From NCBI GenBank assembly GCA_965226885.1, contig CBDDEL010000011.1, positions 32,001 to 96,000 on the forward strand: a stretch of DNA of 64,000 nt, written 5' to 3'. Origin of the DNA: Opitutales bacterium. GTDB lineage: Bacteria > Verrucomicrobiota > Verrucomicrobiia > Opitutales > UBA2987. The translations under genes were made by a program, and so were the position numbers. Of this stretch, positions 1 through 64,000 are shown piece by piece. The first letter of the stretch is position 1. Every line of letters starts with the position of its first letter. The notes under the pieces are model-generated. The model was given only the letters and a program-made list of their open reading frames with translations, had not been told where the DNA came from and searched no databases.

Positions 1-318
1 TACGCCCAGTTGGTTAAGCAGTTCGGTTTTCCCAACTAATCGATATTGGCAATGCTGGAATGAAGTTGGCATGAAATGTTGATAAAATCGAAATGATGAC
101 GATTACACGAATCAGTTTATTTTGTTTTGTATAGACTCTATGGAAATGGAAAAATTTTCCGATATTGTGCATGGCAACAAAATTGCCGGTTTTTATAGCA
201 AAGAGTTGAAAAAAATCGGAATTTATTTCCATGAATACAGTCGAAGTTTGCCCTGGGATAATCTCGGTTAAATTATATCTCATTCATAATAAAGAAGATG
301 TAAATCTGCTCAAGCGTC

Positions 319-334
319 TGGCATATGCCCTGCT
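319..334 (+). promoter_or_regulatory. Putative sigma54 (-24/-12) promoter of the flagellar operon
   Basis: TGGCATATGCCCTGCT has GG-N10-GC spacing, matches the TGGCAC-N5-TTGC consensus and lies about 12 nt before the flgB ATG at 346. Confidence 0.65.
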
Positions 335-345
335 CTCGGGCAGGC

Positions 346-729
346 ATGATTGATGGAATCTTCGCTACGGAAAAGTACGTCACCGCCAGGAAAATGCTCG
401 ACGCGGCCGCCCTCCGTCATAAAGCGCTGGCCGGTAACATGGCCAACGTGGATACCCCCGGATACAAAAGAATCGATATCGCACCCGCTTTTGAAACCCA
501 GTTGGCGACATTTTTGAAAAGAGGAGATTTACAGGGCATATCCAACCTGCAACCCACACTCACTATCGATGCCTCTGCGGGTGCCGTCAGTCCCGACGGC
601 AATAACGTCCAATTGGACCACGAGCTACTCTCTGTAAATCGAAACGCGCTTGAATACCAAGTGCTTACCCAGTTTGTGAGCAGTTCGCTCAAACATTTAA
701 AAACCGCTATATCCGGGCGAATAAGCTGA
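346..729 (+). CDS. flgB: Flagellar basal-body rod protein FlgB
   Basis: LAGNMANVDTPGYK and PDGNNVQLDHE motifs; first gene of flgB-flgC-fliE-fliF-fliG; ATG 346 preferred over 325. Confidence 0.93.
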   Translation: MIDGIFATEKYVTARKMLDAAALRHKALAGNMANVDTPGYKRIDIAPAFETQLATFLKRGDLQGISNLQPTLTIDASAGAVSPDGNNVQLDHELLSVNRNALEYQVLTQFVSSSLKHLKTAISGRIS

Positions 730-778
730 ACCTAAACCATTTGCAGCTAAAGATTTTGCCCTCACCCAACTTTCCAAC

Positions 779-1204
779 ATGAATCTTATACCAGCAGTAA
801 ATGTTTCCGCAGACGCCCTCAATGCTGAAAAAATCCGCATGAGCATTGTGGCTCAAAATATTGCCAACGCCCATACCACCAAGGACAGCAATGGCAAAGT
901 CTATCAACGAAAAATAGTTTCCTTCGAATCGATTCTGGACCAAAAGAGCGTATCCGGCGGCATCGCCGAACTGGCCCGAACCGTTCGCATACGGGAAATT
1001 TCAAATGACCTCACTCCGGGCAAAAAAATCTATAACCCTCAACACCCAGACGCCGATGAAGATGGCATGGTGGAGATGCCCAATGTGGAAATTTCACGTG
1101 AAATGGTGGACTTGATCTCGGCATCTAGGGCCTACGAGGCCAATTTATCGGTCATTAAAACAGCCCGCCAAATGGCCCAGCAAGCTTTATTAATAGGCCG
1201 ATAA
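779..1204 (+). CDS. flgC: Flagellar basal-body rod protein FlgC
   Basis: VAQNIANAHTT, YNPQHPDAD, MPNVEISREMVDLISASRAYEAN motifs. Confidence 0.95.
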   Translation: MNLIPAVNVSADALNAEKIRMSIVAQNIANAHTTKDSNGKVYQRKIVSFESILDQKSVSGGIAELARTVRIREISNDLTPGKKIYNPQHPDADEDGMVEMPNVEISREMVDLISASRAYEANLSVIKTARQMAQQALLIGR

Positions 1205-1230
1205 TCCGGTTCAAACGGGAAAGGTAAATT

Positions 1231-1749
1231 ATGTCATTGATCAGTTCAATACAAGGTTTAGGGGGTTCATTCCTGAGAAACCTCCAACCACCGGGGGTGG
1301 CCACCGGCCAAGACGAAAACAACCGCCTTGGTGCCCCAGGGGGATTGCAAGGTGTCGATTTTTCCAAGGCTCTGGGCGCCATCAAACAATTAAAAGGGAT
1401 GGATTTTTCGAAAGCTCCCGAATTACTGAACGGCTTGACCACGCAATTCGAGCAGCAAGCCCTCATTCGGGCTCCGGAATCCCTCCAAGGGGGTAATTTT
1501 TCCTCCATCAGACCAGCAAGCAGTGGCGCGCCCACATTACCGGACATGTTTGCAAATCTGGTTGACTCAGTTAACCAAAAAGGAGCGGACGCTCGCGCAG
1601 AAACGGCAAAACTTATGTCGGGTGAAACCGACAACATCCACCAAAGTATCATCGCCTTGCAGGAAGCCGGGGTAGCTTTTTCCTTATTGGTCGAGGTGCG
1701 CAACAAGCTGGTCGAATCCTACAAGGAATTGATGCGCATGCAGGTTTAG
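1231..1749 (+). CDS. fliE: Flagellar hook-basal body protein FliE with long N-terminal extension
   Basis: C-terminal FliE motif IHQSIIALQEAGVAFSLLVEVRNKLVESYKELMRMQV; operon position. Confidence 0.9.
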   Translation: MSLISSIQGLGGSFLRNLQPPGVATGQDENNRLGAPGGLQGVDFSKALGAIKQLKGMDFSKAPELLNGLTTQFEQQALIRAPESLQGGNFSSIRPASSGAPTLPDMFANLVDSVNQKGADARAETAKLMSGETDNIHQSIIALQEAGVAFSLLVEVRNKLVESYKELMRMQV

Positions 1750-1810
1750 GAAAAATTTTCAAAGACCCCTGAATTTAAACTATGAATATTTATTTAAAAG
1801 AGATAACTAA

Positions 1811-3377
1811 CCCGGATATTTCGTAAAAAAAGTATCGTTGATATGCTTAACTGCTGATATACAGCAGGATAGATCAATAATTAAAGCAATATCAGCGATG
1901 ACAAAAGGTAAACAATTAAAGCTACAGTTGACAAGGGTAAAAGGCCGCCGTGTGCGGGTTGATCTCAAGGGCGGAGAGGTTACTTCGGATGCCAGACTGC
2001 TTTTGATCCGGGAAGTGGATCGGCAGTTGGGCTTGACCGAACGAGCGGCCCGACAGTTAGTGGACAAACGGCAGAAGGGCAAAGTACGCCATGAGGTATT
2101 GGGGATGCTGCGGCAGCGCGTTTACGGGCTGGTGGCGGGCTATGAGGATTTGAACGACTTTGATACCCTGCGCCACGATCCATTGTTGCAAACGGTAACG
2201 GGGCACATTGAAACGTTGGCCAGCGCGCCGACTTTGTGTCGTTTTGAAAACGGGCAGGATCGGCGGGCGGCCTTTGCGGTAAACGAGCTGTTGGTCGAAC
2301 AGTTCATGGGCTCCTTTGCCGAGGAACCCGAAGAGATCATCCTGGACTTTGACGCCACCGACAATCCGGTGCACGGGCTCCAGGAGGGACGTTTTTTCCA
2401 CGGTTATTATGATCATTACTGTTTTCTGCCGCTATATGTTTTTTGCGGTGATCAGCTGCTGGTGGCCTACCTGCGGCCGAGCAAGATCGATGCCAGCAAG
2501 CATGCCGGGGCCATCCTCAAATTGCTGGTTAGACGGATTCGCCAAAGCTGGCCCCGTACGCGGATTATTTGGCGCGCCGACAGTGGATTTTGTCGAGACC
2601 GGATACTCTCTTGGTGCGACCGCAACGAAGTTAGTTACATCGTGGGGATGGCTCGCAATGCACGCTTGCAGCAAGACGCCCAGCAGTTGCAAAAGCAGGC
2701 CAAAGAATGGTTCGAACTAAGGGGTAAAAAACAACGGTTATTCCAGGACTTCGTCTATGCTGCCGATTCGTGGCGATGGCTGCGGTTGGTCATCCATAAA
2801 GCCGAACACACCGCACAGGGGTCCAACCCGCGCTTCGTGGTGACGAACCTGCCGGGCGATCCCCAGGAGCTTTACGACAAGGTATACTGTGGCCGCGGTG
2901 AAATGGAGAACCGAATCAAGGAACAGATGCAATTGTTCAGCGAGCGCACCAGCGCCCATCAATGGTGGGCCAATCAGTGGCGATTGCTCTTGTCGGCGCT
3001 GGCCTACACCTTGATGGAAGCCATGCGCCGGTTAGCCTTAAAAGGGACGAAGTGGGCGCGGGCCCAATGCCACACCCTGCGGCTCAAATTAATCAAGATC
3101 GGAGCGGTCATCGTGCGCAACACCCGAACGATTCACTTTCACCTAAGTGAGAGTTATCCTTGGGCCAGTCTTTTCAACCATGCGGCCCGCCGATTGGTGC
3201 CAACCTAAAGGGTGCATTGGTGCTGCCCCCGGCACTACCGAACCAATGGGGGAAAGGGGGCAGTGTCTCTACACCCTGAAAAACACCTAAAAATCAAGAC
3301 GATCTGCTCAAAATACAAAGAAATCCATCTCCAATAGCAATAACGAGCCAAACTTTACCCTTCATGAAATATCCGGG
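1811..3377 (+). mobile_element. IS1380-family insertion sequence, copy 1 (complete)
   Basis: Terminal IR CCCGGATATTTC/GAAATATCCGGG; flanks CTAA/TTAA; near-identical copy at 40792-44866. Confidence 0.93.
1898..3208 (+). CDS. IS1380-family DDE transposase
   Basis: GGEVTSDA, GYEDLND, ILDFDATD, RADSGF, RGEMENRIKE motifs. Confidence 0.93.
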   Translation: MTKGKQLKLQLTRVKGRRVRVDLKGGEVTSDARLLLIREVDRQLGLTERAARQLVDKRQKGKVRHEVLGMLRQRVYGLVAGYEDLNDFDTLRHDPLLQTVTGHIETLASAPTLCRFENGQDRRAAFAVNELLVEQFMGSFAEEPEEIILDFDATDNPVHGLQEGRFFHGYYDHYCFLPLYVFCGDQLLVAYLRPSKIDASKHAGAILKLLVRRIRQSWPRTRIIWRADSGFCRDRILSWCDRNEVSYIVGMARNARLQQDAQQLQKQAKEWFELRGKKQRLFQDFVYAADSWRWLRLVIHKAEHTAQGSNPRFVVTNLPGDPQELYDKVYCGRGEMENRIKEQMQLFSERTSAHQWWANQWRLLLSALAYTLMEAMRRLALKGTKWARAQCHTLRLKLIKIGAVIVRNTRTIHFHLSESYPWASLFNHAARRLVPT

Positions 3378-4955
3378 TTAAGCTCTGGTCCCAGTTGGGA
3401 TTCAGTCAAAAGGTATCCATTTGCCTGTCTTTTTTCGGCGTAATTATTGGAATGATAGCTCTTCTGGTATGGACCAGCCGCCCCAATTTGAGACTTCTTT
3501 ACGGGAATTTGAATTCTGAGGATATATCGGAAATTCTCTCTGTCATAGAAGACCAGAGCATCCCATACCGCATCGGCCAAGGCGGTTCTTCAATTTATGT
3601 TTCCAGCGATATGGTTTACAAGATGCGCATGGACCTTGCGGCCAAAGGCATTCCAAATGGCGGCGACGTCGGTTTCGAAATTTTTGACAAAGCAAATTTC
3701 GGAATCAGCGATTTCATACAAAGGACAAATTATATGCGCGCCGTGCAAGGTGAGCTCTCCCGCACGATTTCTCAACTCCAAGGCGTACGTTCCGCCCGCG
3801 TCATGGTTGTCGTGCCGGAAAACCGGTTACTCGTGGCCAACCAGCAGGGCGGCGGGGCAACGGCCTCCGTCTTTATTAATACGGGAGGCACCCTGCTCGC
3901 TCAAGAAGCCGTCAATTCCATCCGTTTTATCGTGGCCAACGCAGTGGAGGGACTCTTATTGGACAACGTCGCCGTGGTTGACAACCACGGAAAAGTAATC
4001 TCGGAGAACCTCCGGCAAGAAGGCTTGGCCGGAATGGGAATCGGCCAGTTCAAATACCGAAAAAACATTGAAGATTATTTTTCCCAAAAAATCGAAAGCA
4101 TGCTCGGCAAAGTGGTCGGGTTGGGCAATGTGGTGGCCCGGGTCTCGGTGGAGGTAGATTCCGAAACCTCAACTATTGTCGAAGAAAAATTCGATCCTGA
4201 CGGCCAGGTTCCCAGATCGGAAACCAATACCGAGGACATTGTTGTGACCACTGAGGCCAGTTCGAATCAATCCGGTGACGACGCCGGAAATGGGCCGCAA
4301 CCGGCAGCCACCAACAACACCCGTGAGACCCACAAAAATAAAATCACCTCCTACGAGATCAACAGTTCCACCCAGGAAACGATAAAAACACCGGGAACCA
4401 TTAAAAACATCAGCGCGGCCGTATTTATCGCCATGCGGATGGAAAAGGCCGCAGAGGGTGAAAAGGCCAGTCCCATTTCCCGCACCCCCGAAGAAATACA
4501 AATTTTGCGCGTAATGGTGCATAACGCAATTGGCGTGGATGTGGCCGGCATATCGGGAAAAGGGTCAGTTTCTCTGGAAGAAATCATTTTCCATGTTCCG
4601 GAGGTTGTGCCGGAGGACGGGCTCATGAAATTACAGGACCAGTTTTTGCGCTGGTATGATCTGGGCCGCAACTTTTTCGCCATCGGCATAGCAATTATCA
4701 TGTTCGTCATATTCCTTCGCATGGTCAAACGCCATAAACCGGGGAACGCCGAATTGGCGGTACTGGCTGAAGATAATCCCAATGGCTTGCGGAAGGCAGC
4801 TGAAATTACCAATTTCCTGACCCCGGATATGCTGAATGAATTAATTCAGGAAAAACCTGAAAACGTTAGTACAGCTTTGAAGAATTGGGCCACCAATGGT
4901 CCGGCCAATTAGTGTTATTTACATCTACTATCACCCTTTAATTTAAGCCTGACAA

Positions 4956-5468
4956 ATGAACGTTTCAAACCTGCAGCATATCGATTATAAACAGCTTGGA
5001 AAACTGCAAAAATTGGCTCTCTTTATGATCGTAATCGGGCCGGTCGCAGCATCCGAACTGTTAAAATTCTTCGAAGATCCCGATATCGAAATGATCTGCC
5101 GGGAAATCACTACTTTCAAAATCATTGACAGGTCCATCCAGTCGCAGACGGCCGAAGAATTTGCTGAAATCATTGGCGAAAGCCTTAACGCCATTTTGGG
5201 TGGACCGAGTTTTGCCCAAAAAGCGTTGGAATTGGCCAAGGGCGACTACCAGGCTATTAATATGCTGGGCCGCATCGCTCCCTTGGGTAATTCCTCCGAA
5301 GTCATTAAAGATGTTAGCGAGATGGAACCGGGGCAAATATATAACCTGATTCGCAACGAGCAAGCTCAGACCATCGCTTTTGTCATCTCCCATCTCAGCC
5401 TGGAAAAGGCCACTAACATGCTCACTATGCTTACTCCCGATCTTCGAGAGGAAGTAATCGAACGGATT
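4956..5468 (+). pseudogene. fliG: Flagellar motor switch protein FliG, 3'-truncated by an IS3-family element
   Basis: FliG N and middle domains (GGPSFAQKAL, NEQAQTIAFVISHL); ends at IS terminus TGATCGGACCCC at 5469. Confidence 0.88.
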
Positions 5469-5581
5469 TGATCGGACCCCATCTTTGCTACCACTTTAAG
5501 TGAGAGTATTTCCGTAGGTTTGGTATTGTAGGTTTTGCAGCGGGTGGCGCAATGAGGCCGTAGGCCGAATGGAGCCAGCCG

Positions 5582-6384
5582 GGTAGTGTATAAAAAAAGA
5601 ATGTTATTTTGTATTTTTAGCTGTACAAATAGCGTTAGGCAGTTTATTTTTAGTGCATGGTTACTAAAATTATTAATTGTCGGCACTGTGGAAGTGAAAA
5701 TATCATTAAATTTGGCAAGACGCCCAACCATAAACAGCGCTACCGCTGCCATGATTGTGGTAAACAAAGCCGCAAAACCCCACAGTGAAATACACCGAAG
5801 AGCAAAAAGAAATGATCCTTCGAGTCTATCAGGAACGCAGCAGTCTACGCGGTTTACAGCGCGCCTTCGGGGTGAGTCCCAACACCGTTTTGAGTTGGTT
5901 AAAAAAAACGACAATCGCTGCGACCGCTCAAAAGCACGATTCTTGCGGCCCGCCGCCATGATGTCATTGAACTGGACGAACTGTGGTCTTTTGTGGGGCG
6001 CAAGAGCGATGCCCAATGGGTCTGGATCGCTCTTTGCCGACGCACCCGTCAAATCCTCTCCTATGCCATTGGGCCTCGGGATTGGTATCGTTGCCGGGAA
6101 CTTTACGAGCGTCTGCCACGGGCCTACAAAAGATGTGCCACCTACAGCGACTTTTGGAGCACTTATGATGAAGTCTTTCCTCATAACCGATCCGTGGGAA
6201 AAGAGAAACCGGTGAAACGGCCCATGTGGAACGATGGAACAATACCCTGCGCCAACGACTGGGTCGTTTCACACGCAAAACCCTCTCCTTTTCCAAGCTT
6301 AAGAGTATGCATGAAACCTGTCTGAGACTTTTCATTCATCAATATAATCAAGAATTAGCCACCATTCCTACTTAATACACTACC
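5582..6384 (+). mobile_element. IS1-family element, copy 1 (frameshifted)
   Basis: IR GGTAGTGTAT/ATACACTACC; small indels relative to the other three copies break insA and insB. Confidence 0.9.
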
Positions 6385-6563
6385 AATCCCGCTTTGTGAT
6401 CTTCCTGGATTATGACCAGTGAATCGTCGATGGCCTTTTTTATTTTATCCCGAAATGCACTTTTTTCATCATTACCGGTTCCTCCGAAATCCATTTGACT
6501 GGCCATGGAACGATTGCCAACCGATTTGGTGTAATTCTCAAGGGATCTCTCTTTAGAACGTTT

Positions 6564-7365
6564 GGTAGTGTATAAAAAAAGAATGTTATTTTGTATTTTT
6601 AGCTGTACAAATAGCGTTAGGCAGTTTATTCTTAGTGCATGGTTACTAAAATTATTAATTGTCGGCACTGTGGAAGTGAAAATATCATTAAATTTGGCAA
6701 GACGCCCAACCATAAACAGCGCTACCGCTGCCATGATTGTGGTAAACAAAGCCGCGAAAACCCCACAGTGAAATACACCGAAGAGCAAAAAGAAATGATC
6801 CTTCGAGTCTATCAGGAACGCAGCAGTCTACGCGGTTTACAGCGCGCCTTCGGGGTGAGTCCCAACACCGTTTTGAGTTGGTTAAAAAAAACGACAATCG
6901 CTGCGACCGCTCAAAAGCACGATTCTTGCGGCCCGCCGCCATGATGTCATTGAACTGGACGAACTGTGGTCTTTTGTGGGGCGCAAGAGCGATGCCCAAT
7001 GGGTTTGGATCGCTCTTTGCCGACGCACCCGTCAAATCCTCTCCTATGCCATTGGGCCTCGGGATTGGTATCGTTGCCGGGAACTTTACGAGCGTCTGCC
7101 ACGGGCCTACAAAAGATGTGCCACCTACAGCGACTTTTGGAGCACTTATGATGAAGTCTTTCCTCATAACCGATCCGTGGGAAAAGAAACCGGTGAAACG
7201 GCCCATGTGGAACGATGGAACAATACCCTGCGCCAACGACTGGGTCGTTTCACACGCAAAACCCTCTCCTTTTCCAAGCTTAAGAGTATGCATGAAACCT
7301 GTCTGAGACTTTTCATTCATCAATATAATCAAGAATTAGCCACCATTCCTACTTAATACACTACC
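6564..7365 (+). mobile_element. IS1-family element, copy 2
   Basis: IR GGTAGTGTAT/ATACACTACC; intact insA and insB. Confidence 0.92.
6639..7356 (+). CDS. IS1 transposase InsA/InsB (programmed -1 frameshift at A8C near 6884-6892)
   Basis: Zn ribbon CRHCGS..RCHDCG and HTH, then [31 protein letters not shown]. Confidence 0.88.
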
Positions 7366-8061
7366 GCCAGCCGCTGCTTTGTTGATTGTTCGCCAGAGTC
7401 TGGCAAATGTATTTGGGGAGAGAAAGCCTAATCGGCTGTGGGGGTGTTTCGCGTTGTATTTGTGTCGCCATTGTTCGACCACCACACGCGCTTCGGTCAC
7501 GCTCAGGAACAGTTCCTGATTAAGGCATTCATCGCGCAAACGATTATGAAAGGATTCTATATGTCCATTCTGCCAAGGGCTTCCTGGATCAATGTATGCA
7601 ATGGCAATTTCCTGCCGCTGCAGTTCTTCTTTGACTTGGTGGGCTATAAACTCCGATCCGTTGTCCGAGCGGATGCACTGAGGTTTGCCGTTCTCTCTTA
7701 TGGCATCGTTCAATACCTCTACCACATCGGCACTTTTCAGTGAGCGCGCAACCTTAATGGCCAGGCATTGACGGGTATGTTCATCGATCAGTGTCAAGAG
7801 CCTGAGCGGACCGCCCCGGTCGGTGCGATCCGCCACGAAGTCCCAACTCCACACATGGTTGGGCTGCACTGCTCGGGTCGGGGTAGCCGTGGATTGGCCC
7901 TGCCGGCGACGGCGCTTGCGAGACGGGCGCACACCCAGTCCTTCGAAACGACGCACTTTTTGGACGAATTTGCGACTCACGGGCCAACAAAGCGCGGATC
8001 CGACGATAGCCATAGCGCGGATGCTTCTTCGAAAAGGCAATGATGCGTGCCACCAGTTTAT

Positions 8062-8616
8062 CAAAAACTATCCGGATAGCCATCTGGTGGCGGAGAGCCA
8101 CTTTCTGCTGGCCAATTCTTATAAACGCCTCAAAAGGCCGCGTGAGGCGGTGGCGGAAACGCTCAATTTCGTGAGGCGGTGGCGGAAACGCTCAATTTAT
8201 TACGTAAAAACCTGATCAATCGTAAGACGGATGAATCGTTATGGTTTTATTGGAAAAAGAGAACGGGCAACCAACTGGCCAATGAATTTTATGAGCAAAG
8301 CGATTTTTTAAGCGCCCTGAAAATTTACCAGGCAATGTCGCCGCTAAACAAGGATCCAGAGTGGCAGTGGCCCAGAATTTACCAAATTGGATTGTGTTTC
8401 GAGCGTTTGCGGATGCTGCCCAAAGCGCGCGAGGCTTACCGTCTTCTGGTTGAAGAAGAGGAGTGGGAAAATAGCCAATACGATCTCAATGAAAACCTTC
8501 AAACGATCAAAGAAATGGCTATCTGGCGGTTGGGGCATATTGATTGGCTCTCAAAAACGGAGTCCGGCATATCGAGTTTATTGGCCACTTCCAAAGAAAC
8601 CGAAATTTTAAATTAA
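8062..8616 (+). pseudogene. 3' remnant of a TPR-repeat protein gene, frameshifted by a 29-bp duplication
   Basis: FIKNYPDSHLVAESHFLLANSY and IYQIGLCFERLRMLPKAREAY TPR-like helices; 5' end fused to the IS3 fragment. Confidence 0.7.
8141..8198. repeat. 29-bp perfect tandem duplication
   Basis: CGTGAGGCGGTGGCGGAAACGCTCAATTT x2. Confidence 0.95.
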
Positions 8617-8624
8617 CCTTGTTT

Positions 8625-9005
8625 ATGAATCTAAAAAAAATCAAAGACACGCTTCAAGTTCATCTTGAAAATTGTGAAATCGCCTATGCCATTCTACTTG
8701 AGGAGAAAAGCATTCTGAAGAGAGAGGGGAAACCTCCATCCGAGGAATTTTTAGAGAAAAAAAGAAATCTTTTGCCTCAGCTCGATGAATCTTTAAGCGC
8801 TTTGAAGAATTTGCGGGAGACGGGCCCAATCAGAGGAGCGCAAAACCGAAAATTGATTGATGACACCCAGAAAAAATTGATGAAAATTTTTCTTCTGGAT
8901 CGGGAAAACGAGCAACTTTTATTAAAAATGTCGTTTTCGTTGCGACCTCAGAACAAGGAATTGAAAATTTCCCCGGCACAACTGCGAAACACCTATAACC
9001 GATAA
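8625..9005 (+). CDS. Helical hypothetical protein, possibly a FlgN/FliT-like flagellar chaperone
   Basis: Clean 126-aa coiled-coil ORF following the TPR gene at the end of the flagellar region; function is inference. Confidence 0.55.
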   Translation: MNLKKIKDTLQVHLENCEIAYAILLEEKSILKREGKPPSEEFLEKKRNLLPQLDESLSALKNLRETGPIRGAQNRKLIDDTQKKLMKIFLLDRENEQLLLKMSFSLRPQNKELKISPAQLRNTYNR

Positions 9006-9077
9006 ATTATTTAGGCGAAAGCTAGAGCGTAAAGAGCCAGGCATTAAGTATGCCTAAGTTGTCTTAAATACCTGTGT

Positions 9078-9644
9078 TTAATAACTGTATGCAGGCTCCC
9101 AATCATTAATGCCGTCGGCCAAAAGGTTGATCAGGTGCCAGGTTCCGCAAAATAGATCCATGATGGGCCCAAAAAAGGCCTGGGCAACCCTGTAAATCTC
9201 CCCATTTCCATCCTTCCAAAATGTGGAGACGCCCGGCCACCAACCATCTTCTTTTTTAAAGCCCATATCCTCAATGAAGCTGGAATCTTCGCCGGAGAGC
9301 ATTTTGAATTTCCATCCTCTGGATTGAGCGAATTCCCTTTGGGTTTGCGGACTGTCGGGTGAGACTACGACAAACCCAGCCCGGTTTTCCAGGTGTTGCC
9401 AGACGCCGTTAAAACCATCCGCCCACAGTGTGCAATAAGGGCAACTTTTGCCCATGTTATGAACAACAATGAGATCCCGTTTATCGCCAAAAAGAGAGGA
9501 TAGCTTTACCGTGGCGCCGGTTTCGTTTGTCAGCTCATAATCCTGAACTTTTACTTTTTCTGCCTTCCGTTTCAATTCCGCCAATTGCCGCGATTTTTCC
9601 AGCAATTCGGTTTCCAGGTTTTGTATGGTTTCTTCCGTTGTCAT
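9078..9644 (-). CDS. DUF899-family thioredoxin-like protein
   Basis: N-terminal coiled coil, LSSLFGDKRDLIVVH, CPYC motif, GVSTF. Confidence 0.8.
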   Translation of the reverse strand: MTTEETIQNLETELLEKSRQLAELKRKAEKVKVQDYELTNETGATVKLSSLFGDKRDLIVVHNMGKSCPYCTLWADGFNGVWQHLENRAGFVVVSPDSPQTQREFAQSRGWKFKMLSGEDSSFIEDMGFKKEDGWWPGVSTFWKDGNGEIYRVAQAFFGPIMDLFCGTWHLINLLADGINDWEPAYSY

Positions 9645-9719
9645 TGTTTTTTAGTTAATTTTTGCGTATTTGCATTTTTCGAGAATGCGACTGCAAACCT
9701 GCATGCTGATTATGGTGCC

Positions 9720-9885
9720 CACCGACCGGCCGATCCAATAGCGCCCCCGATTAATTGCGACACGATATTGGCGATTCCATGAGAGGCTTTCTCTTTGCCG
9801 ATGCTCATCAAACACAGAGTAATGGCCGGATTTATCTGGCCTCCAGATATATTCATGGTGGCAGTAACCGCCAACCTTGGCCAAT
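9720..9885 (-). pseudogene. Aquaporin (MIP family) internal fragment
   Basis: NISGGQINPAITL..IVSQLIGGAIGS is the first NPA box plus the following helix; no start or second half. Confidence 0.7.
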
Positions 9886-9985
9886 CGAAAAAAGGCTTCC
9901 AGCCCTTTATATATTGGGTATTCCGTTTATTCATGAAGCTTACAGGCCATCCACCGTTTGAACATTACAGGGAATAAAAGCGTAT

Positions 9986-10064
9986 TGAAAGCAGAAAATT
10001 GGATCGAAATATTGGAAAGTAGCTATTTACAACGATTATGAATGTTCAAATGGGAAATCTCGGT
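9986..10064. repeat. Dispersed ~80-bp repeat, copy 1
   Basis: Aligns with 39874-39953; core GAAAGTAGCTATTTwCAACGATTATGAATGTTCAwATGGGAA. Confidence 0.85.
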
Positions 10065-10150
10065 CGGATGCCATATCCGTTCTGGAGAAGGTGGGTGGCA
10101 AATCTGTGACGAAACGTGCGGAAAGTCGGGTTGACATTTTTCGGGGTATG
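10065..10150 (-). pseudogene. Tyrosine recombinase (integron-integrase-like) box II relic
   Basis: KNVNP..TFRHRFATHLLQNGYGIR resembles HTFRHSFATHLLxxGYDIR. Confidence 0.6.
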
Positions 10151-10216
10151 TCCAGTGTGTACTTCATCACTTTTTAAGGATTCATGATCCTTGGTTACAG
10201 AACAGGTGGGTAATAA

Positions 10217-12439
<2,223 letters not shown>

Positions 12440-12694
12440 TCTCTGCGAGGTGCTCGTAACGGTCATCTCCAGGCGGCCATGGGCGAGGTAGTTGGACGAT
12501 AGGCGTTTAATTAATTCGCTTGCATAAAGGATAAAAGGATAAACAACAATTTATAATAGTTACTCTGGTTGTAGGCATAGATGATTTGAGTGAGTTATTT
12601 ATCCTTTTGTCAGGCTAGGCAATTCCGGGAAGTCTTTCATCTGCCAAAGCCCAGATTATTATATTTGAAGAAACATTCAAAAGGAGGAAAAATA

Positions 12695-13621
12695 ATGGCT
12701 ATTCAAATTGGAAAACCTGCCCCTGACTTCGAGGTAGACGCATGGATACGAGGCGCTCATGGGCCACGGAAGGTAGCTCTTTCCCAGCCCAGGGGAAAAT
12801 GGGTGGTTCTATTCTTCTACCCGCGAGACTTCACTTTTATCTGCCCAACCGAAATCGCAGCTTTTGGTGACTTGCAAGAAGACATTGAGCGTGAGGATGC
12901 CGTCGTCATTGGCGCGAGCACAGATAGCTTCTATACTCACAAAGCCTGGTTCGAGTCGGATCCTCGGCTCAAGGGGATAAATTATCCTGTCCTGGCGGAT
13001 ACATCCCAAAAAGTGTGCAGGGATTTCAATGTGTTATTAGATGACGGGGCAGCATTGCGGGGCACATTTATCATCGATCCCGAGGGCATCGTGCGACACA
13101 TCACCGTAAACGAACTTGATGTTGGCCGTAACGTTGACGAGACATTGCGGGTCCTTCAGGCATGGCGCATCGGTGAGCTTTGCCCGGTGGGATGGAAGCC
13201 CGGTCAATCAACCCTCACGAGCTATGACGAGTGGTTGGCCAAAGCCCTGCCTCGCCTATCTAAAGAGGTTTTGGTGAAGACAACGGAGGAGTTGCAGACC
13301 GTCACTTACTCTGCCGGTGAGACCGTGTTTGAGCAGGGCGCTGCCCCGGATCACTTTTATATTGTTGTGAGTGGGGAAGTCGAGGTGATCCGTCACAGTC
13401 CGAGCGGAGAGGTGAAGATTTTGGCGACTCTTCAAGCAGGTGACTTTTTCGGTGAGATTGGTTTGCTTACCGAAGCTCGACGAATGGCAACGGTGCGCGC
13501 CAAGACCGATCTTGAAGTGCTGTCCATGGATTGGGAAATGTTCAGGAAAGTGGTGCAAACCTCTGAGTCCACGGCAGCGGACTTTGCAGAAATCATGCGT
13601 GAAAGGTTGGCAAAAGCCTAA
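12695..13621 (+). CDS. 2-Cys peroxiredoxin (AhpC/Prx1) fused to a C-terminal cyclic-nucleotide-binding domain
   Basis: AGGAGG RBS before ATG 12695; FYPRDFTFICPTE and ELCPVGW; then FEQGAAPDHFYIVVSGEVEV..GDFFGEIGLL..RRMATVRA. Confidence 0.9.
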   Translation: MAIQIGKPAPDFEVDAWIRGAHGPRKVALSQPRGKWVVLFFYPRDFTFICPTEIAAFGDLQEDIEREDAVVIGASTDSFYTHKAWFESDPRLKGINYPVLADTSQKVCRDFNVLLDDGAALRGTFIIDPEGIVRHITVNELDVGRNVDETLRVLQAWRIGELCPVGWKPGQSTLTSYDEWLAKALPRLSKEVLVKTTEELQTVTYSAGETVFEQGAAPDHFYIVVSGEVEVIRHSPSGEVKILATLQAGDFFGEIGLLTEARRMATVRAKTDLEVLSMDWEMFRKVVQTSESTAADFAEIMRERLAKA

Positions 13622-13794
13622 CCAGGTACGCTGTATTTTCTCGTAATTCCTTGACAAGCAAATGTAGTGAAAGTAGGCAGTCAAGTTTTACTGAAATAGG
13701 CTGGACGATTTTCAGATTCTCACCGTGGGAAGAAAACTGGCTGTCTGTGCTTTTTTAAACCGTGAAAACCTGACCTGTAACCCAAGTGGAAAAA

Positions 13795-14409
13795 ATGAAA
13801 AAATTATACCTATTGCCGGTTGTGGCCACTCTTGTATTGTCATGTCATAAAATTCAAATGGCCTCTGTAAGTTCGGGCAGCGAGGCCCCGGACTTCACCC
13901 TTTTCGATACAAAAGGCGTTGAGCGTTCACTGTCCGATTTTAAGGGCAAGTATATAATCCTGGAATGGACGAACCATCAATGCCCTTTTGTCCGCAAGCA
14001 TTATGGAAGCGGGAACATGCAAAACCTGCAAAAATATTCTTTGCAGAAGGGTGCCGCTTGGTTGACCATACTTTCGTCGGCGCCGGGGTTGCAAGGCCAT
14101 GTTTCACCCGAGAAGGCCGATTCTCTGATGAAGGAGAGCGGAAGCCAGCCGACCACCTACCTGTTCGACACCGACGGGCGGGTGGGCAGGCTTTATGGAG
14201 CCAAGGCAACACCGCATATGTTTGTCATCAATCCGGCCGGGAAAGTTGTTTACCAAGGCGCCATCGACAGCATTCGCTCTTCCGATCCCGACGATATAGC
14301 GATTGCCAAAAATTATGTGCGTATCGCCTTCGCCGATGCTTTAGCGGGCAATCCAATCGAAGTGACCGATACTCAGCCTTATGGCTGCAGTATTAAATAT
14401 GCGAGGTAA
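13795..14409 (+). CDS. Secreted or lipoprotein AhpC/TSA-type redoxin (Prx-like)
   Basis: Signal peptide ending VLSC; APDFTL, EWTNHQCPFV, TPHMFVI, YQGAID, YGCSIKY. Confidence 0.85.
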   Translation: MKKLYLLPVVATLVLSCHKIQMASVSSGSEAPDFTLFDTKGVERSLSDFKGKYIILEWTNHQCPFVRKHYGSGNMQNLQKYSLQKGAAWLTILSSAPGLQGHVSPEKADSLMKESGSQPTTYLFDTDGRVGRLYGAKATPHMFVINPAGKVVYQGAIDSIRSSDPDDIAIAKNYVRIAFADALAGNPIEVTDTQPYGCSIKYAR

Positions 14410-14691
14410 TGGGCCGTTGGCGAATCGGACGAGTAATATAAATCAGGTTAAATCGATTCATCCTGATTAGCCGTCAGATTATCTACTGGCCGGCTGCTGG
14501 CCGGATCGACCAGAGCGTCGAAGATGAGGCGAATTTGCCCGATTCGAGCGCGAATGCGCACGATATCCAATTCGCCATTTTTATTTACCAGTATCCGCAA
14601 GTAGAGCGGTGGGTAGCGGTTGAACTTCTTCAAATGCAATCGCTTCAGTTCGGTGGTGTGCAAACGGTGCATTTCCACCAGTGAGGCTGTA

Positions 14692-15823
14692 ATACCAAAT
14701 CGCAAAAGGATTGATAAAGATTAAAAAACAGCTATAAAGGCGGAATGAGAAGATATATGGGAACCGATGAAGACCGTGAACGTATCAAGAAATTGCTCAA
14801 CAAAGAGGCTGTCGGCTGGCGTAAAGAGCGTTTGGTGGCATTAAAAATGGGCTTCCAGCCGCACCACAGCATTGATGAAATTGGAGCCATCGTGGGCCGA
14901 GGCAAAGCGACGATCCAGCGTTGGTTTGACAAATATCGTGCTGCAGGGCTCGGGGCGGTGCTTACACGCGCCTACAAAGGCGGGATCAAAAGCCGTTGCG
15001 ACAAAGAGGTGGAGGCCTTCTTGCTCAATGGTTTGAAGGTCGCGCGCTGGAACACAGCCGTTCAGGCGGGGCAAGAGCTGGAGCGACATTTCGGGCGCTC
15101 CTTCGCCTACAAGACGGTGTGGCGATGGCTAAAAAAATGCGCCGGGGTGCTTCGAGTCCCTCGCCCCGTGCATGAGAAACGGGACTCGGCAAAAGCGGAA
15201 GCGTTCAAGCGAGACTTTTTTAAGATCCTCCAGGAGCTTTCCCTCACCCGAGGCAATCGGGTTCGGGTGTGGTTTGCCGATGAAAGCCGTTTTGGTTTGC
15301 TTCCGGTGTACCGCCGGTGCTGGACGCAAAGAGGGCTTCGGCCGCACAAAAAATATCAGACAAGATACCAGTGGAGCTACTGTTACGGAGCCCTCGACGT
15401 GGTCAACGGCGAGATGGTATGCATCCAAACCCCTAGCACGAATCTACAGTGGACGGAGGCTTTCCTCCAACAGATCAAAAAGCAATATCCTGAGGAGGAA
15501 CATGTGGTTGTATGGGACGGGGCAGGCTTCCATCCGCACGACTCGGAGCACCCCAACGTCCCCCCGGGCATACATATCGTGAATTTGCCGCCGTATAGTC
15601 CTGAACTCAACCCGATTGAAAGACTTTGGGATATGATACAGGATCAAACGGCCAACAAACTGTGGCCGAGCATTGAGCGACTCGAAGAAGTCGTCGCAAC
15701 CCATCTCAAAGACTGGTGGGAGGACACTGAAAAAGTCCTCTCTTTAGTTGGCGGAGGCTGGCAGCACATTCAAGCAAACGCTTCTGCCAAATAACTTATT
15801 ATCATACCTAATGAGATTTGGTA
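14692..15823 (+). mobile_element. IS630-family element
   Basis: IR TACCAAATC/GATTTGGTA; TA(A) target duplication. Confidence 0.9.
14745..15794 (+). CDS. IS630-family transposase
   Basis: HTH plus WFADESRFG, VWDGAGFH, LPPYSPELNPIE. Confidence 0.93.
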   Translation: MRRYMGTDEDRERIKKLLNKEAVGWRKERLVALKMGFQPHHSIDEIGAIVGRGKATIQRWFDKYRAAGLGAVLTRAYKGGIKSRCDKEVEAFLLNGLKVARWNTAVQAGQELERHFGRSFAYKTVWRWLKKCAGVLRVPRPVHEKRDSAKAEAFKRDFFKILQELSLTRGNRVRVWFADESRFGLLPVYRRCWTQRGLRPHKKYQTRYQWSYCYGALDVVNGEMVCIQTPSTNLQWTEAFLQQIKKQYPEEEHVVVWDGAGFHPHDSEHPNVPPGIHIVNLPPYSPELNPIERLWDMIQDQTANKLWPSIERLEEVVATHLKDWWEDTEKVLSLVGGGWQHIQANASAK

Positions 15824-16237
15824 TAATAGTATCGGCGAATGCGGGATTGCTTAATCCGGCTTCGACCATCACCCTGCGGCACTGTAGGAAGTAGTAGAAA
15901 TAGGAGGAAATATTCAACATTTCGTTGTTATTGGTTAGCGGCCGGTAGAGTTTTTCATTATCCAATAGTTTAATCCTCGAATGATCATCGTTCAAAGTTG
16001 AGCAAATATCTTCCAGGCTGCAAAAATCCTTCTCCATAACCTTGTGAATATAGGCAATGTCCTGAGCGGTTAAGAGGTTCGCTCGATTTCTCTGGGCAGT
16101 AGTTGAATTGTCTGGATTCATGGCGGTCTCTCTCTATAGAAGAACGGGGAGAAAGTTGATTTCGCAGTCCTGTATTTATCGGTTCAAAAGTCCGGGATTT
16201 AAAGGAAACTTGCCGTTGAACTCGATGAATTATCTTA

Positions 16238-18056
16238 GAGGCTGTCCCAAAAGGGTGATTTTTGCGAGGGCTTTTGATAGGCGCTCATTTTAGAGGTATT
16301 TGCATTTGGGAGAGTATCAACTTTGCTCTCCTATGACGTTAGGATACTGGTTTTGGGGTCCGGTTGCCTGGTTTTCTTTGTATGAGCCGACAGTAAGGCT
16401 GTGAAAAAGTATTGTCCTTGCTTTTCCGCTCTCTAGGCCGCCGCTTTGGTTTTTAGTTCGTCTTGCTGGGCCAGCATCTTGGCTACTTTCCATAGGTTGT
16501 GCGAGAGTACCGACCAGGCTACGCTGATCGAGCGGTTGGCAAAGCCTTTGCTGCGCAACCGCCCGGCCTGCCAGCGATTCTTCAATACCCCGATCCGCCC
16601 TTCGGTGCTGGCCCGGCGCTTTTGCAATTGCCTGAACAGTGGTTCCTCCATCCGTTTTTTCAACTGCTTCGGATCGCGTGGACAGAGCGCGTCGTAGATT
16701 CCCTCCTGGGCTAACTGCCGGCGGGCCCGCTGGGAGGCAAATCCCCGGTCCGCGCACATGGCCGCTATGGGTTCTTCCAGGTTGAAGCGGTTCTGTCTTT
16801 GCAAACTCTCTTGCATTTGTTCATTTTCGCTTGGAGTTCGGCTGCCGTAGAGTTTCCAGTCCAGCAGGTACCCTTCAACGCTTTCTCCCAAAAACAGGGT
16901 GTTGCCGAACTCGACCTCTTGGCCCGCTTTACCTCGCACAATCACCTGCCCATCGAGTTCGTAAACACTCAAGACTTTCTCTGCGTTTTTCACCTGGCGG
17001 CCGCCAATGATCCGCTCGTGCGCCTGTTTGATGACCACCGGGATTTGCTCGCTCATGCGCTCCATCCGGGCGAGGATCTGTTGGACCTGTTTTTCGCTGT
17101 AATCGCTTTGCTCCCAGCAGGCTTGCAATAATTCCCGGTGACTGCGGGCATGCTCCCCGATCCGTTTGAACAGCTTTCTCATCTGCCTCAAGATACCCTT
17201 GCGCTGCCGCGCGCTGTCCTTTCGCCGCCGGCTGTGGGTCATCTGTATGCACAGCCGATTCATCTGCCGAGCCAAGGGCTCCGGTTCGATCGGCATGCGA
17301 TGGCGCAAACCGGCCTTCTCGCGGATCAGCCGGATCGCTTTGAGCAACGTGCCGGCTACATCCTTGAGTAATACCCAGTCCGTCGGCCAATGAATGTTAG
17401 CCTCCAAACAGGTGCCGTCGATCAGGCAAATGGTGGGGTCAATCGGCTTGTCCAATCTCACCTGCCGGGCCAGAAGGGCATCGCCCACCACCTCAGTCAA
17501 GGTCCGGTGCAAGGCCCTCAACTGCTCTTCGCTGAAAAACTTCGAGGCCCGCTCCAGGGTGCTTTTGGAGATGCCCCTGATGCCATCGATCTGCCGGACA
17601 CGGCAAAAGTCGGCCAACAGATCGCTGCTGCCCAGAGCCCGCGACAAATGCCGAAACGAAATCCCTCCGAGCAGACGGCCCAGCGTATCCATGCGCAGTG
17701 CCTTGATGGCAAAACTGGCCCGCTGCCGCCGGGCCTTTAGACCCATTGGCGGCCACCCCTCCAAGGCCAGCTCAATGGCCTGCGATTCCACCTCCGAGTC
17801 GATCAGCAGCCGATCGATTCGATCAATGGTGGCGCGGAAGTTATCGTAATCGAGGCACCGGTCGACCACAGTTAAAGCTGGACGCAGGAGGCATTGGATG
17901 GCTATATTTTTCATAGAAAGGGCTATATATTGATTTTCGCTAACTCAATTATAGAACCCTTTTTTGGCCGGATCGAGCAAAAACTTGCTCTTTCCGGCTC
18001 TTTTTATCAACGTCATCCAGTTGACTATAAAATCTTTATATTTTTGGGACAGCCTC
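16238..18056 (-). mobile_element. IS5/ISNCY-like element, copy 1
   Basis: IR GAGGCTGTCCCAAAA/TTTTGGGACAGCCTC; TSD TATCTTA. Confidence 0.9.
16433..17914 (-). CDS. IS5/ISNCY-like DDE transposase
   Basis: IDGTCLEANIHWPTD, KVLSVYE, RGKAGQEVEFG, ADRGF, RASTEGRIGVLK. Confidence 0.88.
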   Translation of the reverse strand: MKNIAIQCLLRPALTVVDRCLDYDNFRATIDRIDRLLIDSEVESQAIELALEGWPPMGLKARRQRASFAIKALRMDTLGRLLGGISFRHLSRALGSSDLLADFCRVRQIDGIRGISKSTLERASKFFSEEQLRALHRTLTEVVGDALLARQVRLDKPIDPTICLIDGTCLEANIHWPTDWVLLKDVAGTLLKAIRLIREKAGLRHRMPIEPEPLARQMNRLCIQMTHSRRRKDSARQRKGILRQMRKLFKRIGEHARSHRELLQACWEQSDYSEKQVQQILARMERMSEQIPVVIKQAHERIIGGRQVKNAEKVLSVYELDGQVIVRGKAGQEVEFGNTLFLGESVEGYLLDWKLYGSRTPSENEQMQESLQRQNRFNLEEPIAAMCADRGFASQRARRQLAQEGIYDALCPRDPKQLKKRMEEPLFRQLQKRRASTEGRIGVLKNRWQAGRLRSKGFANRSISVAWSVLSHNLWKVAKMLAQQDELKTKAAA

Positions 18057-18167
18057 TATCTTAAAACACTCCTGCCACGTTAGGGAGGTTGAAAGCTGAA
18101 ATCGGGCCGGAGAATGGGTTACCGCGCAAATGCCTGAACCGATTTTTTGGAAATTTTCGATCAACCG

Positions 18168-19223
18168 TCAAATACCGGAAAACCGTTGCAGGCTGACTTC
18201 TTTATCCAGTGCAGTTTCGCCCTTGAGGAAATCTGCCATTTGCCGGGCGAAAAACGGGGCTATGAGGGTGCCTTTTGATCCCAATCCATTAAAGATACCC
18301 AGTTGGGAATATTGCGGATGCATTCCCAGGACCGGCTTGTAATCCTTTATAATGGGGCGGATGCCGGCCCGGCGCCCGGTTACCTCGAAAGGCATTTTTA
18401 TAAAATTTTGCAATCCAGAAAGAATTTCAGCCTCACCGTCCGTAGTAGGAATTTTATCAATCGGGTCCCAGCAATAGGTTGAGCCTGCCCGAAATGTGTT
18501 TTGGCCCACAGGCAGGAGCCATTTTCCGGAATTGAGGATCTGCCGCAGCGGTTCAGCGAGATTCGTTTTTAAATCGAGAATTTCACCCTTGGCAGGCTTG
18601 AATGGAAGCCACTGAAACCAGGGATTGTTTTGCGAGCGGAAGCCCTCGCAGAAAATTACTTTGCCCGCTTGGCAATTTCTCCACCTGACGCCCGATTTTC
18701 CGATGGCCATGTCGCTGTATAAGAATTTTTCCCTCGAAAGACAGCCCTTGTTTTCAAGGTATTTACCAATGTCATCGACCAGGTGGCCCATTTCGAGGTG
18801 CCCGCTGCCGCCGGGAGAGAAGCTTCCGTAGGGGTCGATCAATATTTCGGGTTTCCAACCGGGTGGTCTCATGGCTCCCAGATAGCGGTTGGTGCCCGAA
18901 CCGCTTCGCTTTTGCATCCACAGTTGTCGTTCCTGATCACTCTTGAAAACGCGCACCAATTCCTTTTCGCGATAATAGACGTGGCCTAATTTTTGACCCA
19001 AAAGTCGGTAGGTATTTCTACAATCGGCCAATAATGGTTCGAGCCGCCAGCAGGGGGTCATGCGGGGACCCGTGACAGGGTTGACGATGCCAGCGCCGAC
19101 TTTGGTGGCCGATCCCGCTTGGTCTTCATCAACCACCAATATCGCGCAACCCGATTCCAATAAATTCCAGGCTAGGAGACTTCCGGCCAAACCTTGGCCG
19201 ACAATGAGAAAATCGATGGTCAT
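18168..19223 (-). CDS. FAD-dependent oxidoreductase (DAO/glycine oxidase family)
   Basis: IVGQGLAGS dinucleotide motif, AKGEIL, AGIRP, NGLGSKG. Confidence 0.85.
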   Translation of the reverse strand: MTIDFLIVGQGLAGSLLAWNLLESGCAILVVDEDQAGSATKVGAGIVNPVTGPRMTPCWRLEPLLADCRNTYRLLGQKLGHVYYREKELVRVFKSDQERQLWMQKRSGSGTNRYLGAMRPPGWKPEILIDPYGSFSPGGSGHLEMGHLVDDIGKYLENKGCLSREKFLYSDMAIGKSGVRWRNCQAGKVIFCEGFRSQNNPWFQWLPFKPAKGEILDLKTNLAEPLRQILNSGKWLLPVGQNTFRAGSTYCWDPIDKIPTTDGEAEILSGLQNFIKMPFEVTGRRAGIRPIIKDYKPVLGMHPQYSQLGIFNGLGSKGTLIAPFFARQMADFLKGETALDKEVSLQRFSGI

Positions 19224-19314
19224 TAATGGGTGAATGGTGTTGGAGCCACATTGGGCTTTCAAGCCGGTAATAGCAAAAAAGCAGAAATTGCCGCTTCGGT
19301 GCTTGCATTTCTTG

Positions 19315-19338
19315 AATTTTCAGAATATATTGAAAATT
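19315..19338. promoter_or_regulatory. Palindromic putative operator upstream of the GbsR-like gene
   Basis: AATTTTCA-N8-TGAAAATT perfect inverted repeat in the divergent intergenic region. Confidence 0.55.
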
Positions 19339-19389
19339 AGATAAATAGTCTAATTAATATTATACAAAAAGAGAGAATCGGCATCGAAA

Positions 19390-19927
19390 ATGACAGCGAC
19401 GGCAACTTTGAATAAAAGTGTTTTGGAAGAGGCCCGTGAAGATTTTATTGTCCAGTGGGGCGCTCTGGGCACGGCTTGGGGCATTAACCGCACTATGTAT
19501 GGCCCAGATCCATGCTTTTCTATTGATTTCGGCAGAACCGTTAAGCACGGATGATGTGATGGAACATCTCAAGATCAGCCGGGGCAATGCCAATACCAAC
19601 CTGCGGGAAATGGTTGGGTGGGGTTTGGCCCGAAGCGTTGTCAAGAGGGGAAATCGCAAAGAATATTTTGAGGCCGAAAAAGAAGTCTGGAAGATATTCT
19701 GCATCATTTCCAGAGAGCGCAAAAGGAGGGAAATTGAGCCAGCAATTACGGTTCTGAAAAATTGCCTGGAAAATACGAGAGGTTTGAATTCATCCGAAGC
19801 CAAATCATTCCACCGTCAAATGGCGGAGCTCAGTGAATTTGTCGGTTTGGCGAGCTCCATTTTAGAGAAAATTGCGACCTCCGAAGAGAATAAAATAATG
19901 CCCAAAGTGATCAGATTGTTCAGCTGA
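19390..19927 (+). pseudogene. GbsR/MarR-family regulator, frameshifted by a TATG duplication
   Basis: FIVQWGALGTAWGINRTM / AQIHAFLLIS..LKISRGNAN..RKEYFEAEK; TATGTATG at 19494-19501. Confidence 0.85.
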
Positions 19928-20193
19928 TGGAAAAATTACTCCAGCCGCTACTTTCCTCCTATCAAAGACTGAGACTGAGGCGAGATACTCGAGGGTTCAG
20001 CCATGCACTCAACAGGGGGATTTTGGGCACTTCGCGCAAGAAAAACCTGGTTTACAAAATGCTTGACCGCAAGCTAATGCGTTCCCGGAGAACGGTCACC
20101 CACCTATTCGGGCCAACACAGATAAATAATCGTTCCGGTCCCACGGTTCTTATTAAAAAAGCCCTCCAAAAGCTGCTGAATCTGCGCAGGTAA
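19927..20193 (+). CDS. Small basic hypothetical protein
   Basis: Start overlaps the regulator stop codon (TGATG coupling); no recognised motif. Confidence 0.35.
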   Translation: MEKLLQPLLSSYQRLRLRRDTRGFSHALNRGILGTSRKKNLVYKMLDRKLMRSRRTVTHLFGPTQINNRSGPTVLIKKALQKLLNLRR

Positions 20194-20336
20194 AATGATG
20201 GGGATGCCGGTGCAGGATTTTCGAGTCCTGGCACCTGATTTCTTTTTTCCTTTTAGCTTTGGATTGCCATTGAACATTTTCCCATCATGGGCGCTCTTAT
20301 TATTAATGGTAGTATTTGAGCACAGGTTCGAAAGTG

Positions 20337-21138
20337 GGTAGTGTATAAAAAAAGAATGTTATTTTGTATTTTTAGCTGTACAAATAGCGTTAGGTAGTTT
20401 ATTCTTAGTGCATGGTTACTAAAATTATTAATTGTCGGCACTGTGGAAGTGAAAATATCATTAAATTTGGCAAGACGCCCAACCATAAACAGCGCTACCG
20501 CTGCCATGATTGTGGTAAACAAAGCCGCGAAAACCCCACAGTGAAATACACCGAAGAGCAAAAAGAAATGATCCTGCGAGTCTATCAGGAACGCAGCAGT
20601 CTACGCGGTTTACAGCGCGCCTTCGGGGTGAGTCCCAACACCGTTTTGAGTTGGTTAAAAAAAACGACAATCGCTGCGACCGCTCAAAAGCACGATTCTT
20701 GCGGCCCGCCGCCATGATGTCATTGAACTGGACGAACTGTGGTCTTTTGTGGGGCGCAAGAGCGATGCCCAATGGGTTTGGATCGCTCTTTGCCGACGCA
20801 CCCGTCAAATCCTCTCCTATGCCATTGGGCCTCGGGATTGGTATCGTTGCCGGGAACTTTACGAGCGTCTGCCACGGGCCTACAAAAGATGTGCCACCTA
20901 CAGCGACTTTTGGAGCACTTATGATGAAGTCTTTCCTCATAACCGATCCGTGGGAAAAGAAACCGGTGAAACGGCCCATGTGGAACGATGGAACAATACC
21001 CTGCGCCAACGACTGGGTCGTTTCACACGCAAAACCCTCTCCTTTTCCAAGCTTAAGAGTATGCATGAAACCTGTCTGATACTTTTCATTCATCAATATA
21101 ATCAAGAATTAGCCACCATTCCTACTTAATACACTACC
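20337..21138 (+). mobile_element. IS1-family element, copy 3
   Basis: IRs as other copies; 8-bp TSD CGAAAGTG. Confidence 0.93.
20412..21129 (+). CDS. IS1 transposase InsA/InsB (programmed frameshift)
   Basis: Near-identical to copy 2. Confidence 0.88.
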
Positions 21139-21143
21139 CGAAA

Positions 21144-24100
21144 GTGAAAGTATTTAAGATCATCCTGGTTCTATTAGGTGCAGCGTTGATTTTTAGCGGG
21201 TGCATCGCCTTGCTGTTGTTAACCCCATGGATTCAGAAAACGGTGGCCCTGGCCGTTCTGGAGAATAAAGTTGATGGTTCGCTGGAATTGGAAAGTGTTT
21301 ATCTTCTCCCCGGAAGCCTTTCCCTAAAGGGCCTGAAATACTCGGAACAAGGCGTAGAGGTAGCTGCCGAAAAAGCCCGCATTGAATTTTCTCTGGTTCG
21401 GCTCCTGAGGGGAAAGGAGATTAAATTGTCAAAAATTGACGTATCCGGACTGAGTGTGGATGTGTCCGGCATTTTGAAAGAAAGTTCGCAAGTTTATGAC
21501 GCCCAGCCAACCATTCAAACCAGTAGGCCGGTTCCATCGGATATAATTATCAAGCCGGGCAAAGAAACTTTTGCAGGGTTATTGCCCTATACCGACATCG
21601 GTTATCGATTTTGGGTGGATAGCTTCGCGATAGATGGAAAAATCATCTTCCCGGCTTCCCGTGAAATAGAATTTTTCCTGGTGGGCAGCGATGTGAAACC
21701 CGCAGCCAGTGTTTATTTGAGCCTGACGGGTTCCTTAACCGATCAAAATCCGGGCGCGTCGATCTCAAGTATGAATTTTGATGGAGAATTAATGCTGGAG
21801 CAGAAGGCCGACTCCGGCCTGTCGAAGCTGGAAATTATAACGACAGCCTATGCCAGAGGAGCGGCATTTGAAGGGGAAATTGCCTTACGGAACGAAGTTG
21901 TTATAGAGAAAACTGAAATGGATCGAGAATCCCATCTAATGCGTATGGTATTAATCGACGCCCTGGGTGATGAAAATGTCCTCTTCGATCTGACAGATGA
22001 GTATGATCGACGGGAATCGGGTTTCAGAGGCAATTTCCAACTAAATATGTTCAGCGAGCAGTTAAAACCGTTTGCAATGGGTTTGCCTTTCCCGAGGTTT
22101 ACAGCCGTTGGTTCGGGAACTTTTGATTACTCCATAAAAGAAAGAACGGGGTCTCTGAAAACGATTATCGAGGGACAGGTGGATGAACTTGAGACACTGC
22201 GGCCTGAATTGAAGGAAATTCCTCCACTGGCGCTTCATACCGAAATCGATATTAAAAAGGACGGCAGCAGTTTTTGGATCAACAAACTGGCGGCCACCGT
22301 TAAAAATAGGAAAAATGGAAATAAGATTGCCGAACTCGCCGGCAATTCTCCTTTTCGTATTGATCCCAACGATGACAGCTTTGGGTTCGACCATGTGCGG
22401 GGAAACCTTTTGTTATTTACGCTTGATGAAGTTCCTGCAAATTGGGCCAATGGCTTTTTTAAGGATACGGATAACCTAATTTCCGGCGGCATTATGGGCG
22501 GAGAATTTGCTTTGCTCAAGGATGGGGCTAATTTCAAAATCCTTATGACGAAGCCCTTTCTTGCTTCGGGAATATCTTACGGCAAAGAGGGGAGGGATTT
22601 TCTTAAAAACATCGACGTTGTATTGGGAGGGGACTTCGGCCTAAACCTCACAGGGAAGGAATACAATTTTAATTTTAAGACCGTGGAATTGCATTCCGGC
22701 GGCGTCCAATTACTGGATGGAAACCTTGAGGCAAAACTATATCCGTATGATGATAAACCGGATAGGCTATTGATCAAGGGAAACATCTCAGCCCGTTTAA
22801 ACGAATGGCACAAACAACCTTTCGCGGAAGAAATTTCGGTTCCCTGGGCAGCGCCTCTGACTTTGGAGCAGAGTTTCCAAATGACGCTGGAAACGGATTT
22901 CATCCGCGTGGAAAACCTGATTGGAGAATTAAAGGATGATACGGGTCAAAAATTCTTTAGCGTGGAGTTGCTAAAGCCGGTTAGTTTCCAACAGCCCTGG
23001 GAACAAACATTTCCATTCGGGATGGGCGAATCGGGCGATTTGTTAAACTTAACGTTTACAAATTTTCCGATGGGTTTAATAGATCCCTACCTACCCAGCT
23101 ATCAATTGACCGGCGGACATTTTTCCGGTCAATTCATTATTGCTTCGAATCATGGAGTTATTGAAGCCAAGTCAGAGAAAACCTCATCTTTTAATAATAT
23201 CCATCTGAGTGAACGGGGGCGTCCAATTTTGAAAAATCTTTCCCTCAACCTGGATTCAAAATTGTCATTTCTGCAGAATATATTGAACATTTCCTGGAGC
23301 GGGTTGGAGGCGTACTCGGGGAACGATAATTCCATAAAAAGCAATGGCGAAATGAGCCTTGATTGGAACAGGGAATTTCCTTTGCAGAAAGCTTCCGGGG
23401 ATATTCAGATGGATATTGAGAATTTGGCGCGACAGCCCTTTTTCTCAAGATCATCGATCGCCGATTCTGGATTTGTCGTCATGAACGGAATTTTCAATTT
23501 AAAAGATCAAAATAATTTTTCAGGCCAAGTTCTAATTACGGATATAAAAGCATCGAGCATCCCTGAACATCCTATTAAAAGCGGTGAAATTTCGGTTGAG
23601 GGTAGCTTAGAGAATGATCTTATTATGATGAACGCGCCCATTTCACTGCAAGGGGTTGGTGGCAACTCGGACGCGCGTTTGGAAGTGCGACTTGAACGGC
23701 GGGAAATGGGCGCGAAGTTTTCCATTTCTGTCAAGGGGAATAGGCTTGTTCTGGCAGATGCGATCGCCTTGGCCGCTTTGTTTGACACTAGTAAAAAGGA
23801 GTCCCCTCAGCCCATAAATACTGCCGGAGCGACAAGACTTCCAGCCCCATCGAACTTATTGAGAGAATCGAATCCATTCTGGTATGGATATTCGGGTGAA
23901 GCGCGCATTGATTTCGACAAGGTGGTGTATCCCGGCATAGGCCAACTGGAAGAAGTAAAGGCGGTTTTAAACGCTGACGAACATCGATTATCCTTTGCAA
24001 CAATAAATTCAGGATCGACAAAACAACCATTAGGTATAGCAGGCAAAATAGATTTTATTACGAACCATAAAAAGCCCTATTCGCTGGAAGCCGAAGTGGA

Positions 24101-24938
24101 GGTAGCGAATTTTGACGCGGGATTATTTTTAAGTAAAAGCGATCCTCTTCATAACCCGATAGTGGAGGGAATATTCGATCTGAAGGGAACCTTAGACGGA
24201 GAGGCGGAAAATCTGCCTCGGCTACTGCAAACGGCCCAGGGTAATTTTTTCCTGGAAAGTACTTCTGGCGGCCTCTTCCGTGCACTGCCGTTGAGGGATC
24301 AAAAAGGCCAGGCGGCTTCACTTGCCCTAACTGGACTAGATATTCTCCTGGGCAATAAGGTTCGCGAGTTCAATACGGCTAATAGGGCCGTGATTTTGTT
24401 GCAGGAAATCAAATTTGATGAAATGAAAATCGCAGCGGTTCGAGGATCGGACCTGAATATAAGCCTGACGGATTTGTTTGTCCGGGGGCCGGAAATCATC
24501 CTGGCTGGCGCGGGTGGCGTGACTTACCGGGAAGGAGTGCCGTTTCTGGAGCAGCCATTAATTTTAAATGCGCAAATGGGGGCCAAAGATGAAGCCGCCT
24601 ATCTGCTCAATGAACTAGGTCTATTGATTAATTCCCAAACGGAAGAAGGATATTACCTGGGACCTTCTTTTTCTATAAGAGGAACATTGGGAAATCCCGA
24701 CAAGTCGGAATTAGATCGATTGGTGAGAAGATCTACCTTCGGATTATTGGGAGCGGGCGGCAGGAGAGTGGATTTGGAAAAACAGAGTCAAACCGAAGAT
24801 GCCACGGAGGCGGAAACGACTCCCGGCGGCGATAATTTTCAACAGAAAGAGGGAAGCTCGAAGGAGGAAGTATTCCTGAGAAGCATTTTTAAAATCATCA
24901 CCGATGGACAACAGTTCATCACCGATGGACAACAGTAA
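21144..24938 (+). CDS. AsmA-like large periplasmic beta-strand protein
   Basis: Single N-terminal TM anchor, 1264 aa of amphipathic beta strands, C-terminal FSIRGTLGNP motif. Confidence 0.7.
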   Translation: MKVFKIILVLLGAALIFSGCIALLLLTPWIQKTVALAVLENKVDGSLELESVYLLPGSLSLKGLKYSEQGVEVAAEKARIEFSLVRLLRGKEIKLSKIDVSGLSVDVSGILKESSQVYDAQPTIQTSRPVPSDIIIKPGKETFAGLLPYTDIGYRFWVDSFAIDGKIIFPASREIEFFLVGSDVKPAASVYLSLTGSLTDQNPGASISSMNFDGELMLEQKADSGLSKLEIITTAYARGAAFEGEIALRNEVVIEKTEMDRESHLMRMVLIDALGDENVLFDLTDEYDRRESGFRGNFQLNMFSEQLKPFAMGLPFPRFTAVGSGTFDYSIKERTGSLKTIIEGQVDELETLRPELKEIPPLALHTEIDIKKDGSSFWINKLAATVKNRKNGNKIAELAGNSPFRIDPNDDSFGFDHVRGNLLLFTLDEVPANWANGFFKDTDNLISGGIMGGEFALLKDGANFKILMTKPFLASGISYGKEGRDFLKNIDVVLGGDFGLNLTGKEYNFNFKTVELHSGGVQLLDGNLEAKLYPYDDKPDRLLIKGNISARLNEWHKQPFAEEISVPWAAPLTLEQSFQMTLETDFIRVENLIGELKDDTGQKFFSVELLKPVSFQQPWEQTFPFGMGESGDLLNLTFTNFPMGLIDPYLPSYQLTGGHFSGQFIIASNHGVIEAKSEKTSSFNNIHLSERGRPILKNLSLNLDSKLSFLQNILNISWSGLEAYSGNDNSIKSNGEMSLDWNREFPLQKASGDIQMDIENLARQPFFSRSSIADSGFVVMNGIFNLKDQNNFSGQVLITDIKASSIPEHPIKSGEISVEGSLENDLIMMNAPISLQGVGGNSDARLEVRLERREMGAKFSISVKGNRLVLADAIALAALFDTSKKESPQPINTAGATRLPAPSNLLRESNPFWYGYSGEARIDFDKVVYPGIGQLEEVKAVLNADEHRLSFATINSGSTKQPLGIAGKIDFITNHKKPYSLEAEVEVANFDAGLFLSKSDPLHNPIVEGIFDLKGTLDGEAENLPRLLQTAQGNFFLESTSGGLFRALPLRDQKGQAASLALTGLDILLGNKVREFNTANRAVILLQEIKFDEMKIAAVRGSDLNISLTDLFVRGPEIILAGAGGVTYREGVPFLEQPLILNAQMGAKDEAAYLLNELGLLINSQTEEGYYLGPSFSIRGTLGNPDKSELDRLVRRSTFGLLGAGGRRVDLEKQSQTEDATEAETTPGGDNFQQKEGSSKEEVFLRSIFKIITDGQQFITDGQQ

Positions 24939-24959
24939 TAGTATAGTAAAAGTCGAACG

Positions 24960-25526
24960 ATGAAAAATGAACCATTCGGCTCCGTTTTGGGGCCATTAAC
25001 CAAGCCCGCTGCCTTGCCGCCGCTCAACGCTGGTCATCCCGATAAAAATGTCTTTGATGCATTGCACAGGTTAAGCGTGAAAAGCGCATTTGAGAATAAA
25101 CCGGTGGAGGATGAATCCATGGCCCGATGCTGTATGGCGGGTCTATGGCTCCTGCATGGATATTTGGACCAATCGCATCGAATCAGTCAGCATGTGGGCA
25201 GCCCAACGGGAAGCTATTGGCATGGAATCATGCACAGAAGGGAAGGGGATTACGGCAATTCCAAATACTGGTTCCGGCGAGTTGGCAACCACGCTATTTG
25301 GGAACAGTTGGCTCAAGATATCGTTAGAATAATGAAAGAATCTGAAAAAGCCGGAATACTCGCCGTTACTTTTAAAAGTTCTGTCTGGGATCCCTATCAT
25401 TTTGTCGATTTGTGCGAGGAGTTCGCGGGAACCGGCACGGATATGGAAAAGAGATTGCAAGAGGCACAAATGCGGGAATGGGAACTGCTTTTCGCTTATT
25501 CCTATCAGGAGGCGTTGGGTATTTAA
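24960..25526 (+). CDS. Conserved hypothetical protein
   Basis: SHRISQ..SYWHGIMHRREGDYGNSKYWFRR conserved-looking motif; follows the AsmA-like gene. Confidence 0.7.
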   Translation: MKNEPFGSVLGPLTKPAALPPLNAGHPDKNVFDALHRLSVKSAFENKPVEDESMARCCMAGLWLLHGYLDQSHRISQHVGSPTGSYWHGIMHRREGDYGNSKYWFRRVGNHAIWEQLAQDIVRIMKESEKAGILAVTFKSSVWDPYHFVDLCEEFAGTGTDMEKRLQEAQMREWELLFAYSYQEALGI

Positions 25527-25802
25527 TGATTCAGTTATTACATCGGGGTAAAGTCCGAAGAAAAGTTGAAATCGGATGATAACGAGATTAAAGCCAGAGG
25601 AATTTTTCGCCGACTCCATCCACTAAAGTCTTGCACTTTTCAAGAGCCCGATATGGCCTTCGTGTTGCTTTGAAAACCGGATTTCACCTTGCTTTGCTCT
25701 GCTATTGAAAAATTAAAACAAAAAAGCCAAATTTATGGTGATAAGGGGTTGCTTTTGGCCGGTAACCCGAGGTAGTTTAGAAACTGTAGTTTCCATTTAT
25801 AA

Positions 25803-28340
<2,538 letters not shown>

Positions 28341-28429
28341 ATATCCTGGAGAACAGTTTGGGTGAATTTAATCCTCCCTGAGCTAACACCGGAACAAGCC
28401 CCTGAACGCCAGATTTTTTAAAATAAAGA

Positions 28430-30853
28430 ATGTACGATACCAAAGATAAACAGATTCCGACCAATATCACGGAAATTATGGAGACGGCTTACATCGATTA
28501 CTCGATGTCGGTCATCATCAGTCGCGCCCTGCCGGACGCACGGGATGGCCTCAAGCCGGTGCAGCGGCGCATCCTTTACGCCATGCTGCGGGAGGGGCTG
28601 CTCCATAACCGGCCTTTCGACAAATGTGCCGGGGTGGTGGGCGAGGTGCTCAAAAATTATCATCCCCACGGCGACACATCCGTTTACGACACTCTGGTCC
28701 GCATGGCTCAAAGATGGGTTTTGCGCTACCCTCTGATTATTCCGCAGGGAAACTTCGGTTCTATCGACGGCGATCCCCCGGCGGCCTACCGCTATACGGA
28801 GTGCAAACTGGCCGAATTGGCCGAAGGCATGTTGAAGAACCTCGACGAGGACACGGTCGATTTCGTTCCCAATTATAAAGAGAGCACGACCGAGCCGAGC
28901 GTTCTGCCGGCCGCTCTGCCCAATCTTTTGATGAACGGTTCCACCGGCATCGCCGTGGGCATGACGACCAATATACCTCCGCACAACCTGGGCGAGCTTA
29001 TCGATGCCACCTGCGCCATCATCGACAATCCGAACATCCCGCTGGATGAAGTTATCGAGATAGTGCCGGGTCCGGATTTTCCGACCGGCGGCGCCATCAT
29101 GGGCAACGAGGGAGTTGTCAAATACCTGCAAACCGGCAGGGGCATCTTCAAAGTCCGAGGTACCGCCCACGTTGAAGAACTCAGACAAGGGAAAGAGCAG
29201 ATCGTCATTACGGAGACACCCTACTATGTCAACCGGGCCACTCTGGTCACTAAAATTGCGGAACTGATCACCCAAAAAACCCTCAATGGAATCAGCGATT
29301 TGCGCGACGAGTCGGATGAAGCGACCCGCATCGTGCTGGAGTTAAAACGGGGCGAAGTGCCCCGCGTGACCCTGAACAAACTCTTCAAAATGACTCAGTT
29401 GGAGTCTTCCTTCGGGGCTATCCTGCTGGCGCTGGACAAACGGCGACCCAAGCAAATGAACATCAAGGAAATGCTCGTTTGCTACATCGAGCACAGACGG
29501 GAAGTTGTTTACCGAAGGACCGCTTTTCAATTGAGGAAGGCCGAAGCGAGGGCCCATATCCTGGAGGGTTACAAGATAGCCCTGACTAATCTCGACGATT
29601 TCGTGAAAATCATTCGCGCTTCTTCCAACCGCGATGACGCCCGCACCAGATTGATGGCCCGCTACCCGATTACGAAGAGGCAGGTTGACGCCATTCTCGA
29701 CCTCAGGCTCTATCAATTGACGGGTTTGGAACAGGAAAAAATCGAGAACGAATACCGCCAATTGATGGTCATTATCTCCGGTTTGCGGGAAATCCTCGAT
29801 AACGAGAAAAAACTACTTTCCGTGATCAAAAAAGAATTGCGGGAAGTGCAAGAGAAGTATTCCTCCCCCCGGAAGACCAAACTGCTGGCGGCCGAAGGCG
29901 AATTCCGCATGGAGGACATCATCGTCAACGAAGGCTGCATGATAACGGTTACCCATGCCGGTTTCATCAAGTGGACATCGGTCAGTTCCTACCGCTCGCA
30001 ACGGCGCGGCGGCAAGGGAGTCATCGGCACTGGTTCGCACGAGGAAGATTTCGTGGAGCATCTCTTTACCGCCAGCACCCACGACTACATCATGTTCTTC
30101 ATGAATAATGGGCGGGTTTATGTGGAAAAAGTTTACGATATCCCGGAGGGCTCGCGCATCTCCAAAGGCCGGGCGGTAGTCAATGTTTTGCAGATGCAAA
30201 AGGATGAAAAATTAGCCGCCATGATCTGCGTAAAGGAATTCACCGACGACCTGCACCTGGTCATGTGCACGCGCAACGGAGTGGTCAAAAAAACCAATCT
30301 CGCCGATTACAAAAACTACCGCAAGGGCGGCCTTATCGGGATTAAGATCGATGAGAACGACCAGCTCATGGCAGCCAATTTAACCAATGGCGAGGATGAT
30401 CTGGTTATCATTACACACAAAGGAATGTCCATCCGGTTCAAGGAAACGGACCTTCGAGACCAGGGCCGGGCCACACGCGGCGTGAGGGGCATAAAATTGA
30501 AGGGCAAAGACTTGGTGAAGACTTTTGAAGTGGTGAAGCCGGACGCCACCTTGCTCATCGCTGGCGAAAATGGGCAGGGCAAGCGCACGAATTTCGATCA
30601 ATACCGGGTGCAAAGCCGGGCCGGAAGCGGAATCATTGCCATTCGCAGCTCGAATGTGGCCGGCGCTTTGAGCGTGTATGAGAACGATGAAATTATGATG
30701 CTGACCCATTTGGGCCAGGCGGTGCGAAGCCCGGTCAAAGGTATTCGCGTTATCGGTCGCACCACGCAGGGGGTTCGCCTCATCAACCTGGCGCCAAAAG
30801 ACAAACTGATGGGTTTGTCCAAAGTCATCGAGGTGGATGTAGAGGAGGCCTGA
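28430..30853 (+). CDS. gyrA: DNA gyrase subunit A
   Basis: RALPDARDGLKPVQRR, YHPHGD, AAYRYTE, GyrA-box QRRGGKG. Confidence 0.98.
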   Translation: MYDTKDKQIPTNITEIMETAYIDYSMSVIISRALPDARDGLKPVQRRILYAMLREGLLHNRPFDKCAGVVGEVLKNYHPHGDTSVYDTLVRMAQRWVLRYPLIIPQGNFGSIDGDPPAAYRYTECKLAELAEGMLKNLDEDTVDFVPNYKESTTEPSVLPAALPNLLMNGSTGIAVGMTTNIPPHNLGELIDATCAIIDNPNIPLDEVIEIVPGPDFPTGGAIMGNEGVVKYLQTGRGIFKVRGTAHVEELRQGKEQIVITETPYYVNRATLVTKIAELITQKTLNGISDLRDESDEATRIVLELKRGEVPRVTLNKLFKMTQLESSFGAILLALDKRRPKQMNIKEMLVCYIEHRREVVYRRTAFQLRKAEARAHILEGYKIALTNLDDFVKIIRASSNRDDARTRLMARYPITKRQVDAILDLRLYQLTGLEQEKIENEYRQLMVIISGLREILDNEKKLLSVIKKELREVQEKYSSPRKTKLLAAEGEFRMEDIIVNEGCMITVTHAGFIKWTSVSSYRSQRRGGKGVIGTGSHEEDFVEHLFTASTHDYIMFFMNNGRVYVEKVYDIPEGSRISKGRAVVNVLQMQKDEKLAAMICVKEFTDDLHLVMCTRNGVVKKTNLADYKNYRKGGLIGIKIDENDQLMAANLTNGEDDLVIITHKGMSIRFKETDLRDQGRATRGVRGIKLKGKDLVKTFEVVKPDATLLIAGENGQGKRTNFDQYRVQSRAGSGIIAIRSSNVAGALSVYENDEIMMLTHLGQAVRSPVKGIRVIGRTTQGVRLINLAPKDKLMGLSKVIEVDVEEA

Positions 30854-30876
30854 GAATTTTAGATAGGTTCTAGTTA

Positions 30877-32693
30877 GAGGCTGTCCCAAAAGGGTGATTT
30901 TTGCGAGGGCTTTTGATAGGCGCTCATTTTAGAGGTATTTGCATTTGGGAGAGTATCAACTTTGCTCTCCTATGACGTTAGGATACTGGTTTTGGGGTCC
31001 GGTTGCCTGGTTTTCTTTGTATGAGCCGACAGTACGGCTGTGAAAAAGTATTGTCCTTGCTTTTCCGCTCTCTAGGCCGCCGCTTTGGTTTTTAGTTCGT
31101 CTTGCTGGGCCAGCATCTTGGCTACTTTCCATAGGTTGTGCGAGAGTACCGACCAGGCTACGCTGATCGAGCGGTTGGCAAAGCCTTTGCTGCGCAACCG
31201 CCCGGCCTGCCAGCGATTCTTCAATACCCCGATCCGCCCTTCGGTGCTGGCCCGGCGCTTTTGCAATTGTCTGAACAGTGGTTCCTCCATCCGTTTTTTC
31301 AACTGCTTCGGATCGCGTGGACAGAGCGCGTCGTAGATTCCCTCCTGGGCTAACTGCCGGCGGGCCCGCTGGGAGGCAAATCCCCGGTCCGCGCACATGG
31401 CCGCTATGGGTTCTTCCAGGTTGAAGCGGTTCTGTCTTTGCAAACTCTCTTGCATTTGTTCATTTTCGCTTGGAGTTCGGCTGCCGTAGAGTTTCCAGTC
31501 CAGCAGGTACCCTTCAACGCTTTCTCCCAAAAACAGGGTGTTGCCGAACTCGACCTCTTGGCCCGCTTTACCTCGCACAATCACCTGCCCATCGAGTTCG
31601 TAAACACTCAAGACTTTCTCTGCGTTTTTCACCTGGCGGCCGCCAATGATCCGCTCGTGCGCCTGTTTGATGACCACCGGGATTTGCTCGCTCATGCGCT
31701 CCATCCGGGCGAGGATCTGTTGGACCTGTTTTTCGCTGTAATCGCTTTGCTCCCAGCAGGCTTGCAATAATTCCCGGTGACTGCGGGCATGCTCCCCGAT
31801 CCGTTTGAGCAGCTTTTTCATCTGCCTCAAGATACCCTTGCGCTGCCGCGCGCTGTCCTTTCGCCGCCGGCTGTGGGTCATCTGTATGCACAGCCGATTC
31901 ATCTGCCGAGCCAAGGGCTCCGGTTCGATCGGCATGCGATGGCGCAAACCGGCCTTCTCGCGGATCAGCCGGATCGCTTTGAGCAACGTGCCGGCTACAT
32001 CCTTGAGTAATACCCAGTCCGTCGGCCAATGAATGTTAGCCTCCAAACAGGTGCCGTCGATCAGGCAAATGGTGGTGTCAATCGGCTTGTCCAATCCCAC
32101 CTGCCGGGCCAGAAGGGCATCGCCCACCACCTCAGTCAAGGTCCGGTGCAAGGCCCTCAACTGCTCTTCGCTGAAAAACTTCGAGGCCCGCTCCAGGGTG
32201 CTTTTGGAGATGCCCCTGATGCCATCGATCTGCCGGACACGGCAAAAGTCGGCCAACAGATCGCTGCTGCCCAGAGCCCGCGACAAATGCCGAAACGAAA
32301 TCCCTCCGAGCAGACGGCCCAGCGTATCCATGCGCAGTGCCTTGATGGCAAAACTGGCCCGCTGCCGCCGGGCCTTTAGACCCATTGGCGGCCACCCCTC
32401 CAAGGCCAGCTCAATGGCCTGCGATTCCACCTCCGAGTCGATCAGCAGCCGATCGATTCGATCAATGGTGGCGCGGAAGTTATCGTAATCGAGGCACCGG
32501 TCGACCACAGTTAAAGCTGGACGCAGGAGGCATTGGATGGCTATATTTTTCATAGAAAGGGCTATATTGATTTTCGCTAACTCAATTATAGAACCCTCTT
32601 TTGGCCGGATCGAGCAAAAACTTGCTCTTTCCGGCTCTTTTTATCAACGTCATCCAGTTGACTATAAAATCTTTATATTTTTGGGACAGCCTC
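30877..32693 (-). mobile_element. IS5/ISNCY-like element, copy 2
   Basis: Same IRs; TSD TAGTTA. Confidence 0.9.
31072..32553 (-). CDS. IS5/ISNCY-like DDE transposase
   Basis: Near-identical to 16433-17914. Confidence 0.88.
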   Translation of the reverse strand: MKNIAIQCLLRPALTVVDRCLDYDNFRATIDRIDRLLIDSEVESQAIELALEGWPPMGLKARRQRASFAIKALRMDTLGRLLGGISFRHLSRALGSSDLLADFCRVRQIDGIRGISKSTLERASKFFSEEQLRALHRTLTEVVGDALLARQVGLDKPIDTTICLIDGTCLEANIHWPTDWVLLKDVAGTLLKAIRLIREKAGLRHRMPIEPEPLARQMNRLCIQMTHSRRRKDSARQRKGILRQMKKLLKRIGEHARSHRELLQACWEQSDYSEKQVQQILARMERMSEQIPVVIKQAHERIIGGRQVKNAEKVLSVYELDGQVIVRGKAGQEVEFGNTLFLGESVEGYLLDWKLYGSRTPSENEQMQESLQRQNRFNLEEPIAAMCADRGFASQRARRQLAQEGIYDALCPRDPKQLKKRMEEPLFRQLQKRRASTEGRIGVLKNRWQAGRLRSKGFANRSISVAWSVLSHNLWKVAKMLAQQDELKTKAAA

Positions 32694-32696
32694 TAG

Positions 32697-33368
32697 TTAA
32701 AGATCAAAAAACTCACCCTGTGACAAAGGATCACGCCTATCTTTTTTGGGCAAACTATTGGCCATGAGCCATTCCAGGGTGATAGGCTTGAATTCGGACA
32801 ATTGTCCTAAATAGAGAAGCAGAAGAGCCGCCCCGAGGGCATCGTAAAGGGCGCAGTGGTAGCGCTTTCGATCGGGCGAGCAATGTTGATGAGCCAAATC
32901 CTGCAAATGATCTTCGAGACTGAAGGTTTGCAGCAAATCCCCCAGTTTGTGGCTCTCCAGTTGTTGAAATAAGGAAGCATAGAGAATTCGCGTGTCAATC
33001 CAGGGGCCCCAATCGGCGATCTTCTTTCCGTTGTTTAAAAAATCGGGCGAAAAGGGAGGGTAAGGCCAAACGGATTTTATGAGGCCGTTTTCTACAACTG
33101 CGTGATGCGCGGCTAAACAACCGGTATTGCGCAGCTCGGAAAAATTGGAAAAATACTCGGAAAAGGGCGCTTGCTTCCGGGTTTTGTAATTGGTGATGCC
33201 GTGAAATCGCTCTTCCCTTGAGTCCATGGGCCGGCAAGCCTGGCATAGGCTGGTGGCGGTATTGGCAATCTTACCCTCGAAAATTGAAACAACGCCAAAC
33301 TCAACCACTCCATAAGAACGAGCGCCCTCGAAATCGATAACATGAATAGGCGTCTTCGACCAAAGCAT
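32697..33368 (-). CDS. DEDDh 3'-5' exonuclease (DnaQ-like)
   Basis: VIDFE, AAHHAVVE, WIDT, HCALYDA motifs. Confidence 0.8.
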   Translation of the reverse strand: MLWSKTPIHVIDFEGARSYGVVEFGVVSIFEGKIANTATSLCQACRPMDSREERFHGITNYKTRKQAPFSEYFSNFSELRNTGCLAAHHAVVENGLIKSVWPYPPFSPDFLNNGKKIADWGPWIDTRILYASLFQQLESHKLGDLLQTFSLEDHLQDLAHQHCSPDRKRYHCALYDALGAALLLLYLGQLSEFKPITLEWLMANSLPKKDRRDPLSQGEFFDL

Positions 33369-33479
33369 GAACAATCACTTAAACAACCCAACCCGCTTTG
33401 CCCAAGCAAATTCTCCACAAGCAAAAAACCATCCTTGGCAAATAATGGAGAGCCGCTATTTTTCAAAAAAATATTAATT

Positions 33480-34244
33480 ATGAATGAGGAAATTCTTGTA
33501 AAATTTATTAAACTACTGGCCGAGGAGAGTGGGAAGGTCATAAGACCTTATTTTGGCGATCCAAAACTGGAAATCGAAACAAAAAAAGATTTCACCCCGG
33601 TGACCATTGCGGACCGAAAGTCCGAAGAGATCATGCGCGGTTTGATTAATGATCGTTTTCCCGATCACGGTATCATCGGTGAAGAATTCGGTGATGAGAT
33701 GAGCGAAGCGGAATATGTCTGGGTGCTCGATCCGATCGATGGGACCAAGCCGTTCTCCACCGGCTGCCCGCTTTTCGGAACCCTCATCGCTTTGCTCAAA
33801 GAGGGCCGGCCAATTCTCGGTGCCATCAATAACCCGGTAACCGGGCAGCTCCTGATCGGCAACAACGTGGAGACGAATTTAAACGGGATTCCGGTAAAAA
33901 TGAGGGAGATGTCCATCCTGGAAGAAGCGCGGTTGCTGACTTCGAGCCTGGAGGCGCCCGCTCAGTATCAAAACGGCGCCAACTGGGACCGCTTGGCCGA
34001 ACGGACGAAGGAACTGTTGACCTGGGGAGATTGCTTCGGATACCTCTTGCTGGCCACCGGTAGCGCCGACATAATGGTCGATCCCATCATGAATCCGTGG
34101 GATTTGATGGCTCTAATCCCAGTCATTCGTGGAGCCGGAGGTGTGATCACTGACTGGCAAGGAAACGATCCCGTGACGGGCAACTCAATCGTCGCAGCCA
34201 ACCCAATCCTGCATCCCATAGTGATCGAGATTCTGAATGCCTGA
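33480..34244 (+). CDS. hisN: Inositol monophosphatase family protein, probable histidinol-phosphatase
   Basis: PVTIADR, GIIGEEFG, WVLDPIDGT, WGDCFGY, PWDLMA. Confidence 0.8.
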   Translation: MNEEILVKFIKLLAEESGKVIRPYFGDPKLEIETKKDFTPVTIADRKSEEIMRGLINDRFPDHGIIGEEFGDEMSEAEYVWVLDPIDGTKPFSTGCPLFGTLIALLKEGRPILGAINNPVTGQLLIGNNVETNLNGIPVKMREMSILEEARLLTSSLEAPAQYQNGANWDRLAERTKELLTWGDCFGYLLLATGSADIMVDPIMNPWDLMALIPVIRGAGGVITDWQGNDPVTGNSIVAANPILHPIVIEILNA

Positions 34245-34250
34245 ATCAAG

Positions 34251-34940
34251 TCAGGAACGCTTGAAGCGTTCTTCACCTATATTACCGGTTTTGGAGATCT
34301 CGTTTTTAGGAAGATAACCACGGTTGAAAGCAATAGCAGGATAAACTAAAGACCTTTTTCCTAAAATGCTTCCTGGCTGAATTACTGTATTGCACCCCAC
34401 CTCTGCGCTATCACCTATCAAGGCACCAAACTTTATTAGGGCTGTTGGTATTTTTCCTTCCGCAGTGGCAATGTGAATTTCATCCCGATGCAATCTTAGG
34501 TTTGCCAGGATGACTCCGGCTCCGAGGTGGGCACCATTGCCCAGGATGGAATCGCCGACATAGTTGAAATGGGCGGTTTCCACGCAGTCCATAAGGAGGC
34601 AGTTTTTATATTCGGAGGAGTTTCCTATAACACAGCCCTTGCCCACAATGACATTGCCTCGAAGGTAAGCGCCGGGGCGTATTTCTGTTTCGGGGCCGAT
34701 GTAAACAGGTCCCTCTATCACACAATAGGGCGGCAGTTTGACGCTGGGGTGGATGTGAACATTTCCTTTGATGTGGACTTCGGGAGGCACATGTTCGGGT
34801 GGAGCGGTCTCTTTAAAATCAAATTCAAGGAGAGCGGTTTTTATGTCCGGCACCCATTTCCATGGGGAAGCCTCGGGTGAAAAATTTTTTTGGAAAGGAA
34901 GAAGGCTTTCCGGCAGTTCAAAGAGTTCAGAGGCTTTCAC
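34251..34940 (-). CDS. GlmU-related hexapeptide-repeat acyltransferase
   Basis: Left-handed beta-helix repeats; HFNYVGDSILG; KFGALIGD. Confidence 0.8.
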   Translation of the reverse strand: MKASELFELPESLLPFQKNFSPEASPWKWVPDIKTALLEFDFKETAPPEHVPPEVHIKGNVHIHPSVKLPPYCVIEGPVYIGPETEIRPGAYLRGNVIVGKGCVIGNSSEYKNCLLMDCVETAHFNYVGDSILGNGAHLGAGVILANLRLHRDEIHIATAEGKIPTALIKFGALIGDSAEVGCNTVIQPGSILGKRSLVYPAIAFNRGYLPKNEISKTGNIGEERFKRS

Positions 34941-34952
34941 AAAGCGGAAAAA

Positions 34953-35028
<76 letters not shown>

Positions 35029-35155
35029 TTTGAATGGAAGGAGTAAAATTTAAGGAGCCAAAAAAGTTGTCAACAGGAATTTTATTCCGGTAACCATATT
35101 TTAGTGCCAATTAATTCAGGCACGAGGATGAATTGAAATGGCGCACCCCATTATG

Positions 35156-35742
35156 TCAGGCTTTCGGCAGGTTGGTGTGTTCGGATTCCTCGAATTCAAA
35201 GGATTCGACCTCTTCATCAAGGATAGATGGGTGGCTGGTAACGGAGGGAACGGGATCTTTGTTATGACTGTAATAATAATAATTGCTGGTGTAGTAATTG
35301 TAATCTTCATCCCCGGAATCGGGCACTTGGCTGAGAACCACACCGAGGATTTGGCCATTTACATTTTCGATGATTTGCTTGGCCCGCATGGTCATTGTTT
35401 GGGGGTTGCGCCGATGCTGAACGATGAAAAGCACTCCGTCGGCCAGGCTGGCCAGGAGGCTGGAATCGCTGATGCCGATAACGGGGGGGAATCGAGGAGG
35501 ATTTTATCGAATTGCCGACGGTATTCATCGAGCAGACTGGCCATCTGTTTGCCATGCAGAAGGCCGAGCGAAATATGTTGGCCCTGGCCGCTGGGCAACA
35601 GCTTCAAATTGGGATATTGTGTTTCTACCAACGCCTCGGAGGCCTGGCTTGCGCCGGTCAGGCAATCGAGCAGGCCAGGGGTTTTCGGGGCTTTGAATAA
35701 ATGGTGTTGGGTCGGGCGGCGTAAATCCGAATCGATAACTAG
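35156..35742 (-). pseudogene. CpsD/CapB/Wzc-type tyrosine kinase C-terminal remnant
   Basis: IDSDLRRP, LLDSPP, LGVVL and Tyr-rich tail DYNYYTSNYYYY; frameshift at a G run near 35485; 5' part replaced by IS1380. Confidence 0.85.
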
Positions 35743-36980
35743 CCCGGATATTTCATGAAGGGTAAAGTTTGGCTCGTTATTGCTATTGGAGATGGAGATG
35801 GATTTCTTTGTATTTTGGGCGGATCGTCTTGATTTTGAGGTGTTTTTCAGGGTGTAGAGACACTTCCCCCTTTCCCCCATTGGTTCGGTAGCGCCGGGGG
35901 CAGCGCCAATGCGCCCTTTAGGTTGGCACCAACCGGCGGGCCGCATGGTTGAAAAGACTGGCCCATGGATAACTTTCACTTAGATGAAAGTGAATCGTTC
36001 GGGTGTTGCGCACGATGACCGCTCCGATCTTGATTAATTTTAGCCGTAGACTGTGGCATTGGAGCCGCGCCCACTTCGTCCCTTTTAATGCGAACCGGCG
36101 CAAGGCTTCCATCAAGGTGTAGGCCAGCCCCGACAAGAGCAATCGCCACTGGTTGGCCCACCATTTATGCGCGCTGGTGCGTTCGCTGAACAATTGCATC
36201 TGTTCCTTGATCCGGTTCTCCATCTCACCGCGGCCACAGTATACTTTGTCGTAAAGCTCTTGGGGATCGCCCTGCAGGTTCGTCACCACGAAGCGCGGGT
36301 TGGACCCCTGTGCGGTGTGTTCGGCTTTGTGGATGATAAGGCGTTGGCGCCGCCACGATTTTGCCCCATACTCGAAGTGCTGAAACAGCCGTTGCTTTCT
36401 GCCGCTACCCTCGAACCATTGTTTGGCTTGCTCCTGCAACTGCCGGGCCGCTTGCTGCAAGCGTGCATGGCGGGCCGTTCCCACTATAAAATAAACCTCG
36501 TTGCGCTCGCACCACGAGAGAATCCGATCCCGGCAGAATCCGCTGTCGGCACGCCAAATAATCCGCGTATGGGGCCAGCTTTGGCGAATCCGTTTAACCA
36601 GCAATTTGAGGATGGCCCCGGCATGCTTGCTCGCATCGATCTTGCTGGGCCGCAGGTAGGCCACCAGAAGCTGATCGCCGCAAAAAACATACAGCGGCAA
36701 AAAACAGTAATGATCATAATAACCGTGGAAAAAACGTCCCTCCTGGAGCCCGTGCACCGGATTGTCGGTGGCGTCAAAGTCCAGGATGATCTCTTCGGGT
36801 TCCTCGGCAAAGGATCCGATGAACTGTTCGACCAGCAACTCGTTCAGGGCAAAGGCTGCCCGCCGATCCTGCCCGTTTTCAAAACGACACAAAGTCGGCG
36901 CGCTGGCCAACGCTTCAGTGCGCCCCGTTACCGTTTGCAACAAAGGATCGCGGCGCAGGGTGTCAAAGTCGTTCAAATCC
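35743..36980 (-). mobile_element. IS1380-family element, diverged variant, 5'-truncated by IS21
   Basis: Right IR at 35743; transposase fragment 35918-36980 differs from copies 1 and 3 in several segments. Confidence 0.9.
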
Positions 36981-37153
36981 TGTAAACGCCGGGATGAAAC
37001 CGGTACGGGGGTCGGGGTAAAACCGGTACGCTTGGAATAAGGTTTAGGTTAGTAATTGCAGGTACGTCAAGGTTTAGGGTTTGGGAGTTGGTTTTGGGGA
37101 TTGGCTTGGGGTCGGTGAGGAGGCCGGAGGCCGACGAGCCGGGCCCAAGGCGT

Positions 37154-37921
37154 TTATTGTTTTGGGCCACGGCGACGGCGTCGAGCATCGCGCAAGCGGT
37201 AGCTTTGCCCGTTGGCTTCGAGGATATGCACCCGATGGGTGAGTCGGTCCAGCAGAGCTCCGGTGAGCCGTTCGGAACCGAGCACTTCGATCCAGTTCTC
37301 AAAGGGCAGGTTGGTGGTGACGATGAGACTGGTGCGCTCGTAAGCGCGGCTGACCACGTCGAAGAGCAGTTCGGAACCGGTCTTGGAAAAAGGGACGTAA
37401 CCGAGTTCGTCGAGGATGAGTAGGTCGAGCCTTTCGAGTTGCTTCATGAAGCGCTGCAGGTCGTGGTTGTCGCGTTGCTCGAGCATATGGGTAACCAGGG
37501 CGGTGACCCCGAAGAAACGGATCCGCCGGCCCTGGGCACAGGCGGCAAAGCCCAGGGCGGTGGCCAGGTGCGTTTTACCGGTACCGGCGTTACCGAGGAG
37601 CAGCACGTTTTCGCGCTGGTCGACATACTCCCCGCGCATGAGCTCTCGGATGAGCGCTTCGTTGATCGAGGGCTGCGCTTCAAAGGCGAAGCTCTCGAGG
37701 GTCTTGAGCACGGGGAAACGGGCGTTTTTGATCCGCCGCTGGGCGGCCCGCTGTTCGCGTTCAATGAGCTCCCGTTCGACCAGATGCAACAAAAAGGCGG
37801 CGTAATCGAGCCGGTCCCGGGAACAAGCCGCGGCCACCGCCGGCCATTCGCGCAGGATGGTGGGCAACTTCAGTTTCTTGAGGTGATGGTGTAACAGCAG
37901 CTGGTTTTTTTCTTCCTTCAT
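37154..37921 (-). CDS. istB: IS21 helper ATPase IstB
   Basis: Walker A GNAGTGKT, LLILDELGY, TTNLPF, LLDRLTH. Confidence 0.93.
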   Translation of the reverse strand: MKEEKNQLLLHHHLKKLKLPTILREWPAVAAACSRDRLDYAAFLLHLVERELIEREQRAAQRRIKNARFPVLKTLESFAFEAQPSINEALIRELMRGEYVDQRENVLLLGNAGTGKTHLATALGFAACAQGRRIRFFGVTALVTHMLEQRDNHDLQRFMKQLERLDLLILDELGYVPFSKTGSELLFDVVSRAYERTSLIVTTNLPFENWIEVLGSERLTGALLDRLTHRVHILEANGQSYRLRDARRRRRGPKQ

Positions 37922-39557
37922 AAAGCCCCTCCTGGAATCTTGAGCAGTTCGCTGTAGGCACCGAGGTCAGGGGCGGCCACACGGACGTGACGCAGGTGTG
38001 GATGGCCGTCCAGCCGGAAGGTTCTGCTCCCGTAGTCTTCCTGAGGATAGAGATACTGGGCGATGGCCTCACGAGTCAGTCCCCCCACCCGCAGGGCCGA
38101 GACGACGGCCTGCTGCAAGGCCGCCATGGGGTGTTTCTCCAACAGCCGCAGCACCCGGATATACTCCCGGGTGCCTTCGCCCCCGCATTGGCTTTCGAGC
38201 CGGCGTCTGAGGACCTGCAGGCACTGCGGCAACTGCCAGCCCGAGAGTGGGCGGGCGAAGTCCAAAGCGCCCGGTTTTTTCTCCAGCAAAGCCAGGTAGT
38301 GCACCGGCTCGAAAGAGACTTGCTCTTTATCCCAAATGCGGCGGTGCCGGGCCACCTCTTGGCCCCCACAGAAGATCACCACCTGCCGACAGGACCCTTC
38401 CACCACCACCGGATGGTGGGCGCAGCGCACCGGCACCGAATAGTCGTTGCACTCGAAGCGCACCAGCGAGAGGCTGCTGACGCAGGTCGAGCGTTTGCGG
38501 CTCGCTTCAAAGGGTATGGGCGGCAACGCCAGCATGACGGCGCGCTCCTCGGCCAGCAGTTCCTTTTTCACCGCCCTTTTCCCGCGTAATTTACGCTCCA
38601 TGTCCCGCTCACATGCCTCCAACAGCTTTGCGTTGAGTTCCTCCAGGTCCCGAACCTGCGGTACCGGTACCAGGAAGTTGGCCCGGGCATAACGCACGAT
38701 CCCCTCGACCACGCCCTTCTCGTTGGGCCGGGCATAACGCACGATCCCCTCGACCACGCCCTTCTCGTTGGGCCGGGCATAACGCACGATCCCCTCGACC
38801 ACGCCCTTCTCGTTGGGCCGGGCATAACGCACGATCCCCTCGACCACGCCCTTCTCGTTGGGCCGGGCGGGCAGACAGAAGTGTTCCTCGAACAGGTAAT
38901 GGCTCTGTAGCTGCAGAAACCCGTCGGTCAGCTTGCGTTCACGCGAACCGATAATCTTACCCACCGCCACCTTCGAGTTGTCATAGCTGATGCGCCGGGG
39001 CACCGCCCCGAAAAACTCAAAAGCTCGCAGGTGCCCCTCCCAGAAGCTCTCCGTGCACTCCCGTTCGAACACCTGCACGAAAAAGGCATCGCTGTAGGGC
39101 AGGCTCATGGCAAAAAATGGCCGCCTACGCAATTGCCCCGCCTCCTTCACCAGGGCATGACCGAAGTCCACCTGTCCCTCCCCGGGGCGGTGCTCCAGCG
39201 GCACGAACACTTCCCGCCGCCTCGCTCGCAGCTCGGCCACCACCTCCTTGACCGCCGTGTAGCCCCCTTGGTAGCCCTTCTCCCGACCCAAACGCTGTAG
39301 ATCCGTTTGGCCGTATGGCGCTGCTTCTTGGGCACGTTCCGGTCCGCTTTGAGCACCTCCTCGATCTAGCCCACATACGGATCGATCTTGCGCTCTCGCC
39401 TCTTCTTGCGCCGGTATCCCGGCGGCTGGGAATAGGCCAGCATCTTTCCCAGGGTCTCCCAGTGCAGTCCCTCTTCTCGCATTACAGAGCGCTTGCTCTG
39501 CTTGTCCCGCAGCACTTTGTGCCGCACTCTTGTCCATTGCTTCATATCTCGATACAC
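37918..39557 (-). pseudogene. istA: IS21 transposase IstA (stop codon, frameshift and 45-bp expansion)
   Basis: PGEGQVDFG, ISYDN, EKGVVE; TAG near 39367 and a 1-nt deletion near 39297 relative to copy 2. Confidence 0.88.
38683..38868. repeat. 45-bp tandem repeat x4 inside istA
   Basis: CCGGGCATAACGCACGATCCCCTCGACCACGCCCTTCTCGTTGGG x4; single copy in the second IS21. Confidence 0.95.
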
Positions 39558-39631
39558 TCCTCCTTTCTAGGATAAGCGTACCGGTTTTAAAGCGCCCTCT
39601 TTACCGTACCGGTTTTTCCCCGGCGTTTACA

Positions 39632-39786
39632 TGTCGGCTCATACAAAGAAAACCAGGCAACCGGACCCCAAAACCAGCATCCTAACGTCATAGGAGAGCA
39701 AAGTTGATACTCTCCCAAATGCAAATACCTCTAAGATGAGCGCCTATCAAAAGCCCTCGCAAAAATCACCCTTTTGGGACAGCCTC
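39632..39786 (+). mobile_element. IS5/ISNCY-like element, isolated downstream end
   Basis: Reverse complement of about 16238-16392, ends TTTTGGGACAGCCTC followed by TACCTA. Confidence 0.88.
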
Positions 39787-39873
39787 TACCTAGCAAAGGG
39801 AAAATCAGCAATAATTGTTAAATACTGCTGATTTGATCATCAAATAACGAAGGATAAGATTGCCAAATCACAA

Positions 39874-39953
39874 TGAAAGCAAAAAATTGGGCCTAAAATA
39901 TTAGAAAGTAGCTATTTTCAACGATTATGAATGTTCATATGGGAATACTCGGT
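39874..39953. repeat. Dispersed ~80-bp repeat, copy 2
   Basis: Aligns with 9986-10064. Confidence 0.85.
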
Positions 39954-40875
39954 TTAAAACCTCAGGATACGCTCACACTCTCCTTCCTGTCATCCACAAT
40001 TTTCGGCTATATCTCGCGCCTTATTAGACGCCCATATATATGGACCAAAGCTACAGCAAAGGTAATTTTTGATTTTGTGTGCTCACAAACTCATTATAAC
40101 GACTATGCTTGAAGAAATGACATATCCATATTTGGTAATACCACGGCTCTACGACTTTTCCTGCGAAAAGATGGTAGGGATGTCCAAACTTGATGTCCTT
40201 GTGTGATCGATTAAACTCATTTATTGCTAATCTTTCTCCAGTGTAATCGTTTTGTAGCTCTGTCTCTGAACCGATAGTATCGTCAAAATAGCAGAACACT
40301 CAAGGTAAGTAGTTTCTTTCATCAGCCGCAAGCATATTCAACGCAGCGACCGTCGATGAATAGAAATCTAAATCATGCGCGATCGCTCCGATGGGGGCAG
40401 GATTATACTTCTCGAAAAAGTACTTTGATGTATCCTTGATGTCACCCAAAACGAGCTTTGCCTTTTTTAATCGTGCTTGGAGTGTTGGGACATCCATTTT
40501 GTAGAAGCCTTTTTTCCACTGATATGGGAGATCCCTATAATCTAAGGGTTCTGGGAGACCTTCTGCTATGTCAAAGCCGTAAATATCAATATCTATATCG
40601 AGCAATTTCGAAGTTTGTTGAGCGTGGTATTCGAGATTCACTAGTCCGTTTCCCCCCGCCACACCGAATTCCAAGACACTTATGCGCTGATATCCCAGTT
40701 TCTTTGCTAATACGGCAGCATAATAAACACAATAGCCATAGTGTGGACGGTCTACTGCTCCTACTCTTATTCTCTGTTCATAACTACCTAACCCGGATAT
40801 TTGTAAACGCCGGGGAAAAACCGGTACGGTAAAGAGGGCGCTTTAAAACCGGTACGCTTATCCTAGAAAGGAGGA

Positions 40876-42366
40876 GTGTATCGAGATATGAAGCAATGGA
40901 CAAGAGTGCGGCACAAAGTGCTGCGGGACAAGCAGAGCAAGCGCTCTGTAATGCGAGAAGAGGGACTGCACTGGGAGACCCTGGGAAAGATGCTGGCCTA
41001 TTCCCAGCCGCCGGGATACCGGCGCAAGAAGAGGCGAGAGCGCAAGATCGATCCGTATGTGGGCTGGATCGAGGAGGTGCTCAAAGCGGACCGGAACGTG
41101 CCCAAGAAGCAGCGCCATACGGCCAAACGGATCTACCAGCGTTTGGGTCGGGAGAAGGGCTACCAAGGGGGCTACACGGCGGTCAAGGAGGTGGTGGCCG
41201 AGCTGCGAGCGAGGCGGCGGGAAGTGTTCGTGCCGCTGGAGCACCGCCCCGGGGAGGGACAGGTGGACTTCGGTCATGCCCTGGTGAAGGAGGCGGCCAT
41301 TTTTTGCCATGAGCCTGCCCTACAGCGATGCCTTTTTCGTGCAGGTGTTCGAACGGGAGTGCACGGAGAGCTTCTGGGAGGGGCACCTGCGAGCTTTTGA
41401 GTTTTTCGGGGCGGTGCCCCGGCGCATCAGCTATGACAACTCGAAGGTGGCGGTGGGTAAGATTATCGGTTCGCGTGAACGCAAGCTGACCGACGGGTTT
41501 CTGCAGCTACAGAGCCATTACCTGTTCGAGGAACACTTCTGTCTGCCCGCCCGGCCCAACGAGAAGGGCGTGGTCGAGGGGATCGTGCGTTATGCCCGGG
41601 CCAACTTCCTGGTACCGGTACCGCAGGTTCGGGACCTGGAGGAACTCAACGCAAAGCTGTTGGAGGCATGTGAGCGGGACATGGAGCGTAAATTACGCGG
41701 GAAAAGGGCGGTGAAAAAGGAACTGCTGGCCGAGGAGCGCGCCGTCATGCTGCCGTTGCCGCCCATACCCTTTGAAGCGGAGCCGCAAACGCTCGACCTG
41801 CGTCAGCAGCCTCTCGCTGGTGCGCTTCGAGTGCAACGACTATTCGGTGCCGGTGCGCTGCGCCCACCATCCGGTGGTGGTGGAAGGGTCCTGTCGGCAG
41901 GTGGTGATCTTCTGTGGGGGCCAAGAGGTGGCCCCGGCACCGCCGCATTTGGGATAAAGAGCAAGTCTCTTTCGAGCCGGTGCACTACCTGGCTTTGCTG
42001 GAGAAAAAACCGGGCGCTTTGGACTTCGCCCGCCCACTCTCGGGCTGGCAGTTGCCGCAGTGCCTGCAGGTCCTCAGACGCCGGCTCGAAAGCCAATGCG
42101 GGGGCGAAGGCACCCGGGAGTATATCCGGGTGCTGCGGCTGTTGGAGAAACACCCCATGGCGGCCTTGCAGCAGGCCGTCGTCTCGGCCCTGCGGGTGGG
42201 GGGACTGACTCGTGAGGCCATCGCCCAGTATCTCTATCCTCAGGAAGACTACGGGAGCAGAACCTTCCGGCTGGACGGCCATCCACACCTGCGTCACGTC
42301 CGTGTGGCCGCCCCTGACCTCGGTGCCTACAGCGAACTGCTCAAGATTCCAGGAGGGGCTTTATGA
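40876..42366 (+). pseudogene. istA: IS21 transposase IstA (frameshifted)
   Basis: 17-bp deletion near 41295 and single-base insertions near 41779 and 41933 relative to copy 1. Confidence 0.88.
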
Positions 42367-43130
42367 AGGAAGAAAAAAACCAGCTGCTGTTACACCATCA
42401 CCTCAAGAAACTGAAGTTGCCCACCATCCTGCGCGAATGGCCGGCGGTGGCCGCGGCTTGTTCCCGGGACCGGCTCGATTACGCCGCCTTTTTGTTGCAT
42501 CTGGTCGAACGGGAGCTCATTGAACGCGAACAGCGGGCCGCCCAGCGGCGGATCAAAAACGCCCGTTTCCCCGTGCTCAAGACCCTCGAGAGCTTCGCCT
42601 TTGAAGCGCAGCCCTCGATCAACGAAGCGCTCATCCGAGAGCTCATGCGCGGGGAGTATGTCGACCAGCGCGAAAACGTGCTGCTCCTCGGTAACGCCGG
42701 TACCGGTAAAACGCACCTGGCCACCGCCCTGGGCTTTGCCGCCTGTGCCCAGGGCCGGCGGATCCGTTTCTTCGGGGTCACCGCCCTGGTTACCCATATG
42801 CTCGAGCAACGCGACAACCACGACCTGCAGCGCTTCATGAAGCAACTCGAAAGGCTCGACCTACTCATCCTCGACGAACTCGGTTACGTCCCTTTTTCCA
42901 AGACCGGTTCCGAACTGCTCTTCGACGTGGTCAGCCGCGCTTACGAGCGCACCAGTCTCATCGTCACCACCAACCTGCCCTTTGAGAACTGGATCGAAGT
43001 GCTCGGTTCCGAACGGCTCACCGGAGCTCTGCTGGACCGACTCACCCATCGGGTGCATATCCTCGAAGCCAACGGGCAAAGCTACCGCTTGCGCGATGCT
43101 CGACGCCGTCGCCGTGGCCCAAAACAATAA
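42363..43130 (+). CDS. istB: IS21 helper ATPase IstB
   Basis: Same protein as 37154-37921. Confidence 0.93.
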   Translation: MKEEKNQLLLHHHLKKLKLPTILREWPAVAAACSRDRLDYAAFLLHLVERELIEREQRAAQRRIKNARFPVLKTLESFAFEAQPSINEALIRELMRGEYVDQRENVLLLGNAGTGKTHLATALGFAACAQGRRIRFFGVTALVTHMLEQRDNHDLQRFMKQLERLDLLILDELGYVPFSKTGSELLFDVVSRAYERTSLIVTTNLPFENWIEVLGSERLTGALLDRLTHRVHILEANGQSYRLRDARRRRRGPKQ

Positions 43131-43468
43131 ACGCCTTGGGCCCGGCTCGTCGGCCTCCGGCCTCCTCACCGACCCCAAGCCAATCCCCAAAACCAACTCC
43201 CAAACCCTAAACCTTGACGTACCTGCAATTACTAACCTAAACCTTATTCCAAGCGTACCGGTTTTACCCCGACCCCCGTACCGGTTTCATCCCGGCGTTT
43301 ACAGATATTTCATGAAGGGTAAAGTTTGGCTCGTTATTGCTATTGGAGATGGATTTCTTTGTATTTTGAGCAGATCGTCTTGATTTTTAGGTGTTTTTCA
43401 GGGTGTAGAGACACTGCCCCCTTTCCCCCATTGGTTCGGTAGTGCCGGGGGCAGCACCAATGCACCCT

Positions 43469-44779
43469 TTAGGTTGGCACCAATCGGCGGGCCGCATGGT
43501 TGAAAAGACTGGCCCAAGGATAACTCTCACTTAGGTGAAAGTGAATCGTTCGGGTGTTGCGCACGATGACCGCTCCGATCTTGATTAATTTGAGCCGCAG
43601 GGTGTGGCATTGGGCCCGCGCCCACTTCGTCCCTTTTAAGGCTAACCGGCGCATGGCTTCCATCAAGGTGTAGGCCAGCGCCGACAAGAGCAATCGCCAC
43701 TGATTGGCCCACCATTGATGGGCGCTGGTGCGCTCGCTGAACAATTGCATCTGTTCCTTGATTCGGTTCTCCATTTCACCGCGGCCACAGTATACCTTGT
43801 CGTAAAGCTCCTGGGGATCGCCCGGCAGGTTCGTCACCACGAAGCGCGGGTTGGACCCCTGTGCGGTGTGTTCGGCTTTATGGATGACCAACCGCAGCCA
43901 TCGCCACGAATCGGCAGCATAGACGAAGTCCTGGAATAACCGTTGTTTTTTACCCCTTAGTTCGAACCATTCTTTGGCCTGCTTTTGCAACTGCTGGGCG
44001 TCTTGCTGCAAGCGTGCATTGCGAGCCATCCCCACGATGTAACTAACTTCGTTGCGGTCGCACCAAGAGAGTATCCGGTCTCGACAAAATCCACTGTCGG
44101 CGCGCCAAATAATCCGCGTACGGGGCCAGCTTTGGCGAATCCGTTTAACCAGCAATTTGAGGATGGCTCCGGCATGCTTGCTGGCATCGATCTTGCTCGG
44201 CCGCAGGTAGGCCACCAGCAGCTGATCACCGCAAAAAACATATAGCGGCAGAAAACAATAATGATCATAATAACCGTGGAAAAAACGTCCCTCCTGGAGC
44301 CCGTGCACCGGATTGTCGGTGGCGTCAAAGTCCAGGATGATCTCTTCGGGTTCCTCGGCAAAGGAGCCCATGAACTGTTCGACCAACAGCTCGTTTACCG
44401 CAAAGGCCGCCCGCCGATCCTGCCCGTTTTCAAAACGACACAAAGTCGGCGCGCTGGCCAACGTTTCAATGCGCCCCGTTACCGTTTGCAACAATGGATC
44501 GTGGCGCAGGGTATCAAAGTCGTTCAAATCCTCATAGCCCGCCACCAGCCCGTAAACGCGCTGCCGCAGCATCCCCAATACCTCATGGCGTACTTTGCCC
44601 TTCTGCCGTTTGTCCACTAACTGTCGGGCCGCTCGTTCGGTCAAGCCCAACTGCCGATCCACTTCCCGGATCAAAAGCAGTCCGGCATCCGAAGTAACCT
44701 CTCCGCCCTTGAAATCAACCCGCACACGGCGGCCTTTTACCCTTGTCAACTGTAGCTTTAATTGTTTACCTTTTGTCAT
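43469..44779 (-). CDS. IS1380-family DDE transposase
   Basis: Near-identical to 1898-3208. Confidence 0.93.
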   Translation of the reverse strand: MTKGKQLKLQLTRVKGRRVRVDFKGGEVTSDAGLLLIREVDRQLGLTERAARQLVDKRQKGKVRHEVLGMLRQRVYGLVAGYEDLNDFDTLRHDPLLQTVTGRIETLASAPTLCRFENGQDRRAAFAVNELLVEQFMGSFAEEPEEIILDFDATDNPVHGLQEGRFFHGYYDHYCFLPLYVFCGDQLLVAYLRPSKIDASKHAGAILKLLVKRIRQSWPRTRIIWRADSGFCRDRILSWCDRNEVSYIVGMARNARLQQDAQQLQKQAKEWFELRGKKQRLFQDFVYAADSWRWLRLVIHKAEHTAQGSNPRFVVTNLPGDPQELYDKVYCGRGEMENRIKEQMQLFSERTSAHQWWANQWRLLLSALAYTLMEAMRRLALKGTKWARAQCHTLRLKLIKIGAVIVRNTRTIHFHLSESYPWASLFNHAARRLVPT

Positions 44780-45085
44780 CGCTGATATTGCTTTAATTAT
44801 TGATCTATCCTGCTGTATATCAGCAGTTAAGCATATCAACGATACTTTTTTTACGAAATATCCGGGCTAAGCTGAATTTTTTGATGATCTTCTTTGCTAT
44901 AGTTCGTAACGGATACGGATCGAGGATTAGTTTTTGCAATTTCCTTATCATCAGTTTTCACCTCATATTATTAATGCCTGAAATTAGGGAGGCTAACATA
45001 TTGCAGGCAGTGTTTACGCAACCCTTAATTGGGTAAGATAAAAATTTGTCTGAGTTTGGCAAGTTAGTTTTTAATTGTCTGAAAA

Positions 45086-46120
45086 TTAACTCAGGACCAA
45101 TAATTTGGCTTTTTTCAGGAGGGGAGATTTTTTCTCCAGGTTGTAGGGGAGGGGGAGTTGGGCGATTCCGATGAGGCGGCGCATGATTTCTACTCCGGCG
45201 TAGGCTTGCATTCTTTTGGTGTCGAAACCTGGCGGGGGGCGGTAGGTTTCCTTGAATTTGTCGATGACGTGCGGTTCCTGATCGCTCAGGTATAGTTGGG
45301 CCAGCATGACTCCGGCGTCGAACTCGGCGGGGCCGAAAAATCCGAATTCGGGGTCGATGATGCGTATGCCGTTCGGGGTTTGCAGCCAACTGCCGGGGAA
45401 ATAGTCGCCGTGGAGGAGGGTTTTTCCGTTTTCCAGGTAAAGCTCGCCCAGTTCGCGCACGGCGGTTGCGAAGTCGCGGTCGTTAATGAGAATTTCCGCT
45501 TCTTTTTTCAATCCGGGCGTTATGCCGTCCAAATCCAGGCCGTCATCCCTTTGCAGCGGAAAATGGAAAATGTGTTCGTGGTTGAGGTCGCGCATTTCCC
45601 GGTTAACCAGGCTGGAGCGGGCCTTATCGTCGAATTGCAAGCCGTGCAAGGCGCTCAACCATTGGCACAGGTCCGTCAAATCCTGATGCGTCAGCCCCTC
45701 ATCGACCGAGTAAAGGCTGGTGAGATCGCTCGACTCTCCCAAGTCCTCCAGGGCAAGGATACGGGAAATGGAATCGAGGTGAAGCAGTCGCGGCATTTTT
45801 TCAGCGATAGACGGTTGGCTGGCGACCAGTTTATAAAACTTTGCCTCGACCAGGACCCGGTCCCAGGGGGCGGCGATTTGCGGGTATTTCTCCACCCAGG
45901 GGCGGGATTGTTTGAGAATCAAGCTGCGCCCCTTCGTGGTCGAGACGCGCCAAGTAAGGTTCATATTTCCCTCACCCGGTTTGTCTTTGCCGGTTATTGA
46001 TTGCTGCCTGCCCAGCAAGTTCCTCTCGCGCAGATAGCTTTCCAGTTCCGAATCGCTGAGCGAATCGAGGAGGATAATTTCCGGATGGTTTTGTAAAAGT
46101 TCTTCTTTTTGGGCCTTCAT
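45086..46120 (-). CDS. Methylthioribose-kinase-like phosphotransferase
   Basis: GEGNMN, LILKQSRPWV, LLHGD, IIDPEFGFFGP. Confidence 0.78.
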   Translation of the reverse strand: MKAQKEELLQNHPEIILLDSLSDSELESYLRERNLLGRQQSITGKDKPGEGNMNLTWRVSTTKGRSLILKQSRPWVEKYPQIAAPWDRVLVEAKFYKLVASQPSIAEKMPRLLHLDSISRILALEDLGESSDLTSLYSVDEGLTHQDLTDLCQWLSALHGLQFDDKARSSLVNREMRDLNHEHIFHFPLQRDDGLDLDGITPGLKKEAEILINDRDFATAVRELGELYLENGKTLLHGDYFPGSWLQTPNGIRIIDPEFGFFGPAEFDAGVMLAQLYLSDQEPHVIDKFKETYRPPPGFDTKRMQAYAGVEIMRRLIGIAQLPLPYNLEKKSPLLKKAKLLVLS

Positions 46121-46257
46121 TGAAGTGGTCTTTATTACAGTTATTAAGAAGGAGGCGCCGGACGGAATAATATTTCCTCTGGATAGGGTTTTACATGAAG
46201 ACGGTTTTCTACGAGACTGGCAAATATGGAAAAATGGATCTGTGGCCGGGCGGCTTC

Positions 46258-47502
46258 ATGGTGATTCGTTGGAGAGCCCTCGGGCCGGGCCTGCTGATGG
46301 CCGGGATTGCCATCGGAGTGTCCCACCTTGTCCAATCGACGCGGGCGGGAGCCAATTTCGGATTTCAGTTGGCCGGGGTTATCGTGCTCATCAATATCCT
46401 CAAATACCCGTTTTTTGAATACGGGCACCGTTATGCCGCCGTCAAAGGAGAAACGCTCCTGCATGGTTACGGGCGCATGGGAAAGGGTTATTTGCTGGCT
46501 TTTCTCATCATGCAGTTGATCGCCGCCCTGGCCGGAGTGGCGGCTGTCACCGGGATGACGGCGGCGCTGGCCGAGAATGTGCTTTCACTGGGGCTTCATC
46601 ATACCGTCTGGAGCGCCCTTCTGATGTCGGCCTGCATAGCCATTTTGCGTTTGGGCGATTATAAGTGGCTGGACTTGTCGATGAAAGGAATCATGGCCGT
46701 TCTCGCTGCGGCAACCCTAAGCGCTTGCCTGATGGCTGTATTGCGGGGGCCTGTGGCGCCGCCGGGATTTATCAACCCGACACCGTGGAATTGGGTCCAT
46801 CTGGGATTTCTCCTAGCGCTGATGGGTTGGATGCCCGCCCCGATTGAGATTTCCGTTTACCAATCCCTCTGGATCAACGCCCGTGACAAAGCCGCCGGAC
46901 GGTCCACAACCATCAGCGAGGCCCGGTTCGATTTTAACACCGGTTATGCCATCAGCCTGGTTATGGCCCTGGTATTTTTGACTTTGGGCGCTTTGGTCAT
47001 GAATGGCTCTGGCCAGCGATTTGCCGAAAACGGTGTAGCCTTTGCCGCCCAATTGATCGGCATTTATAAAAAGAGCCTGGGAGGATGGGCCGGGCCGTTG
47101 ATCGCCCTGGCCGCTTTCGCCACCATGTTCTCCACCACTTTGGCGGTCATCGATGCCAATCCCCGGGCCCTCAGTATGGGGACCAAGCTGGCCCTTGCGG
47201 GGTGGAAAGTAGAGGAGCGAAAGCTCCGCTGGGGAATTTTGCTGATTGGCTGCTTTATCGTACTGATCATCCTGCATTTTTGGGGCGGCGCGCTGAAAAA
47301 ATTGATCGATGTGGCCATCACCATCGGATTTCTGGCCGGTCCGGTATTCGCCTGGCTCAATTACCGGCTGATTACTTCCAACCATGTTCCAGCTTCGGAT
47401 CAACCCGGTGTATTCATGAGAGGATTGAGCTGGCTGGGAATCGCCTTTTTTATTTTATTCGGTCTCCTCTACCTCACGCACCGCTTCGGCATTCTGGGCT
47501 GA
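46258..47502 (+). CDS. NRAMP-superfamily membrane transporter
   Basis: LGPGLLMAGIAIGVSHLVQSTRAGA, KYPFFEYG, LMGWMPAP, ATMFSTT; about 11 TM helices; start uncertain (frame open from 46195). Confidence 0.82.
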   Translation: MVIRWRALGPGLLMAGIAIGVSHLVQSTRAGANFGFQLAGVIVLINILKYPFFEYGHRYAAVKGETLLHGYGRMGKGYLLAFLIMQLIAALAGVAAVTGMTAALAENVLSLGLHHTVWSALLMSACIAILRLGDYKWLDLSMKGIMAVLAAATLSACLMAVLRGPVAPPGFINPTPWNWVHLGFLLALMGWMPAPIEISVYQSLWINARDKAAGRSTTISEARFDFNTGYAISLVMALVFLTLGALVMNGSGQRFAENGVAFAAQLIGIYKKSLGGWAGPLIALAAFATMFSTTLAVIDANPRALSMGTKLALAGWKVEERKLRWGILLIGCFIVLIILHFWGGALKKLIDVAITIGFLAGPVFAWLNYRLITSNHVPASDQPGVFMRGLSWLGIAFFILFGLLYLTHRFGILG

Positions 47503-47538
47503 ATACTATTCCCATTTGTAGTTAATAAAAAACCGAAC

Positions 47539-48843
47539 TTAGGGCAATTCGATAATGGTCCCGAAGTCCGGGTCGTAAAGCCGTTTGTAGGCCCTCATCG
47601 CGTTTCCGTCGGTCATCCCGGCCAGGTAATCGCAGATGCGCCGCATTTTGCCCACTTTTGATTCTTCCAAATCGATCCAATGGGACACCGGTTGAGGCAA
47701 AATTTTCAGATTTCGGCGTGAATCCTCAATGTAATTGCTAACAAAAGCATCGAACAGCCGCTGCAGAAAAAACCCGCCCCGGAACTCGATTTTCTGGATT
47801 TGCGGCGATTGGAAAATCAAATCGAAGGCAATCGCTTTATAGAGCTCACATTCCTCTCTCACCTCCGCGTCCACCGCCAGTTGGAAACGATAACGGTTTG
47901 TCCTCGAAGACATGAAATTCTCCGTTTCCCGCAAGTGGCAGGCTTTGATGAAATTGCCGATCTTGTTGCTGAAAACCGCCTCGATACTGTTTTTCTGAAT
48001 CAGTTCCGCCAAATGATTGACGCAGGCTGATTGCGATTGGTTGAGCGATCGGCCGATTGGCCAGTCGTTCAATTGTCCGGCGCTGATGAAACCGGCCTTT
48101 ATGCCATCCAGAATGTCGTGCAGGGAATAAGCGGCATCATCCGCCCAATCGACAATCTGGCATTCGATGCTTTTGAAGCCGTTCAGGTTGTCATCCTCCC
48201 GCAGGCCGGCGGGCGGGGTCGATCCGCCAAAAACAAAATCCCGACAGTTTTCCTGATCGTCATAGAGAAAGTGATTTTCCGGATATACGGGTTTTCCCTG
48301 CTCATTTTCTCCCAGGCAATCCCGGTGCAGCTTTTTGTATTTGAGAATACCATCCATGAAGGCGCGGGTAGGGGACATGCCCCTCGGTTTTTCCGGTCTC
48401 TCGTAAATCAGTTCGGTTAAAATGCGCAGGCTTTGGGCGTTTCCTTCGAATCCGCCGAACCGCAGCATCAAATCGTTCAACTTTCGCTCCCCGATATGGC
48501 CGAAAGGGGGGTGCCCAATGTCGTGGGCCAGTCCCAGGGCCTCAGCCAGTTCGGAATCGATGAAAAAATCCTCCCTCAAAATATCGCTCCTTGCTCGCAG
48601 GTATTCGCAAATCGCCCGCCCGATGCGGGCCACCTCGATCGAATGGGTCAGCCGGGTGCGATAAAAATCATACTCACCGGACTGGAAAACCTGGGTCTTC
48701 GATTGCAGGCGTCGAAAAGCTTCCGTAAAGGTCACCCGGTCGCGATCGACCTGAAACGGTGTCCGGATGGGGTCCTCCGGGCGGGAATCGCCAAAGGTTT
48801 CGTAATCGAAAGGTCCGTAAAAATGATTTGCCCTCATACTCAT
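47539..48843 (-). CDS. dgt: dGTP triphosphohydrolase (HD family)
   Basis: FRRLQSKTQV, RTRLTHSIEV, HDIGHPPFGH, FEGNAQ, ADD, DYLAGMTD. Confidence 0.92.
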   Translation of the reverse strand: MSMRANHFYGPFDYETFGDSRPEDPIRTPFQVDRDRVTFTEAFRRLQSKTQVFQSGEYDFYRTRLTHSIEVARIGRAICEYLRARSDILREDFFIDSELAEALGLAHDIGHPPFGHIGERKLNDLMLRFGGFEGNAQSLRILTELIYERPEKPRGMSPTRAFMDGILKYKKLHRDCLGENEQGKPVYPENHFLYDDQENCRDFVFGGSTPPAGLREDDNLNGFKSIECQIVDWADDAAYSLHDILDGIKAGFISAGQLNDWPIGRSLNQSQSACVNHLAELIQKNSIEAVFSNKIGNFIKACHLRETENFMSSRTNRYRFQLAVDAEVREECELYKAIAFDLIFQSPQIQKIEFRGGFFLQRLFDAFVSNYIEDSRRNLKILPQPVSHWIDLEESKVGKMRRICDYLAGMTDGNAMRAYKRLYDPDFGTIIELP

Positions 48844-49070
48844 TGTCTATGTCAGCCTGGGGGATTGATTTGAAGAAATCGAACCTTATTGGGCAAACAA
48901 TTATGGGTTAAGATGAGCTATCAAACGAATTTTATACGAATTCGTGCCATTTCCGCGATGAATACCGTAAAATATAGTTGAGTATTCAGGAACATAAGTG
49001 CTACGGTGGCGCATAATTGCCTCTAAATCCAGAAAAGGAAGAGGCAGACAACAAGCCCGGTAGGTAAAGT

Positions 49071-50564
49071 ATGGCAAGAGATTGGCTGAAGGGAGTTTCC
49101 AGTTACTATGATGTCATTGTCATCGGCAGCGGCTTGGCTGGATTGACCGGGGCCAACTACCTGGCCAAAAACGGGCATTCCGTCCTCCTGCTTGAGCACC
49201 ATTATCAATACGGCGGTTTAGCCACCTGGTTCCGGCGCAAAGGCGGGCACATTTTCGATATCTCGCTGCACGGTTTTCCCATCGGGATGATCAAGTCATG
49301 CCGCAAATACTGGACCAAGGAGATCGCCGATTCCATCGTGCAGCTCAAAAACGTGCGCTTTATCAACCCCCAGTTCAATATCTGGACGCCTTTTGATCGC
49401 ACCCATTTCACCAACCTGCTGATCGACAAATTCAAAGTTGCCAGAAACATTTCTGAAGACTTTTTCGCCCGCTTGAAGACCATGAATTTTTACGACGACG
49501 TCACGCTGACCACACGAGAGTTGTTCGAGGAATTCTTTCCCGGCCGGGCGGATGTGCATCGGCTGCTGATGGAACCGATCGCCTACGCCAACGGCTCCAC
49601 CCTGGACGATCCGGCCATCACTTTCGGCATCGTTTTCGGAAATTTTATGAACAAGGGCGTTTACACCTTTCGCGGCGGCACCGATGTGCTGATCAAGAAA
49701 ATGGTCGCCGAATTGAAGAAAAACGGAGTCGATCTGCGTAAAAAAGCCCTCGTTGATAAAGTGCTTATCGAAGAAATAGACGGACGGCGCTGTATAACAG
49801 GTGTGCGGGCCAATGGCCGCCTCATTCGCAGCAACGCCGTCCTCTCCAACGCCAATATCAAAAGCACCGTCCTCAAACTGGTGGGCCGCAAGAATTTCGA
49901 TCCCGCATTTGTCGATGAAACGGAGAAAGTGCGCATCAATTCCAGCTCTTGCCAGGTTTACATGGGCCTCAAGGAAGGAGCGCAAATTCCCAATATCGGA
50001 GACCTCGTGTTTACCTCCGACAGCGAGGAATTTTCCATGCACGAACTGACCGACATCCACACCACCAGCCGCACCTTTTCCATTTACTACCCCAACACCC
50101 GCCCCCACTTGAAAAACCCCAGAATCGCCATTGTCGCCTCCCTCAACGGAAAATGGGACGATTGGTCCAACCTCCCGGAGGATCAATACAACAAGGAAAA
50201 GGAGAGGTTGTGTGAAGAATCCCTCTCCTCCCTGGAAAGGCTCATCCCGGACATACGCGAAAAAATCGATCATATTGAGGCGGCCACCCCGCGCACCATC
50301 CAACACTATACCCGCCATGTGGGCGGCGCATCCTTCGGCACCAAATATGAAGGCCTTAAAGTTTCCATGAACCTCTCCCAGCAGATCAGGGGCCTGTTCC
50401 ATGCCGGTTCGGTCGGGATCATAATGTCCGGCTGGCTGGGAACCATCAATTACGGCGTCATCACCGCCAACAAGATCGACAAACTGCTCTACGACCTGGA
50501 AAAAAGCTTTCAGGGGAAGAAGGATGGAGCCAAGTCCAAGAAGGCGAAACACGTCTTCGCTTGA
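49071..50564 (+). CDS. Phytoene-desaturase-like NAD(P)/FAD-dependent oxidoreductase
   Basis: [32 protein letters not shown]. Confidence 0.82.
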
Positions 50565-50618
50565 AAAATCCGGCTTCGCCCCGCCGGCAGTGAACCTTGG
50601 CCGGAGATTTAATCTCCC

Positions 50619-51059
50619 ATGAACGAAGTTTACCGAACCATTCCCCATCGGCCCCCCTTCCTTTTCGTCGATGAAATTATTGAAGTGACGGCGGAATCCG
50701 CCGTCACCAAACGCACGGTGCGGGCCGATGAGCCCCATTTCGCCGGCCACTATCCCGGAAACCCGATAATGCCCGGCGTGCTTCTTTGTGAGGCGGTCTT
50801 CCAGACCGGGGCCATTTACCTCGTAAAAAAACTGACCGCCGGCGGCGAGACGCCCGAAGACCTTACCCCCGTCCTTTCCCGCATCAAGGAAGCCAAATTC
50901 AAAAACATGGTCAAACCCGGTGAAATCCTCACCATCGAAGCGCGGTTTAAAGAGTCCCACGGAAAATTCCACTTCCTGCATGGAACCGTAAAAAGAAGCG
51001 ACGGCAAACTGGCCCTCGCCATCGACTTCGCCCTCGCCCTCATCAAAGAACAAGAGTGA
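50619..51059 (+). CDS. fabZ: FabZ-like 3-hydroxyacyl-ACP dehydratase
   Basis: IPHRPPFLFVD, FAGHYPGNPIMPGVLLCEA, FKNMVKPG. Confidence 0.85.
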   Translation: MNEVYRTIPHRPPFLFVDEIIEVTAESAVTKRTVRADEPHFAGHYPGNPIMPGVLLCEAVFQTGAIYLVKKLTAGGETPEDLTPVLSRIKEAKFKNMVKPGEILTIEARFKESHGKFHFLHGTVKRSDGKLALAIDFALALIKEQE

Positions 51060-51141
51060 GCGGCAGGCCAGCGCCATTGGTTCTCTTTGACAGGTTTGCA
51101 TAAACTTTCGCTCAAGTCGGATTTTTATTGGCGGAAACAGA

Positions 51142-51549
51142 TCACTTTTTGCTTTTGGAATTTTTAAGCTCCAGAAAATCCCATTTGTTTCCGTAGAGAT
51201 CCTCAAAAACAACGACAGCGCCGTAGGCTTCTTCCCTCGGCTCCTCCAGAAATACGACACCCCGTGATTTCATGTACTCATAACTGCGCCGGAAATCCTC
51301 CGTCTGGAGAAATAGAAATACCCGTTCGCCCGCTTGAGTGCCGATGCGTTTCTCTTGCTCCGAAGATGCAGCCTTGGCCAGGAGCAAACCGCTTCCCTCG
51401 CCATCGGGTGGAGCCACCACCACCCAGCGTTTGCCGTCGCCCATCGCAGTGTCCTCCAAAACCTCAAATCGAAGCTTTTCCGTATAAAACGCAATCGCTT
51501 CGTCATAGTCGCGGACCAGGAGCGTTATCCAGCCGATCTTTTGTTTCAT
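51142..51549 (-). CDS. VOC/glyoxalase family protein
   Basis: LLVRDYDEAIAFY, KRWVVV, FEDLYGNKWD. Confidence 0.88.
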   Translation of the reverse strand: MKQKIGWITLLVRDYDEAIAFYTEKLRFEVLEDTAMGDGKRWVVVAPPDGEGSGLLLAKAASSEQEKRIGTQAGERVFLFLQTEDFRRSYEYMKSRGVVFLEEPREEAYGAVVVFEDLYGNKWDFLELKNSKSKK

Positions 51550-51574
51550 CGTAAGGGCGAAATCAGTTGGTCGG

Positions 51575-52164
51575 CTAATCGGCGCAACAGGATTTCAAAA
51601 TTTCAGGATTCAGTTTGGCAATCTCGCTCCCGATTTGATCCATCGTGTAACGAGGGGTGATATGCTGTGGGCAATTCCAATCGTAAGCCCGGATTCTAAA
51701 CAAAATCACACGTTCGATGCGGGCCTTATAATTAGAGGGTGTTAACTCATTGGCCAGGTCCGCCTTCTCGGAGGCATCGTAAACCTCGGCTTCGGCCCAA
51801 ATTTTCAGACGCTGCTGGGAAGGATAGTCCATCAAAAAGAGGGAAGCCCTCTTCGTATCCAGGATGTTCCCGGAGCTGATATATTGCCGGTTGCCGCGGA
51901 AATCGGCGAACCCGATACAAGTGTCATCAAGGACCTTCAAAAAACCGGCCGGCCCACCCCGGAATTGCACATAAGGCCAGCCGTTTTCCCCCACCGTGGC
52001 CATATAGAAACTATCCCGCGACTCAATAAACGGTTTCTCACGGTCCGTTAAAACGAATCGATCACCGGACTCCTCCATTCTCGCATAAGACTTTCTCGAA
52101 CCAAGCTTTCCTGGAGTTTTTTAACAGAGTCCGTAAAGGAAAGTTTTGTAAAATTATCATTCAT
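51575..52164 (-). pseudogene. Pyridoxamine-5'-phosphate-oxidase-family FMN-binding protein with a 5' frameshift
   Basis: MNDNFTKLSFTDSVKKLQE / LGSRKSYARMEE out of frame near 52108; WPYVQFRGGPAGF, FADFRGNRQY, WNCPQHITPR. Confidence 0.78.
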
Positions 52165-52602
52165 TATTCTAAGGGTTAGGGTTCAGGAGATAATAGTTAG
52201 CCAAATTCAACCGAAAGTTTCATTCATTAATCCACAAAGTGCGCAGAAAACACAGATAAAAACCGAACGGCCCATACTCGCAATTAGCATCAACAGCGCC
52301 GCTGGCCGTGGCAAAACCACTCCCATAGCGGTCAGATATTCTTTCCATCATTATAACATCGATTCTAAGGCCAATATACGGCTTCATACGGCTTCACTGA
52401 GGTTTTTTGCCACATAAGCCGCCACTATACAGCAAAACGCAAAAAACGTCAATGAATAGGTTGGCTCCGCTTGATGCGTTTGAATAAACATCGATTTTCG
52501 GGGTATTTTTCGCCAAAAAAACCCAATTTCACCCAAAAAACACCCTCCCAACACAGACAAATCCGCCAATCACCGAAAAATCTCCCAATCTTCCACACCT
52601 AA

Positions 52603-52762
52603 CACCTGTACCCAGTGAAGCGACATCGTTCAACCTGACACCCGGCACCTGTACCGAGCGAAGCGACATCCCTCAACCTCCATTCCCCATCCGCCATCCC
52701 GAATCCTCCTTCCAAAACGCTCTGAAAGAGCCATATTCCCCAGCCAGGGGTGAAACCCCTGG
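52603..52762. repeat. REP-like intergenic repeats and hairpins
   Basis: 34-bp imperfect direct repeat (52603-52636, 52646-52679); hairpins GCTCTGAAAGAGC and CCAGGGGTGAAACCCCTGG. Confidence 0.6.
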
Positions 52763-52942
52763 ATACCCTTGCTTCCGTCCAGCCATCTTTGACAATCTTA
52801 TCCAACCACCCCGAGAAGCTGGCTTAGGGTTCGTCTTCAATTGGCTTCTCGCTTCTCCCTTGCTACTATGTGCCCTATGTGACGTGTACTGGATTTGTTG
52901 GACACGGGATTCTCTTATATTCATTGTTTATTGATTAGTGTG

Positions 52943-53860
52943 TCAGGCGGCTTGTTTTGGTAAAGGGTTTTGTTTTCTCGTTGCCCCCCATGGGGGGCAA
53001 ATATTTTCCTCGAATTGGACTGGGCTTTGGTAACTCAGAGAGGAATGTTTGCGATATCGGTTGTAGAAGATTTCCACGTATTCGAAGACAGTTGATCGCA
53101 GTTCGCGCTCGTCGGCAAAGTGGCGGCCTCGAATCGTGCTGGTCTTGAAGCGGCCGTAGAACGATTCCATGGCCGCGTTGTCGTAGCAGTTGCCTTGGGC
53201 GCTCATGCTCGGCTTCATGCCTAGTTCAGAGACCAGCCTCTGATAGTCGTCGCTGGCGTAGGGGCTGCCCCGATCGCTGTGATGAATAATCCCGGTGCGC
53301 AGTGTGCCGCGGGTCATGGCCGCGGCTTTGAGGGCCTTGCCAACCAGCTTCGCGTCGTTGTGGTTGGAAACGCTCCAGCCCAGCAGGCGTCGGCTGAACA
53401 GGTCCATCACCGTGGCCAAGTACATCCAACCGGCCAGGGTCCGTAGGTAGGTCGTGTCCGCCACCCAGACCTCGTCGATATGGGTCGGCTGGCCATGCTT
53501 TTTAAGCACATTGGGGCTGTAACCATAGGGATGGTTACTGTTGGTTTTTAATGGCTTAAAGCGTTTACTCTGGGTGCTTTTGATTCCCATTTCACGCATC
53601 AGACGCAGAGCCCGGTCACGGCCGCAATCGATGCCCTCATCATCCTTCAGATGGCGGTGCATTGGCCGATGCCCATAGCGGCCCTTGGCCTCTTTGTGTA
53701 CCTTCAGGATCGCCCCCTTGATTCCCTCGTCCTCGATCCGCCGGGCCGAGGGCGCTCGGTGCCTCCAGCAGTAATAGCCACTGCGACAAATCCCCATCGC
53801 CGAGCATATTTCCTCGATCTTGAAGCGCCCCTCGTTGTCTTTGACAAACTGGTACTTCAT
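52943..53860 (-). CDS. IS3-family transposase OrfB (element B)
   Basis: WVADTTY, DLFSRRLLGW, HHSDRGSPY, GNCYDNAAMESF. Confidence 0.88.
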   Translation of the reverse strand: MKYQFVKDNEGRFKIEEICSAMGICRSGYYCWRHRAPSARRIEDEGIKGAILKVHKEAKGRYGHRPMHRHLKDDEGIDCGRDRALRLMREMGIKSTQSKRFKPLKTNSNHPYGYSPNVLKKHGQPTHIDEVWVADTTYLRTLAGWMYLATVMDLFSRRLLGWSVSNHNDAKLVGKALKAAAMTRGTLRTGIIHHSDRGSPYASDDYQRLVSELGMKPSMSAQGNCYDNAAMESFYGRFKTSTIRGRHFADERELRSTVFEYVEIFYNRYRKHSSLSYQSPVQFEENICPPWGATRKQNPLPKQAA

Positions 53861-53949
53861 TGTTCGTCCTTGGCAAAGTAGCCCACCGTTTTTTTTAGTA
53901 TCTGGTTGATCCGCTCCGAGCGGCGCAGCTAGCTCTTTGCGAAGACGAT

Positions 53950-55234
53950 TGATGTGACCGCCGAAAACACTACCATTGCCAGTGAGAGTCTTTCTGGAGA
54001 AATTACCGGAAAGACCTATGAAGCAAAAAAGATACACCCCTGAACAAATCATAACGATACTGCGCGAAGTAGACGCAGGCAAAGGCATTCAGGATGTCTG
54101 TCGGTCCCACAATATCAGTCCTCAAAGCTACCATCGTTGGCGTAAAAAGTATGGCCGCATGGAGCTGCGTGACGCCAAGCGGCTGAAGGAGCTGGAGCGC
54201 GAGAACACACAGCTTAAGAAGATAGTAGCCGAGCAGATGCTGGAGAACCGTGTGCTCAAGGAGGTGAACGCAAAAAAATGGTAGGCCCGAAGCAGAAAAA
54301 GGAAGCGGTGAAGCATGTATTGGCCCAAGGGTCGTGCTCGCTGCGTCGGGCCTGTCAGCATTTTGGGTTGCACCGCTCAACCTACCTGTATGAACCCAAG
54401 AAAGCTACTGAGTATAGGCATAAACTGGTGGCACGCATCATTGCCTTTTCGAAGAAGCATCCGCGCTATGGCTATCGTCGGATCCGCGCTTTGTTGACCC
54501 ATGAAGGTTGGCCCGTGAGTCGCAAATTCGTCCAAAAAGTGCGTCGTTTCGAAGGACTGGGTGTGCGCCCGTCTGGCAAGCGCCGTCGCCGGCAGGGCCA
54601 ATCCACGGCTACCCCGACCCGAGCAGTGCAGCCCAACCATGTGTGGAGTTGGGACTTCGTGGCGGATCGCACCGACCGGGGCGGTCCGCTCAGGCTCTTG
54701 ACACTGATCGATGAACATACCCGTCAATGCCTGGCCATTAAGGTTGCGCGCTCACTGAAAAGTGCCGATGTGGTAGAGGTATTGAACGATGCCATAAGAG
54801 AGAACGGCAAACCTCAGTGCATCCGCTCGGACAACGGATCGGAGTTTATAGCCCACCAAGTCAAAGAAGAACTGCAGCGACAGGAAATTGCCATCGCATA
54901 CATTGATCCAGGAAGCCCTTGGCAGAATGGACATATAGAATCCTTTCATAATCGTTTGCGCGATGAATGCCTTAATCAGGAACTGTTCCTGAGCGTGACC
55001 GAAGCGCGTGTGGTGGTCGAACAATGGCGACACAAATACAACGCGAAACACCCCCACAGCCGATTAGGCTTTCTCTCCCCAAATACATTTGCCAGACTCT
55101 GGCGAACAATCAACAAAGCAGCGGCTGGCTCCATTCGGCCTACGGCCTCATTGCGCCACCCGCTGCAAAACCTACAATACCAAACCTACGGAAATACTCT
55201 CACTTAAAGTGGTAGCAAAGATGGGGTCCGATCA
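53950..55234 (+). mobile_element. IS3-family (IS407-like) element A, complete
   Basis: TG..CA ends; 4-bp TSD CGAT. Confidence 0.93.
54018..55207 (+). CDS. IS3-family transposase OrfA/OrfB (-1 frameshift at A7 near 54272)
   Basis: MKQKRYTPEQIITILRE..; GCAAAAAAATGGTAG slippery site; rve DDE motifs. Confidence 0.9.
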
Positions 55235-55606
55235 CGATCTATCTCGGCCGCCATCTCCTTCGGACTGCTCTGTCGCTTTGAGGTGGCTTCGCCCTGCTGA
55301 TCGTCCAGATAGAGCCTCTTCCACCTATACAATTGGTTGGTGTTGACCCCAAGTTTGGTCGATACCTCGGTGGCGCTCAGACCATCGAGTATCATCAGTT
55401 GAACTGCCTCATTTTTGAACTCTATACTAAAGCGTCTTCTTCCCATGCTTCGATTCTCCATTTAGGAGAATCTCGTGTCCACTTTTTCCAGTGCACATCA
55501 TTACCTATGGATGCGGGATCGGTTTCACGGGCGTAACGGGGATGTATTCTATCTGATACTGTCCCAAAATTTCAGGAGAAAAAATGGCAATCAACCAAAC
55601 TATCTA

Positions 55607-57462
55607 GAGGCTGTCCCAAAAGGGTGATTTTTGCGAGGGCTTTTGATAGGCGCTCATTTTAGAGGTATTTGCATTTGGGAGAGTATCAACTTTGCTCTCC
55701 TATGACGTTAGGATACTGGTTTTGGGGTCCGGTTGCCTGGTTTTCTTTGTATGAGCCGACAGTAAGGCTGTGAAAAAGTATTGTCCTTGCTTTTCCGCTC
55801 TCTAGGCCGCCGCTTTGGTTTTTAGTTCGTCTTGCTGGGCCAGCATCTTGGCTACTTTCCATAGGTTGTGCGAGAGTACCGACCAGGCTACGCTGATCGA
55901 GCGGTTGGCAAAGCCTTTGCTGCGCAACCGCCCGGCCTGCCAGCGATTCTTCAATACCCCGATCCGCCCTTCGGTGCTGGCCCGGCGCTTTTGCAATTGT
56001 CTGAACAGTGGTTCCTCCATCCGTTTTTTCAACTGCTTCGGATCGCGTGGACAGAGCGCGTCGTAGATTCCCTCCTGGGCTAACTGCCGGCGGGCCCGCT
56101 GGGAGGCAAATCCCCGGTCCGCGCACATGGCCGCTATGGGTTCTTCCAGGTTGAAGCGGTTCTGTCTTTGCAAACTCTCTTGCATTTGTTCATTTTCGCT
56201 TGGAGTTCGGCTGCCGTAGAGTTTCCAGTCCAGCAGGTACCCTTCAACGCTTTCTCCCAAAAACAGGGTGTTGCCGAACTCGACCTCTTGGCCCGCTTTA
56301 CCTCGCACAATCACCTGCACATCGAGTTCGTAAACACTCAAGACTTTCTCTGCGTTTTTCACCTGGCGGCCGCCAATGATCCGCTCGTGCGCCTGTTTGA
56401 TGACCACCGGGATTTGCTCGCTCATGCGCTCCATCCGGGCGAGGATCTGTTGGACCTGTTTTTCGCTGTAATCGCTTTGCTCCCAGCAGGCTTGCAATAA
56501 TTCCCGGTGACTGCGGGCATGCTCCCCGATCCGTTTGAGCAGCTTTTTCATCTGCCTCAAGATACCCTTGCGCTGCCGCGCGCTGTCCTTTCGCCGCCGG
56601 CTGTGGGTCATCTGTATGCACAGCCGATTCATCTGCCGAGCCAAGGGCTCCGGTTCGATCGGCATGCGATGGCGCAAACCGGCCTTCTCGCGGATCAGCC
56701 GGATCGCTTTGAGCAACGTGCCGGCTACATCCTTGAGTAATACCCAGTCCGTCGGCCAATGAATGTTAGCCTCCAAACAGGTGCCGTCGATCAGGCAAAT
56801 GGTGGGGTCAATCGGCTTGTCCAATCCCACCTGCCGGGCCAGAAGGGCATCGGCCACCACCTCAGTCAAGGTCCGGTGCAAGGCCCTCAACTGCTCTTCG
56901 CTGAAAAACTTCGAGGCCCGCTCCAGGGTGCTTTTGGAGATGCCCCTGATGCCATCGATCTGCCGGACACGGCAAAAGTCGGCCAACAGATCGCTGCTGC
57001 CCAGAGCCCGCGACAAATGCCGAAACGAAATCCCTCCGAGCAGACGGCCCAGCGTATCCATGCGCAGTGCCTTGATGGCAAAACTGGCCCGCTGCCGCCG
57101 GGCCTTTAGACCCATTGGCGGCCACCCCTCCAAGGCCAGCTCAATGGCCTGCGATTCCACCTCCGAGTCGATCAGCAGCCGATCGATTCGATCAATGGTG
57201 GCGCGGAAGTTATCGTAATCGAGGCACCGGTCGACCACAGTTAAAGCTGGACGCAGGAGGCATTGGATGGCTATATTTTTCATAGAAAGGGCGATGGCTA
57301 TATTTTTCATAGAAAGGGCTATAGAAAGGGCTATATTGATTTTCGCTAACTCAATTATAGAACCCTTTTTTGGCCGGATCGAGCAAAAACTTGCTCTTTC
57401 CGGCTCTTTTTATCAACGTCATCCAGTTGACTATAAAATCTTTATATTTTTGGGACAGCCTC
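55607..57462 (-). mobile_element. IS5/ISNCY-like element, copy 3
   Basis: Same IRs; TSD TATCTA; 27-bp and 12-bp duplications at the transposase start. Confidence 0.9.
55802..57283 (-). CDS. IS5/ISNCY-like DDE transposase
   Basis: Near-identical to other copies; duplicated start region gives an alternative ATG at 57310. Confidence 0.88.
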   Translation of the reverse strand: MKNIAIQCLLRPALTVVDRCLDYDNFRATIDRIDRLLIDSEVESQAIELALEGWPPMGLKARRQRASFAIKALRMDTLGRLLGGISFRHLSRALGSSDLLADFCRVRQIDGIRGISKSTLERASKFFSEEQLRALHRTLTEVVADALLARQVGLDKPIDPTICLIDGTCLEANIHWPTDWVLLKDVAGTLLKAIRLIREKAGLRHRMPIEPEPLARQMNRLCIQMTHSRRRKDSARQRKGILRQMKKLLKRIGEHARSHRELLQACWEQSDYSEKQVQQILARMERMSEQIPVVIKQAHERIIGGRQVKNAEKVLSVYELDVQVIVRGKAGQEVEFGNTLFLGESVEGYLLDWKLYGSRTPSENEQMQESLQRQNRFNLEEPIAAMCADRGFASQRARRQLAQEGIYDALCPRDPKQLKKRMEEPLFRQLQKRRASTEGRIGVLKNRWQAGRLRSKGFANRSISVAWSVLSHNLWKVAKMLAQQDELKTKAAA

Positions 57463-58022
57463 TATCTATGAGCGAGATGACATCATCTACGATATACGTG
57501 CCATTATGGATGAAGGCTATTGGTGGGGTAAATGGACGTGTCTAGTTTGTGGAGTAAAAGGTGAAAGTAGCAAACAATGCGATGAAGTTCGTGAAGCTAT
57601 CGATGCTGCGAAAATCAATCTTAGTGGACATCATGCACGTGGCCATTTACTTGGAAAATAGATTACTCAGTTGACTCCACGCCACCGGCTTCAGCGCCTA
57701 TGAATCCGGCCATGGCGGCGGCTGCTACCTGGGCTTTTTCACACTAAAATAGATAGTCCATTACCCATTGCGGCCGACCTGGACAAGATCAGGCAAAACA
57801 TCATCGCCTTTGCCCTGTTAACCCGACAGGCTGGCAAGGAATGAGGTTTATTTTCAGTCGGGAGAGCGGAGGCTCGCTTTTTTACAATGGATGAACCAGA
57901 AACATCGAGATTGACTGCCGAAACGGACAAGAATAGTTTGCTTTATCACTAAAAGAATAGTTTGCTTTATCACTAATTGAGGAATTGCAACCTACATCTT
58001 GTTACGGAATGAGAAAGGAAAC

Positions 58023-58967
58023 ATGAATATCCATACCCCCCTGGCTCTAGCCCCCATTCAACTTTTATCTCTGGGCGTTGCCTTTGCCTTCGTAGTGCTT
58101 GGGTTCATCATTTTCTCCTTCATCAGCGTATGGTTGAAGGCCCAGTCCTCGGGCGCTCCGGTTTCGCTGTGGAACCTCGTCGTAATGCGCTGGTTCCGCA
58201 GACTCCCCTACAACCTGATTGTGGATGCCCGCATCGCAGCCGTCAAAGCGGGCATCGCTGTGGAGATTGACGAACTGGAAACCCATTACATGGCCGGAGG
58301 GGACATCATGCAGACTACCTTGAGCCTCATCAACGCGAATAAGGCCGGCATCGATATCGATTGGGACCGGGCCTGCACCATCGACCTGGCCACCAAGGGA
58401 ACGGAAAAGTCGATCACCGAAGCGGTGCGCACCTCCATCAACCCCAAGGTCATCGACGTGCCGGGGGCCAGCAGCGGCCGCATCACCATCGACGGTGTGG
58501 CCAAGGACGGCATCCAGGTTAAAGCCCGCTGCCGTGTGACGGTGCGCAGCAACCTCGAGCGCTACGTCGGCAGTGCCCAGGAAGAAACCGTCATCGCGCG
58601 TGTGGGCGAGGGCATCGTGACCACCATCGGCTCGGCCGAAACCTACAAATGGGTGCTGGAAAATCCCGACTCCATTTCCAAAAACGTTCTTGCCCGCGGT
58701 CTCGACACCGGCACGGCCTTCGAAATTCTCTCCATCGATATTGCCGACATTGATGTGGGTCAAAACATTGGCGCCGCGTTGCAGGAAGCACAGGCAGAGG
58801 CCAACAAAAACATGGCTCAGGCACAGGCCGAAATCCGCCGCGCCGCCGCCGTCGCCCTGGAACAGGAAAACGTAGCCAAGGTGCAGGAAATGCAGGCCAA
58901 ACTGGTGGAGGCCCAAGCCGAGGTGCCCCTGGCCATGGCCGAGGCATTCAGGTCCGGCAACCTCTGA
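58023..58967 (+). CDS. floA: Flotillin-like protein FloA/YqfA, probably C-terminally truncated
   Basis: [60 protein letters not shown]; stops at SGNL-TGA-VM. Confidence 0.85.
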
Positions 58968-59125
58968 GTAATGGAAGCGGGAGTCACGTATTCAATCTGA
59001 ACAGTCAGTGATCTAGTTGAAATGATTGAGAAGTGAAGGATATTGCCGAGATAGCGAATGCAATCAGTGTGGTACCCTCATCCGGCAATATGGCTTTACA
59101 AGGGTTTTTCAAGGCAAGGCTTTAG

Positions 59126-59927
59126 GGTAGTGTATAAAAAAAGAATGTTATTTTGTATTTTTAGCTGTACAAATAGCGTTAGGCAGTTTATTCTTAGTGC
59201 ATGGTTACTAAAATTATTAATTGTCGGCACTGTGGAAGTGAAAATATCATTAAATTTGGCAAGACGCCCAACCATAAACAGCGCTACCGCTGCCATGATT
59301 GTGGTAAACAAAGCCGCGAAAACCCCACAGTGAAATACACCGAAGAGCAAAAAGAAATGATCCTTCGAGTCTATCAGGAACGCAGCAGTCTACGCGGTTT
59401 ACAGCGCGCCTTCGGGGTGAGTCCCAACACCGTTTTGAGTTGGTTAAAAAAAACGACAATCGCTGCGACCGCTCAAAAGCACGATTCTTGCGGCCCGCCG
59501 CCATGATGTCATTGAACTGGACGAACTGTGGTCTTTTGTGGGGCGCAAGAGCGATGCCCAATGGGTTTGGATCGCTCTTTGCCGACGCACCCGTCAAATC
59601 CTCTCCTATGCCATTGGGCCTCGGGATTGGTATCGTTGCCGGGAACTTTACGAGCGTCTGCCACGGGCCTACAAAAGATGTGCCACCTACAGCGACTTTT
59701 GGAGCACTTATGATGAAGTCTTTCCTCATAACCGATCCGTGGGAAAAGAAACCGGTGAAACGGCCCATGTGGAACGATGGAACAATACCCTGCGCCAACG
59801 ACTGGGTCGTTTCACACGCAAAACCCTCTCCTTTTCCAAGCTTAAGAGTATGCATGAAACCTGTCTGAGACTTTTCATTCATCAATATAATCAAGAATTA
59901 GCCACCATTCCTACTTAATACACTACC
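59126..59927 (+). mobile_element. IS1-family element, copy 4
   Basis: Same IRs; flanks do not form a TSD; 15-bp duplication across the right end. Confidence 0.92.
59201..59918 (+). CDS. IS1 transposase InsA/InsB (programmed frameshift)
   Basis: Same proteins as copy 2. Confidence 0.88.
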
Positions 59928-60292
59928 CAATTATACACTACCCAATTATACTATTGAGATAAGATTTAAAATAGCCGAAAATATTCTCTTTCAAAAATCA
60001 TCAAGTCATATTTAAAATAATCCGAAAACTTAACAACCAACCTGCGAATTTTTTTAATATCCGCAATATTTGTTTGAAATAAATAAGGCACCAAAGAAAC
60101 AGCCATAGAGTTTAAAAAGTCTTTTATGATTTTCCGTCATCAGAGATTCCTTTTTATATCTTTAGAGATCACATGCTTTTTAACAGAGCGAAGCAATGGG
60201 AAATAGTTAGATTAATTGATTTATTATATTGTCTTTATTATTTAGTCATTATTAATATTTAATATAATGGATTAAAAATATATTAATAAATA

Positions 60293-60840
60293 GAGGCTGT
60301 CCCAAAAGGGTGATTCCCAAAAGGGTGATTTTTGCGAGGGCTTTTGATAGGCGCTCATTTTAGAGGTATTTGCATTTGGGAGAGTATCAACTTTGCTCTC
60401 CTATGACGATGACGTTAGGATACTGGTTTTGGGGTCCGGTTGCCTGGTTTTCTTTGTATGAGCCGACAGTAAGGCTGTGAAAAAGTATTGTCCTTGCTTT
60501 TCCGCTCTCTAGGCCGCCGCTTTGGTTTTTAGTTCGTCTTGCTGGGCCAGCATCTTGGCTACTTTCCATAGGTTGTGCGAGAGTACCGACCAGGCTACGC
60601 TGATCGAGCGGTTGGCAAAGCCTTTGCTGCGCAACCGCCCGGCCTGCCAGCGATTCTTCAATACCCCGATCCGCCCTTCGGTGCTGGCCCGGCGCTTTTG
60701 CAATTGTCTGAACAGTGGTTCCTCCATCCGTTTTTTCAACTGCTTCGGATCGCGTGGACAGAGCGCGTCGTAGATTCCCTCCTGGGCTAACTGCCAGCGG
60801 GCCCGCTGGGAGGCAAATCCCCGGTCCGCGCACATGGCCG
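60293..60840 (-). mobile_element. IS5/ISNCY-like element, partial (truncated by IS3 element A)
   Basis: IR at 60293 preceded by TAAATA; only the last ~110 transposase codons remain. Confidence 0.9.
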
Positions 60841-62124
60841 TGATCGGACCCCATCTTTGCTACCACTTTAAGTGAGAGTATTTCCGTAGGTTTGGTATTG
60901 TAGGTTTTGCAGCGGGTGGCGCAATGAGGCCGTAGGCCGAATGGAGCCAGCCGCTGCTTTGTTGATTGTTCGCCAGAGTCTGGCAAATGTATTTGGGGAG
61001 AGAAAGCCTAATCGGCTGTGGGGGTGTTTCGCGTTGTATTTGTGTCGCCATTGTTCGACCACCACACGCGCTTCGGTCACGCTCAGGAACAGTTCCTGGT
61101 TAAGGCATTCATCGCGCAAACGATTATGAAAGGATTCTATATGTCCATTCTGCCAAGGGCTTCCTGGATCAATGTATGCGATGGCAATTTCCTGTCGCTG
61201 CAGTTCTTCTTTGACTTGGTGGGCTATAAACTCCGATCCGTTGTCCGAGCGGATGCACTGAGGTTTGCCGTTCTCTCTTATGGCATCGTTCAATACCTCT
61301 ACCACATCGGCACTTTTCAGTGAGCGCGCAACCTTAATGGCCAGGCATTGACGGGTATGTTCATCGATCAGTGTCAAGAGCCTGAGCGGACCGCCCCGGT
61401 CGGTGCGATCCGCCACGAAGTCCCAACTCCACACATGGTTGGGCTGCACTGCTCGGGTCGGGGTAGCCGTGGATTGGCCCTGCCGGCGACGGCGCTTGCC
61501 AGACGGGCGCACACCCAGTCCTTCGAAACGACGCACTTTTGGACGAATTTGCGACTCACGGGCCAACCTTCATGGGCCAACAAAGCGCGGATCCGACGAT
61601 AGCCATAGCGCGGATGCTTCTTCGAAAAGGCAATGATGCGTGCCACCAGTTTATGCCTATACTCAGTAGCTTTCTTGGGTTCATACAGGTAGGTTGAGCG
61701 GTGCAACCCAAAATACTGACAGGCCCGACGCAGCGAGCACGACCCTTGGGCCAATACATGCTTCACCGCTTCCTTTTTCTGCTTCGGGCCTACCATTTTT
61801 TTGCGTTCACCTCCTTGAGCACACGGTTCTCCAGCATCTGCTCGGCTACTATCTTCTTAAGCTGCGTGTTTTCGCGCTCCAGCTCCTTCAGCCGCTTGGC
61901 GCCACGCAGCTCCATGCGGCCATACTTTTTACGCCAACGATGGTAGCTTTGAGGACTGATATTGTGGGACCGACAGACATCCTGAATGCCTTTGCCTGCG
62001 TCTACTTCGCGCAGTATCGTTATGATTTGTTCAGGGGTGTATCTTTTTTGCTTCATAGGTCTTTCCGGTAATTTCTCCAGAAAGACTCTCACTGGCAATG
62101 GTAGTGTTTTCGGCGGTCACATCA
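60841..62124 (-). mobile_element. IS3-family element A, full length, orfB frameshifted
   Basis: Both ends present; orfA 62056-61790; 1-nt deletion in a T run near 61537; flanks GCCG/CAAA do not match. Confidence 0.92.
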
Positions 62125-62840
62125 CAAATGCGGATCATGATTTTGTAGAGAAAACTTGGAAAGAGGAACATCGAGTATTCAATTTAAGAAATGTAAAAAG
62201 AATTTACTACCTACTATTCTCCGGAGCAGAGGGTGAGTTTATTGATGATGATACTTTGCTTAACATTATGACTGCCTTTCTGGAATCCATTAGGGAAACC
62301 CCCGAATGGGTGAGTGTGGGTAATTCTGAAGGGACGGTGGACCCGGGTTCTTCGACGTTGCTTAATGTTCAGGTTGATACCGCTGGTTTGGCGGAAGGGG
62401 AATATGAAACGACGCTCACTTTAACCACCAATGAGCCGGGCAATGAAATCACGGAAATTCCCGTGTATTTGAGTGTTTTTGATACGCTGCCTCAGGATCT
62501 TGCCACTTTTTCATCAACTCCGATTCATGGTTTTCCGGGATGGAGGGGTTCTCCTTGGTATAAGAACTATAACGCAGATACTTGGCCCTGGATTTTTCAC
62601 GATGAGCATGGCTGGCAGTTTATTTCCGAGGAGAGCGACGGTGATGTCATTTTCGTTTGGGACCAAGGTTTGCAGAATTGGTTGTTTTTCAACGAAAATA
62701 CCTACCGTTGGCTGTTTATGTTTGGAGAGGACGCGGACTGGATATGGTCTTTTGAGGATAATACCCCAGACCGGCGTTTCTTCCAAAGAGGTGTCGACGG
62801 CAGTCTCTTCAGCGTGCCCGCCGGTCTTCCGCTTGAATAA
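62125..62840 (+). pseudogene. C-terminal remnant of a large extracellular protein (Ig-like domain plus Trp-rich tail)
   Basis: WVSV..GTVDPG..VQVDTAGL..GEY..LTTNEP and GWRGSPWY..PWIFHDEHGW; no own start, abuts the IS end. Confidence 0.68.
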
Positions 62841-62870
62841 CAGCTACTTACCTATAACTGTTGAAACCCC

Positions 62871-64000
62871 TCAGCCTTTGAATTCGGCCACGAGGGCGCC
62901 GACGGTGGCTTTGGCGTCGCCGTAGAGCATGCGGGTTTTTTCCAGAAAATAGAGCTTGTTGATGAGGCCTGAAAAGCCCGCCCCCTGGCCTCTTTTGAGG
63001 GCGAAGACGGACCTCGCCAGGTGGGCGTTGATGATGGGCATTCCGTAGATGGGGCTGTTTTCATCCTCAATCGCGGCCGGGTTGACGACGTCGTTGGCCC
63101 CGATCACGATGGCCACATCGACCATTGGCATGGTGGGGTTGATGTCGTCCATTTCCCGGAGTTGTTCGTAGGCCACATCGGCCTCGGCCAGGAGGACGTT
63201 CATGTGCCCCGGCATGCGACCGGCCACCGGGTGGATGGCATAGGCCACCTCGGCTCCATTTTCTTCCAAAATTTCACCCAATTCCTTGACCACGTGTTGA
63301 GCCTGGGCCACGGCCATGCCGTATCCCGGAATGATGACCACGCTACGGGCCGCTTCCAGCACGTAATAGGCGTCCTGGATGCTGAGCGGTTTCATTTCCC
63401 CCTCGGTCTTGCCCGTGCTTTTCTGGGCGCTGGCTCCGAAACCGCTGAAGAGGACGTTGCCCAGGTTGCGGTTCATGGCCTTGCACATGATGATGGTGAG
63501 GATCATGCCGCTGGCGCCGACCAGGCAACCAGCTACGATAAGGACGTTGTTGAGGATGACAAAACCGGCTGCCGCTGCCGCCAAACCGGAAAAGCTGTTT
63601 AAAAGAGAGATGACCACCGGCATGTCTCCACCCCCGATGGGCATGACCCCTAGAAAACCGAGGGCGAGGGAAAGAACCAGGCCGGTAATTAAAATACTAT
63701 ACGAGCAGGAGAGATCAGGCAGTCCGGCAAAGGCCGCCCCCAATACCACGATGGCCAGAAATACCAGGCCGTTGAGAAATTTTTGCCCCGGAAAAAGGAG
63801 GGCCGTTCCACCCAGTTTGCCGGATAGCTTGCCCCAGGCGTAAATACTGCCCGTAAAGGTGATCGCCCCGATGAGCACAGCGATGTAAATCACCGAACCG
63901 GTAAAATAAGGCTCGCCCGCGTAATCGGCCCAGGTGAGGTTATAGATTTTATCGTATTCGGCCCAACCGACGAGGAGGCTGGCCAGTCCGCCGAAGCCGT
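62871..64000 (-). CDS. pntB: NAD(P) transhydrogenase subunit beta (5' end beyond the window)
   Basis: IGGGDMPVVISLLNS, CKAMNR, PGYGMAVAQAQ, HPVAGRMPGHMNVLLAEA, GANDVVNPAA. Confidence 0.96.
   Translation of the reverse strand, partial: GFGGLASLLVGWAEYDKIYNLTWADYAGEPYFTGSVIYIAVLIGAITFTGSIYAWGKLSGKLGGTALLFPGQKFLNGLVFLAIVVLGAAFAGLPDLSCSYSILITGLVLSLALGFLGVMPIGGGDMPVVISLLNSFSGLAAAAAGFVILNNVLIVAGCLVGASGMILTIIMCKAMNRNLGNVLFSGFGASAQKSTGKTEGEMKPLSIQDAYYVLEAARSVVIIPGYGMAVAQAQHVVKELGEILEENGAEVAYAIHPVAGRMPGHMNVLLAEADVAYEQLREMDDINPTMPMVDVAIVIGANDVVNPAAIEDENSPIYGMPIINAHLARSVFALKRGQGAGFSGLINKLYFLEKTRMLYGDAKATVGALVAEFKG

Follow-up and report, generated by a model that had tools for sequence, protein, structure and literature searches.

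Within a window of 64,000 nucleotides from an Opitutales bacterium, by which we mean the whole stretch of DNA analysed, a gene joining a peroxiredoxin to a cyclic-nucleotide-binding (CNB) domain lies between a gene for a catalase-peroxidase and a gene for a thioredoxin-fold redoxin (Table 1). Translation of the fusion gene gives a frame of 308 residues that ends at the stop codon 13619-13621 and holds no internal stop, which agrees with the uninterrupted frame and strong ribosome-binding site described in the first-pass annotation. The longest mechanical frame would open at a GTG in position 12590 and encode 343 residues; the alignments with homologues begin at the ATG, and position 12695 is therefore the real start of the gene. 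Its GC content (52.6%) is close to the genome mean (52.2%), so that composition speaks neither for nor against an acquisition of the gene. A scan of positions 9600-14800 gave three promoter-like and four terminator-like sites, which is no excess over the means of 4.0 and 5.5 obtained with shuffled sequences.

Table 1. Coordinates of the fusion gene, its parts and the adjoining genes (positions in the window)
Feature	Position	Strand	Details
katG catalase-peroxidase	10241..12439	+	255 nt upstream of the fusion; Pfam peroxidase E 1.9e-75
Ribosome-binding site AAAGGAGG (GGAGG)	12680..12687	+	7 nt before the ATG; direct sequence reading
Peroxiredoxin-CNB fusion gene (protein P0001)	12695..13621	+	308 aa plus stop
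Predicted typical 2-Cys peroxiredoxin half	12695..13222	+	residues 1-176; Pfam AhpC-TSA over 5-136
Peroxidatic Cys C50 codon	12842..12844	+	FTFICPTE; P43..T47..C50 motif
Resolving Cys C163 codon	13181..13183	+	ELCPVGWKPG, aligned to PRDX2 EVCPAGWKPG
CNB N-terminal helices	13223..13294	+	residues 177-200 (YDEWLAKALPRLSKEVL...); directly continuous with the resolving-Cys arm
CNB beta-barrel, Pfam cNMP_binding	13301..13561	+	residues 203-289
Phosphate-binding cassette	13448..13495	+	residues 252-267 (FGEIGLLTEARRMATV); FGEIGLL..RRMATV
CNB C-terminal helices (hinge and lid)	13532..13618	+	residues 280-308, protein end
Thioredoxin-fold redoxin (ResA/DsbE-like)	13786..14409	+	164 nt downstream of the fusion; Pfam AhpC-TSA 5.9e-14

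The two halves of the protein and their junction

The N-terminal half reaches the Pfam family AhpC-TSA (PF00578) with an E value of 6e-36 (123.5 bits, cut-off 26), and aligns over residues 4-175 with human PRDX2 (1qmv_A, E 2e-51, about 50% identity). The predicted model of the fusion agrees with the same structure (Foldseek, TM(target) 0.81) and, in a VIA comparison, with PRDX3 (5jcg_A, Z 24.6, rmsd 3.0, 187 residues aligned). Besides the fold, the protein shares with both enzymes the P-x3-T-x2-C motif (P43, T47 and C50), the catalytic arginine (R122) and the ..CP.GWKPG resolving motif, whose PRDX2 counterpart we take to be the site of the resolving cysteine of that enzyme; a gap of four residues in the fusion lies opposite the GGLG segment of PRDX2. 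Among 101 members of the family, R122 is kept in all, C50 and C163 in 100 each, T47 in 99 and P43 in 96. By fold, motif and resolving cysteine, this half can thus be assigned to the typical 2-Cys peroxiredoxins (Prx1/AhpC subfamily), with scores below the cut-offs of the strict AhpC model NCBIfam TIGR03137 (147 bits, cut-off 272) and of NCBIfam PrxU (148 bits, cut-off 270). The genome encodes no second peroxiredoxin of this type, its other AhpC-TSA matches being at best 33-34% identical over residues 1-133. A profile search of the same genome gave no AhpF over the cut-off (the best match, with 198 bits against 502.9, is TrxB), whereas TrxB and two thioredoxins exceed theirs. The fusion peroxiredoxin would probably be reduced by the thioredoxin system.

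Typical 2-Cys peroxiredoxins end in a short tail, a helix bearing a YF motif, and it is in this place that the fusion carries a CNB domain of 130 residues, recognised by Pfam as cNMP_binding (PF00027, E 1.7e-27, 95.6 bits, cut-off 27.5). The predicted model contains an N-terminal helix pair (179-184 and 190-199), eight strands between residues 201 and 279, and C-terminal helices (280-289 and 291-307), and its structural matches to CNB domains begin at residues 168-179. In sequence, the best PDB matches are the RI-beta and RI-alpha subunits of protein kinase A (PKA; E 7e-27 to 7e-23, with 4din_B at 7.4e-27), whose CNB-B N-helix aligns with residues 177-200, and the best solved relatives are the ligand-binding domains of PKA-R, PKG and CNB channels. 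VIA places this half on the channel SthK with cGMP (4d7s_A, Z 20.0, rmsd 2.0 over 134 residues, model 172-308) and on yeast Bcy1 (3of1_A, Z 18.8). In the alignment with PKA RI, the phosphate-binding cassette falls on the FGE...R.ATV cassettes, and its residues F252, G253, E254, R263 and A265 are each present in 101 of 101 members, as are P186 in the N-terminal helices and R304 in the C-terminal ones (W180 in 96). The CNB C-helices close the chain at residue 308, and Pfam finds neither a helix-turn-helix nor any other output domain. Judged from its sequence, this half is a complete and putatively ligand-competent domain. Pfam, motif, PDB and structural matches therefore uphold what had been proposed on reading the letters: a complete 2-Cys peroxiredoxin (FTFICPTE with C50, ELCPVGW with C163) followed by a complete CNB domain with an intact cassette (FGEIGLL..RRMATV, 252-267) and no output domain.

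The spacing at the junction of both halves is fixed in the family. The first CNB helix starts 14 residues past C163, leaving a spacer of 13 residues, and none of the 101 sequences, which diverge to 50% identity, has an indel between residues 33 and 215. Across members, the identity of one half to the query correlates with that of the other (r = 0.83), and the halves appear to evolve as one unit. The CNB half of P0001 and of 94 of the 101 members is devoid of cysteines; a thiol relay is therefore impossible there, and any coupling between domains would have to be conformational. In the monomer model (pTM 0.57), residues 161-180 have pLDDT values of 62-69, and the inter-domain geometry carries no confidence. 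The first-pass annotation had located the CNB domain at the tail that follows the resolving cysteine: the attachment proved even tighter than supposed, but the connecting segment is no ancestral peroxiredoxin tail. Among unfused proteins, the nearest relatives are short, with 171-180 residues, and end some 10-15 residues after the resolving cysteine, indicating that a peroxiredoxin with a short tail gained the CNB domain.

Occurrence and origin of the family

The junction is found intact in independent data. Two runs from different studies (X1 and X2) each yield a contig of 1573 nt covering 12414-13986 with no differences; the source sample itself may be among the DNA runs. In a third study (X6), positions 12512-13252 are covered with four substitutions and with 8 nt deleted at 12526, upstream of the frame, and 13256-13457 match exactly. 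An RNA-library contig (X9; 13194-13375, 182 nt) also crosses the junction with one difference, and is a mere hint of expression, because DNA carry-over is possible in such a library. Junction-spanning contigs from separate studies thus leave no stop or frameshift between the domains, as the first-pass annotation had read.

The architecture search that the same annotation had called for recovers the fusion in many other genomes. Both Pfam domains are present in 117 of the 120 best database clusters, which excludes chance, and the fusion occurs at 33 of 80 genome loci, all from metagenome-assembled genomes (MAGs) of at least seven phyla. It is further encoded in a single frame at 80 metagenome loci, and two ESM Atlas clusters (266 and 138 members) share the architecture. 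The hosts are uncultured bacteria, and soil metagenomes are the source of many. Several candidates were set aside: three Magasanikbacteria loci (L086, L096 and L100), which align with query residues 3-272, encode a 172-residue peroxiredoxin, a stop and then an unrelated in-frame gene, and are not fusions; P0135, P0151 and P0225 of the representative search are not peroxiredoxin-CNB proteins; and P0136, P0175 and P0209 have the appearance of truncated or frame-broken copies. A PAS-PAS-CNB protein, P0131, keeps residues of the peroxiredoxin tail (GQSTLTSYDEWL) at its junction, and its C-terminal part is nearly identical to an NC10 protein; it may be either a real domain swap or an assembly chimera, and has been left out as evidence.

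The two most divergent full-length relatives, each a single metagenome sequence, have lost one catalytic cysteine (Gly in place of C50 in P0123, Arg in place of C163 in P0125) and kept the cassette, so that the CNB domain may matter independently of peroxidase turnover in some lineages. The peroxiredoxin clade also contains other C-terminal additions, namely an unassigned extension of 130 residues in L058 and a thioredoxin in P0225. As to the Opitutales genome itself, the fusion was not found in the 60 genomes of the same order and the 400 of the same phylum that were searched, its gene lies in a stretch rich in insertion sequences (IS), and it looks horizontally acquired.

Neighbouring genes and supply of cyclic nucleotides

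The genes that flank the fusion were found beside it at none of the other loci compared. Candidate neighbours were compared through six-frame ORF clustering and tblastn over 112 fusion loci (657 kb), where absences of a partner gene are weak evidence because many of the loci are short. No universal neighbour emerged across the 112 loci, where only lineage-specific ones were seen, among them a flavoprotein-like protein in Thermoleophilia; katG adjoins the fusion in 0 of the 112 other loci, and a ResA/DsbE-like redoxin is found near it in 0 of 112. The DNA similarity to the katG of a relative ends just past the katG stop codon, and the read depth over katG in the contig survey reflects katG genes of many organisms, which makes it uninformative for this genome. 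The downstream redoxin has a hydrophobic N-terminus and matches NCBIfam ResA below the cut-off (3e-08).

A cyclase gene adjoins the fusion at one of the 112 loci. In the NC10 locus L035, a receiver-cyclase gene on the same strand ends 58 nt upstream. The partners named in the first-pass annotation thus failed to appear as conserved neighbours, with katG at none of the 112 other loci, a cyclase at a single one, and AhpF not found in the genome. At the level of whole genomes, the Opitutales bacterium has 14 matches to class III cyclases and 16 to CNB domains, and cyclases occur in the five other fusion-bearing genomes examined (5/5; 6/6 with its own) against 4 of 14 control genomes.

Possible coupling between cyclic nucleotides and peroxide

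Peroxiredoxins are major peroxide scavengers and relays of redox signals. In the typical 2-Cys enzymes, the arm bearing the resolving cysteine reaches over the partner subunit, and has to move before its cysteine can pair with the peroxidatic one in a disulfide. When other CNB proteins bind cAMP or cGMP, it is the N-terminal helices that reposition. In the fusion, the resolving-cysteine arm leads, via the fixed spacer, straight into these helices, and we propose that the occupancy of the CNB domain by a cyclic nucleotide (cNMP) is allosterically coupled to the redox state and the conformation of the peroxiredoxin, in what would be a cytoplasmic protein with a competent peroxidase and a ligand-competent CNB domain. 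We hold this account tentatively, being almost evenly divided over it. Most likely, cAMP or cGMP would act on the peroxidase by tuning its resolution step, how sensitive it is to over-oxidation and/or its dimer-decamer state. In its favour, both domains score over threshold, the catalytic and cassette residues are nearly invariant, the spacing is fixed, and cyclases and a reductant are encoded in the genome; the rarity of adjoining cyclases, the low confidence of the inter-domain model and the loss of a catalytic cysteine in P0123 and P0125 count against it. An intact cassette alone is no proof of cNMP binding, and sequence does not give the specificity for a ligand. The observation of the first-pass annotation is confirmed, and its interpretation, a cNMP-gated peroxidase or an integrator of both signals, is partly supported.

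The same anatomy could work in the opposite direction. The protein would then be a peroxide sensor, in which the intersubunit disulfide between C50 and C163 pulls on the CNB N-helices and alters the affinity for the cyclic nucleotide, with either the release or sequestration of the messenger (a redox-gated cNMP buffer) or a changed binding of partner proteins as the output. The structural evidence for coupling, that is, the N-helix alignment and the absence of indels, serves this reading equally, and the absence of an output domain, the retention of the cassette in divergent members that lack one catalytic cysteine, and a CNB half that is closest in sequence to PKA regulatory subunits, with Bcy1 among its structural matches, are all in line with it. 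A precedent comes from yeast, where, according to what is reported in PMC8164027, the typical 2-Cys peroxiredoxin Tsa1 physically interacts with Bcy1, and Tsa1 oxidation lowers the cAMP binding of Bcy1, a direction opposite to the one we favour. However, the yeast mechanism is an oxidation of Bcy1 thiols, a chemistry that a mostly cysteine-free CNB half cannot copy; besides, the 112 loci revealed no conserved partner gene, and buffering would demand a high abundance, whereas the RNA-library contig is the sole hint of expression. With both outputs taken together, we regard this reverse control as somewhat unlikely.

A further reading dispenses with cAMP and cGMP signalling, the CNB domain being either the receptor of another small molecule or an appendage with a structural, oligomerisation or chaperone-related role on an otherwise ordinary peroxidase. 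Many bacterial CNB-fold domains, such as those of CooA, FNR and CprK, bind other ligands or none, and a CNB domain solved with cUMP (8jsk_B) matches the model at Z 17.1. The near absence of adjacent cyclase genes and the other C-terminal additions of the clade (L058 and P0225) fit this reading as well. On the other hand, G253, E254, R263 and A265, which hold the ribose-phosphate, are invariant, something unexpected for a purely structural appendage; the nearest sequence relatives are true binders of cAMP and cGMP, and every fusion-bearing genome examined encodes class III cyclases, and we consider this reading improbable. An artefact, be it a chimeric assembly, a frameshift or read-through from one gene into its neighbour, could be suspected from the 17 contigs of the assembly, the IS-rich region and the doubtful nature of the related protein P0131, but is refuted, with a residual probability next to nothing, by the junction-spanning contigs, identical in two studies and nearly so in a third, and by the recurrence of the fusion in database clusters, genomes, metagenomes and the ESM Atlas.

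Returning to the coupling of cyclic-nucleotide occupancy with the peroxiredoxin state, a bacterial parallel can be drawn with the mycobacterial acetyltransferases Rv0998 and MSMEG_5458, in which the binding of cAMP to a fused CNB domain activates the catalytic domain, as described in PMC5861322. They are a precedent for a fused CNB domain that puts a bacterial enzyme under direct cAMP control. In both cases an enzyme is fused to one CNB domain without a DNA-binding output, and the CNB half of the fusion matches the NCBIfam model of these acetyltransferases below its cut-off (NF058543, E 9.4e-14); their CNB domain is, however, N-terminal, in the opposite order, and their catalytic domain has the GNAT fold, while the regulation, experimentally shown for them, is inferred for the fusion. 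The yeast pair Tsa1-Bcy1 has the same two domain types, which the fusion unites in a single chain. PKA regulatory subunits have two tandem CNB domains, a docking domain and a kinase-inhibitor segment, whereas the fusion has one CNB domain behind a peroxiredoxin and no visible counterpart of the other elements, and we know of no kinase partner for it. With the CRP/FNR transcription factors it has in common the CNB fold and the cassette (NCBIfam CRP, E 3e-16, below cut-off; structural matches with Z of 16-19), but not the helix-turn-helix. Other hybrid peroxiredoxins also bear a second, C-terminal domain, as in the Prx5-glutaredoxin 1nm3, the peroxiredoxin-nitroreductase 4eo3 and the peroxiredoxin-thioredoxin P0225; theirs is a redox partner or an enzyme, whereas that of the fusion would be a small-molecule sensor without any redox-active cysteine. 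Our searches of the literature and the PDB found neither a paper nor a solved structure with the peroxiredoxin-CNB architecture, as the first reading of the gene had anticipated.

To our knowledge, the controls described for peroxiredoxins are over-oxidation, phosphorylation and oligomerisation, and none of the reports that we found describes a small-molecule second messenger in control of such an enzyme. The fusion could possibly, although we remain doubtful, be the first direct link in a single polypeptide between cyclic-nucleotide messengers and a peroxiredoxin, either as a cAMP/cGMP-gated peroxidase or as a redox-gated cNMP sponge. If the former were true, cAMP or cGMP would gate the catalytic cycle, the over-oxidation switch or the decamer/chaperone state, whereas in a sponge the peroxide-driven disulfide would set the level of messenger available to the cell. 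The fusion would then be a “Rosetta stone” for the interaction of peroxiredoxin and PKA-R in yeast, suggesting that the crosstalk between them is ancient and conformational rather than thiol-based. Since the CNB domain is conserved at a fixed spacing, one recombinant protein can answer whether cyclic nucleotides gate the removal of peroxide or the reverse, and the fusion could serve as a natural scaffold for biosensors of peroxide or cyclic nucleotides. Given its presence in at least seven phyla of uncultured bacteria, many of them from soil, the mechanism would be ecologically widespread.

A peroxiredoxin with a fused cyclic-nucleotide-binding domain

The gene at 12695..13621 (forward strand) had been described in the first-pass annotation as one uninterrupted open reading frame of 308 residues preceded by a ribosome-binding site, and this description is borne out, as translation yields 308 residues with zero internal stops. 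A mechanical ORF list extends the frame to 343 aa, from a GTG at 12590; every aligned homologue starts at the ATG position, so ATG 12695 is taken as the real start. No stop or frameshift separates the domains: two public sequencing runs from two studies (X1 and X2) each contain a 1573-nt contig that spans 12414-13986, junction included, with 0 differences to the window. Contigs of a third study cover most of the ORF; the sole indel in them, 8 nt deleted at 12526, lies 5' of it. One of the DNA runs may be the source sample. One RNA library also yields a 182-nt contig across the junction (13194-13375), which does no more than hint at expression.

The N-terminal half is a typical 2-Cys peroxiredoxin (Prx), as complete as first proposed. 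Pfam assigns AhpC-TSA to residues 5-136 (6e-36), and a PDB sequence search aligns residues 4-175 with human PRDX2 at about 50% identity, including the motif of the peroxidatic C50 and the ELCPVGWKPG of the resolving C163. In an AlphaFold monomer model, for which the input alignment comprised 101 sequences (mean pLDDT 86.6, pTM 0.57; pLDDT 62-69 across residues 161-180), this half matches PRDX2 with a TM(target) of 0.81 and PRDX3 with a Z of 24.6 in fold searches.

The C-terminal half is a complete cyclic-nucleotide-binding (CNB) domain, predicted to be ligand-competent. Pfam places cNMP_binding at residues 203-289 (1.7e-27); the PDB sequence matches are led by PKA RI-beta (7e-27) together with RI-alpha, followed by PKG and CRP proteins, and the top structural match is SthK with cGMP (Z 20.0, over model range 172-308), followed by PKG II CNB-B (19.4), an HCN-type channel (19.2) and yeast Bcy1 (18.8). 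Since residues 177-193 correspond to the CNB N-helix, the domain, N-helices included, begins 14 residues past the resolving Cys. The intact cassette and the lack of a helix-turn-helix (HTH) or output domain, both claimed at first pass, hold up: the cassette aligns with those of PKA, the chain terminates in the CNB C-helices (Pfam and model), neither source gives an HTH, and Pfam detects zero domains of any kind besides the two named.

In sequence and model the protein has the defining features of a typical 2-Cys peroxiredoxin and of a CNB domain predicted to be ligand-competent; it falls outside several named families. It scores below the cut-off for strict AhpC, and its own genome gives no AhpF score above cut-off; unlike CRP/FNR proteins it has no HTH; it differs from PKA-R in its single CNB domain; and, whereas known hybrid peroxiredoxins carry a redox partner domain, its partner is not redox. 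The earlier statement that no characterised protein has this architecture stands, in that no report was found in the full-text literature, whose coverage excludes most subscription journals, and no solved chain covers both halves in a PDB sequence search and two fold searches. Public annotation goes no further than 'redoxin domain-containing' protein, 'cyclic nucleotide-binding domain-containing' protein or AhpC.

Distribution, constraint and origin of the family

Many other genomes and metagenomes encode the fusion. Both Pfam domains occur in 117 of the 120 best clusters from a 5.8-billion-protein collection (54-100% identity), the other three being short pieces of 213-227 aa, and the ESM Atlas holds two clusters of this architecture, with 266 and 138 members. 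The fusion is encoded at 33 of the 80 loci kept from one-genome-per-species contigs, every one a MAG, and a metagenome scan gave at least 80 loci, mostly at 71-79% identity. By record title, the MAGs belong to Verrucomicrobia, Acidobacteria, Gemmatimonadota, NC10, Binatia, many Thermoleophilia and Alphaproteobacteria (Pseudolabrys, Methyloceanibacter, Hyphomicrobiales). These labels need care: loci L032 and L033 encode identical fusion and upstream proteins in MAGs labelled as different phyla (Pseudolabrys and Terriglobales), which puts at least one of the two bin labels in doubt. The family is compact, because among the best 150 matches in a 50%-identity library only the proteins P0123 (53%) and P0125 (50%) join it as full-length two-domain representatives.

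Catalytic and ligand-contact residues are all under strong constraint. Among 101 full-length members, C50 and C163 are each kept in 100, and the catalytic R122, the cassette residues F252, G253, E254, R263 and A265, and R304 of the last helix in all 101; the CNB half is Cys-free in 94. The two halves co-evolve, their identities to the query being correlated across members (r = 0.83), and the resolving-Cys arm joins the CNB N-helices at invariant length, with zero indels from residue 33 to 215 in all 101 sequences.

Among unfused proteins, the nearest relatives are short (171-180 aa) peroxiredoxins, ending about 10-15 residues past the resolving Cys, from Gaiellaceae, Thermoleophilia, Thermomicrobiales, Nitrososphaerota, Woesearchaeota, Brocadiales and CPR groups. 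The Prx domains of 70 loci plus the window were used for a maximum-likelihood tree, omitting the partial or broken L030, L036, L060, L063, L075, L083, L091, L098, L102 and L103. Its 29 fused rows form two groups, 11 non-actinobacterial and 18 from Thermoleophilia, which share an unresolved polytomy with unfused rows; the window protein clusters with Verrucomicrobia, Pyrinomonadaceae and NC10 sequences (support 99/91). The best tree requires at least two changes of state and its well-supported branches just one, so that a single origin is possible.

Other extensions were also seen. A Thermomicrobiales member of the same short-tailed clade has a 130-aa C-terminal extension without a Pfam family, and the representative search returned a 307-aa peroxiredoxin-thioredoxin fusion (P0225). 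In a 351-aa PAS-PAS-CNB metagenomic protein (P0131), the CNB part opens with the Prx-tail residues GQSTLTSYDEWL and is near-identical to the fusion protein of NC10; P0131 represents a natural domain swap or else a chimeric assembly.

Genomic neighbourhoods

Searches of 60 further genomes of the order did not find the fusion gene: the matches there are unfused peroxiredoxins of about 40% identity, none extending past residue 205. Nor did it turn up at E <= 1e-60 in 400 further genomes sampled evenly across the phylum. These absences, together with the transposase genes and repeated elements that surround it, make horizontal acquisition the simplest reading; its GC content equals the genome mean. 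The adjacent katG, not found in four genomes of the genus, is 86-90% identical in 3 of 3 genomes of a sister genus, and in the one aligned (G008) DNA similarity ends just past the katG stop codon; it may be a separate acquisition. Insertion elements seem to have broken up the flagellar operon nearby.

Coordinates of features in the window, the fusion protein and other loci
Feature	Position	Strand	Remarks
Ribosome-binding site	7 nt 5' of ATG 12695	+	AAAGGAGG; read from sequence
CNB N-terminal helix	residues 177-193		YDEWLAKALPRLSKEVL; aligns with N-terminal helix of PKA RI CNB-B
Phosphate-binding cassette	residues 252-267		FGEIGLLTEARRMATV; aligns with PKA phosphate-binding cassettes
fliG region	4956-8064		fliG frame stops at 171 aa (N domain plus half of middle domain); then two tandem ~1-kb repeat copies and integrase-core gene
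~1-kb repeat element	~5.4-6.4, 6.4-7.4, 20.3-21.1 kb		third copy 20337-21138; direct copies flank block with katG and fusion gene
katG	10241-12439		5' of fusion gene; GC3 73.5% vs 56% in neighbours
IS	16.2-18 kb		repeated at 30.9-32.6 kb
1264-aa ORF	21144-24938	+	no Pfam family at E <= 0.001
188-aa ORF	24960-25526	+	just 5' of gyrB; no Pfam family at E <= 0.001
124-aa CNB-only protein plus 176-aa PrxQ/BCP-type peroxiredoxin	L188:3146-4047 (G000:C9, own genome)	-	CNB cassette looks intact
Receiver and class III cyclase gene	L035:1-963	+	NC10; ends 58 nt 5' of fusion
318-aa single-CNB protein	L032:586-1539; L033:984-1937		directly 5' of fusion
~415-aa flavoprotein-like gene	L047:6712-7983	+	same position in L048-L055, L057, L083
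134-aa protein gene	L028:2513-2914	+	21 other loci, e.g. L123, L133, L138, L141
Peroxiredoxin with 130-aa extension	L058:8001-8927		Thermomicrobiales

The fusion is the sole Prx1-type peroxiredoxin of its genome, which also has TrxB and two thioredoxins above cut-offs, 14 matches to class III cyclases and 16 to CNB domains. A second link between CNB and Prx was observed there: the CNB-only gene has a 4-nt overlap, at its stop, with the start of a gene for a 176-aa PrxQ/BCP-type peroxiredoxin whose N-terminus is hydrophobic. The two genes are neighbours in five of five genomes of the genus and also in G021; G009 has a partial PrxQ match about 1.2 kb away, and in five other relatives the CNB gene alone was seen within 1.5-kb flanks.

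No universal partner gene emerged among 112 other fusion loci; the neighbours noted are specific to lineages. Of the neighbours suggested at first pass, katG adjoins none and a cyclase only the NC10 locus; the downstream redoxin adjoins none and the DUF899-like gene one (a weak match). Class III cyclases are encoded in 5/5 other fusion-bearing genomes tested vs 4/14 control genomes. In 11 Thermoleophilia loci, a ~415-aa flavoprotein-like gene lies immediately 5' of the fusion (same strand, gap 15-70 nt). Its conserved product begins in a GAGPVG dinucleotide-binding motif and also contains GDSAIG and a conserved CNEYC. Pfam assigns it no family at E <= 0.001, and the only other matches, weak and N-terminal, are flavin monooxygenases (E 0.1 in the PDB and 0.004 in NCBIfam); it might be a dedicated redox partner. 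A gene for a 134-aa protein with zero Pfam or NCBIfam matches lies on the same strand, about 140-170 nt 5' of the fusion, in 22 of the 112 loci; these form a single group of close relatives, the Verrucomicrobia-labelled MAGs L028 and L036 among them (88-100% identical).

Proposed coupling of nucleotide occupancy and peroxiredoxin state

In typical 2-Cys peroxiredoxins the resolving arm must rearrange for the disulfide to form, and in CNB domains the N-helices, cassette and hinge shift together upon ligand binding. We infer that nucleotide occupancy is coupled to the conformational or redox state of the peroxiredoxin, and the passage from resolving-Cys arm to CNB N-helices would be the link, with the cyclic nucleotide (cNMP) controlling the peroxidase as the favoured direction.

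The reverse direction, in which peroxide would gate a cNMP sponge or a partner-binding switch, is less likely, although it has a precedent in trans: according to PMC8164027, yeast Tsa1 binds and oxidises Bcy1, reducing its cAMP binding. That chemistry requires Cys residues, and the CNB half here has none. A structural or non-cNMP role of the CNB domain is more doubtful still, given a cassette conserved in 101 of 101 members. P0123 has Gly at the C50 position and P0125 Arg at that of C163, both retaining the cassette, which weakens a purely peroxidase-centred view. Control of the peroxidase by cNMP is tentatively preferred, since this mode of action is known for CNB domains fused to bacterial enzymes, as in the mycobacterial acetyltransferases described in PMC5861322.
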